DNA of 63,530 nt, filler included, from Octopus bimaculoides (Eukaryota): NCBI RefSeq assembly GCF_001194135.2. It is 7 parts of 7 records of this genome, joined end to end, with 100 filler letters (N's around TTAATTAATTAA, not from the genome) between each part and the next. Parts side by side here need not be neighbours in the genome. Positions count along the whole stretch, not along the records: positions 60,301 to 62,194 come from NW_026410979.1; 6 more parts are not named here. The stretch is one strand, 5' to 3'. Made by a program: the position numbers and the translations under genes. Within the stretch, counting starts at the first letter, position 1. Each line of letters begins with the position of its first letter. The notes beneath the pieces are model-generated. The model saw nothing but the letters and a program-made list of their open reading frames with translations, made no database searches and was not told the origin of the DNA. Below are positions 1-63,530 of the stretch, piece after piece.

Positions 1-53
1 TATATATATTATGCGTTCACACGCACACACATATATATACATCTCTTTCTCCA

Positions 54-87
<34 letters not shown>

Positions 88-875
88 TGTGTGCGTGCGC
101 GTGCGCGAGTGTGTACAAGCAAACGTTGTACTCTTACGAACAAATGGGGTGGGTGTAGGGCTGGCGTGTGATATGTATTATACAATATATGATGCATTGA
201 ATTTGAATGTTTGTTTCGTGACTCAAGTTTCATATCAATACAATCATTTGATGAAAAATTTCTTGATCGGATAGGGTATGTGTTTATTTATTGTTTCCGT
301 TAAGTGTTTTTGTTTTTGCATTTGCTTATTGGCTGTTAGTTTCTGTTTCCTTATTGGTTACATTTTTGTAATGTTATTGTTTTTGTATTTGTTGATGTCA
401 GGATATATTTTTAATGCGTTTTACTCTTCTCAATTTATTTGTTAGTCTGATAAATATGGTATGTTTTACGATCAAATTTGTTTTGTTATATATTGTGTTA
501 TGCTTGTTAATATTGTTGATAAGGTTCTGTAAGTCAGAATTTCCTTCAGGTTAAGATTAGGAAATTTTAATGACATGGTTGTGTGTGAATTTAACTGTAA
601 AACGAATTAAAGGGATTTGTTTTTAATTAAGTCAATAGAACTATAAAACTAATTAAGAACATATGTCCTTAATTAGTTTGATTGTATAAATAACCTTCAT
701 TTAAACCGAAAGTTAATTTATAAGAGAGAAAATGAAAAATCATAGTTTCGGTCTTTAGAGAGAGATTGATAGAAAGAGACGTTAATGATTGCCAATACGG
801 CTAAGATGCATACATATGTACACACACACACACACACACACAGACACACACACACACATACATACACACACATAT

Positions 876-908
<33 letters not shown>

Positions 909-1593
909 CAAACACAGATACACGCGCACAAACACACACTCATACACAGAAACACACACGCATATATACATATTAACAATATTTAAAATTAATCAACGTT
1001 GGATAAATCGATCCTATTTACAACAGGCTCGATTTATCCAAAGTAGATAGCTTCCACTACGGCCGCATATTGGGATGAACTATATCTACCAACATTATGA
1101 TGGATTTCCGAGCCCCCAGAAACATGTGTTGGACTTTAGCACCTTTCTCCCTCCCCTTTAATTTTCTCTGTCGTTTGTGGTCTGTGTGAGTTGGATCTAT
1201 TAATATAAATATCTAAATAGTTATACTTAAATATACATCGTATGGAAGTCTCCACTTTTTGGTTTCTCTCGATTTGTATTTATACATATATATATATTTT
1301 GCATTTCATACTCAAGCTGTTATATTTGATGTAATTGATTTGTTTATCCGCATAATTGCCTCCAATTATGATAATAGAGGAATTCAGGACAAATAGTCAC
1401 AAAGTGAAACACGGCAAGTCGTCAACATATAGAAGAGTAAACAACTTACCACATAACATAAAGTATGACGAAACAGAGAACTAACAGCTAATCAGCAAGT
1501 AAAAGTACGCAAAATCCCACATGCCAACGAGTACGAATATTGTAATAGTTGTCACCTGAGGAACATACTGCTGTCAAACTTGAGTCAAGAGAT

Positions 1594-1624
<31 letters not shown>

Positions 1625-2707
1625 NNNNNNNNNNCTTAAGATTAGGCACCAGAATCAAGTATGGTATTATCCATACAATTTCAAAATAAGGTGATTAAAA
1701 TCAAAATAAGCAACAAGGATATCCAGAGTTAATGCGGTACGATCGTTTCATGCGACTCCATTTATTTAAGCAACGTGAACATTACATCAAATGTAAAATG
1801 CAGAGCAATCCTCAGCTGCACAAAGATATAGACATTTACTGAAGGACATATTTTTATAACTACATTTAAACTCTCTAAGTAGAAAGGAAGAATACAAAAA
1901 CCCATTTTGACTTAGACAGGCTAGTTATAAAAATGTTCAATTTCCCTAATCGATGAATAGTCCGATTGAGTAAAACAATCGGAAACAGCTGTAAGGAGAA
2001 TTTGCGACATTAAAAGAATATGTAAAAACCATAAATTATACCTTGTCGTATATATATATAGATACTTTATTTAAAAGCAGCAGAAATATAACAAAAGACT
2101 GTTACCCAGAGTTTCACGTTCCCGTTCATCTGACAGTTTTGTTAGAAAAATGCTTTTAAATAAATGCTTTTAAATAAAGCATATTACTCTACCTCTGGTA
2201 TTTGAGTACTCTTTTTTCCACCTTGTTGCACATTTTATGTGCTTACTCCGGTATATATATATATATATATATGGGAATGTGCGCTCTTACCCACATACAA
2301 ACTTATATAGAGAGGTATAGAGAAATTTGTGGTTCTATAACCATAGATAAAGCAAAACCGTTGGTGAGAAGGAATGGAGATAAATTTAACACATAGACAG
2401 ATGTGAAAGATACCCGGTAACGACTCAGAGCGATCGTTACAAGTTGCTGTTGATGCAAAGAAGTTGGGGACATACTGAGAAGTAAAAAGCAATATAAAAT
2501 TCAAAACAAATTATTAAATATCCGCAATTCAAAACAGATTATTAAATATACGCTAGAAAAAAAAACTGCAGCTTATAAAATTCAAGATTAAGAAAGTTAT
2601 TCCGATTCTATCGCGCGCCCGTGTGTGTCGAAGTTAGAGGTAATATTTGTAAGCGTGGAAAAGACAAACGTTGAGTGTTTAAGTTTGTGAAAGAGCGATA
2701 TGTTTCT

Positions 2708-2768
<61 letters not shown>

Positions 2769-4115
2769 TGTGTCTGTGTCTGTGTGTGCGCGTGCATGCG
2801 TGTGTTTGTGTATGTGTGCGTGCGTGCCGCAATTCAGCGCGTGGTTGTTCAGGCCATGTCAGGTACTAAACAGCGGATTTAGATAATGATTTGTCGCTTA
2901 GATGGAAGCCATCCAGCATTTTACTATGACAGAAATAACGCTATAGGAATTATAGCATGGCCAAATGCCAATTCACTTAACAATTTTCACTTCTCTAAAA
3001 TGACAATAACCACAGTTATTAATATTAATGATGCTCGCGGCTACTGTGGTTGTTACTTACATGGTTCGAATGGAGGGATGATATGAAAAGTGATGTGGCG
3101 GCAGTTTACTATGTGCTGAACGCTTGCTGTTTGCCTGGTAGGCTGGGTGGTTGGTTGGTTGGGTTGTTGGGTGGTGAAATGCATGAAGAAATGGACAATC
3201 TCGTGATTGATTAGTGTAGTATATACATATGCATACCTACCTACCTTCATATATATATATATATAAATACAATCACACATACACACAAATAGTCACATAA
3301 ATACATACAGATACACACATACATTCGGATATATATATATATATATATGTTTGCATGTATCTGTATACATTTACGTATATATATNNNNNNNNNNNNNNNN
3401 NNNNNNNNNNNNNNNNNNNNNNNNNNNNNNNNNNNNNNNNNNNNNNNNNNNNNNNNNNNNNNNNNNNNNNNNNNNNNNNNNNNNNNNNNNNNNNNNNNNN
3501 NNNNNNNNNNNNNNNNNNNNNNNNNNNNNNNNNNNNNNNNNNNNNNNNNNNNNNNNNNNNNNNNNNNNNNNNNNNNNNNNNNNNNNNNNNNNNNNNNNNN
3601 NNNNNNNNNNNNNNNNNNNNNNNNNNNNNNNNNNNNNNNNNNNNNNNNNNNNNNNNNNNNNNNNNNNNNNNNNNNNNNNNNNNNNNNNNNNNNNNNNNNN
3701 NNNNNNNNNNNNNNNNNNNNNNNNNNNNNNNNNNNNNNNNNNNNNNNNNNNNNNNNNNNNNNNNNNNNNNNNNNNNNNNNNNNNNNNNNNNNNNNNNNNN
3801 NNNNNNNNNNNNNNNNNNNNNNNNNNNNNNNNNNNNNNNNNNNNNNNNNNNNNNNNNNNNNNNNNNNNNNNNNNNNNNNNNNNNNNNNNNNNNNNNNNNN
3901 NNNNNNNNNNNNNNNNNNNNNNNNNNNNNNNNNNNNNNNNNNNNNNNNNNNNNNNNNNNNNNNNNNNNNNNNNNNNNNNNNNNNNNNNNNNNNNNNNNNN
4001 NNNNNNNNNNNNNNNNNNNNNNNNNNNNNNNNNNNNNNNNNNNNNNNNNNNNNNNNNNNNNNNNNNNNGTGTGTGTGTGTGTGTGTGTGTGTGCGTGTGT
4101 GTGTGTGTTTGTGTG

Positions 4116-4319
4116 TCTCTGTTCGTCCCCCAACATCGCTTGACAACTGATGCTGGTGTATTTAGGTCCCCATAACTTAGCGGTTCGGCAAAAGAGACCG
4201 ATAGAATAAGTACTAGGCTTACAAAGAATAAGTCCTGGGGTCGATTTGCTCGACTAAAGGCGGTGCTCCAGCATCGCCACAGTCAAATGACTGAAACAAG
4301 TAGAAGAGTAAAAGAGTAA
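4116..4319 (+). mobile_element. SINE family AB, 3' half (body and GAGTAAAA tail)
   Basis: About 200-bp sequence (CATCGCTTGACAAC...GACCGATAGAATAAGTACTAGG...CAAATGACTGAAACAAGTAAAAGAG) that recurs at 13.9, 17.1, 37.3, 37.6, 42.3, 45.3, 58.6 and 62.5 kb; preceded by a (GT)n tract and a gap. Confidence 0.85.
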
Positions 4320-4805
4320 TACATTCAACAGACACGACATTTGGACAGATTATATTGGTCACACACATAGTAATAAGCAGGCCGAGCCTCAACAGAAAAC
4401 ATGACTGGAATATTACCAGCCTTCCATTCCACAGCCCTACGCAACCTGACGACCAAAGACAGAATGAGAAAGAAAAAAACACAGATACAAGCAGTATAAT
4501 ACACATACACGTACACAAACTAAAGACAGAATGAAAAATATATAAATAAATAAATAAACCAATTAGTAAAATAACTAAACAAAAGACATGGGTACACACA
4601 GTGTTGCAAACAAACTCGTATACATACATGCACACAACACATATACCAAACACATAGACATGTGCGCGCACACACAAGCAAGATAAGAATACATACCACC
4701 AAAAGACAGTATGGACTAAACAGAAGGAGGGCAGATATGTGGGATAAAGAGACGTTGAAGAGGTATCAGGATGTGTGACGAAAGAGCTTAGACGAAGCGC
4801 ATTAA

Positions 4806-4830
4806 AATAATAATAATAATAATAATAATG

Positions 4831-4876
<46 letters not shown>
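4806..4876. repeat. (AAT)n microsatellite, target of the adjacent R4/Dong-like element
   Basis: Direct inspection; one AAT-to-GAT interruption. Confidence 0.95.
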
Positions 4877-4878
<2 letters not shown>

Positions 4879-5255
4879 CTTTCTAATTGATGTACCAATA
4901 CCAGCAGATGACAACGTTTCTCGAAAAGAAATGGAAAAACTTTCAAAATACAAAGACCTGGAAATAGAGATAACTCGAATGTGGAGTCTAAAAACAGAAA
5001 CAATTCCTATCATAGTAGGTGCCTTAGGTATAATTAAAAAATACTCAGACAAATACATAACAAAAATACCAGGACTTACAAATATATGTAACATACAGAA
5101 AATTGCACTACTGGGTACTGCACACATTCTACGCAAAACACTTTCAATACAGTAAACATAAAAGCACCACAGCAAACCACAGCACATACCCAAGGCGCAC
5201 AGAGCTGCGCTCGGTAGTGAAGTGAAAGCACGTTATAAAAATAAAACTACTGAAC
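4877..5255 (+). mobile_element. 5'-truncated R4/Dong-clade non-LTR retrotransposon (restriction-like endonuclease C-terminus and 3' UTR)
   Basis: Open frame 4877-5155 reads CFLIDVPIPADDNVSRKEMEKLSKYKDLEIEITRMWSLKTETIPIIVGALG...GTAHILRKTLSIQ*, matching the ID..P.D....KE.EK..KY.DL RLE signature; (AAT)n on both sides. Confidence 0.85.
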
Positions 5256-5300
5256 ANNNNNNNNNNNNNNNNNNNNNNNNNNNNNNNNNNNNNNNNNNNN

Positions 5301-5357
<57 letters not shown>

Positions 5358-5358
<1 letters not shown>

Positions 5359-5743
5359 GTCATTTGGTGGCTGACGATATGTGCATCTCTGATCATGAGC
5401 AGAAGTAATGGGGGAGCATCATAGCCATGTGTGAGAGGGATTCTTTGGGATTTGAATAATTCACCTTTGGAAACATTAGTGTTTTGCTCAACATCTTTAA
5501 ACAAACCTTATTCAGGGACCTTTTGAGCGGGATGGGCTACTCGACCTGAAGAAAATTCTAACTGGGCCCCACCTGCGAGGTCATGCGCTGTTTATCTTGA
5601 TATGAGATCACCATGTCGCGCACATATGGTTGTGATGCATGTGCCTGGTGTACCCTTATCAGACGGGTAATCATGATGGGTATAATGGGCTTCGTATCTT
5701 TTACCCCAGTGTCACTTTGATAGCATGCCCTGCTGTCTCACTC
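5358..5743. mobile_element. Non-coding interspersed repeat fragment embedded in (AAT)n
   Basis: GC-richer 386-bp block with sharp boundaries and (AAT)n on both sides; no convincing ORF. Confidence 0.55.
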
Positions 5744-6020
5744 AATAATAATAATAATAATAATAATAAAAATAATAATAAAACTGAAGTGAAGACCAAG
5801 TATATAGTGCGTGTGTTTAATTTGCAAAAATATGACCATTCCCAAATATAACAATATCTATTTCAACAGACGACTTCACATCAGGTATCTTTGCCCAGTC
5901 TTAGGTCCTATTTTTTTTCGACGAATCTTTAATCTGATTCTTAATGTAAGTTTGGTTTGTCCATGTGCACGTATTAGAAACTCTCCACACATGCGCGCGC
6001 ACACACACACGCGCACACAC

Positions 6021-6094
<74 letters not shown>

Positions 6095-7684
6095 TAGAAA
6101 AGGTAACGAGGACTTAGTGAAAATCTGTAAAAATGAAATGAAGCTAACTGAAATTTGCAATGCTCAAAACTGAAATGTAATTAATGAACTTAGAAGATAG
6201 ATATGAAAGGCTTTCGTTTGAAGCGGTCTTTATACAATCATGGATATTATTCATACCAAATTTCGACTCATTATTGCTGTTTTTATAGCTTGTTAGGCTG
6301 TAATTTTTATTTTGTGTTTGGCGTATGGTATATATATGTGTGTTTGTGCGTGTGTCTATTAATGTATGTATGTATGCATGCATGCAAACATGTATGTCTA
6401 TATGCCACTTCTCAACTGTTTTAGCTTTCGGGTTTCTGAGCTCAAATCTTTCTTTCTCTCATTGGAAAAAAAAATCCTTCGAGTATCGCCAAAAATCGTT
6501 GATAATCTTTGGAAGTCTTTAAGCTAATATCAATATAACTGCATGAATAACCACAGTTAAAAATAGCTGGAAAATCTCAACTGAAAATATTTGCTTCGTA
6601 AATATTCACGATATTCATTTAAATATATCGTATTTGCAGAGCAAATATGAATAATTAGAGAACGGGAGAGTAACAGAAGAAGAAAGGGGTTTGTGAGTAT
6701 GTGGGCATCTGCATGCGTACGTGTGTGTGACATGTGTTACAGACACCACACATACACACACACTCGTGAGTAAAGGTAACGAGGACAGTGAAAATTTGTA
6801 AAAATGAAATGAAGGTAACTGAAATTTGCAATGCCCAAAATTTAAATGTAACAAATTAATTTAATAGAGAGATAAGAAAGACTTTCATTAGAATGGATTT
6901 TTATACAACCAGAGAGAATGGCTTTCTCGTCAATAAATTTGGTACAAACTCCATAATGGTGAATCATGTATTATTGTTTTTATAGCCTGTTACGCCGTGA
7001 TTTTAATTTTTCAATAAACAGATTTTCTTTGTGTTTAGCGTATAATATTGTCTGCGCATTTAAAATTGGGAAGACTAGAAATTTGGGACATTTGGTGGTT
7101 GCGCATATGTCCAAAAACTTACTGAGTGAAACTTGTATAATCCTAATACCCTCTACATTTTGTCGACGAATTTTTAATCGCATTCTTAATGTGACTTTGG
7201 TTTGTCTCATGTAATCTTCACTGCATATATTGCATTTGATGGTACAAATAAAATGTTTTGAAGAACACATAAAGTGATTTGCCACAGTAAAAATTTATTT
7301 CTGTTTAAATTTAATTGCTTTTTCCTTAATAAGTTTGGCACAAGTTCCGCTAGTACAGCGACCATACTTTTTAACAATATGAGTTGAGTCTGTAGTCGGT
7401 AGTTTTGTGCTGGTAGGTAATTTGTTTAGGGATTATATATATNNNNNNNNNNNNNNNNNNNNNNNNNNNNNNNNNNNNNNNNNNNNNNNNNNNNNNNNNN
7501 NNNNNNNNNNNNNNNNNNNNNNNNNNNNNNNNNNNNNNNNNNNNNNNNNNNNNNNNNNNNNNNNNNNNNNNNNNNNNNNNNNNNNNNNNNNNNNNNNNNN
7601 NNNNNNNNNNNNNNNNNNNNNNNNNNNNNNNNNNNNNNNNNNNNNNNNNNNNNNNNNNNNNNNNNNNNNNNNNNNNNNNNNNNT

Positions 7685-7717
<33 letters not shown>

Positions 7718-7834
7718 TCTCCAGTAGTAATCCGGGTGGAAAACTGTTGTGTAGATGACAACAGGTGCAGAAATTCCAGGTAGAAGTAAATCCGAAGTGT
7801 ATGAGATTAAAGCAGGATAAAACTGTGACGCAAG

Positions 7835-8005
7835 CTCCAAGCGTTTTTCTTTTTCTTTATTCTCGCTCTGTTTATTTCCTTGTGTTCCTTTCTGTTGAAG
7901 AGCCAAGGTTCGAAATGTAAATGACTTATTCACCGTCCCAAACATTAGACTAATACACCTGTTTGTTGCTTATACACCTGTCTTTTGTTTTCTGTAAATT
8001 CAACT
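7835..8005 (+). mobile_element. Short hammerhead-bearing repeat family P3, degenerate copy
   Basis: Homologous to 35392-35580 and 44915-45110; motif CTGTTGA-A-GAGCCAAGGTTC-GAAATGTA at 7892-7919. Confidence 0.6.
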
Positions 8006-9340
8006 ATATATATATATATATATATATATATCTGTGTGTCTGTGTTTTTACATATAGACATATACATATATATGTATTATGATCGTGTGTGTGTGTGTGT
8101 GTGTATGTGTGTGTGTGCGTGCGTGTGTGTTGGTGTATGTCAGTCAACACGGTTAGGGTTTAGTAAGATAACAAGGTAACGCCATCAGTGGGAGATATTA
8201 GGAAGATAACGGAAGAGGGTGAAATAAACTAGATTAAATTAAACGTCAAGTAATCTAAAGGAGTTTTACCTAATCACATGGTTCAATCGTATCATCGTTG
8301 TCTCTCATCTCCAGGTAGATTTTGATGTCTTTGTCAGAAATGGAACTGTAATTATCCTTTAATCGCTGTTCTAGTGTAATTTCTCTGGATACTTTGATTT
8401 TTATCAGCCACCAATGTTCAGAAATAAATAAATGAGGGAACATGCAGCTCGTTCAAATGCGCTCTTATTTTTGCTTTCTTCTGATTGCTTTTTCTATTTT
8501 ACTTCATTTTCTTAACAGTATATGACCACTGTTGCCACTATCATTGTTATCGTTGCAGTAATTTCACATTTATCTACATTCAGAGAATTCTTTTATTCTA
8601 TACGTAGACATTGTTCATGATGGTGCCGTTGTCGAAGTCATTCTTGTTATTTTGGTAAATGTTTCCAATACTTGAAATATTTGCAGGTTCTTTAACCATC
8701 TCTGAAGGAGAAAGTTAGATAGAGCTATTTGGGAAACGCCATCTACCGCCGTCACTACCGTAGCTATGTTGAAAGACATTGCTGCCGTGAAGACTGAAGA
8801 AAATTAATAATAACAAATCTTTTTGTCCATCAAACTAGAGAATTGGCGTGTATGTAGATATGCGTATGTATATTTATACATATGTATGTATAGATATATA
8901 TGTTTATAAATATATATGTATATATGTATATATATACGTGTATATATATATGTTTGCGTGTGTATGTATATATACATATATATNNNNNNNNNNNNNNNNN
9001 NNNNNNNNNNNNNNNNNNNNNNNNNNNNNNNNNNNNNNNNNNNNNNNNNNNNNNNNNNNNNNNNNNNNNNNNNNNNNNNNNNNNNNNNNNNNNNNNNNNN
9101 NNNNNNNNNNNNNNNNNNNNNNNNNNNNNNNNNNNNNNNNNNNNNNNNNNNNNNNNNNNNNNNNNNNNNNNNNNNNNNNNNNNNNNNNNNNNNNNNNNNN
9201 NNNNNNNNNNNNNNNNNNNNNNNNNNNNNNNNNNNNNNNNNNNNNNNNNNNNNNNNNNNNNNNNNNNNNNNNNNNNNNNNNNNNNNNNNNNNNNNNNNNN
9301 NNNNNNNNNNNNNNNNNNNNNNNNNNNNNNNNNNNNNNNN

Positions 9341-9379
<39 letters not shown>

Positions 9380-9828
9380 TATGTATGTATATGTATAGAT
9401 ATGTACATATGTACATATACATATCAGGAAATATAGTTAGCTGTTGTCCTTATTCATTGATGGAACAGCAACAGTATAAATACAAGAGAAATGTTACATC
9501 AGAGAAAGAAAGTAAAAGCGGGTGAGCAAATGCAATACGCATCTTTACAAATAAAAACACTAAAACAATGATGATGTAAACGATGATTGTGCTTTCATTC
9601 GTTGTATCAGGTGATTAAGGATGAAATGTCCGATTTTGAACTGAGAGTTTGTTTTATTTTATCTCAACGAAAGGCTATGCAGTTAATCGAAGTATGCATC
9701 TGAATTATTAACCTTTGTCATCTTATCGGTAGTTTGTTTATGCCGGCAGCGAAGAATTCTGGAGAGCAAGAGGTGATGAAATCCCGGAAGTCTGATTTTG
9801 CATCTTCAGATTTGAAGTTTTTTTCTTA

Positions 9829-10877
9829 TTAGATGCTGTCTGAAGCCTGGAAAACGTGATAGTCCGTTGGTGCAAGGTCTGGTGAACATGGTGGATGAGA
9901 GAGTACTTCCGAGTTCAGTTCCTGTAACTTGAGTAGCGTTGTTTGTGCAACATGTGGTCGGGCATTGTCTCGCAAGAGAATTGACCTGTTTCTATTGGCC
10001 AATCTCGGTTGTTTAATTGCAAGTTCACTCATCATTTCATACAATTGGTGGATATATACATCCGCTGTAATTGGCTTCCCAGGTTGCATGAAGCTGCAAT
10101 GCATGACACCACTGTTTGAACCACCAGACAGACACCATTAGCTTTTTTTGGTAAATAGTCTTCTTTGGATTGTGTTTTTGGCAATTTGTCTCTTTCCAAC
10201 CACCGTACAGAACGCTTGCTATTATTCAAAAGAATCCATTTTTCATCACACGTAACAATACGATGCAAAAATGGTTCGCTTTTATGCCTTGACAGCAAAC
10301 AACATCAAGTTTCAAGACCACGGGTCATTCAGGTCGTATGGTACCCACTTGTCCAGCTTCTTTACCTTGCCGTTTTGTTTCAGATGGTCCAATACAGTTG
10401 GAATCGAAACATCAAACCTTGCTGCTAACTCACTCATAGTTTGAGATGTATCTGCCTCCGCTACAGTTTCCTGCTCATCATTATCCACCTTGGTCTCAGG
10501 TCTACCTCGGGTCTGATTTTCAAGAGTAAAGTCACCAGATGGGAACTTCTCAAACCTTCGACATACAGTGCACCCATTCGCCACATATTCACCAAACACT
10601 TCATTAATGTTTCGACCTGTCTGAGAAGCATTGGTTCCACGATGGAACTCATATTCATAAACAACACGAATTTCTTATCTATCCATGGGTTCACAAAAAT
10701 TGATTTACAAGAGAAAACTCACAATATAATCAGACACCATGAATTACATTTCGAAAAGTGATGATGTAACTCTTCAATATTGTAAAACAAAAACATTGTC
10801 CGGATAAAACATTAGAGTTAACGACTGCCAAACTTGGTGCATAAGAAAATCGACACTTCATTCTTAATGACCTGTTA
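9829..10877 (-). mobile_element. Decayed mariner (DD34D) transposon, 3'-truncated
   Basis: Frameshifted transposase: EIRVVYEYEFHRGTNASQT, RGRPETKVDNDE, WVPYDL, TCDEKW, RDNARPH, CSPDLAPTDY; 5' TIR-like sequence at 10851-10877 resembles the TIR at 25367. Confidence 0.95.
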
Positions 10878-11914
10878 TTTACAAGATATTTAACCAAATA
10901 TAGTAAGTGAACACCCTAACGATTTTGTCATTTTCATATTGGCTATAATTTTAGTAAAAAATATTGGTTATAATTTTATTAATGTTTTCTTGCATAAACC
11001 CAATGCTTGAAGTTTTATTGAAGAGCAATTACTCGATTAACCTGATTCCAGAACTTGATTCCTCCCTAAGTTTCAGTCCTTGCTACAATATTGTGCTTGC
11101 ATGCTTTAATGAAGCTGAGACGCCAGCGGAGCACAACCTCCTGACAGGACCTGCCATACTGAGCAGATCAAAGGATAAAAATAAAACTAATATGAACCAC
11201 CTCTTCCCAGGGGTAAAAATAGGTTTCTGTAGTGCCATCACCCACTACATAAATAAAGCAAAGTTACAGAAGTATCGATGACAATTCAAAACCAACAAGA
11301 CCTGGGAGGGAAAGGCTTTCCCTCAAGAAAATATATGAACCTACAAGAGATGCGGAAAATATGACGCTCTAAAAATAGCTAGAGGCAAGATATTGAAGTA
11401 GAAATGAAAACGCAGGAATTCAACGCCAGAAAACGTGAAAAACAGCCCAAAGTCGAGAACAGGGGGAAAAGTTACTGATGGCTTATGTTACATAGAGATC
11501 AGAGAGGTTAAGCTATTAATTAATTAGTTAAAAAGTTGATTGATACTTTATTTTATTGATTCTAAACTATGGGTAAGTTAAATTCTTGTATTCTTGTAGT
11601 CAGAACGTAAAGAACTTTCCTTGAGGACATTAGATTCGATTCTCTGCCAATTCTGCAACAACAACGATTATAATAATTGCTTCTAATTGCACAAAGTCAG
11701 TAGTCTTAAGGGGAGAACTAAGTTGATTCCATCGATCCCAGTACTTGACTGGAGAGATTTGATGTAAAGCTGAGCGCCGTAAACTTTGAACTCAAGAATG
11801 TCAAGTGTCAGAAGAAATAATCCTTTCTAAGTTGAGGAAAAGACCTGAAATTTTGGGAAAGCTGTTAGCCAATTACATCCGTTCCTTGCGCTCACCTATT
11901 ATGAGGTTTGTTTC

Positions 11915-12092
11915 CCAAGCACGTGGTTCCGGGTTCAGACCCACCGCGTAGCACCATGGGCAAGTACTTTCTACTATAGCACCGGACCGACCAAAGTCTA
12001 GTGAGTTGATTTGGTAGACGGAAACTGAGAGAAGCTTGCCGTACACATGCATTCATGCATACATACAGACAGACAGATAGACAGACATACGT

Positions 12093-12124
<32 letters not shown>

Positions 12125-12225
12125 ACATATGTGTGCGTGTTTTTGTATATGCGTTTGTTCGACTAAACCCTTAAACCGGTGCCCCAGAATGTTCGCAGTC
12201 CGATGACCCAAACAAGTGAAAGACA
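11915..12225 (+). mobile_element. SINE family AB, partial (head, microsatellite, tail)
   Basis: GGTTCCGGGTTCAGACCC B-box region and CATGGGCAAGT core, then CAGA/GT repeats, then a degenerate family-A tail. Confidence 0.75.
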
Positions 12226-12236
12226 AAATGTGTGTG

Positions 12237-12283
<47 letters not shown>

Positions 12284-13364
12284 GTGCGTGTGTTTGTTAT
12301 TTTGTGTGTATGCGCTTACATAATTGATAATAAGGAAACTTGTATTAAAATTTTCTGTTCAATACTAAATGATTATTTGAAATATATTCTCTGAATCCTA
12401 GTCAACTGAATATTGCATTGACAACATATTTATAACTAAAATCTTTTGCTTTTAATTATAAGAGAAGTGATGGCAGTACACAACATGGTGTCCCAAAATG
12501 GCCGTAGCCAAATGATGGAGATTAAAAGATGCAGGAAAAGTATTATGCTTAATCTGGCGGAAAATAACACTGATCAATTAGATCCATCATCATAGATGTT
12601 CTAGCCACGACCATCCCGATTTATTTTCAGAAACACTGCATCCCCGATTATATAATCCAATGTAATTTTTTTTATAGTGACCTTTGCATGTTTTTGTTAG
12701 AGATAGTCAGCTGTTCTTGTTAACCAGGTGAGACTTTTGATTTGATGAGTTTTCACATTTCATTTAATTGTCTTTGTCATGTCCAGACTATCAGTCACTA
12801 AGATTCTTTATGTACCATAGCTAAAGCCTTCTCAATCGTTTTGTTCTAGTCCAGCAAAATTAAACTGCTTACAATGAATTCCAATTACATCAGAAGCGTG
12901 CGTCTATTTCAAACAGTCTCACCAGTCAAAAGAAAAACAACAATTCTAATATGGCTTTTATTGAATGGAAAATTAAGACATCACTAAATGAATTAAAAAT
13001 CGACGTTTCTAGAGAAGTTTGAAATCCGTAATAAAATTGATAATTTACTATTAATTGAAAAGCAGCTTTCAGAGGAGTTCTCCAAATAGAAAATGTTAAT
13101 ATTATTGATTTTCATTGGTAATTATTCGTTACTTTAATATGAAATCTTGTCAACAAAATTCTTTTCCACTCCAGTAATTCATTCTAAATTGTCCTGATCA
13201 TACGAAATCAGGATTTTATTAAGACAGCTGTCAATGACACTTTCCGTTTCACTGTTAAGCCAATGGACAATAAATCGACGCTACAAAAATCAACAAGAAG
13301 AAATGCACAAACACACAAACATATATATTTGAGTGATAGTGTTTGCGCATGTTTGTGGTTGTTA

Positions 13365-13415
<51 letters not shown>

Positions 13416-13925
13416 TGTGTGTGTGTGTATAAAATGTGTGTATGTATTCTGTATAAAATACATGTATACAAAACTACGGTAATCTATCAAGCTTTACCTT
13501 TCTATATCTGTCCTGTCTGCTTTATTGTCTGCTTCTCTCTCTCTCTTTCTCTCTCCTCTCAGTATATGTGTGTGTGATATGGTTGTATTTGTGTGTATAT
13601 GTATATATCTATGTGTGTGAGTGTGTGTGTGTGTGTGTGTTGTTATTTGTTTTTATGTTCAGTTACAGTAAAAGCAATTTGACACTAATCTCTATACTTT
13701 TGTAGAGTACAAATTTATAATCTTTAAACAAGAATATTATTGATAGTGACTTCGAAGTTTCGGTTAATTAAGCCATCAACGATGATAATTTTGGCTTTTT
13801 ATAGTATCTGTTTGGTTAAAGTGTTTCTTGGGTAAGTGGGTTTGAATGAGGTGGTAATTAGGTTTTAGAGTGGGTTGTAATGGGGAGGTGTCTGGACGAT
13901 TTTTTATTGATTGCATTTGTGGATA

Positions 13926-14514
13926 TACTCTTTACTCTTTTACTCTTTTATTTGTTTCAGTCATTTGACTGCGACCATGCTGCAGCACCGCCTTTATAGT
14001 CGAGCAAGTCGACCCCAGGACTTATTCTTTTTAAGCCTAGTACTTATTCTATCGGTCTCTTTTGCTGAACCACTAAGTTACGGGGACGTAAGCACACCAG
14101 TATCGGTTGTCAAGCGATGCTGGGGGGNNNNNNNNNNNNNNNNNNNNNNNNNNNNNNNNNNNNNNNNNNNNNNNNNNNNNNNNNNNNNNNNNNGGGGGGG
14201 GGGGGTAAACAGACACACAAACATATATACGTATATATATATACATATACGACGGGCTTCTTCCAGTTTCCGTCTACCAAATCCACTCACAAGGCTTTGG
14301 TCGGCCCGAGGCCGAAACAAATGAAAGATAAAATATATATATATATATACGACGAGCTTCTTTCAGTTTCCGTCTACCAAATCCGCTCACAAGATTTTGG
14401 TCGGCCCGAGGCTATAGTAGAAGACACTTGCCCAAGGTGCCACGCAGTGGGACTGAACCTGGGACCATTTCGTTGGTAAGTAAGCTACTTACCACACAGC
14501 CACTCCTGCGCCTA
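13926..14514 (-). mobile_element. SINE family AB, near full length with internal partial duplication
   Basis: tRNA-like head ends at 14514 (reverse complement GGCGCAGGAGTGGCTGTGTGGTAAG...GGTTCAGTCC), CTTGGGCAAGTGTC core, TA repeats, then A body and tail at 13926-14127; 14248-14312 is duplicated at 14350-14410. Confidence 0.85.
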
Positions 14515-14929
14515 TGTTATTGTTTCGAATTTATTCCTGAATGTAGAAATTTGTAAGCAAGCGTGAGTATTCAGGTGTGTCCCATTTGGTAGGCAGGTAT
14601 AAGATGTGTCAATAGTTTTAGTTATTTTTGGTTTTAACAGGTTTAATCCTCTACTTTGACAATGTGCAGGCCAAAGGTACTAAGTTTAGTCCAGTATTTA
14701 AAAACATGGTAATTGGATGTGGTAACTTTTTGTAACAGTATTTTATAGGGGTTTACAAAAGAAGGAGAGTAGGTTGTGTGTTTTAGCAGGTCAGTTTCTT
14801 TACTTGTTCTTATTGTTATTTAGGGTATTTCCTGTTTTTATTTGGAAGGTGGAGGTTATTTGTCAGGTATGTCATGCCCTTGTTAGTATAGAACTTTGTT
14901 GATCTTGTGCTTTGCGTCTGTCTTTACGC

Positions 14930-15018
14930 GCGGTATTTCGTCTGTCTTTACATTCTGAGTTCAAATTCCGCCGAGGATGACTTTGTCTTTCAACCTTTCG
15001 GGATCGATAAATTACTTA
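14930..15018 (+). mobile_element. SINE family C fragment
   Basis: CTGAGTTCAAATTCCGCCGAGG B-box and CTTTCAACCTTTCGGGATCGATAAATTA core. Confidence 0.8.
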
Positions 15019-15282
15019 CATGTACGTAAAAGTTGCATACATTTTCTCCGTATCTACTCTGCGATCCGACCTTCGGAGCATTTTCCAACCCATACATGAA
15101 TATAATCCTTTCTAGTTGTTGTATCAACGCCCTCAGGCGAAAAAGTAGGATCTCTCAAGACATACAAATAGAGGTAGTCTGGCCGTGGTAGGAGTGTTGA
15201 GTAGCAGTCAAGTAGCAGTTGTCAGCGGTTGAGTAGAGATCATCCGAAGGTGCTAGATAGCAGTAGCGTTGGGACATAACAC

Positions 15283-15410
15283 TAGTAGAGGCACAAGGCC
15301 TAAAATCTTGGATGAGGACGCTAGTCAGTAACATCGACACCAGTGCACTACTGGTACTTATTTCATCGACTCGGAAAGGATGAAAAGCAAAGTCGGTCTC
15401 GGCATATAAC
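15283..15410 (-). mobile_element. SINE family C, 3' half
   Basis: Reverse complement of the core and the GGCCTTGTGCC tail. Confidence 0.7.
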
Positions 15411-15717
15411 CGAGTATAAAGTACGCATATGACAAGATACCTGTTGATACAGAAACATTAAACACTTGTAAGAGGAAAGCTTTAGCTCGAAATGGAAAAT
15501 TTTTGCAAGAAATTTTAAAACCCTCAAGATAGTGAAAGTATGTGGTATAGTCTGGAGAAATGTTGGCCTGATTCATCGTAGGATTGTGGGTTCAATTCTG
15601 ATACTAGGCAGTGGCTTGAAATATTTGAGCGAGACATATCATCTCCCCTTGTCCAACCCAACTACAGGCATCTATATAAATACAATATCCTTACGTATCC
15701 CACGTCTGTTTTCATTT

Positions 15718-15762
15718 CTGATGAAGGGATATATATATAATATCCCGGAAACAGCTGTAAGC
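15718..15762 (+). ncRNA. Minimal PLE-type hammerhead ribozyme motif (family P2)
   Basis: CTGATGA-A-GGGATAT/ATATCCC stem-G-GAAAC-AGCT-GTA; palindromic helix III (ACAGCTGT); helix I is poor in this copy. Confidence 0.55.
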
Positions 15763-16482
15763 CCTTCTCTTTATAAATGTTTTGAAAATTATTAGCAGCC
15801 TTGGATTTTTGATCACATTCCATTAATATATATATATATATGCATATAAATGTGCGTGCATGCATGCATGTATTTATGTATACAAATATAAATACATAAA
15901 TACATATGTGTGTGTGTTTGTGTGCATGTTTAAGTATGTATATACAGGAAGAGAGAGAGTGAGAGAGGGGGATAGAGAGAATGTGCATATTTGCATACTG
16001 TATTTCCCTGTGTGGATGTCAGCCTGATGCAAGTGAATTCTTCAATTATAATTGCTGGTAATATTTCTACTGAGCAAACTAGAGCAGTTTTAATAATATG
16101 ATTCTATTTTGGGGGAGGTATTTACAAAATATACACTTGTATTCAAATATTAGAATTTTGTACATCGTTTAATTAAATTCCTTGCAATTCACCTTAGATT
16201 TATTTTATACATTTTTTTCTTCGAAATTCAATTCTATTTAATGTTCTTAGACCAACTGCTCTTGACACATACACTTCATATATATGCTAATGGACAAATG
16301 TAGCATTTCCTATTGGTAATTAATGTCATTAATAATATGCTATGCATAATAGATGAAAGTTTTACAGAATATCATTTTATTTTTGAATAATACATACATT
16401 TAAAAAAATTATGATTAAATTTTCATTAAATTTTTTTAAAGAATTAAAATTGAAAACGCTATAATTTAATTTCTGGGTGTTT

Positions 16483-16545
<63 letters not shown>

Positions 16546-16728
16546 NNNNNNNNNNNNNNNNNNNNNNNNNNNNNNNNNNNNNNNNNNNNTTAATTAATTA
16601 ANNNNNNNNNNNNNNNNNNNNNNNNNNNNNNNNNNNNNNNNNNNNGTACGAAGACACTACCGTTAGCAGTCACGCACACACCTACATACATGGTCTCGCT
16701 CTTCCGTTTCCTCCTCCGTTCTTCTTTT

Positions 16729-16870
16729 CCCAAACACATGGTTCCAGGTTCAGTCCCACCGCGTGGCAAATATCTTCTACTATAACCTCGGGACAACCAA
16801 AGCCTTGTGAGTGGATTAGGTAGACGGAATCTGAGAGAAGCCCGTCGCATATATGTAATTATATATATGT

Positions 16871-16908
<38 letters not shown>

Positions 16909-17245
16909 AATAATAAATGAGTATATGCATATATACGTACATATATGAACATACTTACATCTACCTGTATATATAGATGCATATCTGGGTACAGGACATT
17001 ACAAACAAAACGTAGACAAAATGATAAACAGAGTTCAGAAAACACACACGCCACATAGAGAACATTTCCTTCATCAGCTGCCACCATTCTAACACTGGCG
17101 TTTCGAAGAGTTATATATATATATTTATGTGTCTGTGTTTGTCCCACTATCATCACTTGACAATTAATGTTGGTGTATTTCCATCCTCGTAACTTGGCGG
17201 TTCGGCAAAATGACCGATAGAATAGGTACTAGGCTTACTAAGAAT
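16729..17245 (+). mobile_element. SINE family AB with an insertion in the internal microsatellite
   Basis: Head and core at 16729-16850, (TA)n, unrelated insert at about 16980-17110, then A body at 17135-17245. Confidence 0.75.
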
Positions 17246-17975
17246 ATTTATAAATTGTCGCTTCAAATCGGAGAATAAAATATTATTTTGATATATTATT
17301 ATACAGCTATTATTATACTATGAGCCTTCCATAATAGCTTTCTTTCCGTAACTTATAAAGCCTTCCGCGTTTGTTTACAAATATGATATATATATATATA
17401 TATATANNNNNNNNNNNNNNNNNNNNNNNNNNNNNNNNNNNNNNNNNNNNNNNNNNNNNNNNNNNNNNNNNNNNNNNNNNNNNNNNNNNNNNNNNNNNNN
17501 NNNNNNNNNNNNNNNNNNNNNNNNNNNNNNNNNNNNNNNNNNNNNNNNNNNNNNNNNNNNNNNNNNNNNNNNNNNNNNNNNNNNNNNNNNNNNNNNNNNN
17601 NNNNNNNNNNNNNNNNNNNNNNNNNNNNNNNNNNNNNNNNNNNNNNNNNNNNNNNNNNNNNNNNNNNNNNNNNNNNNNNNNNNNNNNNNNNNNNNNNNNN
17701 NNNNNNNNNNNNNNNNNNNNNNNNNNNNNNNNNNNNNNNNNNNNNNNNNNNNNNNNNNNNNNNNNNNNNNNNNNNNNNNNNNNNNNNNNNNNNNNNNNNN
17801 NNNNNNNNNNNNNNNNNNNNNNNNNNNNNNNNNNNNNNNNNNNNNNNNNNNNNNNNNNNNNNNNNNNNNNNNNNNNNNNNNNNNNNNNNNNNNNNNNNNN
17901 NNNNNNNNNNNNNNNNNNNNNNNNNNNNNNNNNNNNNNNNNNNNNNNNNNNNNNNNNNNNNNNNNNNNNNNNNNN

Positions 17976-18045
<70 letters not shown>

Positions 18046-18371
18046 CCTCTCTTTCTTTCTTTTTCTCTCACACTCTCTCACCCTCTCTTTTTATTGTATT
18101 TTGTTTAGGGAAAAACCTTGGAGTGAACGGACGTCGCCTCTAAGTAGTTGTTCGACCTGCTAGACATAATTACTCAATAAATTATTTGTATCACCCGACA
18201 GAGGACCGAACCCAGTTGGGTTAGGCCAACTAGTGGAGGTTTGTCTATAAAAGCTCTCAATCAACTTGTAATGATTAGTCACAATAATTTTTAATTATAG
18301 TCCATTGCCAAATCAAATTAAATGGAAGATCTCATTGGATAACATGGACCTGTGTATAATAGGAAAATTTA

Positions 18372-18950
18372 CACTATGCCTGAATAAAAGCTGGGAAAGC
18401 CACGTTTGGAACGCCTGTTGGTATATGTTTATTCGATCAGAACTTGCCTCAGGCTAGGCGACAAAGAAGAAAGTAAACATTTGAGAATGTAATCCACGAT
18501 ACACAATGCAAGAATAAGAGATAGAGCGGAAGGCATACATATCTAAATACATACAACTCATACATACACACAAAACATGTGTTTATACTTATGCGTATAT
18601 GTACATATGTGTGTGTAATGTTTGTCTGCGTGTGGTATGTATGTATATTAATGAGTGTACACTATGACCGAATAAAAGCTGGAAGAGCCACGACTGGAAC
18701 GCCTTTTGACATATGTTTATTCGATCAGAACTTACTTCAGGCTAAACGATCACGAAAGATGTACACATGGAGAATGTAATCTTCGATATAAAATGCTAGG
18801 ATACAAGATGGTGATAAACACATGCATATCTAAATGCATGCAAAAACATACATATACGCAGTATATGTCTTTATACTTATATGTATATATACATGTGTGT
18901 GTGCGTGTACAGTTTGTCTCTGTGTGGAATGTATGTATATTAATGGGTGT
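18372..18950. repeat. Diverged direct tandem duplication, period 288 bp
   Basis: CACTATG..GAATAAAAGCTGG..ATGTTTATTCGATCAGAACTT..ATGTATATTAATG is present from 18372 and from 18660. Confidence 0.85.
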
Positions 18951-19232
18951 ATGAATATATAGCCGTATAGGTGAGGTGGTGTATTTTGGAGTATATTAAG
19001 ACTTATGCGTATGTGCTTTTGTGTAGATGTGTTTGTTGTTTTGGTTTCACTATAGTTTATTTGGATAGACAGTATTTTGATGTCTTTCGACCTTTTAATC
19101 ATATTTGAAAATGACAATTGTTTAATACTAAGTTTAATCTTTGTATCTCCAGCTGTTTGTTCCCCATTGAATTCATTTTTATTATTCTTATTCTTATTCT
19201 TATTATTATTATTGTTGTTATTATTATTATTA

Positions 19233-19387
19233 TTTTATGTTTGACTCTTGCTTTGCATTTGTACAAGTTGGATCCAAGTCTCACCCAGAGATCTCAAGAG
19301 ACAACAAGTTAGAAGTTCATGTAGGTGTTATGCCTAGGGTACCATATATTTGGATTTGTACATAGTGTTGTTCTGGATCACATAGAC
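19233..19387 (-). mobile_element. TAA-embedded retroelement 3' end, same family as 49366-49568
   Basis: Reverse complement matches 49366-49568 (GTACAAATCCAAATATATGGTACCCTAGGCATAACACC...CAAACATAAAATAATAAT); (TAT)n on both sides. Confidence 0.8.
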
Positions 19388-19402
19388 TTATTATTATTAT
19401 TA

Positions 19403-19467
<65 letters not shown>

Positions 19468-20021
19468 TTTTTATATATTTTTATACCGTCCCTTTTTTAT
19501 TTTCATTTTTATTTAATTCACTTCTTATTCCTTCCTGTCTTATTAATATTGATGGTCAATTCCCCAAACTTAGATTCAGTATCTGATATGAAACATAATA
19601 TATTTATTACTTATATCAATTACTTATATTGCCATACCAAAATAAATTTTATCTAGTTTCGGTATTCCATTTATTGTATATATAAAGAGTAAATTCTGTA
19701 TATATACTTAAAGTGTAAATATTATTGGTATAACCATGATGTTCAGATCTGATGAGCTAGCTTTATTTATCTGCATTGATTTGTATTCCGTCATAATTAG
19801 CATACAGCTTAGTGAATATATGTAAGCGCAATTTATTATGCACTGTAATTATTACTACACGATGAAGTCAACGAAACAGGCGAAATAAAAAGAATAAGTA
19901 GTTAGATAATTATATTCACCTGTCATACCTTTGCTTTCAGCTGCACAAAACTCGTACTGGGCTATTATGTAGTCTGCTAGCCGAGTTCATTAGATGAGCT
20001 TTCCGTGATAGTTACACACAC

Positions 20022-20091
<70 letters not shown>

Positions 20092-20191
20092 NNNNNNNNN
20101 NNNNNNNNNNNNNNNNNNNNNNNNNNNNNNNNNNNTTAATTAATTAANNNNNNNNNNNNNNNNNNNNNNNNNNNNNNNNNNNNNNNNNNNN

Positions 20192-20326
20192 TAGTGTGTG
20201 GTGCAGGGTTGGTGTAATGTGTAGTATTTTGATGTGTTCTGGCGGTGTTGTGTACGGGTGGTTGCTGGTTTTTATGTCTTCGTTTGTTATGTTTGTTTTT
20301 GTGTTGATGTATTCCATCAACTCTGA
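20192..20326 (-). mobile_element. Possible LINE coding fragment
   Basis: Short stop-free complex peptide ELMEYINTKTNITNEDIKTSNHPYTTPPEHIKILHITPTLHHTL between a gap and (GATA)n; no diagnostic motif. Confidence 0.25.
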
Positions 20327-20959
20327 GATAGATAGATAGATAGATAGATAGATACATGCATGCATACATACATACATGCATGCATACATACACACATACG
20401 TACAAATATACATACGTACATACATGCGTACATACATCCAAACATACCTACCTCAAAACATATACATACATACATACATACATACATACGTACGTACGTA
20501 CATGCGTATATGCGTACATGCATACATCCAAACATACATACATACATACATACATACATATGAGTCAATCAACAAACGAAAGTGGTACGCAACACATTTG
20601 GTAGAATCTACATAAATTATTTAATAACAGTCAGGCATCAAGATGTTAATGACTTTAGTTTGTTCTACGAGCCTATGAAATTTTAAGTTGCACGGAACAG
20701 AATTAAACTGTTACTATATAATACATACGGGTGCACATGAATATATATAAATGTTTGCGTAAACGGGAGAAAATGACTTAATACGAATAGACTATGTTTT
20801 TGTTGCTTGAAGAATCGTACTTAGAGGTTCTGTAAAGGATGTCGATTAGTTACGAATGAATGTGTCGTAGGCAGGGGAAGATGGGTAAATAAACAGATAA
20901 ATATTTGAGCAAATAAGCAGGTAAGTAACAACTTGAACGAAATAAAACATTAACACAGA

Positions 20960-21037
<78 letters not shown>

Positions 21038-21441
21038 NNNNNNNNNNNNNNNNNNNNNNNNNNNNNNNNNNNNNNNNNNNNNNNNNNNNNNNNNNNNNNN
21101 NNNNNNNNNNNNNNNNNNNNNNNNNNNNNNNNNNNNNNNNNNNNNNNNNNNNNNNNNNNNNNNNNNNNNNNNNNNNNNNNNNNNNNNNNNNNNNNNNNNN
21201 NNNNNNNNNNNNNNNNNNNNNNNNNNNNNNNNNNNNNNNNNNNNNNNNNNNNNNNNNNNNNNNNNNNNNNNNNNNNNNNNNNNNNNNNNNNNNNNNNNNN
21301 NNNNNNNNNNNNNNNNNNNNNNNNNNNNNNNNNNNNNNNNNNNNNNNNNNNNNNNNNNNNNNNNNNNNNNNNNNNNNNNNNNNNNNNNNNNNNNNNNNNN
21401 NNNNNNNNNNNNNNNNNNNNNNNNNNNNNNNNNNNNNNNNN

Positions 21442-21509
<68 letters not shown>

Positions 21510-21688
21510 TACAAGGATTGTTTTATCACAGAATAACTCAGAAAACTTATAATTGTTTGTATTTCTTAGCATCGAAAATATTCAGGTAACACTTTTATGT
21601 TTTGTTTTTTGTTTCTTTTTATCTTGATCATCTTCGCTTGTATATATTTTAGTTAGAACGACGTAGAACGAAGGTGTAGCGTCTACAC

Positions 21689-21851
21689 CAGTGATTCCTA
21701 AACTTTTCACTATCAAGGACACCTTTATTTAAATGAGTTTTCCCACAGACCCCAGTATATTGAAAGGTCTGTCTGCTTAACATGGTGACGGACCCCCAGT
21801 ACTACCTTTGTGGACCACCAGGGTCCACAGACCACAGGTTGAGAACCATTG
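21689..21851. mobile_element. hAT (Charlie-type) MITE, 163 bp
   Basis: TIRs CAGTGATTCCTAAAC / GGTTGAGAACCATTG; perfect 8-bp TSD GTCTACAC at 21681-21688 and 21852-21859. Confidence 0.9.
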
Positions 21852-22056
21852 GTCTACACCCTCGCTCCATTTTCTGAAATAACTGCTAAATCTTCTTAAC
21901 ATCACAACCTACGGTTTAAATAAAACGTTCGACAACGAAGGCTTTGATATGTATAAAAAGACGAAATAGTTATAGCTAGAACGCTTTCGATCACACGTCT
22001 GCTTCATCAGTATTGGCCATGGGCTTAAGCAATTACAGTAACCCGGTAACTACAGT

Positions 22057-22110
22057 TACAGCATATGTCGGTGTATAAGCCGACTGGGTGCATAAGAAGA
22101 CACCTAAAAT
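22057..22110 (+). mobile_element. Possible Tc2/pogo-like terminal repeat remnant
   Basis: TACAGCATATGTCGGTGTATAAGCCGACTGGGTGCATAAGAAGACACC resembles TA-CCGTATTT..CGGCGTATAAGACGAC-type termini; the partner end is not clear. Confidence 0.3.
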
Positions 22111-22555
22111 GTTCTCTTAAAATGTAAGCTTTGAGATATATTCACCGAGGCTGGTAGAGTGTTGCTGCTTATGACAGGGTGACAACTAGAGCCATTTTAA
22201 GAAACCCTGCCTTTAAATATTTCAAAGTATCAAGAAATGCTAAGTTTATAATGCTTGGTAAATCACAGAGGGTTTTATCTGTAAACAGTGGTAAGACCAT
22301 AAGAGCAATGTGAGTGTTTTAAGCTGGTCTCCCATTGCCGTTGGCAATACTCTAAACCACAATATGTTAAAGTTCGAATTTTATACTCAGTGTTGAAGAC
22401 GACTCCTTGTTTCGGGATGACGTCTTTAAGGTTCAGATTCCGTCCTGCATACTATATATATATAATTTATTAATGAGGGTAGAAATTGATATTAATCAAT
22501 TAAAACCAGTGGTCTAGCATATAAAAAAAATCCGAAGGTTAAAATTATATTATAT

Positions 22556-22683
22556 ACAAAAATAAGAGGAATGACCAGAAAAAGTGGACTTCTATATGCT
22601 AGAAATAGATGCCGAATCATGATTCGGCATCTATTTCTAGCATATAGGAGTCCACTTTTTCTGGTCATTCCTCTTATTTTTGT
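22556..22683. repeat. Spacer-less palindrome, 64-bp arms, 1 mismatch
   Basis: Centre TCA|TGA at 22619/22620; the right arm runs into an N gap. Confidence 0.9.
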
Positions 22684-23279
22684 NNNNNNNNNNNNNNNNN
22701 NNNNNNNNNNNNNNNNNNNNNNNNNNNNNNNNNNNNNNNNNNNNNNNNNNNNNNNNNNNNNNNNNNNNNNNNNNNNNNNNNNNNNNNNNNNNNNNNNNNN
22801 NNNNNNNNNNNNNNNNNNNNNNNNNNNNNNNNNNNNNNNNNNNNNNNNNNNNNNNNNNNNNNNNNNNNNNNNNNNNNNNNNNNNNNNNNNNNNNNNNNNN
22901 NNNNNNNNNNNNNNNNNNNNNNNNNNNNNNNNNNNNNNNATATATATATATATATATATATACAGTATTTTAACTTCCACAATTTTTATCGATTATTTGT
23001 TGCAGACGTAAATCTATGCCAGTATCCTCTTACGCTTGATTTTTGATAACTAAACATCTGTCCATCTGGTTTTCAAAATGTTACTAATAATCCTAGAATT
23101 ATGAGTGTCACACATGAAGTAACACCAAAATTCCTTCCCTCACAACATAAAAAAATATGAGTATAAGGTTATCACACAACTATATTTTTGTATAAAGGCA
23201 ACAATTATCGTGTATTTTTTCATGCATATTATTAAAATGAACGAGCAAATATGAAAGATATGTAGAGTGAATTAATAAT

Positions 23280-23705
23280 TGCTTCAAAATTTGGCAGAAG
23301 GACAGAAATTTTACGGGAAGGGGGCTTGTCGATTACATCGACCGACCATAGTTTAGTACTTTATCTTATCGACCTCGAAAACTGAAAGGCAACAGTATTT
23401 GAACTCAGAACACAAAGACAGAGGAAATACAACTAAGTATTTTGTGCAACGTTCTAACAATTCTTATTTCTTTACTGCCCACAAGGGGCTACACAAAGAG
23501 GGGACGTTGTAACAATTCTGCCTGCTTGTTGCCTGAAACAGTAAATTGGTTTCAAATTTTCGCTCGAGAACAGCAAGTTCGGTGGGAGGAGCTAAGTCGA
23601 TTACATCAACCCCAGCGCTCAACTGGTACTCATTTTAAAAGATGAATTTGAATTCAGGACTAAGAGACGGAAGAAATACCGTTAAGCATTCTGCCCGCTC
23701 ACCAT
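23280..23705 (-). mobile_element. Two degenerate family C SINEs; the first contains a 39-bp C2-tail insertion
   Basis: Reverse-complemented TTTGAACTCAGAAC B-boxes; insert 23465-23503 is flanked by ACGTT(C/G)TAACAATTCT duplicates. Confidence 0.75.
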
Positions 23706-24124
23706 CTTGCTTTAAGCAAATTATTAATGGATAAAGTAAAATATTTGACTCGTAATGACCATGAATTATTGCGGGAGGTTATTATTGGATACATTGATTT
23801 ATAAAATGATCGCACGGCCATAAATTTTTGTCAGAGGAGTTAAGGATTATAGTTGATTATATCATCTACTCAATTTTTCACTGCTATTTTTTTTAATCAA
23901 GTAGGCAAGGCTCCGACCACAGAGAGGTTTGCATTCAGAAAGTAAAGCAAGATAACTAAAAGCCGCAAACCATTTGAATCATTTTATCAATTCGAGCAAT
24001 TTACTGACAACAAGAAAGGAAAATTTCTGATTTTTTATTTCCTTTTGAATGAATTATTGTTTACTGAGTAAATATTTCTCATTTCGCTTTGTTTATTTAA
24101 AACTCAAATATCTTAGAATATCCC

Positions 24125-24325
24125 TTCCACTATAAGCACAACGCCTGAAATTTTTTGGCAGGTGGTGAGTGAAGCCAGTTGATTACATGTAATCGTGTAC
24201 TTATTGCGCTGACCTTGAAATGATGAAAGACCTCACCGAAATTTGAACTCAGAACGTAAAACAAGAAGACATACTGGGAAGCATTTTGTCCGGCGTGCTA
24301 ACGATTCTGCCAACTAGCTGCCTTC
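24125..24325 (-). mobile_element. SINE family C, degenerate
   Basis: Tail GGCACAA-like, core, B-box and GTGCTAACGATTCTGCC head in reverse complement. Confidence 0.7.
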
Positions 24326-24444
24326 TGAATAACTAAACATATACAAACAAAACTTTCACACTTAAATCAGCTTCTATTAAAGCATTTGCGCGTTTATAAC
24401 CGAATTATTTCTCCTTTCTTTATTTTGTAATATTGGACGTATTT

Positions 24445-24640
24445 AAGGTGATGAGCCGGCAGAATCATTAGCACGTCGAGAAAAACGCTTAACTGCATTT
24501 GGTCCATCTTCACGTTCTGAGTTCAAATTCCGCTAAAGTCGATTTTGCTTTTGTCCTTTCGATGCTGAGCGCTGGAATTGATGTAATCTACTTTCCCCTC
24601 TCCTGAACTTGCTGGCCTTGTGCCAAAATTTGAAACCAAT
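24445..24640 (+). mobile_element. SINE family C, full length, degenerate
   Basis: AAGGTGATGAGCCGGCAGAATCATTAGCAC head, GAGTTCAAATTCC B-box, GGCCTTGTGCCAAAATTTGAAACC tail. Confidence 0.8.
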
Positions 24641-24859
24641 ACTGAACGTGTTTCATTTAATGGTGCCAGCAGTGACATACTCTAGACAGACACTCCGCCA
24701 ATTCAACACATAGAATGAAAGAAAGACAATCGGCGAGATTATGAAGAAATTAATGGTAGTCGAATCAACCGAGGAATCTCTCAGCCTGTTAAACACAACA
24801 ATTAAATATATCTTTAAATCACACATTAACGTCTTTAATAAAAATTCCGAGAGGCATTC

Positions 24860-25192
24860 TTTTCTACTCTAGGCACAAGGCCCGAAACTTTTGGGGGAGG
24901 GGGCCAGTCGATTAAATCGACCCCAGTACGCAACTGGTACTTAATTTATCTTATTTCTTATTTCTTTATTGCCCACAAGGGGCTAAACATAGAAAGGACA
25001 AACAAGGACGGACAAATGAATTAGGTCGATTACATCGACCCCAGTGCGTAAGTCGTACTTAATTTATCGACCCCGAAAGGATGAAAGGCAAAATCGACCT
25101 CGGCGGAATTTGAACTCAGAACGTAACGGCAGACGAAATACCGCTAAGCATTTCGCCCGGTGTGCTAACGTTTCTGCCAGCTCGCCGCCTTT
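24860..25192 (-). mobile_element. Family C2 SINE (full) joined to the 3' half of a family C copy
   Basis: C2 runs from head 25192 to its AAGAAATAAG tail at 24951; the C 3' half is at 24860-24950. Confidence 0.85.
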
Positions 25193-25364
25193 TCCTAGAT
25201 ACATTCTGAAAATAAAAGGTACTAAAATACTTTTTATCGTATATTTTCTGGGTCAGGATTCTCGTATAGCTACACATCTGCAGTAACAACTTGCTATGGT
25301 CTGTGTTACTCAAAGAAAGTGGATAAAAATCAACTCAAAACATAATAAGAATATTAAATTGTAA

Positions 25365-26440
25365 TATTAGGTCGTCAAGTATGAAATTTGTAGAAAAAAA
25401 AAGTTTGCTAATGTTTTATAAATACAATGAATAGTTTTATTCATCAAAGTATGCACCCATATTGTCAATACACTTTTACCATTTTAGCGGTAACTTGTCC
25501 AGCCTGTAACTGTAAAAGCCTGGCAATCTAGAGTCAATAAAATCTTGGAAGGCCTGTTTTACCGAATCATCGGAATTGAATTTTTTTCCTATCAAAAAAT
25601 TATCCAAATTCTGGAAGAAGTGGTAGTTAGTGGGGTCAAAATCAAGTGAGTATGGTGGATGATGGAGAACTTCCAACTCCTGTAGTTTTGCCAATATCAT
25701 TTTAGCGGTGTGTGGTTTGGTGTTGTCTCGCAATAAAACAGGAGTGGATGTGTTGACTAATCTAGGCTGTTTTTTTTTTGGGGGGGGGTGTAAGTTTCTA
25801 CATCCTTTGGTCCAGCTGGCTGCAGTATACTTCAGCCGTGATTGATGAGCCAGGTTTAATGAAATCATAATGGATCACACCAAACACACACCATCAGCTT
25901 CTTTTGATGAATTTCGCTTTTTAGACTGTGTTTTGGTGGCTCGTCTTTGTCCAGCCATTGTGCTGCACGTTTACCATTGTTGTATTGGATCCATTTCTCA
26001 TCACATGTTACAATTCGATTGAAAAATGATTAATTTTTGTGATGAGAAAGTAGCAGAATGCAGACTTCCAAACGTTGTTGTTTCTGATTTTCATTGAGTT
26101 CATGTGGAACCCACTTATCCAGCTTTTTCAATTAACCGATTTGAACTAGTTGAGTCAATATTTTTTGCTTGCTAACAGCAAACAACGATAATTTACGGCC
26201 ACTTTAAGATGGATCTGACTCGACGGTGGTTTTCAGTTCGTCATTATCCACCTTTGTTTCTGGTCTACCGCGTTGCACATTTGTGAGGTCAAGGTTATCA
26301 GAACGAAATTTTGCAAGCCAGTTTGATACTGTCTGCTGTGTAATAGCATTAGAATGAAATACTCCTTTAATATTCCAAAGTAATAAGCAGCTTCTTCTCT
26401 GATAAGGCAAATTTTCACAGGAATAATAAGTGTACAATCA
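25365..26440 (-). mobile_element. Decayed mariner (DD34D) transposon related to the 9.8-10.9 kb copy
   Basis: RGRPETKVDNDE, RDNTKPH, HPPYSLDFDPTNYHFF, C-terminal DKLPLKW..KCIDNMGAYFDE; 3' TIR TA-TTAGGTCGTCAAGTATGAAAT from 25365. Confidence 0.95.
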
Positions 26441-27374
26441 AGTATTCGCCAATAACCCCTTCAGCTATACAAAACGTACAGTTCACTCACTACAAGCAAA
26501 ATACGTAACAGGCAGAGTTGTTACCTAGCTCAGTACCTCTTCTCATTCAACAAACATTTCTACAAATACAAGTTCTATAAATGATCCAAAGGGAATTATA
26601 TAAGAGGGCCCTGTATAACGAAAATATTTTCGCAACACAACAATAGAAACTTATGACACAATACAAAACAGAACAAATCAAAGAAGAGATAAATTCAGTA
26701 ACTGAAGCATTGAGTTGTATTTTTAGATAATCAATATGTAAGTGACAACATAGTGTTTCAAGTTATTACAGTTAAAAATAATAAAACGGTTGAAGGTGTC
26801 TAACTCTGGCCAAAAAGAAAACTCATTTAAGAATATCTATTTCAAACACCATCGCAAAAAATATACATAAAATGGTATTTCACCTTGAAAATACATTTAG
26901 AAAAAAAAGACAGACAAGGTGAGTTTATTGATATCACATGGTCTATCTTGGATGCAGCTACTCTATTGAGTAATGTTTTAAAATGATACAGTTTACATTC
27001 AACTGAAAAATATCATGCCATAAACAATTCCACAGTGATAAAGAATAGAAAAAAACAGAACCAATCATTTGTAAACATAATATGAAAACTTTGGTGCCTC
27101 TTTTTAGCCTTGTTGGACTTAGCCTTGCTTCTCTTTGCTTCTCTCATATGTAGTATGTTCGCGAGTTGGAAGTCCCAAAACTCTTTTTCTTTGTACACCA
27201 ATTAAAGGACACAATGAAAACATTGTATATTTAGAAGTTCTACAAAATTAAACTGTGATTGATTTCAGGATTTGTTTTAATAACTTTGTTTATACTCACG
27301 ACATTTGATAAGATTTTTCTGAAAATATCATTTTTCTCAGAATAGATATATTTCCTTTAACATTCTTTAAACTT

Positions 27375-27401
27375 CCGAGTAACCCCGGGAATTTAGGCTA
27401 G
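27375..27401 (+). mobile_element. Helitron-like 3' terminus
   Basis: Hairpin CCGAG-TAAC-CCCGG, then a 9-nt spacer, CTAG and T. Confidence 0.5.
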
Positions 27402-29225
27402 TATATATATAAAATTGAAGANNNNNNNNNNNNNNNNNNNNNNNNNNNNNNNNNNNNNNNNNNNNNNNNNNNNNNNNNNNNNNNNNNNNNNNNNNNNNNN
27501 NNNNNNNNNNNNNNNNNNNNNNNNNNNNNNNNNNNNNNNNNNNNNNNNNNNNNNNNNNNNNNNNNNNNNNNNNNNNNNNNNNNNNNNNNNNNNNNNNNNN
27601 NNNNNNNNNNNNNNNNNNNNNNNNNNNNNNNNNNNNNNNNNNNNNNNNNNNNNNNNNNNNNNNNNNNNNNNNNNNNNNNNNNNNNNNNNNNNNNNNNNNN
27701 NNNNNNNNNNNNNNNNNNNNNNNNNNNNNNNNNNNNNNNNNNNNNNNNNNNNNNNNNNNNNNNNNNNNNNNNNNNNNNNNNNNNNNNNNNNNNNNNNNNN
27801 NNNNNNNNNNNNNNNNNNNNNNNNNNNNNNNNNNNNNNNNNNNNNNNNNNNNNNNNNNNNNNNNNNNNNNNNNNNNNNNNNNNNNNNNNNNNNNNNNNNN
27901 NNNNNNNNNNNNNNNNNNNNNNNNNNNNNNNNNNNNNNNNNNNNNNNNNNNNNNNNNNNNNNNNNNNNNNNNNNNNNNNNNNNNNNNNNNNNNNNNNNNN
28001 NNNNNNNNNNNNNNNNNNNNNNNNNATACGAGCTTGCACACACTCACATGCTCATACCAAACAGTTTCGAAACAACGCCAAAACAACGCCAGATCATATA
28101 TTCAAAATAAATGGAAGTGGAGAGACAAGTTACTGAAGAGATTACAAGAGTGCAATGAAATAATTTAACAAAAAACTATATAAATTAATAAAGGACTGAA
28201 CCAGTGCGTGTGTTTATTACCGGCATAATGCCTCTCCCAAGGTTTAATTGTATTTCTTTCAACACACGTATCCACATCAAGAATCTTGCACACGAAATAC
28301 ACATACGAAATATATATATATATATATATATCCCTATATAAGTCTGTGCTATTTATAAATATAAATTTGGTATAGCACTTTAAAGAATCAATTAATTAAT
28401 AGCTTATAAAATATCTTATTCTAAATATCTTTAAGTGATGTAAGGCGATATCTACTCATTCATACGCGTCTAAAACGATTTTAAATGGATATGATATTCG
28501 ATATTGCGGAATGTTTTAACAGAAAGAGAACATTTATCACTCCAAGCATATAAACATATAAGGTTAAGAACAAGATGACGAGGGATTGTCTATGCAGTCA
28601 CAATGTGGTCCTAATAAAATAGCAGACAGATCTCCCTCAAATCAAACCGCATCGACTTACCAAAAGGAAGAGCACATTTCGTAATGTAGTCCTAAATACA
28701 CAATATATGGATGATAGCAACAGATTTGATCAAATTTTTCTACATAATCGCTGGATTGTGACTAAACAATTTTCATGTAACTTCTCGAGCTTGTTGATTT
28801 TCATCATTTGTCTTATGTTCTTTCGCAGCATCAGTGAATTATAATGCTATGTTATCACCATAAATACATGATAGGATCCGAATAAGATATGTGCATGCGC
28901 GCATACGCGTCTGCGTGCGTTTTCTTCAGGAATTTTGTTTTCACGAGGAGGTTTTTCCCTCTTTCTCTAAGGCTGTCATTACTTTCAAGACAGTATCTCT
29001 TGATACACCAAACATTTTGACTGTTTTCGTTACGCTGGCGCCTGCTATACAAGCACCAACAATTTGACCTCTTTGAAAGTCCGATAGATCTGTAATTTTA
29101 ATGAATTTTAACTACCTTTTTCTGATGATATCTGAAAAGAAACAGTAATTTTAGCAAAACATATTAAGCAACACTAATGATAAATCAAAAAGCATAAATA
29201 TAAAGCTTTTGACGGTTTTATAGAT

Positions 29226-29384
29226 TATTTACATTATTTACATTTGATGGATATTTGTCCTTATCTTGTTTGTTGTTTAGACAACGTTTCGGCTGATATA
29301 CCCTCCAGCCTTCATCAGGTGTCTTGCGGAAATTTCAAACCTGGGTTCTCATTCCTGAGGTATTTTTCGATGTTATTATTATTA

Positions 29385-29447
<63 letters not shown>

Positions 29448-29614
29448 TCACTGCTTGGAATCGAACTTGGAAACTACGGATTAGTAGCCTGCACTCTTAA
29501 CCACTACGTCATTATGGCGTAGTGGTTAAGAGCGCGGGCTACTAACCCCTAGATGAGGACAAATATCCGACAAATGTAAATAATGTACCTAATTCCTCAT
29601 CTCTTAAATATAGA
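29226..29614 (-). mobile_element. tRNA-headed, hammerhead-bearing SINE (family P1), inverted composite with 14-bp TSD
   Basis: Minus strand: tRNA head 29512-29445, (AAT)n, hammerhead 29325-29276. Plus strand: second head 29514-29550 fused to tail 29551-29616. TSD ACGGTTTTATAGAT at 29212-29225 and 29615-29628. Confidence 0.85.
29276..29325 (-). ncRNA. Minimal hammerhead ribozyme motif (family P1)
   Basis: AAGACAC-CTGATGA-A-GGCTG/CAGCC-GAAAC-GTT; intact core, palindromic ACGT helix III. Confidence 0.65.
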
Positions 29615-30268
29615 ACGGTTTTATAGATATTTCAAAATTATGATGCTATGACGCTAGGCGTTTCCATTATTTTGTCCAACCCCTGTACATACAAAAAATA
29701 CCCTGTTAATGTTGTTGAAACTCCAATGAAGGAGCTTTGGATATAATTTAGAAACCGGCACTTTCTCTATTGGCAAAAAATCTTGAAATAAAACTGAATA
29801 ATGACATACATCCATGCATTTGTGAGCATGTGTGTAAGTATATTGTGCGAAGGTTATATATTTAATGATACTTTAATAAAACAAAAAAAAGCCTTAAACC
29901 ATCTCTACTATTTTATTCTGGTCTCGGATATAGATTGTACATTATCCGAATGTATATAATACCAAAAGAAAATCGGAGGAGAATTAATGTTCGATATTCG
30001 ATTGGAATTTGGATATACAGGGATTGTTATATGAAGTTCTAAGCAATGTTTCATTGTTATATTATCTCATTGGAAATAGCAATTCTTCAAAACACACACA
30101 CGCACATACAGCAGCCGATATAACGGTTGGTTGGTTAGTTGGTTGGTTGGTTGGTTGGTTGGGGTTTTTTTCTGGTCACACTTTATATCATATAGAAAGA
30201 GGGTGTAGAATCAGTAAAAGAGAGATACAGAGATAGTTAACAAAAGAGGTACAGGAGGAGTGAATATA

Positions 30269-30483
30269 CGAGTGAATGCTGAAAGGTTCCTGGGTTTAAG
30301 GGTGTAGCGAAAGGCCTGGCTGGAGGCTCAAACTTCCGAGTTCTTTTACAGGACTTAGAAAAACTGAAGGACTGCAGCAATAAGTATGTGAATCTGAGAG
30401 GGAAATATGTTGAATAAAATCATAATTAACTGATCCACTTGTATTTTTTTAACCCAAAGCCGGAAACTTTTCAGCATCCCACA
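30269..30483 (+). mobile_element. Mariner-derived MITE (about 215 bp) with a transposase C-terminal remnant
   Basis: TA flanks; imperfect TIRs CGAGTGAATGCTGAAAGGTTCC / GGAAACTTTTCAGCATCCCACA; internal LQDLEKLKDCSNKYVNLRGKYVE* resembles the mariner C-terminus. Confidence 0.75.
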
Positions 30484-30485
30484 TA

Positions 30486-30643
30486 GGCGCAAGAGTGGCT
30501 GTATGGTAAGTAGCTTGCTTACCAACCACATGGTTCCGGGTTCAGTCCCACTGTGAGGCACCTTGGGCAAGTGTCTTCTCGGGCCAACCAATGCCTTGTG
30601 AGTGGATTTGGTAGATGGAAAATGAAAGAAGCCCGTTGTATAT
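30486..30643 (+). mobile_element. SINE family AB, 5' half (tRNA head and CORE-like segment)
   Basis: A-box TGGCTGTATGGTAAG, B-box GGTTCAGTCC, CACCTTGGGCAAGTGTCTTCT; runs into a gap. Confidence 0.85.
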
Positions 30644-31544
30644 NNNNNNNNNNNNNNNNNNNNNNNNNNNNNNNNNNNNNNNNNNNNNNNNNNNNNNNNN
30701 NNNNNNNNNNNNNNNNNNNNNNNNNNNNNNNNNNNNNNNNNNNNNNNNNNNNNNNNNNNNNNNNNNNNNNNNNNNNNNNNNNNNNNNNNNNNNNNNNNNN
30801 NNNNNNNNNNNNNNNNNNNNNNNNNNNNNNNNNNNNNNNNNNNNNNNNNNNNNNNNNNNNNNNNNNNNNNNNNNNNNNNNNNNNNNNNNNNNNNNNNNNN
30901 NNNNNNNNNNNNNNNNNNNNNNNNNNNNNNNNNNNNNNNNNNNNNNNNNNNNNNNNNNNNNNNNNNNNNNNNNNNNNNNNNNNNNNNNNNNNNNNNNNNN
31001 NNNNNNNNNNNNNNNNNNNNNNNNNNNNNNNNNNNNNNNNNNNNNNNNNNNNNNNNNNNNNNNNNNNNNNNNNNNNNNNNNNNNNNNNNNNNNNNNNNNN
31101 NNNNNNNNNNNNNNNNNNNNNNNNNNNNNNNNNNNNNNNNNNNNNNNNNNNNNNNNNNNNNNNNNNNNNNNNNNNNNNNNNNNNNNNNNNNNNNNNNNNN
31201 NNNNNNNNNNNNNNNNNNNNNNNNNNNNNNNNNNNNNNNNNNNNNNNNNNNNNNNNNNNNNNNNNNNNNNNNNNNNNNNNNNNNNNNNNNNNNNNNNNNN
31301 NNNNNNNNNNNNNNNNNNNNNNNNNNNNNNNNNNNNNNNNNNNNNNNNNNNNNNNNNNNNNNNNNNNNNNNNNNNNNNNNNNNNNNNNNNNNNNNNNNNN
31401 NNNNNNNNNNNNNNNNNNNNNNNNNNNNNNNNNNNNNNNNNNNNNNNNNNNNNNNNNNNNNNNNNNNNNNNNNNNNNNNNNNNNNNNNNNNNNNNNNNNN
31501 NNNNNNNNNNNNNNNNNNNNNNNNNNNNNNNNNNNNNNNNNNNN

Positions 31545-31733
31545 GACAAACAAGGACAGACAAAGGAATTAAGTCGATTATACCGACCCCAGTGCGTAAC
31601 TGGTACTTCAGTTATCGACCCCAAAAGGATGAAAGGCAAAATCGACCTCGGCGGAATTTGAACTCAGAACGTAACGTCAGACGAAATACCGTTAAACATT
31701 TCGCCCGGCGTGCTAACGTTTCTGCCAGCTCGC
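31545..31733 (-). mobile_element. SINE family C2
   Basis: Near-identical to 24951-25192. Confidence 0.85.
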
Positions 31734-31917
31734 TGATTTTGATATTAGTCATAATGGCAAAGGTATACCTCCGAAGTTACTCATCATGCGACGGGTAACA
31801 TTCTAGTGTGTATATGTGTTTATGCGTGTGTCTGTGCATGTGAGTGTATGTATGTATGTATGTATGTGTGTATGTATATACTATACACAATCTATATGAT
31901 ATATATATTGATTTCAG

Positions 31918-32122
31918 ATGTTGGCACAAGGCTAGCAATTTCGGGGAAGGATGTAAGATGATTACATCGACCCCGTGCTTAGCTGGTACTTATTTTATTG
32001 ACCCCTAAAGGGATGGAAAGTAAAGTCAACTTCAGCGGAGTTTGAACTCTGAACGCTAAGATGGACGAAATGCCGCTAAGTGTTTTGCCCGGCGTGCTTA
32101 CGATTCTGTCAGCTCGCCACCG
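31918..32122 (-). mobile_element. SINE family C
   Basis: GGCACAAGGC tail, core, B-box and head in reverse complement. Confidence 0.8.
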
Positions 32123-32166
32123 TATCTATATCTGAAATATATTATGCATAAAATATAAATCCACAC

Positions 32167-32500
32167 AGTGGAAGACCATACATGTTTCAACAAGACTCGG
32201 CACCTTTCTGCACAGCCTATATAATCCCGAAATGACTGCAGACATCCTTTACGATCAAGTAATAGCAAACCTCTGATCTCCAAACTCGCCAGATTTAAAT
32301 CTTATGAACTACTACGTTTAGAGCGTTGCTGAATCGAGGACTAAACAACATTCTCACAAATACCAGTGGCTTTATTGAAGGTCGCTACTATTTAGGTGTC
32401 TGAAATGAATAAGTATCATTTGTTATTGGCATGTCAACGATTCTAGACCGTCGTTGGAGTATTCATCGAAGCTGAACACAGATTCATATGAAGAACATGT
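32167..32500 (+). mobile_element. Decayed maT/DD37D-like transposase C-terminal fragment
   Basis: With stops and frameshift: SGRPYMFQQDSAP...*SPNSPDLNLMNYYV*SVAE..CQRF; QQDSAP and SPDLNP.DY motifs. Confidence 0.75.
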
Positions 32501-32607
32501 GCATAAATATTTATTAAAATACGTTTGATATTTGGTAGATTACAATTGATTTCAATATCCGAATATGTCCTCGAATGTCTTTCACACCCTGTGTGTATGT
32601 ATGCGTG

Positions 32608-32650
<43 letters not shown>

Positions 32651-32865
32651 GTTATGAGCGACAGTGGTGTCAATTAGACCCAAAGGTTTCAGGTAATGCT
32701 GAGTAAATGCTATGGATAGACCACAGTTAAGCTCCAGGTTCGGTGATTATGCGAATAAGGGGTCCAACGTAGGTTATATATCAGCGTGTGAATATAAGGA
32801 TTTACTTTTCATTATGAGATTAAAAAAAACCAAGGTTGTGTATAATATAGAACATTTATAAATAG

Positions 32866-32922
32866 AAGGTCTTACAGCTGTTTCCAGGATATTAATTATA
32901 TCCCTTCTTCGGAGACGATGTG
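32866..32922 (-). ncRNA. Minimal hammerhead motif (family P2)
   Basis: GTCT-CCGAAGA-A-GGGATAT/ATATCCT-G-GAAAC-AGCT-GTA-AGAC; helix I GTCT:AGAC intact, U4 changed to C. Confidence 0.55.
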
Positions 32923-33281
32923 AGAAGATGGTTAAACAATAGTTAGTTTAGTTAAGATAGGAAATAGAGAATGAATGTAGGGATATTGTATTTATAAATC
33001 CATTGTTTAGGTAGAATGGTATACATATAAGATTCCAATACCTTGTGAGTAAACTCCAATTGTTTTTAAGATTGGTCATTGCCTTTGTAAATCTATTATT
33101 AAGATTCCAATACCCTATGAGTAAAATCCAACAGTCTTTGAAACTGGTCATTCCAGATACAGAGTTTATACACTTTAAACAGAACGCTTGATTCAATAAC
33201 ACTATGTATAAACTCTATATCTGGAGACCGGTTTACAGCCTTATGGGTAGCAGGAGTATGACTTCGCTTATTCCCCAAAAT

Positions 33282-33540
33282 CTGTGTTTTTCAACCATTT
33301 TTTGCGTATGGACCCCTTTGATTCCTATTTAACTTGGGTGGATCCTCATAGACATTGGCTGTTTAAAAAAAAATCATATTATATTTTTAGAATTAAATAT
33401 TATTAGGAATTGTATAAAAAAATTTGTTAAAATAAATACTTTGCATATTGTAGCAGTATAATTAGTTTATTGTTGATAAATTTTAACAAAATCTTACATG
33501 GACCCACAAGGGCCATATGAACCCCGGTTGGGAAACACTG
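33282..33540. mobile_element. hAT MITE, about 260 bp
   Basis: TIRs CTGTGTTTTTCAACC / GGTTGGGAAACACTG; 8-bp flanks CCCAAAAT / CCCTAAAC (6 of 8 match). Confidence 0.75.
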
Positions 33541-34384
33541 CCCTAAACCTATGCTTATATTGCTTAATGGTTAATCTGGACCGAAGATACACACACACAT
33601 AAAAGAAATCTTGTTTTATTGTTAGATTCATTCACAAATCTATTCCGATTTGTATAGTAAGCTTACTAGCATGGTATGCCCGACAAAAATATCCATAGAG
33701 CGGTTTCTATACAATCTAGGTTCAACTCGAGATTATTGTCATTTGTTATCAAATACACAGCACATACAATCCTAAGAAAGGCTTGAACACCAATGCACTT
33801 CCTTTATTTATTTATCCATTTATTTATTTGTTTATTTATTTATTTATTTACTTATTTCGCTGTCTTTCCCTGAAATCGCAAACTTCGTGTCTGTGAATTA
33901 TTGAGGAGAATGTTATCATTAACCAGACTAATTTGTCCCTGATATTCCACACTAAGACTTTGTTTACGAGTAACAGGATAATAAATACAACAGCCTTTGA
34001 ATTATTCTGAAGTTATTTATCTTGTTTTGTAATATATTCTTATTCTATATAATCGGCCAAATGGCGCAGTTTGAATTAAATTTTTGGTTTCCATTAATAC
34101 TTTTATATATCATTGATATGGATGTCACGTACAATATTTCATCAAATTAGCCGTATTATATTTATAAAACTAGAAAATTTCTTATGCGTTTCGAAATTCA
34201 ATATTAGTTACATAATTTGTCCAAGGAGTCTGCAATCTTAATACAAAGATCAAGAGCATAGGTTTGGTTTCCTCCATAACATACGCACTCACACGCTCAC
34301 ACACACACATTTCTATAAACATATTTGCATACACTTATACACAGAGACAGACAGAGACAGAGACACAGACACACAAATAGATAA

Positions 34385-34445
<61 letters not shown>

Positions 34446-35355
34446 CAGACAGACATACAGACAGACAGACAGACAGACAGAGATACTTATATATACGTAT
34501 ATGCATACATATGACTATANNNNNNNNNNNNNNNNNNNNNNNNNNNNNNNNNNNNNNNNNNNNNNNNNNNNNNNNNNNNNNNNNNNNNNNNNNNNNNNNN
34601 NNNNNNNNNNNNNNNNNNNNNNNNNNNNNNNNNNNNNNNNNNNNNNNNNNNNNNNNNNNNNNNNNNNNNNNNNNNNNNNNNNNNNNNNNNNNNNNNNNNN
34701 NNNNNNNNNNNNNNNNNNNNNNNNNNNNNNNNNNNNNNNNNNNNNNNNNNNNNNNNNNNNNNNNNNNNNNNNNNNNNNNNNNNNNNNNNNNNNNNNNNNN
34801 NNNNNNNNNNNNNNNNNNNNNNNNNNNNNNNNNNNNNNNNNNNNNNNNNNNNNNNNNNNNNNNNNNNNNNNNNNNNNNNNNNNNNNNNNNNNNNNNNNNN
34901 NNNNNNNNNNNNNNNNNNNNNNNNNNNNNNNNNNNNNNNNNNNNNNNNNNNNNNNNNNNNNNNNNNNNNNNNNNNNNNNNNNNNNNNNNNNNNNNNNNNN
35001 NNNNNNNNNNNNNNNNNNNNNNNNNNNNNNNNNNNNNNNNNNNNNNNNNNNNNNNNNNNNNNNNNNNNNNNNNNNNNNNNNNNNNNNNNNNNNNNNNNNN
35101 NNNNNNNNNNNNNNNNNNNNNNNNNNNNNNNNNNNNNNNNNNNNNNNNNNNNNNNNNNNNNNNNNNNNNNNNNNNNNNNNNNNNNNNNNNNNNNNNNNNN
35201 NNNNNNNNNNNNNNNNNNNNNNNNNNNNNNNNNNNNNNNNNNNNNNNNNNNNNNNNNNNNNNNNNNNNNNNNNNNNNNNNNNNNNNNNNNNNNNNNNNNN
35301 NNNNNNNNNNNNNNNNNNNNNNNNNNNNNNNNNNATACATACATACATACATACA

Positions 35356-35391
<36 letters not shown>

Positions 35392-35580
35392 TAGATCGCT
35401 AGCCACTACACATTCTTTTTTTTCTCTCCTTGTTTCTTTTTATGTTCCTTTCTGTGGAAGAGGGTAGGCTCGAAACGTTAAAGACTTTTTCACTTCCCGA
35501 GCGATATACTAATACATCTGTTTGTTGTCCACACCACTTATTTTCGTCTTTTGCATTTTTGTGAATTCTCCCTATATATA
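35392..35580 (+). mobile_element. Short hammerhead-bearing repeat family P3
   Basis: Matches the reverse complement of 44915-45110; motif CTTT-CTGTGGA-A-GAGGGTAGGCTC-GAAAC-GTT-AAAG at 35448-35484; TA-rich flanks. Confidence 0.75.
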
Positions 35581-35631
35581 TATAAAATATAAAGCGAGCA
35601 AGGCATATATATATATGCATTATATATAACG

Positions 35632-36560
35632 TATCTTGACTTGGCTTCGCTGACGAAAATTAAGAAGGCTGTGGTCCACGTCGTCTACACGCTCGTTCAT
35701 AGCCGATAAGGCCGATGTGGGATCGACACATCCGATTGCAATGATGACAGAGCTATGGCTGTCCAGGGTCTGATGATGCAGCTGCATTATTTTTTCGCCT
35801 CTGACGTTTATCTTCAAGAGGGGCACTGCGAGAGATCTCAAAGGAAGAAACACCATCGCTGATGGTACGGCACCAGGCAACACGGTCAACTGTTAAAGTG
35901 GATCACTCACGATAATCAATGTCACAAAGGCTTAGGGACTGCTTCAGGCAGTCCTTGTAACGCTTCTTTGGTGCACCCCTTTGCGGTGGCCAGTGGAGAG
36001 CATACTGTACATGATGATCTTGGGTAGGCGGTGGTCTTTCATTTTGTCAACGTGTCCTGCCCAACATAGTCGTGTCTCAAGTTAAATGGCTTCCAAGCCG
36101 GTGACTTTTGCTCGCTTGAGGATCTCAGTGTTGATGATGCAGTCGCTCCAGTAGATGTTGAGGATGGTATGCAGCGTTGGTGAAAACTTTCAAGGAGCCT
36201 GAGATGACAGTGGTAGGGGACCCAGGACTCTGAGTCATATAGGAGCATCGTGAGGACGACGGCCTTGTAGACTCTGACTTTTCTGCTGATCTTAAGATGC
36301 TTATTATTCCACACATTGCTTGGTTTCCCTTTGCAAGTCTGTTGTCAGTCTTTATCGATAGTCGCATCTGATGAAATGGAGCTGGTTGGTGTAGGACTTC
36401 AGTCTTTTTCAAGCTTACTTACAGCCCGAAGAGCTGGGCGGCCTCTGCAAAGCAGGATGTGATGCGCTGCAGGGCTCTTTCTGTGTATGCGACTAGTACA
36501 GCAGCATCTGCATAGAGAAATTCCTGAATCATTTGCTCTTGAGTGTTGGTGTGGGCCTGT
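35632..36560 (-). mobile_element. 5'-truncated RTE-clade LINE (RT C-terminus to 3' end), decayed
   Basis: QEFLYADAAVLVA (degenerate ADD motif), LKKTEVLHQPAP, KVRVYKAVVLTMLLYDSESW, RLCWAGHV, RGAPKKRYKD, terminal C-x2-C...H-x3-C knuckle. Confidence 0.9.
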
Positions 36561-36839
36561 AGGTACCTACATATATAACGTATATGTATCATATATATAT
36601 ACACATATTTCATATATCCTATACATGATGCATATATGTTCTATATATAATATAAATGATAAATATATTTACTATATACGTATATATATGTGTGTGTGTA
36701 TCATATACATATTATATAATGCATATTATATATATTCTATTTATAACCTTTATATCATACTATATATATACGCACACACACATATATATATACATAAACT
36801 ATCTTGCACATACACTCACATACATACTACATACGCACG

Positions 36840-36906
<67 letters not shown>

Positions 36907-37249
36907 NNNNNNNNNNNNNNNNNNNNNNNNNNNNNNNNNNNNNNNNNNNNNNNNNNNNNNNNNNNNNNNNNNNNNNNNNNNNNNNNNNNNNNNNNNNNNN
37001 NNNNNNNNNNNNNNNNNNNNNNNNNNNNNNNNNNNNNNNNNNNNNNNNNNNNNNNNNNNNNNNNNNNNNNNNNNNNNNNNNNNNNNNNNNNNNNNNNNNN
37101 NNNNNNNNNNNNNNNNNNNNNNNNNNNNNNNNNNNNNNNNNNNNNNNNNNNNNNNNNNNNNNNNNNNNNNNNNNNNNNNNNNNNNNNNNNNNNNNNNNNN
37201 NNNNNNNNNNNNNNNNNNNNNNNNNNNNNNNNNNNNNNNNNNNNNNNNN

Positions 37250-37452
37250 GTGTTTGTCCCCCTAGCATTGCTTGACAACCGATGCTGTTGTGTTTATGTC
37301 CCCGTAACTTAGCGATTCGGCAAAAGAGACCGATAGAATAAGTACTAGGCTTACAAAGAATAAGTCCCGGGGTCGATTTGCTCGACTAAAGGGGGTGCTC
37401 CAGCATGGCCGCAGTCAAATGACTGAAATAAGTAAAAGAGTAAAAGAGTAAG
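37250..37452 (+). mobile_element. SINE family AB, 3' half
   Basis: Same body and tail as 4116-4319; follows a gap. Confidence 0.85.
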
Positions 37453-37624
37453 GTTATATCCAATTTTCATTAATCGCTTGATTTAACAGATATAACAAAA
37501 TGTCGGATCTTAAGATGGAGGCGAAGTGTTTACACACACACACACACACACGCACACACACGCGCACACACACACACACACACATATTATATATACATAT
37601 TCTTTTATATATATATATATATTC

Positions 37625-38021
37625 TTTCTTCTTTTTTATTTGTCTGGGACTGTAGCCATGGTGAGGCACCACCTCCGAGAAATTTTATTCGAACGAATCG
37701 AACTTATTTTTGTATATTTAAGCCAACTACATATTCTATCGGTCCCTTTGCCGAACCGCTAAGTTATGGGGACGTAAACACGCCATCATCGTTCGTCAAG
37801 CGCAGTGGTGGGGAACAAATGCACGCGCACACACGCACACACACACACACATATATATGCACAGGTCGGGCTTATTTTATTGTCTATCAAGCAAGTCTAT
37901 TCACAAGGTTTTAGTCTACCCGAGGCTATTTTAGAAGGTACTTTCCCAAAGCGTCACATAGTGGGACTGAACCCAGAACCCTGTTGTTGGGAAGCAAGCT
38001 TCTTACCACACAGCCACGCCT
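37625..38021 (-). mobile_element. SINE family AB, degenerate, both halves
   Basis: Head reverse complement at 37860-38021, CA repeat, body reverse complement at 37625-37820. Confidence 0.75.
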
Positions 38022-38064
38022 GTATATTCATATGTATATACTTATGTACACTTGTATGTCTGTA

Positions 38065-38109
<45 letters not shown>

Positions 38110-40875
38110 NNNNNNNNNNNNNNNNNNNNNNNNNNNNNNNNNNNNNNNNNNNNNNNNNNNNNNNNNNNNNNNNNNNNNNNNNNNNNNNNNNNNNNNNNNN
38201 NNNNNNNNNNNNNNNNNNNNNNNNNNNNNNNNNNNNNNNNNNNNNNNNNNNNNNNNNNNNNNNNNNNNNNNNNNNNNNNNNNNNNNNNNNNNNNNNNNNN
38301 NNNNNNNNNNNNNNNNNNNNNNNNNNNNNNNNNNNNNNNNNNNNNNNNNNNNNNNNNNNNNNNNNNNNNNNNNNNNNNNNNNNNNNNNNNNNNNNNNNNN
38401 NNNNNNNNNNNNNNNNNNNNNNNNNNNNNNNNNNNNNNNNNNNNNNNNNNNNNNNNNNNNNNNNNNNNNNNNNNNNNNNNNNNNNNNNNNNNNNNNNNNA
38501 TGAAAAATAATACGAGTCTCCTTCAAATAACTGAGATTATTCAGCATTTTTTTTTTTTTCGTTTTTTCATACACTACATGAAGGCGAGAGGACAAAAAGC
38601 AAAATTATAGAAAATTTCTTAATGGCATGTCCAAAAGAAAAACGAACGTATTATGCTGTTTTGCATTTCAACATCAACTTCGGTTGAAATAGAAACAATT
38701 ACACTAAACATTTGCAGTATTTGATTGCATGTAAAACGCATTTTTGTTTTTCAAAGAAAATATCTCAAAATTTATCCCAGGTTCTATATATGATGTCAGG
38801 CCTTTTATAAGCTAATTTGGTCCCTAACGCTTACTTCAAAATGCTAATTCTAAGCAGACGATATGCATTCGTGAAGGATATTTTCGTTACCGCGATCTCT
38901 TGCTTTATATCCAGTTGAACTGCTAACTTACTTTTTATACACAGGAATGTTTTCTGCCATACCCAAGTTACTTTTGTAATGTCTAATGTGTTGTTAGGCT
39001 GCTTTAAATGTTATATGCATCAATGCAAGGATAACTTTTTTCTTGAATGAATGCTGCTGAAATTGGGGTTCGTCTAATATGACCATACATCCTGTATGCC
39101 ATTAAATGCGGCAATAAAAAAATACTTACGAAGTAAGATGATTAGCCCCACTTTTGCAGTGACCATCCTGTCTTTTTATATTCAGGCACAATTTTGTCTA
39201 GGTGTTATCTATATAGCTATATTATGGAACGTCTTCTGTTTTTTAAGATGATAGCATACGATTTGCGGGAAATTTCGCAGCTAATTTCTGAGCGTCGAGC
39301 AAACACTTAATGTCTCCCTCATTGGAATATTATAACATATATTTTGTTCTGGGTATTCGGTACTGAGGTCTGTATCAATATGTAAAATACCTAAGACACC
39401 AGGAACAAAAATTAAGACAAGAATACAGTATGATTAAGTTTAAACTTTAAGAAACAAACAGGTGAAAGTTCAATGTATCGAAGTACACTTGAAGAATTTT
39501 TAGTCGAATGAACCGACTCCAGTACTTCGTCAATAAAAAGCAAGGAAGAAAAAGAAGATTCGTGGAAACAATAAAGAAAATCCCATAATATTGTCACCTC
39601 ACCACTTTCTTTTCTTTTTCTGATTTTGAGTTTTTTTGACACCGCTTTTTCTTCCTTTAAGTAAAAGTAAAATTAGCTACCTTGATTGCTTGGAGTTGTT
39701 TGCATATTTTATGTTCTTGAAAGCTTTTTGTTGTAAAGTAAAGCAGAGGCTGTCCGTCGATATCAACGACGGTCTTAGTTTGTATTGTATTGGGATTAAC
39801 TTTGCCTTCCATCCTTCTGGCATTTTGTTTGTTATTGGTTATTTAATCATCCCAAAGTTTGCTCTGATCGAGCAGTCATATGATCAAAGACGTTCTATCC
39901 AACGCCATCCTCTAGTTTATTACTATTCTCTTAAATTCATCCTTCCTCTGAGAAAGTTTTGACTGTTATTTCTAGCTTCTAGAATAGAGGCTTAATTTAT
40001 GGCTCGGCCTTTTGGAGTTGATCAGGTAAGTCATCATCTGCAATAACCAACTCGTAAAACGTAGGTAGTCGTTTCCGAACTTCATGAAGATATTTTAAAT
40101 TACATCAGTAGAGTTTCCTTTATTCTCTCGAATCGCAGACAGGACCCTCTCGTAGTGATGGATCCCCTAAAATAATCTCACAGAGCCGGGTCTACCAATA
40201 CCTTGATATAGAGCATTGTCAACAAATCTGAGATAGAGAAAGAGAGAGAGATAGGGGAGGTGGAGAATAAACTCTAGTAATCAACTCCGAAGAGGTGAAA
40301 AACAAAATTAATCTCACTGGAGTTTGAACTCGATGATGGGAGAAGAAACAAATATGACATGGCACTCTATAGCACGCTCTAACCATTCTACCAATCCTCT
40401 ACTTTATAAAGTAATTACCAATAATATATAGGGCTCCATTTTATGTTAAGCCATGAGGGAAGGTCTCCAAGGTTTATAGAAAAGAGGCTAAATCCCCCTA
40501 CTCTTTAAAATTTAGCCGTATTCCTACTCCAAAGTAATCATTTTACCCCCTATGGTTATAGCTGTTTCATTTCACTTTACGCGTTAATGCTCTTGAGAAA
40601 CAAGTAATAATAACATAATCTCCTCACTTAGCAATAAATCTAGCAATAAATATGAGAGCTTGCGCTGACGTTTTTTTTTTATAATTATTTCTAAGAAATA
40701 AGTGTTCCCTGATTCATATAGTTTTTTATAGACATATTCGCTTTAAGTATTTCCGTTGGGTGCGGAGTTCCAATTTTCCGTCTCCCACTTTATACAATTT
40801 TTGAAAAAAATTTCTTGTACTTTCCAGTTTCGAATTTTCTTGGATTTTAATCTGTTATATATATGTACACATGTA

Positions 40876-40957
<82 letters not shown>

Positions 40958-41159
40958 TGAGTGTGTGTGTACACACACTCACACACGCATACGCACGCAC
41001 ACACATACACATAAACACACGTATATGTATGTATGTATGTATGTATGGATGGATGGATGAATGGATGGATGGATGGATGGATATGCACACACACACACAT
41101 TCAAATGAGGATTGCCCTGAAAGTAATGAAAAAGTGAGCATTTTTTTTTAACAAATACT

Positions 41160-41653
41160 AGTTGTTCATATTGCATATGCTGATAGAGTAACTCACCCTC
41201 TTTGGGAACTCTTCGTTCTATTCTTCATTGCAGGAGAATAACGATTTCCAAGAGCAAGCAACGTGCCGTCATTAAGTTTCAATATCTGCAGAAACTTACA
41301 GGTTGTTTATGGAGATGACACCATTAAGAAGAGCAATGTGCACATTTGGATGAAGAAATTTCATGACGGAAGCAGTATTGAAAGGCATCTTCGAAGACAA
41401 AGATTTGATTACTCAGCCGATGTGAAAGCGACAGTGAAGTGAATACAACAGTGCATTCCAGAATTTTTCAAAGAGAATTCGAGAGTTAATATCAATGATG
41501 GCGCAAATGCATCGCTTGCAATAGAAACTATATTAAATAGGCCCATTGTATAGAGGATGTGTTACTCTGCCAACATTTGCAAGTTGAGAGACCTATGACA
41601 GTCAAAACATAAAGCTATGCCCCTTCTGCCATTACTTTCGGTATAACCCTCAT
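41160..41653 (+). mobile_element. Internally deleted mariner derivative
   Basis: N-terminal QRAVIKF and NLQVVYGDDTIKKSNVHIWMKKFHDG fused to C-terminal *WRKCIACNRNYIK*; TIR-like TTACTTTCGGTATAACCCTCAT at 41631-41652; left end approximate. Confidence 0.65.
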
Positions 41654-42344
41654 GTTTAGTATTATCTAGTGATCTTGTTGTTTTCCACTTCTTTTATATT
41701 AGATCTAAACTTCGCAGTTGTGCATTTCGTCTTCGAATTGCCTCCAGCGATTTCGAACCTTGTAAACAACAAAATAAATCAGATTAAATGATCGTTTATT
41801 GAAACATCGCGGAAGTAGAGGTAACTGGCACCGTTCTCAAGGGACATGGACATGAAGAGGTGACAGGGACAAACATTAACCCGGGCAAGTCGGATAACAA
41901 CTGAGCACCTGGAGAGGCATGACCGATGAAGCGGTTAAGTTGTACATGAAAGTGATTCTTTCCACTGACCCAGTGATCCAGATGCTGACTTACAATCTTT
42001 GCACAGGGGACTGGGTATAGTGTGTCTGATAATGGACAAACAGGCACCGAGGTTGTTGTAACTACAGATTCCTAGACAATGAACCGTTAATCAGGAATAT
42101 TTCCCGGTTTCCGCCTCTTTAACGGAGCTGCAGCTCTGTGTCAAAGAACACTAGGATTAGATTGGTATCTAGTATATTGTCAAACACCGACAGATATTTT
42201 ACAGTCGAGAAATATGGACCGTAGATGTTTCATGTAACCATTTTATAGAGTACTAGTAACTGGAAAGAGCGACAATATTCACCAGGAAATGTTGGGCTCC
42301 CTCGGGAATCAATTGGCTGGTCTGTAGCGGACGATTCTCAGTTA

Positions 42345-42530
42345 CTTTGTGTCTGTGTTTGTCCCCCGACCACCGCTTGACAACTTATGTTGGCGTGTTA
42401 ATGTCCCCGTGAATTAGCGGTTCGGCAAAAGAGACCGGTAGAATAAGCACCGAGCTTAAAATAAAAGTACTGGGGCCGATTCAATCGACTAGACATTCAG
42501 CATAGCCGCCGTTTAATGAATGAAGCAAAT
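42345..42530 (+). mobile_element. SINE family AB, 3' half, degenerate
   Basis: CGCTTGACAAC...GGTTCGGCAAAAGAGACCGGTAGAATAAG. Confidence 0.75.
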
Positions 42531-43184
42531 ATAAAGATAATTTACTTAATTACTCTAAATGAAATATTTTTCTAATCAGCTTTTACTAATCACTATTACA
42601 GTGCTTCGAGTGATGCAATATTCTTAGTTTTTCTATGAATTTAATAAAGCATCGGGAAAAGCCACATAGCTTATGACTGCCTTAATGCAAACTTTTAGCA
42701 GCATAAGTGCAAAACTGAAGCATGCATACATGGAGGTACGCATACATGAAGGTATGTATACATCCATAATGGTTGTCAACTCGTAACCGAGCATAACCAT
42801 CACTAACAAATCTTGACAATGGTTGTCAGCAATGCCCGTACAGAAATTTAAAAACCAATGACAGCTTGTACAACATAATTAGTACTCATATCTACAAAGC
42901 CAAGTAGTCCAGAAACAAGCATGAGCATGATCACCGGTTTTGCAATGAGTAGGAGAACGGGTTTACTTCGGAATTTCCTTCTCTTAGAAAGATACCTAAA
43001 ATAAGGACTGGGTGATTCTCACTCCCAGCTGTTGGATGGCCGTTGACTCTACTAAGTTCATTCGTCCTTTGGCAGGTTTTGTTTTTCAACATGCATGATG
43101 TCCAACGAAACCCACCCTCTTTGCCAAGAAAGCTTGATAGGGTTACACGTTACCAGTAGCACTAAGAATGGACCTGACACGTAC

Positions 43185-43279
43185 ATACATACAGACAGAC
43201 AGGCGGGCAGACAGGCGGGCAGTCAGGCGGGCAGACAGACTGATTGACAGACATAGGTACGCAGCTTAATATATCAAGA
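43185..43279 (-). mobile_element. Possible non-autonomous Helitron 5' end
   Basis: Reverse complement A|TCTTGATATATTAAG followed by (GTCT)-type repeats, a layout typical of invertebrate non-autonomous Helitrons. Confidence 0.35.
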
Positions 43280-43422
43280 TCTTCTAAGCTAAGCTAACAG
43301 TGGACACGTATTTAACGAGGGTCTTTTGCCCAAATAAATATTTTCAGTTACTTAGGGGCAAAATTGTAGCCTACAACTTGGAGCAAACATACAGATATGC
43401 ATATACATCTGCACGCACACAC

Positions 43423-43455
<33 letters not shown>

Positions 43456-43569
43456 NNNNNNNNNNNNNNNNNNNNNNNNNNNNNNNNNNNNNNNNNNNNN
43501 NNNNNNNNNNNNNNNNNNNNNNNNNNNNNNNNNNNNNNNNNNNNNNNNNNNNNNNNNNNNNNNNNNNNN

Positions 43570-43603
<34 letters not shown>

Positions 43604-44316
43604 CTAGCAAACGAACTCGTCCTTTGGATGGGTTAAGTTGCTTTGGTGGAATTTTTTTCACCAAATAATTGAACAACCAAGAAGCTTTATGAGTAGCACG
43701 GCAATCTATGTTTCCGATTAATCTAGGAATGGAAAATGAAATTGAAGGCTAGTTATTGTGGAGGTCGTTGCATTTTAGTGATCAGTAAACATATAAGTTT
43801 GCAAGCGATGTAAAGTAGAGCTACTGAAGTGTTTCGGGGGTAGATTATGGATAATGACTACAAAATATAGTTGTTTTACATGGAAGCGAAATTTCTTGTC
43901 ACAAACAGCCACATAAATGGTGTAAGGAAATTGAACGAAGTTTATTTCATTCAACAGCGAAGGGAGCTATTTTTTTCGGAGAGAAGTATTATTGGTATGT
44001 TCAAAAATGGCAATATAATACATACTTGAAAAATTAGAGTTAAAGGAATGTATTTGCTATGTGCTTACAGTGTACGACCACTCTGAAACTGACTTCAGGT
44101 AACGAAAAATGAAGACATGAAGAGTTTGAATTCAGTTCACGAATACTGCTTTGGATCTTTAGCGGTTTGCAGTGAAAAGATGTCGCGTTCGAAATATCAC
44201 AATGCACGAGTAAATAAGCATCCTTAAAGTGAAACAACGCATTGGTAGGTAAACAAATGTATCAACAAATAGAAGAGAGCGAAGGGAACATTACCTTTCA
44301 ATTTACATAATTTTTT

Positions 44317-44445
44317 TGATGAAGGCTGGAGGGTATATCAGCCGAAACGTTGTGTTAACAACAAACAAGATGAGGAAAATATCCGTCAATTGTAAATAAT
44401 GTAAATAATGTACATAATTCCTCGTCTCTTAAATATAGAACTGTA
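44317..44445 (+). mobile_element. Family P1 SINE 3' part, starting at the hammerhead core
   Basis: TGATGA-A-GGCTG/CAGCC-GAAAC-GTT-GTGTT plus tail AGATGAGGA...TTCCTCGTCTCTTAAATATAGAAC. Confidence 0.85.
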
Positions 44446-44914
44446 TCACCTTTCAAGTAACTCAGAATAGATAAAGGTAAGCATGCCAAAGTTTAATGCA
44501 GTTTAAATATGGCGATTAAGATTGTTTGGTATTGGAGATTCATCGCTTACAGTCATTATACTCACACATACTGCGATTTATATATACTATATGTGTGTGT
44601 GTGTGTGTGTGTGTGTNNNNNNNNNNNNNNNNNNNNNNNNNNNNNNNNNNNNNNNNNNNNTTAATTAATTAANNNNNNNNNNNNNNNNNNNNNNNNNNNN
44701 NNNNNNNNNNNNNNNNGAATAAGAGCAAGTTAAGTATATGCAGCAAAAAAGGGAAAAGAATTTCATGGCAGACCTGCAGAAATTCCTTCAGTCAGTTTCT
44801 TCGTTTTATTACAGTTTCACCTTAATATTGATGTGTATACGGGTGTGTGTACAAATGTGTATGTGTGTGTAAATACACGCACATCTCAATGTATGTAATG
44901 TATGTGTGTGTATA

Positions 44915-45110
44915 TATAGGGGGAGAATTCACAAAAAAAATCCTAAAGAGAATGACAGGTGGTGTAGACAACAAACGGATGTATAAGTTTAATGCTTGGG
45001 AAGTGAAAAAGTCTTTAACGTTTCGAGCCTACGCTCTTCAACAGAAAGGAACACAGAAAGAAACAAGAAGAGAAGTTAAAGAATTTGTAGTGGCTAGCGA
45101 TCTATCATGG
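44915..45110 (-). mobile_element. Short hammerhead-bearing repeat family P3
   Basis: Reverse complement CTTT-CTGTTGA-A-GAGC-GTAG-GCTC-GAAAC-GTT-AAAG at 45048-45012. Confidence 0.75.
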
Positions 45111-45511
45111 CGAATGTATGTATATGTGTATATATATATATTTATATATATATATATGTAGATATATATGTATATGTGGATATTTGTACATATATAGGTA
45201 AATTTAGAGGTATACATATATAGGCATATATGTATATCTAGAACTTAATCGTTGTAGAACTAGTACTTATTCTATCGGTCTCTTTGGCCGAACCGCTAAG
45301 TTACGGGGACGTAAACACACCAACATTGGTTGTCAAGTGATGGTGGAGAGACAGACAGACGCACACACACGCAAACACACACACACATATACTTTTACTC
45401 TTTTATACTCTTATTTCTTTCAGTCATTTGATATATATATATGTATGTATATATGCATGTATGCATGTATGTGTGTATACATGTACATATTTATGTATAT
45501 ATGTATCTATG

Positions 45512-45549
<38 letters not shown>

Positions 45550-46332
45550 NNNNNNNNNNNNNNNNNNNNNNNNNNNNNNNNNNNNNNNNNNNNNNNNNNN
45601 NNNNNNNNNNNNNNNNNNNNNNNNNNNNNNNNNNNNNNNNNNNNNNNNNNNNNNNNNNNNNNNNNNNNNNNNNNNNNNNNNNNNNNNNNNNNNNNNNNNN
45701 NNNNNNNNNNNNNNNNNNNNNNNNNNNNNNNNNNNNNNNNNNNNNNNNNNNNNNNNNNNNNNNNNNNNNNNNNNNNNNNNNNNNNNNNNNNNNNNNNNNN
45801 NNNNNNNNNNNNNNNNNNNNNNNNNNNNNNNNNNNNNNNNNNNNNNNNNNNNNNNNNNNNTATATATAAAGCAAGTGCCATTGTTATGGTTGCCGTTGTT
45901 GTTGTTGTTGCTATTTTTGTTGTTGTTTCTGACGAATATGTTATTTTTGTTGTTGTTGGTGTCGTTGCCCCTATATTTCTGCGTAGGTGAATCTGAAGGA
46001 ATATTAAGTGTTGCCCTTAATGTTTTAAAAGATTCAAATAACCTTAACACAGATTTAAAAACAAAGGAATAAAACCTGTCAGTAACCATACCTCATGAAT
46101 ACACACATAACTGACACACACTCCCATACGCACATACGCACATACACACAAAAGACATACCAAACACAATCACACACAGACGCACACGCACACACATATA
46201 TACACAGTGGTGCATGTGGGCGTGTGCGCATAATATATTTATGAGTGTGTACATACATAGTCACACCTGGATATATGCATATATACATATAATATGCATA
46301 TATACATATAATACACACACACACACGTACAT

Positions 46333-46395
<63 letters not shown>

Positions 46396-46505
46396 AAGAT
46401 GTATGTATGTATATATATATATATGTATGTATACATCTGTATATATATATATATATATATGCATACATACATATATCAAAATGTTTGTATGTATATACAT
46501 ATTTA

Positions 46506-46541
<36 letters not shown>

Positions 46542-46692
46542 CAGTAGTAATGTGTGTGTAAGTATGGATGGGTAAAAAAGTGCCTGCGGCTGTTTGTTTG
46601 TGACTGTGTTTGTGTGTGTGTCTCTGTGTGTTTGTGTGTGTGTGTGCGTTGAATATTTTGAATACTGGCGATACATTTTCTAGCATATGTAT

Positions 46693-46744
<52 letters not shown>

Positions 46745-47213
46745 CTATAAAGAAGCACGTAAGCACATACACACATATGTGATTTTACGTTTATGAGTGT
46801 GCGTATGAGCAGAGATCTCTGTATATGTCTCTATATATCTGTGTGTGTTTATCGTGTGTTTGTGTGTGTGTGTGTGTGTGTATTTGTGTGTGTGTGTGTG
46901 TGTGTGTTTTTGAATGCCTGTACATGTGTGTACATGTTTTAAAAGCGTTATTTACCTTATCTTTAAATATTATATTGTAAATATTTTCATTTCGAATTCG
47001 TGTCACGTTTCAAGTTGAACATTAAAATAAAATATGGAGAAGGAATATTCAAGCAACAAAGCCTTATAGAATATGTGTAAATGAAGAAAATATATGTCCG
47101 TATGAATGCTTGTNNNNNNNNNNNNNNNNNNNNNNNNNNNNNNNNNNNNNNNNNNNNNNNNNNNNNNNNNNNNNNNNNNNTATTGTTTTGTTGTTGTTCT
47201 TTTTCGTGGCGGC

Positions 47214-47480
47214 GGTGGTGGTGGTGGTGGTGGTGGTGGCGGTGGCGGTTAATTTTCTTCATATTGTGTAAATTGTTTGTTTGATTTGAAGGGCAAGCAT
47301 TTGTATTTGAGATGATGCGAATGATGATGATGATGATGACGACGATGATGATGATGATGATGATAACAATGACCTTACTTATGATGATGATAATGACCAT
47401 GATGATGTTGACGACGACGACGATGATGATGATGACGATGACAATGATGGCGACGATGATGATGATGATGATGATGATGA
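47214..47480. repeat. (GGT)n and compound (GAT/GAC)n microsatellites
   Basis: Direct inspection; source of the poly-W/M/I pseudo-ORFs. Confidence 0.9.
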
Positions 47481-49235
47481 ACTCGAAGCAATACAGAAAA
47501 ACAAAATACAAAGAAACGGTTAAGCGGATGGTTTACAATGACGTGTGGGCTGGTTTAACAGTGAGGATACACAAACGTTTGAGCTGAGGGTTTAAAGATG
47601 TTATACAATATAGAAACAGACAATTTCAAATTTATAAACCAAAATTCTACAGAAAACAACAAAAAAGAAATATGTATTATAACTCATTCTATAATTCACA
47701 GAAACCTTTTCATTTTTATCGTTTACTTGTTCTATTCAGTGAGCTGCTGCCATACTGGGGCATCACCTTATGGCTTTAGTCTCGTGTTTGTCACCCATTT
47801 TTCTTTTTTGCCTGAAGACCAATTCGATTCCTATTTTACGCAACTTATTCATCATAGCTGTTCCATATTTAAAAAAAAATCGTATTATATTTAAATCATT
47901 TGAATATTTTAAAGAACTGTAAAACGATAAATGTTAAATTCTTTTGTGTATTGTAAAAGAATAACCAATTTCTTGCGCATAAGTTTTAACAAAAAAACAA
48001 CAACCTTATATTGAACCCTTAAGGTTGGTATGGAAACCGCTTGAGAACCACTGGTTTAGTCAAACAAATAGGGATCCAGTACATACATTTATAGAACCCT
48101 TGATTCAATAACACTGTGTATAAACTCTGTACACAAGCTCCAATGCGTCTTTTGCAAAGATGTTGCGTCTGATTAGAGAGGGGGGGCAGAGACAGACAAA
48201 CAGACAGACAGACTTAGTTACTTTATCTAGAAAGTCTAAGAATCACGTACAGGCTTCCTCATTGGCTCGTGCCGATGGTACTATGAGAGGATTCTGTTGT
48301 TATTGTCATTTAAACCCACGTCAGCCCCTGAAACAGTAGACCCATGAATAAAGACTTTCCAGTTGTGACCATCTCGCCAGACAGTCATTCAGCTATTTAA
48401 GATGGACGACTTCTGATTTTTATGAACTCATTCGTTCCACGTTCCTTTGCTTGCGTGCGTACATGTGTACGTACGTGTGTACGTGTGCGTATGCGCGTGT
48501 GTATGCGAGTATGTACGTCTGTATGCATGTATGTGTATGTACATATATTTCTCTCTCTCCCTCCCTCTCTCTCACTCTCTCTCTCTGTGTAAAACACATG
48601 TAGGTGTTGTTATCCACTTTTTTTTCGCATTTCTTTGTTACAGACGGATTCCACTCACCATTTATTTCTCTCATATGTTTTCTATTTATGTCCATCGTCT
48701 GCGCTTATATCTTTCCACTTCTGTAGAACATCGTTCAATAATTCTTTTGTTCTGCTGATTATTTCATTTTCTTTTAGGTCGTTTTGTTTTTGTTTTTTTT
48801 CGCTACTTGCCAAATATTTTTTCTTAAAAGTTTTTTTTTTTTTGTCAGGAGGGAATTCTCCACTTTTCTCCAGATTTGTTCTTTAATTCTTTGTAAAGCT
48901 GAATTCTTTGTAATGCTGTTTGTTTTCCTTTCCGTAATATATTTTTTTAAATTTCGTTTTTGGTTATCTTCTAAGTACAGCACATAACAATTTTCTTTGA
49001 ACTCTTTGGAAATTTTGATCGAATTTAATAGTAAACTCCATGTTTCACCTTTCACCTGTTGAGCATAGACGTGGCATTGACGTTAGATTTTCCAGTAAAC
49101 ATTCAGCTTCTATGACGATACTTTCAAATTTGTGTCTCACTTTCCAAATCGGTGAAACTTACTTTAATGGAGGTGCTTGTCAGCCGTTTCTACATGTTGA
49201 GGGACAATGTAGCGGCTATAATTTTGAACCCGCAT

Positions 49236-49567
49236 ATAGCGTAATAGTTAAGAACGCGAGCTACTAACTCCAAGATTGCGAGTTCAATTATAGGCAGTGC
49301 CTTGAATAGATAATAATGATAATAATAACAATAATAATAATAATAATAATAAAAATAATAATAATGTCTATGTGATCTCAAATTTTAAAGCAAACATAAT
49401 TTTCTTATGGTTTCTTAAACATTCTCTAGAACAACACTATGTACAAATCCAAATATATGGTACCCTAGGCATAACACCTACAGGAACTTCTAACCTGTTG
49501 GCTCTTGAGGTCTCTGGGTGAGACTTGGATCCAACTTGTACAAATGCAAAGCAAAAGTCAAACATAA

Positions 49568-49604
<37 letters not shown>

Positions 49605-49756
49605 TCAGCAAAAAAATACCTTAAGAATGAGAACCAAGGATTGGGTTCAAAATCCTACCAAGACACCTGATGAAGGCTGGAGAGTAAATCAGCTGAAAAG
49701 TTGTGGTAACAAGAAACAAGATGAGGACGCATATCCGTCTAATGTAAATAATGTAT
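49236..49756 (+). mobile_element. Family P1 SINE, near full length, with a nested insertion in its (AAT)n tract
   Basis: Degenerate tRNA head ATAGCGTAATAGTTAAGAACGCGAGCTACTAACTCC..GAGTTCAATT, (AAT)n, AAAAATACCTTAAGAATGAGAACC, hammerhead CTGATGA at 49667-49673, tail. Confidence 0.85.
49366..49568 (+). mobile_element. TAA-embedded retroelement 3' end nested in the P1 SINE
   Basis: Homologous to 19233-19387; (AAT)n on both sides. Confidence 0.8.
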
Positions 49757-50910
49757 TCTGCAAGTATTTTAGATTATAAGTTGTCGTGTATATAGACCAA
49801 TTGTGGAAGTGTACATATACATTAATTTGGATGGAGAAGGGGAGCTTAAAAATAAACACACGGTTGGAATTATTTTGACGCAAAAGAAAAATGCGAAAAG
49901 ACCAAGGATATGTCTTGAACTATTCGAGTATTCACTTTTCTCCAGAAAGATAGGATAGACATGGAGAAAATAAAATCTGAAGCGACTGAAATGCATTTGT
50001 CCAACTGCCATAGCATCATCACACACACACACGTTTCCGTTCTCCTTTTTTTTCTCTCTCTAACCAAGCCTCTAAAAATTCACCACTTACACATACATTT
50101 AGATACAAATACAAAATAGCAAAAGAACATTCTTTTTCCCTTCAAGTTCTGATTCTTTCAGCTAGCTCACACATATAAAAAATCATGAATTTTCTATAAA
50201 GACATCATTCCTGATGATTCTGCGAAAGGAGATGAAAGTACTAAATGAATAATTATCCAAAAATCAGACTTCCCAGTTTTTCATAATATATGTATGATTA
50301 GCATGGTACTATTGCTTTTACAGCTGTTGCTGTCAAAACTCAGAGAGCGAGAATATAAACCATTTGGTTTTCCGTCCAACCTTTTAACTGTCTCACCAAC
50401 CATCAGACAGAGAGTCAGAAACACACACACACACTTATCAATTGCTACTCATCGAATGCTTACTTATCTTGATGCAACGGTTTATATCACTATAGAGAGA
50501 CATATGTCGGATATCCTCGTACCAATCTGAAATTTACTGTTTATCTACCATGAAACGACGAAAGACCAAGTAGATAGAACTCAACGGACTTCGATCTCTG
50601 CGCAGACAATCGGGCCATGGAATGGGAGATTATTGTTGTGACTATCGCGCTAACAACGCTTCCAAATAAGACCGAATGCAAAATTCAGTGATATAGCAGT
50701 ACTCAAAGCAACTCGAAAAAAAAACAAAAAACTTTGGAGAGATAGCTACAGATGGAATGTCTTTCATAACAGAAATGCTGGAGCATGGTTTATTCTAGCA
50801 AAACAACACCAACACCAACTACAGCAATAACAACAAACACTTGGAAAATACGAACTCCACAAGTTGTTCGAATCTTCAAATGACAGCCGTCGTCGTCATC
50901 ATCATCATCA

Positions 50911-50980
<70 letters not shown>

Positions 50981-50982
<2 letters not shown>

Positions 50983-51104
50983 GCCCGGATGCAGTACCAG
51001 GCAGTGGCTCTTATGGCTTATTATTATTATTATTATTACTATTACTATTATTATTATTATTATTATATGCCCGGATGCAGTACCAGGCAGTGGCTCTTAT
51101 GGCT
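50981..51104. repeat. Two identical 38-bp units separated by (TAT)n, period 86 bp
   Basis: ATGCCCGGATGCAGTACCAGGCAGTGGCTCTTATGGCT at 50981 and 51067. Confidence 0.9.
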
Positions 51105-52002
51105 TATTATTATTATTATTATTACTATTACTATTATTATNNNNNNNNNNNNNNNNNNNNNNNNNNNNNNNNNNNNNNNNNNNNNNNNNNNNNNNNNNNN
51201 NNNNNNNNNNNNNNNNNNNNNNNNNNNNNNNNNNNNNNNNNNNNNNNNNNNNNNNNNNNNNNNNNNNNNNNNNNNNNNNNNNNNNNNNNNNNNNNNNNNN
51301 NNNNNNNNNNNNNNNNNNNNNNNNNNNNNNNNNNNNNNNNNNNNNNNNNNNNNNNNNNNNNNNNNNNNNNNNNNNNNNNNNNNNNNNNNNNNNNNNNNNN
51401 NNNNNNNNNNNNNNNNNNNNNNNNNNNNNNNNNNNNNNNNNNNNNNNNNNNNNNNNNNNNNNNNNNNNNNNNNNNNNNNNNNNNNNNNNNNNNNNNNNNN
51501 NNNNNNNNNNNNNNNNNNNNNNNNNNNNNNNNNNNNNNNNNNNNNNNNNNNNNNNNNNNNNNNNNNNNNNNNNNNNNNNNNNNNNNNNNNNNNNNNNNNN
51601 NNNNNNNNNNNNNNNNNNNNNNNNNNNNNNNNNNNNNNNNNNNNNNNNNNNNNNNNNNNNNNNNNNNNNNNNNNNNNNNNNNNNNNNNNNNNNNNNNNNN
51701 NNNNNNNNNNNNNNNNNNNNNNNNNNNNNNNNNNNNNNNNNNNNNNNNNNNNNNNNNNNNNNNNNNNNNNNNNNNNNNNNNNNNNNNNNNNNNNNNNNNN
51801 NNNNNNNNNNNNNNNNNNNNNNNNNNNNNNNNNNNNNNNNNNNNNNNNNNNNNNNNNNNNNNNNNNNNNNNNNNNNNNNNNNNNNNNNNNNNNNNNNNNN
51901 NNNNNNNNNNNNNNNNNNNNNNNNNNNNNNNNNNNNNNNNNNNNNNNNNNNNNNNNNNNNNNNNNNNNNNNNNNNNNNNNNNNNNNNNNNNNNNNNNNNN
52001 NN

Positions 52003-52080
<78 letters not shown>

Positions 52081-52264
52081 TGTACATATATATAGATGCA
52101 TATATACTTATATATGTATATGTATGTACGCTTGTGTATGTGTGTGCTTGTCAGTGCGTGTGGACTTACAGGGATATGCATACAGTTGGCAACGGGCTTG
52201 TACACACGTTCACCCAAGTACATGAAGCACTAGGTGTGTATCTTTGTACATGTACATACATAAA

Positions 52265-52310
<46 letters not shown>

Positions 52311-52436
52311 AACACTCACATACACATACACCTACGAACATAGAGAAGAGTGAGTGTTTCTCTGTGTGTGCGGTGTACATTCGTGTGCGTATGTATGCGC
52401 GCATGCGTGTTTTGTGGCTCTATTTATCATACTCTA

Positions 52437-52486
<50 letters not shown>

Positions 52487-52544
52487 ATAAAGTTATCGGT
52501 TCGTTATTTCGGGTGTTAAGTTTAATAGAGGATCATATCGGAAG

Positions 52545-52662
52545 ACATCACAGCCTAATAACAGCTACAGCAATAATAATAATAATAATAGTAATAATAA
52601 TAATAGTAATAATAATGGTAATAATAATAATAACGGTAATAATAATAGTAATAATAATGGTA

Positions 52663-52695
<33 letters not shown>

Positions 52696-53480
52696 GCAGT
52701 AGTACTAGTAGTGATAGTAATAATAATAATAGTAGTAGTAGCAGTATTAGTAGTAGTAGTAGTAATAATAATAATAATAATAATAACAACAACGACGACA
52801 CGAGCACCAATAAGATCAGAAGCAGCATCATCATCATCCGCAATAAACGAAAATAACAACAACAACGACAGGAGGGAGTTACAATAATAACAAAATCAAT
52901 TGCATTCGCATCAGCTTCGACATCAACAGCATTTACAACGAATATGGCCGCTGCACATTGGGAATGACAAAAACACAATCATACTAGCAACGACAAAGCA
53001 ATCGTATCGGCAACAATAACAACTACAATAACAAGATGATTTGCAACAACATCCGTATGCACAACAACAACAGCAACAGCAGTAGTAATATCAATAACAT
53101 TTGCAGCAGCAGTAACAACAACTGTGAACACAATTGCTGCTAAAGCAACAATAACGTTTACAAAAAAAACTGTGATATTATAAATAATCATAAGATTGTA
53201 AGCAAAAATAAACAACAACAATAACACCGACAGCAAGAACAACAACAACAACTACATAAGCAATAATCGTAGCACTAACTGCAGAAACAAAGGGCAGTAG
53301 CAGCCACAACGACAACAAGAACTATGAACGATAGCTGCAATGCTAGACACATCAGCAACACCGAAGTCACATACATCACCAGCTACAGCCCGAAAAAGAA
53401 AAAAATGTACTAATAATAATAATAATAATAATAATAATAGGGACAAGAATAAGGGCAACAATAACAGCAAAAAAAAGGGG
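52545..53480. repeat. Long degenerate trinucleotide tract (AAT/AGT/AAC/AGC)
   Basis: Period-3 A-rich low complexity; yields poly-I/L/T pseudo-ORFs. Confidence 0.85.
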
Positions 53481-53646
53481 GGGAAACAAAAGTATTTAAG
53501 CTGCCCAGGCAAATACATATTAATGTCTGTTATACACGATAGAGGATTTCAAATAATAAAGTTAATCGAGTAATATTTATCAGCAGCATGTGTGAGTATA
53601 TGTGTGTGTGTGTGTGTGCGCGCGTATGTATGTATGTATATATGTG

Positions 53647-53703
<57 letters not shown>

Positions 53704-53884
53704 TATGTGCAGTTTCCCGAGCCGCTTGTGCTAAATCCACAGGTTACATTTTCACAGCGAGTGTAGTACGTATACGTTTATTAATTCTGTTATAAATGAT
53801 TTCCGCGTACACAGTTGTTTATAATCAGTGTCGGTCTTCTTGTTATAAAATCATGGCCGCCAACCAACACTCACGCATAAATAC

Positions 53885-53916
<32 letters not shown>

Positions 53917-54759
53917 CGATTGCTACTTATCGAATACTTAATTATCTCGATACACCAGTTTACATCGCTATACATAGACATATGTCAGACACTGTGATAC
54001 ATACAGATGTGAACATATGAAACCATTAAAGACAGATCTAGCTAGTAACATACAGTTAACAAAAGAACTGCACACAAAACTTTCCGTTAATGTACAAAGC
54101 ACAGACTAGCAGTTAAAATCACTACGACCATATTCAAAAAAGCAAAGCAAAAAATATCTTTAAGAAAACCACCGTCACACAACAAAAGAACACTAGCCCA
54201 TAATATATAGCTGACCAACAACAAAAATATGTCAGACTTCTTTAACTTGAAGCCAAATTTTTTTAACTAGATTAAATATATTCAATACAGTGGAGTTTAA
54301 CACCACGAAATCATATTTTACGTTTAAAGATCACACAACAAATTTCTGAAGCAAGCCATCCGCAAATGTCATGTACCTCACATAATGTCAAATAGTTTTC
54401 AGGCAATATCACCTCACATATATATTCATGCTTCTACCTTACAACTGGGAAAGGGTAATAAAATTCTCTACACATTCCACAACCTCTATACACAAAGCAG
54501 AATGAAATTCTACCGCAAACCAAACACACCTATACTCAAAGCAGAATTAAATTTCGCCACAGACCATATCCATCTGCAAATCTGAAATCAAAATAATCAC
54601 GCATTTTTGAAAGTCGATATTTTATGTTAACAAGTTTTGCAGTTGAAGAATTATGGCAATTTTTCCTTTGGTGACATTTTGTGAGCAAGAGATTCAGATA
54701 TAGGAATTAACCTGCATCTCCATATTATACCTAATAAAAATTAGATTCATTTTCTCGAA

Positions 54760-55190
54760 ATGCAATTTGTCCCGTAACGATGGCTTCCTCTGGTTACACA
54801 ACAAAATGCCTGATTCAGGAATGATTTGTCAAAGGCTTCGTCATAAAATATCGTAAGCGTGGCTGTGCGGTAAAAAGAATTGCCCCTCGTTCACTAGACC
54901 TTTCTCCCCATGACTTGTTTTTCTGAGGTATGTTGAAAGAGAAAGTTTACTCAATAAAGATGACAGATTTAAACCACATGAGAGAACGCATTACCAGTCA
55001 GTGTGCTGAAATTGATGGCAATGTAGACTTATATAATCGAGTTCACCTGAATTTTGCAAGGCGAACCAAGTTATGCATTGAAAATGATGGAAATCATTTT
55101 GAAAATATTATTTATTAACATTATAATTAAAAACTTTTGTTTTAAAAGTATGTGTTAATCCCCATGTACCCAGACTTTGTGGACACCCTG
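54760..55190 (+). mobile_element. Tc1/mariner (DD41D-like) transposase C-terminus and 3' TIR
   Basis: PRSLDLSPHDLFF*GMLKEKVY...RERI...KLCIENDGNHFE; ends ACTTTGTGGACACCCTG (reverse complement CAGGGTGTCC). Confidence 0.75.
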
Positions 55191-55214
55191 CATAAATATA
55201 TATAAAATTATAAG

Positions 55215-55420
55215 ACGAGCAGGCAGAAACTCTAGCACGCCGGGTGAAATGCTTAGCGATAATTCATCTCTCTTTACATTCTGAGTTCAAATTTCGCCGA
55301 GGCTGACTTTGCCTTTCATCCTTTCGGGGTCGATAAATTAAGTACCAGTTGCGTACAGGGATCGATCTAATCGACTGTAACCCTCCCCCAAAATTTCGGG
55401 CCTTGTGCCTAGAGGAGAAA
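55215..55420 (+). mobile_element. SINE family C, full length
   Basis: Head GGCAGAAACTCTAGCACGCCGGG, B-box GAGTTCAAATT, core GCCTTTCATCCTTTCGGGGTCGATAAATTAAGTACCAG, tail GGCCTTGTGCCTAGAG. Confidence 0.9.
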
Positions 55421-55830
55421 AAGATATATATATATATTTATACTTACTTGATTTACTTGTTTCAGTCACTAGACTACGGCCATGCTGGGGCATCGCCTTG
55501 AAATATGTAGATACATATATGTATGTATGTATGCATGCATGTAAGTGTGTAAGAATATAAATATGAAAGCGGTGAGCAGGCAGTGTCATTAGCATGCCGG
55601 ACTAAATACTTAGCGGCATTTTTTCCGTCATTACGTTCTGTGTGCCAATGCCGTTTATCCTTTTGGGTTCGATAAAATACATACCTATTGATCACAGGGT
55701 TCGATCTAATTAATTTAATTAGCCCCCGAAATTGGTAGCCTTCTGCCAAAATATGAAGCCATCATGTACATTTGAATGTGTGTGTGTGTGTGTGTGTATG
55801 TGTGTGTGCATGTGTATGTATGTGTGTATG

Positions 55831-55881
<51 letters not shown>

Positions 55882-56170
55882 AAGTACTGGGGGTCAATTC
55901 GTTTGATTAAAAAACAACATCGCCGCAGTCCTATGACTTAAGATAAAATACATGTGTATGTGAGAGCGTGAGTGTATATTTGCATGCATGTATGTTCATA
56001 TGTATGTATAACTGAATATATTTATGATATATATATATATATATATTTATGTGTGTATGTATGTATCTTTNNNNNNNNNNNNNNNNNNNNNNNNNNNNNN
56101 NNNNNNNNNNNNNNTTAATTAATTAANNNNNNNNNNNNNNNNNNNNNNNNNNNNNNNNNNNNNNNNNNNN

Positions 56171-56345
56171 AAAAGCACCCACTACACTCTCTGAGTGGTT
56201 GGCGTTAGGAAGGGCATCCAGCTGTAGAAACTCTGCCAAATCAGACTGGAGCCTGGTGTTGCCATCCGGTTTCACCAGTCCTCAGTCAAATCGTCCAACC
56301 CATGCTAGCATGGAAAGCGGACGTTAAACGATGATGATGATGATG
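56171..56345 (+). mobile_element. SINE family G, 3' part with (GAT)n tail
   Basis: GAGTGGTTGGCGTTAGGAAGGGCATCCAGC...GGACGTTAAACGATGATG; near-identical to the reverse complement of 63295-63470. Confidence 0.9.
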
Positions 56346-56590
56346 ATGATATATATATATACATACATACATACATACATACATACACACACACATTTAG
56401 TTCATACTTGCTAAGTAGTGGCACTTGTTGAAATGTTGCGCTTGTTGGGCTTTTAATTGTTGAGTGAGAGTGTAACCATGCCAGAAAATATTCTAGTCTT
56501 AATATTTTGTATTTCACAAATAAATTTAAAAACCAAAACGAAACAGAGGGAAAAAAGAAACAAAAAAAACAAAAAACAAAAAACACCTAC

Positions 56591-56756
56591 TTTCCATTAC
56601 TTTTGAATCTGCCTTAGAGGAGTTTCTTAGACATAACGTCGACTCATCTATGCTGAATGATGTGGTCTTCCCCTGCCAGGTAAACTGTTGAAGGTGCTCT
56701 TGGGAGACTGATGGCTGCAACATCTTTCTTCAGAAATCTTCTATGTTTCCCAAAAG
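56591..56756 (-). CDS. Candidate host exon
   Basis: Acceptor TTTTTTGTTGTTTCAG before 56756; either ATG at 56723 (MLQPSVSQEHLQQFTWQGKTTSFSIDESTLCLRNSSKADSKVME) to donor GTAGGT after 56591, or terminal frame FGKHRRFLKKDVAAISLPRAPSTVYLAGEDHIIQHR*. Confidence 0.35.
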
Positions 56757-57384
56757 CTGAAACAACAAAAAACATTGATTTCTTACACAGCCGTATGGAC
56801 AACAAGTTCAGCNNNNNNNNNNNNNNNNNNNNNNNNNNNNNNNNNNNNNNNNNNNNNNNNNNNNNNNNNNNNNNNNNNNNNNNNNNNNNNNNNNNNNNNN
56901 NNNNNNNNNNNNNNNNNNNNNNNNNNNNNNNNNNNNNNNNNNNNNNNNNNNNNNNNNNNNNNNNNNNNNNNNNNNNNNNNNNNNNNNNNNNNNNNNNNNN
57001 NNNNNNNNNNNNNNNNNNNNNNNNNNNNNNNNNNNNNNNNNNNNNNNNNNNNNNNNNNNNNNNNNNNNNNNNNNNNNNNNNNNNNNNNNNNNNNNNNNNN
57101 NNNNNNNNNNNNNNNNNNNNNNNNNNNNNNNNNNNNNNNNNNNNNNNNNNNNNNNNNNNNNNNNNNNNNNNNNNNNNNNNNNNNNNNNNNNNNNNNNNNN
57201 NNNNNNNNNNNNNNNNNNNNNNNNNNNNNNNNNNNNNNNNNNNNNNNNNNNNNNNNNNNNNNNNNNNNNNNNNNNNNNNNNNNNNNNNNNNNNNNNNNNN
57301 NNNNNNNNNNNNNNNNNNNNNNNNNNNNNNNNNNNNNNNNNNNNNNNNNNNNNNNNNNNNNNNNNNNNNNNNNNNNNNNNNNNC

Positions 57385-57724
57385 CATCAACTCCAGTGTA
57401 CTTACTTTATCAGTCCCAAAAGTATAAAAGGCAAAGTCAGCCTTGACGGAATTTGAACTCAGAACATAAAGACAGACGAAATACCACTAAGTATTTCGCC
57501 TGGTGTGCTAACGTTTCTTATTTCTTTATTGCCCGCAAGGGGCTAAACATAGAGGGGACAAACAAGGACAGACAAAGGGATTAAGTCGATTACATTGACC
57601 CCAGAGCGTAACTGGTACTTATTTAATCGACCTCGTCAGAATTTGAACTCAGAACGTAATGGCAGATAAAATACCGCTAAGCATTTCACCCGGCGTGCTA
57701 ACGTTTCTGCCAGCTCACCACCTT
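57385..57724 (-). mobile_element. Family C2 SINE joined to a family C copy at the head
   Basis: GTGCTAACGTTTCT at 57505 and 57695; the C2 tail abuts the first copy. Confidence 0.85.
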
Positions 57725-57859
57725 AATATAAGCACATTAACAATTATAAACATATATACATATATATAAGATATCTTCTGTCTATCTTACAATACACATT
57801 TCAGTGCTTATAGAAAGCAAATGTTAGTTTGCTTATATTTATATGCACATGGTTATACA

Positions 57860-58594
57860 TATATATATCGTACATTGTGGGCCTGGAAGCAATCAAACAC
57901 TGGGTAGAAAAACAGAGGACAGATAAATGAATGCTTCAAAATGGCCTTCATTACCAAGGCCATATGTCTGGTACTAGAAGAAAACACCTTCAGATTTGAT
58001 AAGATATATTGACAGATAAAGGACACAGCTATGGGGATGAAGTTTGCACCCTTATATGCTAACCTAGTCATAGGGTTCTAAGAAGAAAAGCTTTACGAGG
58101 AAGTAGAGAAAACTTTCAATAATTGCAAGAAATAATCATCGAAAAGTGGAAATGCTTCCTCAATGACTGCTTCATTTTTTGGAACAGATCAAATGAAGGT
58201 TTACATATATTTAATAACATGCTCAACACAGAGAAACCAGTTGTAATGAATTAACATTCCTGGATATTCACATAAAAACACATGGCTTCACAGTCACAAC
58301 AGACATATTTTACAAAAAATAGATATGCACCAATATTTGAATTTCTGCGGCTGCCATCCTTTATACTTTAAAAGGAACATCCCATTCAGTATTGCAAGAT
58401 GTATCTGTATTATAGTAATTGACCCTAATATATGTCAAATCCGACTTAATGCGCTCAAAGGCTTCCTAAAAAAAAACAGAATCCATCATCATGACCCCTT
58501 AAAATTAATAAATGATGGAATTATAAAGGCAATGAAGCTGAATATCACACAACTGAGAACACCAGAGAAAAACCCTAACCCCTTCATTACCAAC
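57860..58594 (+). mobile_element. Decayed Penelope-like element RT (possibly Neptune-like)
   Basis: LEAIKHW, LVLEENTFRFDKIY*QIKDTAMGMKFAPLYANL, KWKCFLNDCFIFW, FLDI, HQYLNFCGCHP...NIPFSIAR: PLE RT motifs with stops and frameshifts. Confidence 0.9.
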
Positions 58595-58684
58595 CCGGCG
58601 AAGAATAAGTCCTGGGGTCGATTTGCTCGACTAAAGGCAGTGCTCCAGCATGGCCGCAGTCAAATGACTGAAACAAATAAAAGA
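58595..58684 (+). mobile_element. SINE family AB tail fragment at the junction of the two PLEs
   Basis: AAGAATAAGTCCTGGGGTCGATTTGCTCGACTAAAGG...GAAACAAATAAAAGAG. Confidence 0.9.
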
Positions 58685-58689
58685 GGAAA

Positions 58690-59770
58690 GAGAAACTGTT
58701 GTCTCGGTATAGACCTACGACATGAGATGGGCACTTGGATCTCAATGTGTTTAATACAAATAAACCTACAAGGTCGCACATGTCAGGACTATCGTACGAC
58801 ATCAAATGATTCATCATTTTGTGACTTTTTCACCCATGCTAATCCTTTACTAAACAGTAGTGTTTTCCTTGCATACCTGATAAAATCTAGGTCTTCTTCT
58901 TTCTTTCTCGCCTTTAACCCTCCTATGCGGAGTATAGGCCACTTATAATTGAATCCCATATCGCATAATTTTTCGCTTCTGTACTTATACTCTGCCATGA
59001 ATGTCCCTCTTTCGATAGTTCCTTTTGTGTTGATCTACGCCAGGAGTTCTTAGGCCTACCCCTCTTTCTATATCCATCTGGATTCCACTGTAAAGTACTT
59101 TATGCTGCATTTGGTGTATCCTTTCTAATTGTGCTACCAATCCACTTCCACTTTTTCTTAAATATTTGCTCCCTAATCGAAACTTTATTCGTTCTTTGCC
59201 ATAGCTCCATATTGCTTATGTATTCGGGCCATCTGATTTTAAGTATACTACGCAAGCACCTGTTGATGAATGATTGTATTTGCTTATTTGACTTAACTGT
59301 TGTTCGCCATGTCTCAGCCCCATACAATAACACCGCTTTTACGTTAGGTCTACAGGGTCAATATCAACATATGATTTAGAAAACTCAATGGCTTTATCAA
59401 GCAGCAATCTAGAAATAGAGGAATAAAAATTTGTCAAACCGGATGAATTTAGCCTTATTCTTATTCTTAAACCAATCTGTTGCAGTAAAACTGTTATCCC
59501 ATTGTTGAAGACCAGTTATTTCTCTAAATTTATTACTAATGTTTGTTAGTATTTCTTTAGCTACTAGTCCAATTTCAGATCTCGCTGGGTTTAACACACT
59601 AGAAGTAGGTTTATCATGAAAATTAGGTTTATAGTCTTTTAAAGTAATAAAAACTTCTCTCTTAGCTAAGCATTTTAATCTATTGTCAATATTAGCAAGG
59701 AATTTAGCCTCATCGTTAATATCATTGTATTATTTGTACATAAGCTTTTTAATATCTAGCAGAAATGGTG
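58690..59770 (-). mobile_element. Decayed second PLE RT of the GLYRDD type, interrupted by an RTE
   Basis: VFITLKDYKPNF, LNPARSEIG, QQW, FIRFD, FYSSIS..LLDKAIEF, YARKTLLF...WVKK...FDV, YDSPDMCDLVG, GLYRDN. Confidence 0.85.
58895..59344 (-). mobile_element. 5'-truncated RTE LINE with (AGA)n tail and 7-bp TSD
   Basis: LLYGAETWRTT...FINRCLRSILKIRWP..ISN.ELWQRT...KWKWIG; TSD TAGGTCT at 58888-58894 and 59345-59351. Confidence 0.9.
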
Positions 59771-59787
59771 TGTTTTAGTAACTTGTG

Positions 59788-60163
59788 TGTTGGCACTCCG
59801 TAGCTTATGACGTCGAAGTTTCCAGTTGATCCGATCAACGGAACAGCCTGCTCGTGAAATTAATGTGCAAGTGGCTGAGCATTCCACAGACATGTGTACC
59901 CTTAACGTAGTTCTCGGGGATATTCAGCATGACACAGTGTGACAAAGCTGACCCTTTGAATTACAGGTACAACAGAAACAGGAAGAAAGAACGAAAGTTG
60001 TGGTGGAAGAGTACAGCAGGGTTCGCCACCATCCCTGCCGGAGCCTCGTGGAGCTTTTAGGTGTTTTCGCTCAATAAACACTCACAACGCCCGGTCTGGG
60101 AATCGAAACCGTGATCCTATGACTGCGAGTCCGCTGCCCTAACCACTGGGCCATTGCGCCTCC
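59788..60163 (-). mobile_element. tRNA-derived SINE family F, about 375 bp
   Basis: Reverse-complement head GGAGGCGCAATGGCCCAGTGGTTAGGGCAGCGGACTCGCAGTC...GGTTTCGATTCCC with A and B boxes; long body, no CCA end. Confidence 0.8.
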
Positions 60164-60200
<37 letters not shown>

Positions 60201-60300
60201 NNNNNNNNNNNNNNNNNNNNNNNNNNNNNNNNNNNNNNNNNNNNTTAATTAATTAANNNNNNNNNNNNNNNNNNNNNNNNNNNNNNNNNNNNNNNNNNNN

Positions 60301-60789
60301 TGGAATGGAGTGAGAGCGCTGTAGTTTTGGTACACCTCGTGATCTAGCAAATTCCAGTGAATCTCGTAATTTACTATATTGCCGTGAACGTGAACGGCCT
60401 TGCTTGGATGTATATGGCTCTACATTAATGTGATAGTCTGATACATATTGTGGAGGCCGTCTGTCACCACTCACTGCAGATACGTTTACGGGAGATGGTA
60501 TTACATCGTGGTAATAGTCTGATACATATCGTGGACTATGTGGTGGTTCAAGTGGCTCTATATTCATGTGATAGTCTGATACATATCGTGGACTATGTGG
60601 TTGTGGAATGGAGTGAGAGCGCTGTAGTTTTGGTTGTGTGGTGAAGTGAGGGTGCTGTCGTTTTAGCACCCCTAGTAATCTAGGAAGTGCCCGTGCATCT
60701 CGTAATTTACGAAATTGCCGTGAACCTGAACGGCGTTGCTGGGATATATGTGGCTCTACATTAATGTGATAGTCTGATACATATCTTGT
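60301..60789 (-). CDS. Probable coding exon segment: repeat protein with four YVSDY(H/Y) motifs
   Basis: 163 stop-free codons between two gaps; repeat spacings of 57, 81, 303 and 336 nt are all multiples of 3. Confidence 0.65.
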
Positions 60790-61660
60790 NNNNNNNNNNN
60801 NNNNNNNNNNNNNNNNNNNNNNNNNNNNNNNNNNNNNNNNNNNNNNNNNNNNNNNNNNNNNNNNNNNNNNNNNNNNNNNNNNNNNNNNNNNNNNNNNNNN
60901 NNNNNNNNNNNNNNNNNNNNNNNNNNNNNNNNNNNNNNNNNNNNNNNNNNNNNNNNNNNNNNNNNNNNNNNNNNNNNNNNNNNNNNNNNNNNNNNNNNNN
61001 NNNNNNNNNNNNNNNNNNNNNNNNNNNNNNNNNNNNNNNNNNNNNNNNNNNNNNNNNNNNNNNNNNNNNNNNNNNNNNNNNNNNNNNNNNNNNNNNNNNN
61101 NNNNNNNNNNNNNNNNNNNNNNNNNNNNNNNNNNNNNNNNNNNNNNNNNNNNNNNNNNNNNNNNNNNNNNNNNNNNNNNNNNNNNNNNNNNNNNNNNNNN
61201 NNNNNNNNNNNNNNNNNNNNNNNNNNNNNNNNNNNNNNNNNNNNNNNNNNNNNNNNNNNNNNNNNNNNNNNNNNNNNNNNNNNNNNNNNNNNNNNNNNNN
61301 NNNNNNNNNNNNNNNNNNNNNNNNNNNNNNNNNNNNNNNNNNNNNNNNNNNNNNNNNNNNNNNNNNNNNNNNNNNNNNNNNNNNNNNNNNNNNNNNNNNN
61401 NNNNNNNNNNNNNNNNNNNNNNNNNNNNNNNNNNNNNNNNNNNNNNNNNNNNNNNNNNNNNNNNNNNNNNNNNNNNNNNNNNNNNNNNNNNNNNNNNNNN
61501 NNNNNNNNNNNNNNNNNNNNNNNNNNNNNNNNNNNNNNNNNNNNNNNNNNNNNNNNNNNNNNNNNNNNNNNNNNNNNNNNNNNNNNNNNNNNNNNNNNNN
61601 NNNNNNNNNNNNNNNNNNNNNNNNNNNNNNNNNNNNNNNNNNNNNNNNNNNNNNNNNNNT

Positions 61661-62003
61661 CACATAAACATCTCTTAGTTTTCTCGTTTTTTGAATAGTC
61701 ACGTTTTGCTGTTTCATCAACATCGTTTAACTGGTCATTGTTTTGACCTTCCTTAACATCTATTTGAATCATTTCCATCACATCACCAATATGATTCCCA
61801 GTATTATTTTCACGATCGTCGTCTTGAGAATCAATATGTCCTGTATTTTCTTCTGTAAAATCCTCGCATTCATTCAGTCCTGTAGATTTGTGTAATCCCC
61901 CATTTAGAACATCTGGATATTGTGAATGGTCTGCCATTTTCACAGTTTCGGAACAGAGGTTCTCATAACACTTCGAAAAAACATCACTCTCTGTGGTAGC
62001 CAT
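61661..62003 (-). CDS. Probable 5' part of the same large exon (acidic N-terminus)
   Basis: CCAG|A-ATG-G context at 62003; about 114 stop-free codons MATTESDVFSKCYENLCSETVKM...DSQDDDRENN...KRCLC running into a gap. Confidence 0.55.
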
Positions 62004-62489
62004 TCTGGTCAATTTAATTGACTCTCAATGAAGAGAAATGAAACTAAATGATTTAATCATGATTTAATTTCAACTATGACGTCATCAATGATTGTGACAT
62101 TCATTTTGGCATCGTGTAGTCGTCGTAGTAGTCGTAGGAACAGGAGCAGCAGTACTAGTAGTAGTAGGATGGTGGTGTACTTACGTCCCCGTAANNNNNN
62201 NNNNNNNNNNNNNNNNNNNNNNNNNNNNNNNNNNNNNNTTAATTAATTAANNNNNNNNNNNNNNNNNNNNNNNNNNNNNNNNNNNNNNNNNNNNTAACAT
62301 GCGTTTTCTCCAATCCTTAAATTCTTAAATATACTCAAATACCCAAAATTTCAAGGAGTTCCTGCCTTAAAAACCACAGTTATTTTGTGTTCTTTGCTAC
62401 ATTGGTTTCTATTAACCCATTTATTCTATCAGAAGAATTTTTATTCATTAAGATAGAAGAAATACACATAATTATATATATGTGTGTGT

Positions 62490-62705
62490 GTGTGCGTTTG
62501 TCCCCCCAACATCGCTTGACAACCGATGCTGGTGTGTTTACGTCCCCGTAACTTAGCAGTTCGGCAAAAGAGACCGATAGAATAAGTACTAGGCTTACAA
62601 AGAATAAGTCCTAGGGTCCATTTGCTCGACTAAAGGCGGTGCTCCAGCATGGCCAACGTCAAATGACTAAAACAAGTAAAAGACTAAAAGAGAGTAAAAA
62701 AGTAA
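62490..62705 (+). mobile_element. SINE family AB, 3' half
   Basis: Very similar to 4116-4319; preceded by (GT)n. Confidence 0.9.
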
Positions 62706-62759
62706 ATACCATATAACATCTTTTTGCCAATGCTCTGATGATTTTGCCACTATATAATA

Positions 62760-62960
62760 ACCCTTTCTACTATTGGCACAAGACCTGAAATTTTGAGAGA
62801 GCTAGTCAATTACATCAACCCCAGTGCCTGACTGATATTTAACAATCCCAAAGGGATGAATGGCAAAGTCACCTTCAGTGGAATTTAAACTCAGAACACA
62901 AAGACAAAATGCCACTAAGTGTTTTGTTTGGTGCACTAACAATTCTGTCAGCACACCATA
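62760..62960 (-). mobile_element. SINE family C, degenerate
   Basis: GGCACAAGACC tail, core and GGAATTTAAACTCAGAAC B-box in reverse complement. Confidence 0.7.
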
Positions 62961-63294
62961 TAATCATCAAAAAGAACACTGTAGAATGTTTTAAGACTTC
63001 AAAGACATATCACAGAGTTCATAAAATGTCAGCCAGTTAGTACTAATATTACTAATGGTGTTATATATGATTATGTATTTATATGAAAATGTTTAAATTA
63101 TGAAACTGAAAGCAAAGTGTGTTGCAGAATTATTTATATGGGTGAGTGGAAATTCTGTTACAAAAAGGAACTTGAATGAGGCTGGGTATGTTAGCCAACA
63201 CTAGTGAATTAGAATAGGAAAATATTTAGGTTTAAAATAAGACACAAGATAAAAAGAAATTTTGGATGAAGGTAATTGAATATAAATGAGCATT

Positions 63295-63530
63295 ATCATC
63301 ATCATCATCATCATCATCGTTTAACGTCCGCTTTCCATGCTAGCATGGGTTGGACGATTTGACTGAGGACTGGTGAAACCGGATGGCAACACCAGGCTCC
63401 AGTTTAATTTGGCAGAGTTTCTACAGCTGGATGCCCTTCCTAACGCCAACCACTCAGAGAGTGTAGTGGGTGCTTTTACGTGTCACCCGCACGAAAACGG
63501 CCACGTTCGAAATGGTGTCTTTTATGTGCC
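63295..63530 (-). mobile_element. SINE family G, running off the window end
   Basis: Reverse complement of 56171-56345 with 2 differences seen over about 160 nt. Confidence 0.9.

What the first reader, a model, noticed from the sequence alone, without database searches (positions are those of the whole stretch)
60301..62003. Unrecognised protein with an acidic N-terminus and nested YVSDYH tandem repeats
Seen: two stop-free minus-strand blocks (about 114 and 163 codons) on either side of an 871-N gap. The second reads TRYVSDYHINVEP…RSGSRQFRKLRD…PKLQRSHSIPQPHSPRYVSDYHMNIEP…PHSPRYVSDYYHDVIP…PQYVSDYHINVEP…RSRSRQYSKLRD…PKLQRSHSIP. Short repeats are nested in a unit of about 101-112 aa, and every spacing is a multiple of 3, which is hard to explain without coding selection. 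I recognise no family. Inference: a lineage-restricted disordered protein with repeated Tyr motifs and RxxS-type sites, perhaps a multivalent phospho-scaffold or structural protein. The gaps probably hide more units.
Basis: partly seen in the sequence, partly recalled or inferred. Interest (0 to 1): 0.7.

Follow-up and report, generated by a model that had tools for sequence, protein, structure and literature searches.

The report
Octopus-only disordered repeat protein gene
The piece is a broken-up copy of a real but uncharacterised protein-coding gene that is found only in octopuses. It belongs to a small family of single-exon, tandemly duplicated genes for floppy, motif-rich proteins that all share one promoter element, and nobody knows what they do.

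Summary
On the minus strand, an ATG at 62003 opens 114 acidic codons that run into an 870-N gap. After the gap, 163 stop-free codons carry nested RYVSDYH repeats with spacings of 33, 57, 81, 303 and 336 nt.

At the nominal gap length the two blocks are one base out of frame. A search of 1.84 billion protein representatives found eight relatives, and all the named ones are Octopus vulgaris or O. sinensis hypothetical proteins. Some of these have the same acidic N-terminus, then about 240 non-repeat residues, then the same repeats, all in one exon. The expected spacing of 795-909 nt fits the gap, so the two blocks are parts of one gene. The gap hides mainly the non-repeat centre, not many more units.

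Coding is well supported. Six O. vulgaris paralogues have intact ORFs of 1.4-2.8 kb, their indels are multiples of 3, and a neutral simulation keeps the frame open in 1.6% of runs or fewer. Sequence constraint is weak (dN/dS 0.6-0.9).

AlphaFold gives almost no confident fold. There is no signal peptide, membrane segment or Pfam domain. All eight promoters share an invariant cAMP-response-element (CRE) palindrome, TGACGTCA, about 80-140 nt before the start codon.

Function is untested. My best guess is an intracellular scaffold that presents many short binding motifs. Interest is moderate to low.

The parts
62112..62167 (.). Trinucleotide (TAC/GTA)-type microsatellite at the upstream limit of the conserved promoter
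   Evidence: TRF. The O. vulgaris paralogues carry (TAC)n/(TAA)n at the same place in the promoter alignment.
62069..62087 (-). Conserved promoter block TGATGACGTCATAGTTGAA. It holds the palindromic cAMP-response element TGACGTCA at 62077-62084, 81 nt before the ATG.
   Evidence: It is present in all 8 family promoters. TGACGTCA (8 nt) and AGTTGAA (7 nt) are the two longest invariant runs in the 487-column alignment of promoter plus N-terminal coding DNA. In the window the upstream frame has stops, so this conservation is non-coding.
62017..62029 (-). Near-palindrome ATTGAGAGTCAAT in the conserved leader or core promoter, 14-26 nt before the ATG
   Evidence: Conserved across the 8 promoters (CATTGA is invariant). 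Its role is not tested.
61660..62003 (-). Block A: the start codon and 114 codons of the acidic N-terminal region (pI 4.4), plus 2 bases (GA) of the next codon
   Evidence: It is 81-84% identical in protein and 89-91% in DNA to the N-termini of three O. vulgaris paralogues. The relatives continue with E (GAx) at the point where the window has GA before the gap.
60790..61659 (.). Assembly gap (870 N, estimated length). It is inferred to hide the non-repeat, basic, Ser-rich central region of about 240 aa and the first one or two short repeats.
   Evidence: The colinear single-exon relatives P0004, Ov597 and Ov643 place 795-909 nt between the equivalents of the two flanks. The nominal length breaks the frame by 1 nt.
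60301..60789 (-). Block B: 163 codons of the basic (pI 10.4) repeat array, cut off by the edge of the piece
   Evidence: It hits P0001 at E 3e-61 and P0002 at E 3e-18. Together with block A it hits P0004.
60751..60786 (-). Motif copy 1, RYVSDYHINVEP (aa 2-13 of block B)
   Evidence: motif survey
60553..60588 (-). Motif copy 2, RYVSDYHMNIEP (aa 68-79), preceded by QPHSP
60496..60531 (-). Motif copy 3, RYVSDYYHDVIP (aa 87-98), preceded by PPHSP. This is the 'YVSEYHH-type' flavour.
60415..60456 (-). Motif copy 4, PPQYVSDYHINVEP (aa 112-125). PPQY fits the PPxY consensus.
60598..60664 (-). 33-nt tandem duplication (KRQHPHFTTQP / KLQRSHSIPQP). It makes unit 1 eleven residues longer than unit 2.
   Evidence: TRF; codon comparison
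60604..60621 (-). RSHSIP (aa 57-62), which fits the RSxSxP pattern. A second copy lies at 60301-60318, at the edge of the piece.
   Evidence: The 31-nt stretch around it is 100% identical between the two copies.
60340..60375 (-). SKLRDSLEFARS (aa 139-150), the only predicted helix in the window's repeat block
   Evidence: AlphaFold. The equivalent short helices recur once per unit in P0004.

Best explanation
The piece is a fragment of one protein-coding, probably single-exon gene. The gene belongs to a small, unnamed family seen so far only in Octopus.

The encoded protein has four parts:
- an acidic N-terminal region, which is block A;
- a basic, Ser-rich, non-repeat centre of about 240 aa, hidden in the assembly gap;
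- an array of short motifs in two alternating flavours, QPH(S/T)(S/P)RYVSEYHH.V.P and DRRPP(R/Q)YVSDYHI(N/H)VEP, separated by RS-rich linkers with one short helix per unit, which is block B;
- a conserved basic helical tail ending in FKRIN, in the full-length relatives. That tail would lie beyond the edge of the piece.

Shown here: homology, gene layout, conservation of the reading frame, predicted disorder, absence of export or membrane signals, and a promoter conserved across the whole family with an invariant CRE palindrome.

Inferred, at about 0.3 on its own: the protein stays inside the cell and acts as a flexible multivalent scaffold. Its repeated Tyr/Pro motifs (including PPxY) and basophilic Ser sites would recruit partners. 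Unequal crossing-over would change how many motifs it carries. Transcription would be driven through a CREB/ATF-type factor.

The confidence of 0.75 applies to the identity and anatomy (a family member, coding, one gene, disordered, intracellular type), not to the inferred mechanism.
For: One gene. P0004 (O. vulgaris CAI9723199, 798 aa, E 2e-93) matches block A with its residues 1-124 and matches block B in several further stretches. P0004 and its neighbours of 597 and 643 aa are single exons with this order of parts.

Close relationship. Window block A plus 110-165 nt upstream is 89-91% identical in DNA to two of these paralogues and 87% to the third.

Gap. The relatives predict 795-909 nt between the flanks, against 870 N.

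Coding. Six O. vulgaris paralogues have intact ORFs of 1386-2784 nt at 69-94% pairwise DNA identity. Their indels are multiples of 3. A neutral simulation keeps the ORF open in 1.6% of runs or fewer.

Motifs. A survey found 28 copies in 9 proteins, with Y invariant and R, Y and P nearly so. Even the distant members P0005 and P0006 keep one (R/Q)YAPEY.

Disorder. 650 of 798 residues of P0004 have pLDDT below 50, and only isolated helices are predicted. The window's block B has mean pLDDT 48.8.

Intracellular. The highest 19-residue Kyte-Doolittle hydropathy in any member is 0.61 or less, and the N-terminus is hydrophilic.

Promoter. The CRE block is invariant in all 8 genes.

Restricted distribution. 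There are 8 hits at E of 0.001 or better among 1.84 billion representatives, and the named ones are Octopus.
Against: - The gap itself is unread, so continuity and frame in this particular copy are not shown. This copy could be a broken paralogue.
- dN/dS of 0.57-0.92 and the 2 synonymous versus 16 non-synonymous changes between the window's own units show little constraint on sequence. That is also what young pseudogenes or barely functional genes would give.
- I could reach no transcript or protein evidence. All relatives are computed gene models.
- The AlphaFold alignments were shallow (10 and 3 rows), which by itself lowers confidence.
- The PPxY and RSxSxP matches are pattern matches only. 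RSHSIP is not conserved in P0001, P0003 or P0004.
- The CRE is a consensus match, and no binding was tested.
Confidence: 0.75

Rival explanations
1. It is a non-coding tandem repeat or satellite, or a dispersed transposon fragment, whose open frame is accidental.
For: The assembly breaks lie in repeats. The piece ends inside a 31-nt stretch that is 100% identical to an earlier one, and the gap edge sits at a motif copy. Changes between units are mostly at codon positions 1 and 2.
Against: The frame is open in 1 of 6 frames (2 of 2000 shuffles). The same frame is kept in proteins of other octopus genomes down to 37% identity. Family ORFs stay intact, with 3n indels. In about 90 kb of Octopus loci the repeat occurs only inside family genes. 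There is no transposon domain. Only 8 proteins match in the whole library.
Confidence: 0.03
2. This particular copy is a decaying or artefactual paralogue: a pseudogene, or a mis-scaffolded chimera of two different family members joined across the gap. The family itself is real.
For: The nominal gap breaks the frame. The family has several paralogues that are 84-94% identical and lie close together. That invites collapse and mis-joining on a 1.9-kb scaffold. dN/dS is near 1.
Against: Both visible blocks are fully open. Their orientation, order and spacing match the intact relatives. Gap lengths are only estimates.
Confidence: 0.15
3. It is a nuclear SR-related protein for RNA processing or nuclear speckles, as NCBI's name for P0006, 'serine/arginine repetitive matrix protein 2-like', would suggest.
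For: The regions are basic and rich in R and S, with 10 RS/SR dipeptides in block B, and the protein is disordered.
Against: No SRRM2 or other RNA-processing domain reaches the Pfam threshold in any member. RS density is far below that of true RS domains. The name looks compositional. The conserved motifs are Tyr/His/Pro-based, not RS-based.
Confidence: 0.12
4. It is a secreted or extracellular structural protein, a Tyr/His-rich material of sucker, beak, skin or egg case.
For: It has Tyr-, His- and Pro-rich tandem repeats, and it is a lineage-specific cephalopod gene. From my own knowledge, cephalopod structural proteins such as suckerins, reflectins and beak His-rich proteins are repeat-rich and taxon-restricted.
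Against: There is no signal peptide or hydrophobic segment in any of 8 members. The conserved N-terminus is acidic and hydrophilic, and the start codon is conserved. The composition is not Gly/Ala/His-type or Met/Asp-type, judged by inspection.
Confidence: 0.05

Closest known systems
Octopus vulgaris hypothetical proteins CAI9723199.1 (P0004, 798 aa) and its unlisted neighbours of 597 and 643 aa on chromosome OX597818.1 (93.91-93.95 Mb)
   Same: The acidic N-terminus is the same (81-84% aa, 87-91% nt). The promoter is the same, with the CRE block. The alternating RYVSDYH / RYVSEYHH motif array is the same. The parts come in the same order, in a single exon.
   Different: The repeat units are built differently. 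The window has a unit of 101-112 aa with three motif copies and PKLQRSHSIP. O. vulgaris has a 54-aa unit with RSQWEAIVRRLRSTEQ. Block B is only 76-83% identical in DNA, in patches. The window copy is incomplete, so its centre and tail are unseen. It comes from a different, closely related species or paralogue.
Database fragments P0001 and P0002 (UniParc UPI00078A2778 and UPI00078A21BC; source organism not given by the tools)
   Same: These are the closest matches to block B. P0001 scores 63% identity by BLASTP over 98% of the query and 77-81% in the other alignments. P0002 scores 55-61%. The motif flavours and the KLRDSL..ARSRGVP linker are the same.
   Different: The unit is shorter, because it lacks the RYVSDYHMNIEPLEPPHSP sub-unit. 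They have RSNFTAQP where the window has RSHSIPQP. Both are truncated models with no DNA or genomic context on record.
Second subfamily: O. vulgaris CAI9722905/CAI9722906 (P0007, P0008) and O. sinensis XP_036359032 (P0006, 'SRRM2-like')
   Same: The acidic N-terminus is homologous (52-57% aa). The central region and the promoter with the invariant CRE are shared. The O. vulgaris models are single-exon and tandemly arranged.
   Different: The C-terminal repeats are entirely different (..TWDPDTSRWSRDFDDS(I/L)AE(L/F)W.., GPDPFSA, LRDSLELARSRGVP..). P0006 keeps one (R/Q)YAPEY motif, and P0007 and P0008 keep none.
Multivalent short-linear-motif scaffolds in general, for example PPxY-bearing adaptors of WW-domain proteins and RSxpSxP 14-3-3 clients (named from established knowledge, not from a tool)
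   Same: They are disordered, lack a fold, and repeat short conserved motifs between variable linkers. One PPxY and two RSxSxP pattern matches fall in the visible part.
   Different: There is no homology to any of them and no binding data. RSxSxP is not conserved among the relatives. This is a resemblance in how it may work, not membership.

Membership tests
Unnamed Octopus family (exemplar CAI9723199.1) | Homologous acidic N-terminal region of about 115 aa | tested here: met
   81-84% aa identity over 114 residues to three O. vulgaris paralogues and 52-68% to the others. 24 columns are invariant across 8 sequences.
Unnamed Octopus family (exemplar CAI9723199.1) | Conserved proximal promoter with the TGACGTCA block about 80-140 nt before the ATG | tested here: met
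   Window 62069-62087. The block is invariant in 8 of 8 promoters.
Unnamed Octopus family (exemplar CAI9723199.1) | Array of alternating RYVS(D/E)YH motifs (the YVS subfamily) | tested here: met
   There are four copies in block B, against a 28-copy survey of the family.
Unnamed Octopus family (exemplar CAI9723199.1) | One uninterrupted exon from the ATG through the centre and repeats to the basic tail ending in (F/S)(K/R)RIN | not testable with these tools
   The centre lies in the 870-N gap and the tail lies beyond the edge of the piece. Order, strand and spacing agree with the relatives.
SRRM2 / SR-related proteins | A recognisable N-terminal domain of that family, or a dense RS domain | tested here: not met
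   Pfam finds no SRRM2 or other RNA-processing domain above threshold in the window blocks or in 8 relatives. Block B has only 10 RS/SR dipeptides in 163 aa.
Satellite DNA or transposable element | Dispersed or non-genic copies, with no conserved reading frame or with transposon protein domains | tested here: not met
   Copies occur only inside family genes in about 90 kb of loci. The frame is conserved, with 3n indels. There are no transposon domains. A whole-genome copy count was not possible.
Secreted cephalopod structural proteins (suckerin, reflectin or beak-protein type) | A signal peptide (for the secreted ones) and the characteristic composition or motifs | tested here: not met
   Maximum 19-residue hydropathy is 0.61 or less and the N-terminus is hydrophilic. 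There is no sequence hit to any such protein. The motif comparison rests on my own knowledge.
PPxY ligands of WW domains / mode-1 14-3-3 clients | The consensus motif is present and conserved, and binding is demonstrated | tested here: inconclusive
   PPQY lies at aa 112-115, and RRPP(R/Q)Y is conserved in most relatives. RSHSIP occurs twice in the window but not in the relatives. Binding cannot be tested here.

The most novel reading that the evidence does not exclude
Octopuses may have evolved a private family of CRE-driven, intronless genes for charge-segregated disordered proteins, acidic at the head and basic in the motif array and tail. Motif number would be reshuffled quickly by unequal crossing-over. 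The proteins would act as signal-regulated multivalent hubs or condensate formers in neurons or in male germ cells. That would make it a taxon-restricted regulatory innovation rather than evolutionary noise.
Probability: 0.15. Interest if true: 0.6.

Novelty: new member of a known kind. Interest (0 to 1): 0.35.

Why it matters
Cephalopod genomes hold many taxon-restricted genes whose roles are unknown. This family is compact and easy to work with: single exons, two tandem clusters on one chromosome, a sharply conserved CRE promoter, and motif arrays that turn over quickly. Those features make it a convenient case for asking how orphan disordered proteins arise, stay in frame under weak sequence constraint, and acquire regulation.

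For the scan, the practical result is more modest. The finding is a real gene fragment, and its odd look comes from an assembly gap and a scaffold end that fall in repeats. Related gene models are already in public databases as hypothetical proteins.

Tried and rejected
- Pfam on both window blocks and on 8 relatives found nothing real. The CCDC85 and COMM_HN scores for P0004 come from summed weak repeat hits with no single stretch passing.
- A PDB sequence search found nothing.
- Rfam on the piece found nothing.
- The word-indexed protein search found no candidate at all for block A. Only the exhaustive representative search found the N-terminus.
- The metagenome DNA scan with an 18-mer from the motif returned 10 loci. 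BLAST showed all were chance matches of 18-29 nt (18-19 nt exact), so that scan was wasted.
- Exact-protein look-ups of P0001 and P0002 found no contig.
- Literature searches for the motif strings, for the accession numbers and for a description of the family returned nothing relevant.
- My first codon comparison of block B with the O. vulgaris repeats was out of register and is discarded (last three lines).
- I did not run a fold search, because neither model has a confident globular part.
- I considered reflectin, suckerin and beak-protein kinship and protamine-like sperm proteins, and dropped them on composition and on the lack of any sequence hit.
Full report
**What is in the piece**

The usable sequence runs from 60301 to 62194, and the gene reads on the minus strand. 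An ATG at 62003 has an in-frame stop seven codons upstream. It opens 114 codons (MATTESDVFSKCYENLCSE...KNEKTKRCLC) that end at 61662, followed by two more bases (GA) and then 870 N at 60790-61659.

After the gap, 60789-60301 is open for all 163 codons in one frame only and runs off the edge of the piece. Block A is acidic (pI 4.38) and block B is basic (pI 10.44).

Block B contains these repeats:
- a 143-nt unit, twice, at 85% identity, spaced 336 nt;
- the RYVSDYH core, four times;
- a 31-nt PKLQRSHSIP stretch, twice, at 100% identity, spaced 303 nt;
- one 33-nt tandem duplication.

All spacings are multiples of 3. An open frame as long as B's arises in 2 of 2000 dinucleotide shuffles. For one 336-nt unit the figure is 8 of 2000, and for A it is 46 of 2000.

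**The gap**

At the nominal length, block A's frame continues into frame +1 of block B and stops after ten codons. For one continuous ORF the true gap must be 1 modulo 3. Because the length is only estimated, the sequence alone cannot settle this. Relatives can.

**Relatives**

The word-indexed search found only three short database fragments for block B and nothing for block A. I then ran the exhaustive search of 1.84 billion representatives, using A and B joined as one query. It returned eight proteins.

P0004 (798 aa, E 2e-93) matches A with its residues 1-124 and matches B in further stretches. P0005 to P0008 match the N-terminus. The named ones are all Octopus:
- O. vulgaris CAI9723199, CAI9723197, CAI9722905 and CAI9722906, all labelled 'hypothetical predicted protein';
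- O. sinensis XP_036359032, labelled 'serine/arginine repetitive matrix protein 2-like'.

**Gene layout in O. vulgaris**

The genomic loci show that the O. vulgaris genes are single exons, because each gene span equals 3 x (aa + 1).

Four paralogues of 468, 597, 798 and 643 aa lie within about 32 kb at 93.91-93.95 Mb of chromosome OX597818.1. The last two are head to head. Two more paralogues, of 461 and 927 aa, lie at 51.59-51.61 Mb.

The window's block A plus 110-165 nt upstream is 89-91% identical in DNA to the 597- and 798-aa paralogues and 87% to the 643-aa one. The duplicated unit runs from about 175 nt upstream of the ATG to more than 1 kb past the stop.

**What the gap hides**

In P0004, Ov597 and Ov643 the N-terminal ...KR(C/S)xC is followed by EVADDKN. 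That agrees with the window's GA before the gap. After that come about 240 non-repeat residues, and only then the first motif.

The first RYVSDYH-type motif, which is what block B starts with, lies 795-909 nt after the equivalent of the gap's upstream edge. That is within 10% of the 870 N.

I conclude that A and B are two parts of one gene. The gap holds mainly the non-repeat centre plus at most one or two 27-aa sub-units. The rest of the array and the conserved basic tail lie beyond the edge of the piece.

Both assembly breaks sit in repeats. The piece ends inside the perfectly duplicated 31-mer, and the gap's downstream edge is a motif copy. Continuity in this particular copy remains unproven.

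**Is it coding?**

The sequence itself is under weak constraint:
- Between the window's two units there are 2 synonymous and 16 non-synonymous codon changes, with differences at codon positions 1, 2 and 3 of 10, 7 and 2.
- dN/dS is 0.57-0.80 for block A against the O. vulgaris genes, and 0.69-0.92 among the paralogues.

The reading frame is under strong constraint:
- All six O. vulgaris paralogues have intact ORFs of 1386-2784 nt at 69-94% pairwise DNA identity.
- Essentially every indel between them is a multiple of 3. The few 1+8 and 1+20 pairs sum to multiples of 3.
- Random substitution at comparable divergence leaves the ORF open in 1.6% of simulations or fewer.

The same frame and the same motifs persist in P0003 at 37% identity. 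The selection acts on frame, composition and short motifs rather than on the linkers.

**Anatomy of the protein**

A survey of 28 motif copies in 9 proteins shows two alternating flavours: QPH(S/T)(S/P)RYVSEYHH(N/D)V.P and DRRPP(R/Q)YVSDYHI(N/H)VEP. The first Tyr is invariant. The Arg, the second Tyr and the closing Pro are kept in 24 of 28 copies. Even the distant P0005 and P0006 keep one (R/Q)YAPEY. The second flavour contains PPxY.

Between motifs lie RS-rich linkers (RSGSRQFRKLRD, RSRSRQYSKLRD) and one short helix per unit.

AlphaFold on P0004, with a 10-row alignment, gives mean pLDDT 43, with 650 of 798 residues below 50. The only predicted elements are isolated helices at 318-345, in four of the repeat units, at 740-763 (RRIFKKAATKLRDKVHSIFGKK) and at 788-797. 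The window's block B gives mean pLDDT 48.8 and one helix, SKLRDSLEFARS. The alignments are shallow, so low confidence is weaker evidence of disorder than usual. Composition points the same way.

No member has a hydrophobic segment or a signal-peptide-like start; the highest 19-residue hydropathy is 0.61 or less. In P0004 the charge is segregated: the N-terminus is -20, the centre +14, the repeats +19 and the tail +12.

No Pfam, PDB or Rfam match is real.

**Promoter**

The 115 nt before the ATG is about as conserved as the coding DNA (74-90% against 75-92%). It is non-coding, because the window has stops in the frame that happens to be open in O. vulgaris.

Within it, TG(A/G)TGACGTCA(T/C)AGTTGAA is present in all eight genes. 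TGACGTCA and AGTTGAA are the two longest invariant runs in the whole 487-column alignment of promoter plus N-terminal coding DNA.

TGACGTCA is the palindromic cAMP-response element recognised by CREB/ATF/CREM factors. That is established knowledge. Binding was not tested here.

A near-palindrome, ATTGAGAGTCAAT, sits just before the ATG. A (TAC)n microsatellite marks the upstream limit of the conserved region.

**How it probably works**

Shown: it is an intracellular-type, largely disordered protein with a conserved acidic head, arrays of conserved short motifs that vary in number, a conserved basic helical tail in the full-length relatives, and a shared CRE promoter.

Inferred, at roughly 0.3: it is a multivalent scaffold whose Tyr/Pro motifs (including PPxY) and basophilic Ser sites (eight RxxS, two RSHSIP) recruit partners in a phosphorylation-dependent way. 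Its valency would be tuned by unequal crossing-over, and its expression would follow cAMP/CREB-type signalling.

RSHSIP is not conserved in the relatives, so I give the 14-3-3 idea little weight.

As a general prior only, one comparative study reports that genes dating to the octopod ancestor are most highly expressed in male reproductive tissues, and that many novel genes are expressed in the nervous system (PMC7656900). Fast evolution, lack of introns and tandem duplication would fit either tissue.

**Rivals**

- A satellite or transposon is essentially excluded by frame conservation, gene-restricted copies and the small family size.
- A broken or mis-joined copy cannot be excluded for this scaffold (about 0.15).
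- SR-protein kinship rests on a compositional name only.
- A secreted structural role conflicts with the absence of any export signal.

**Novelty and verdict**

The family already sits in public databases as hypothetical proteins. It has no Pfam family, and I found no paper on it.

The window copy is a new, incomplete member from an octopus closely related to O. vulgaris. The closeness shows in dS of about 0.10-0.16 to the O. vulgaris paralogues.

It is a real and mildly interesting orphan family, not a new kind of system. Interest is 0.35.

Noticed in passing
window 62069-62087 (CRE core at 62077-62084): The promoter block TGATGACGTCATAGTTGAA, with a perfect CRE palindrome, is invariant in all 8 family genes. 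It holds the two longest invariant runs in the 5' alignment.
   Followed up: yes
window 62017-62029: The near-palindrome ATTGAGAGTCAAT, 14-26 nt before the ATG, is conserved across the family. It may be a core-promoter or leader element.
   Followed up: partly
window 62112-62167: A (TAC)n-like trinucleotide microsatellite lies here. The O. vulgaris paralogues carry (TAC)n or (TAA)n arrays of different length at the same promoter position.
   Followed up: partly
window 60301-60331 versus 60604-60634, and the gap edge at 60789: The piece ends inside a 31-nt stretch that is 100% identical to an earlier copy, and the gap's edge sits at a motif copy. Both assembly breaks coincide with repeats, so the unit number in this copy is unknown.
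   Followed up: partly
L011 4572-6503 (-) and 10001-12397 (+); L012 10001-11407 and 18569-20362: Four O. vulgaris paralogues lie within about 32 kb, two of them head to head. The 597- and 643-aa genes were not returned by the protein searches, probably because they cluster with P0004 at 50% identity.
   Followed up: yes
L013 3324-4709 and 10001-12784; L014 10001-13982 and about 20381-21007: A second subfamily shares the N-terminus and the CRE promoter but carries quite different repeats (..VDPEEFQHQV.PF.(S/T)WDPDTSRWSRDF(D/E)DS.AE.W.., GPDPFSA). L014 holds a second, more divergent copy about 10 kb downstream.
   Followed up: partly
L014 10001-13982: The RefSeq model for P0006 spans 3982 nt for 1134 aa and does not translate straight through, unlike the single-exon O. 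vulgaris models. It may hold an intron, or a model patch over a repeat or frameshift.
   Followed up: no
L011 1838-2290 and 14230-14770: A 150-aa ORF looks by eye like the N-terminal DNA-binding part of a Tc1/mariner transposase. A long block of simple-sequence repeats lies between the family genes.
   Followed up: no
P0004 residues 740-763 and P0003 C-terminus: A conserved basic amphipathic helix (RRIFKKAATKLRDKVHSIFGKK) is followed by TW(A/S)PD(T/R)SF. It is the most confidently predicted element (pLDDT 77-89) and echoes the TWDPDTSRW repeat of the other subfamily.
   Followed up: partly
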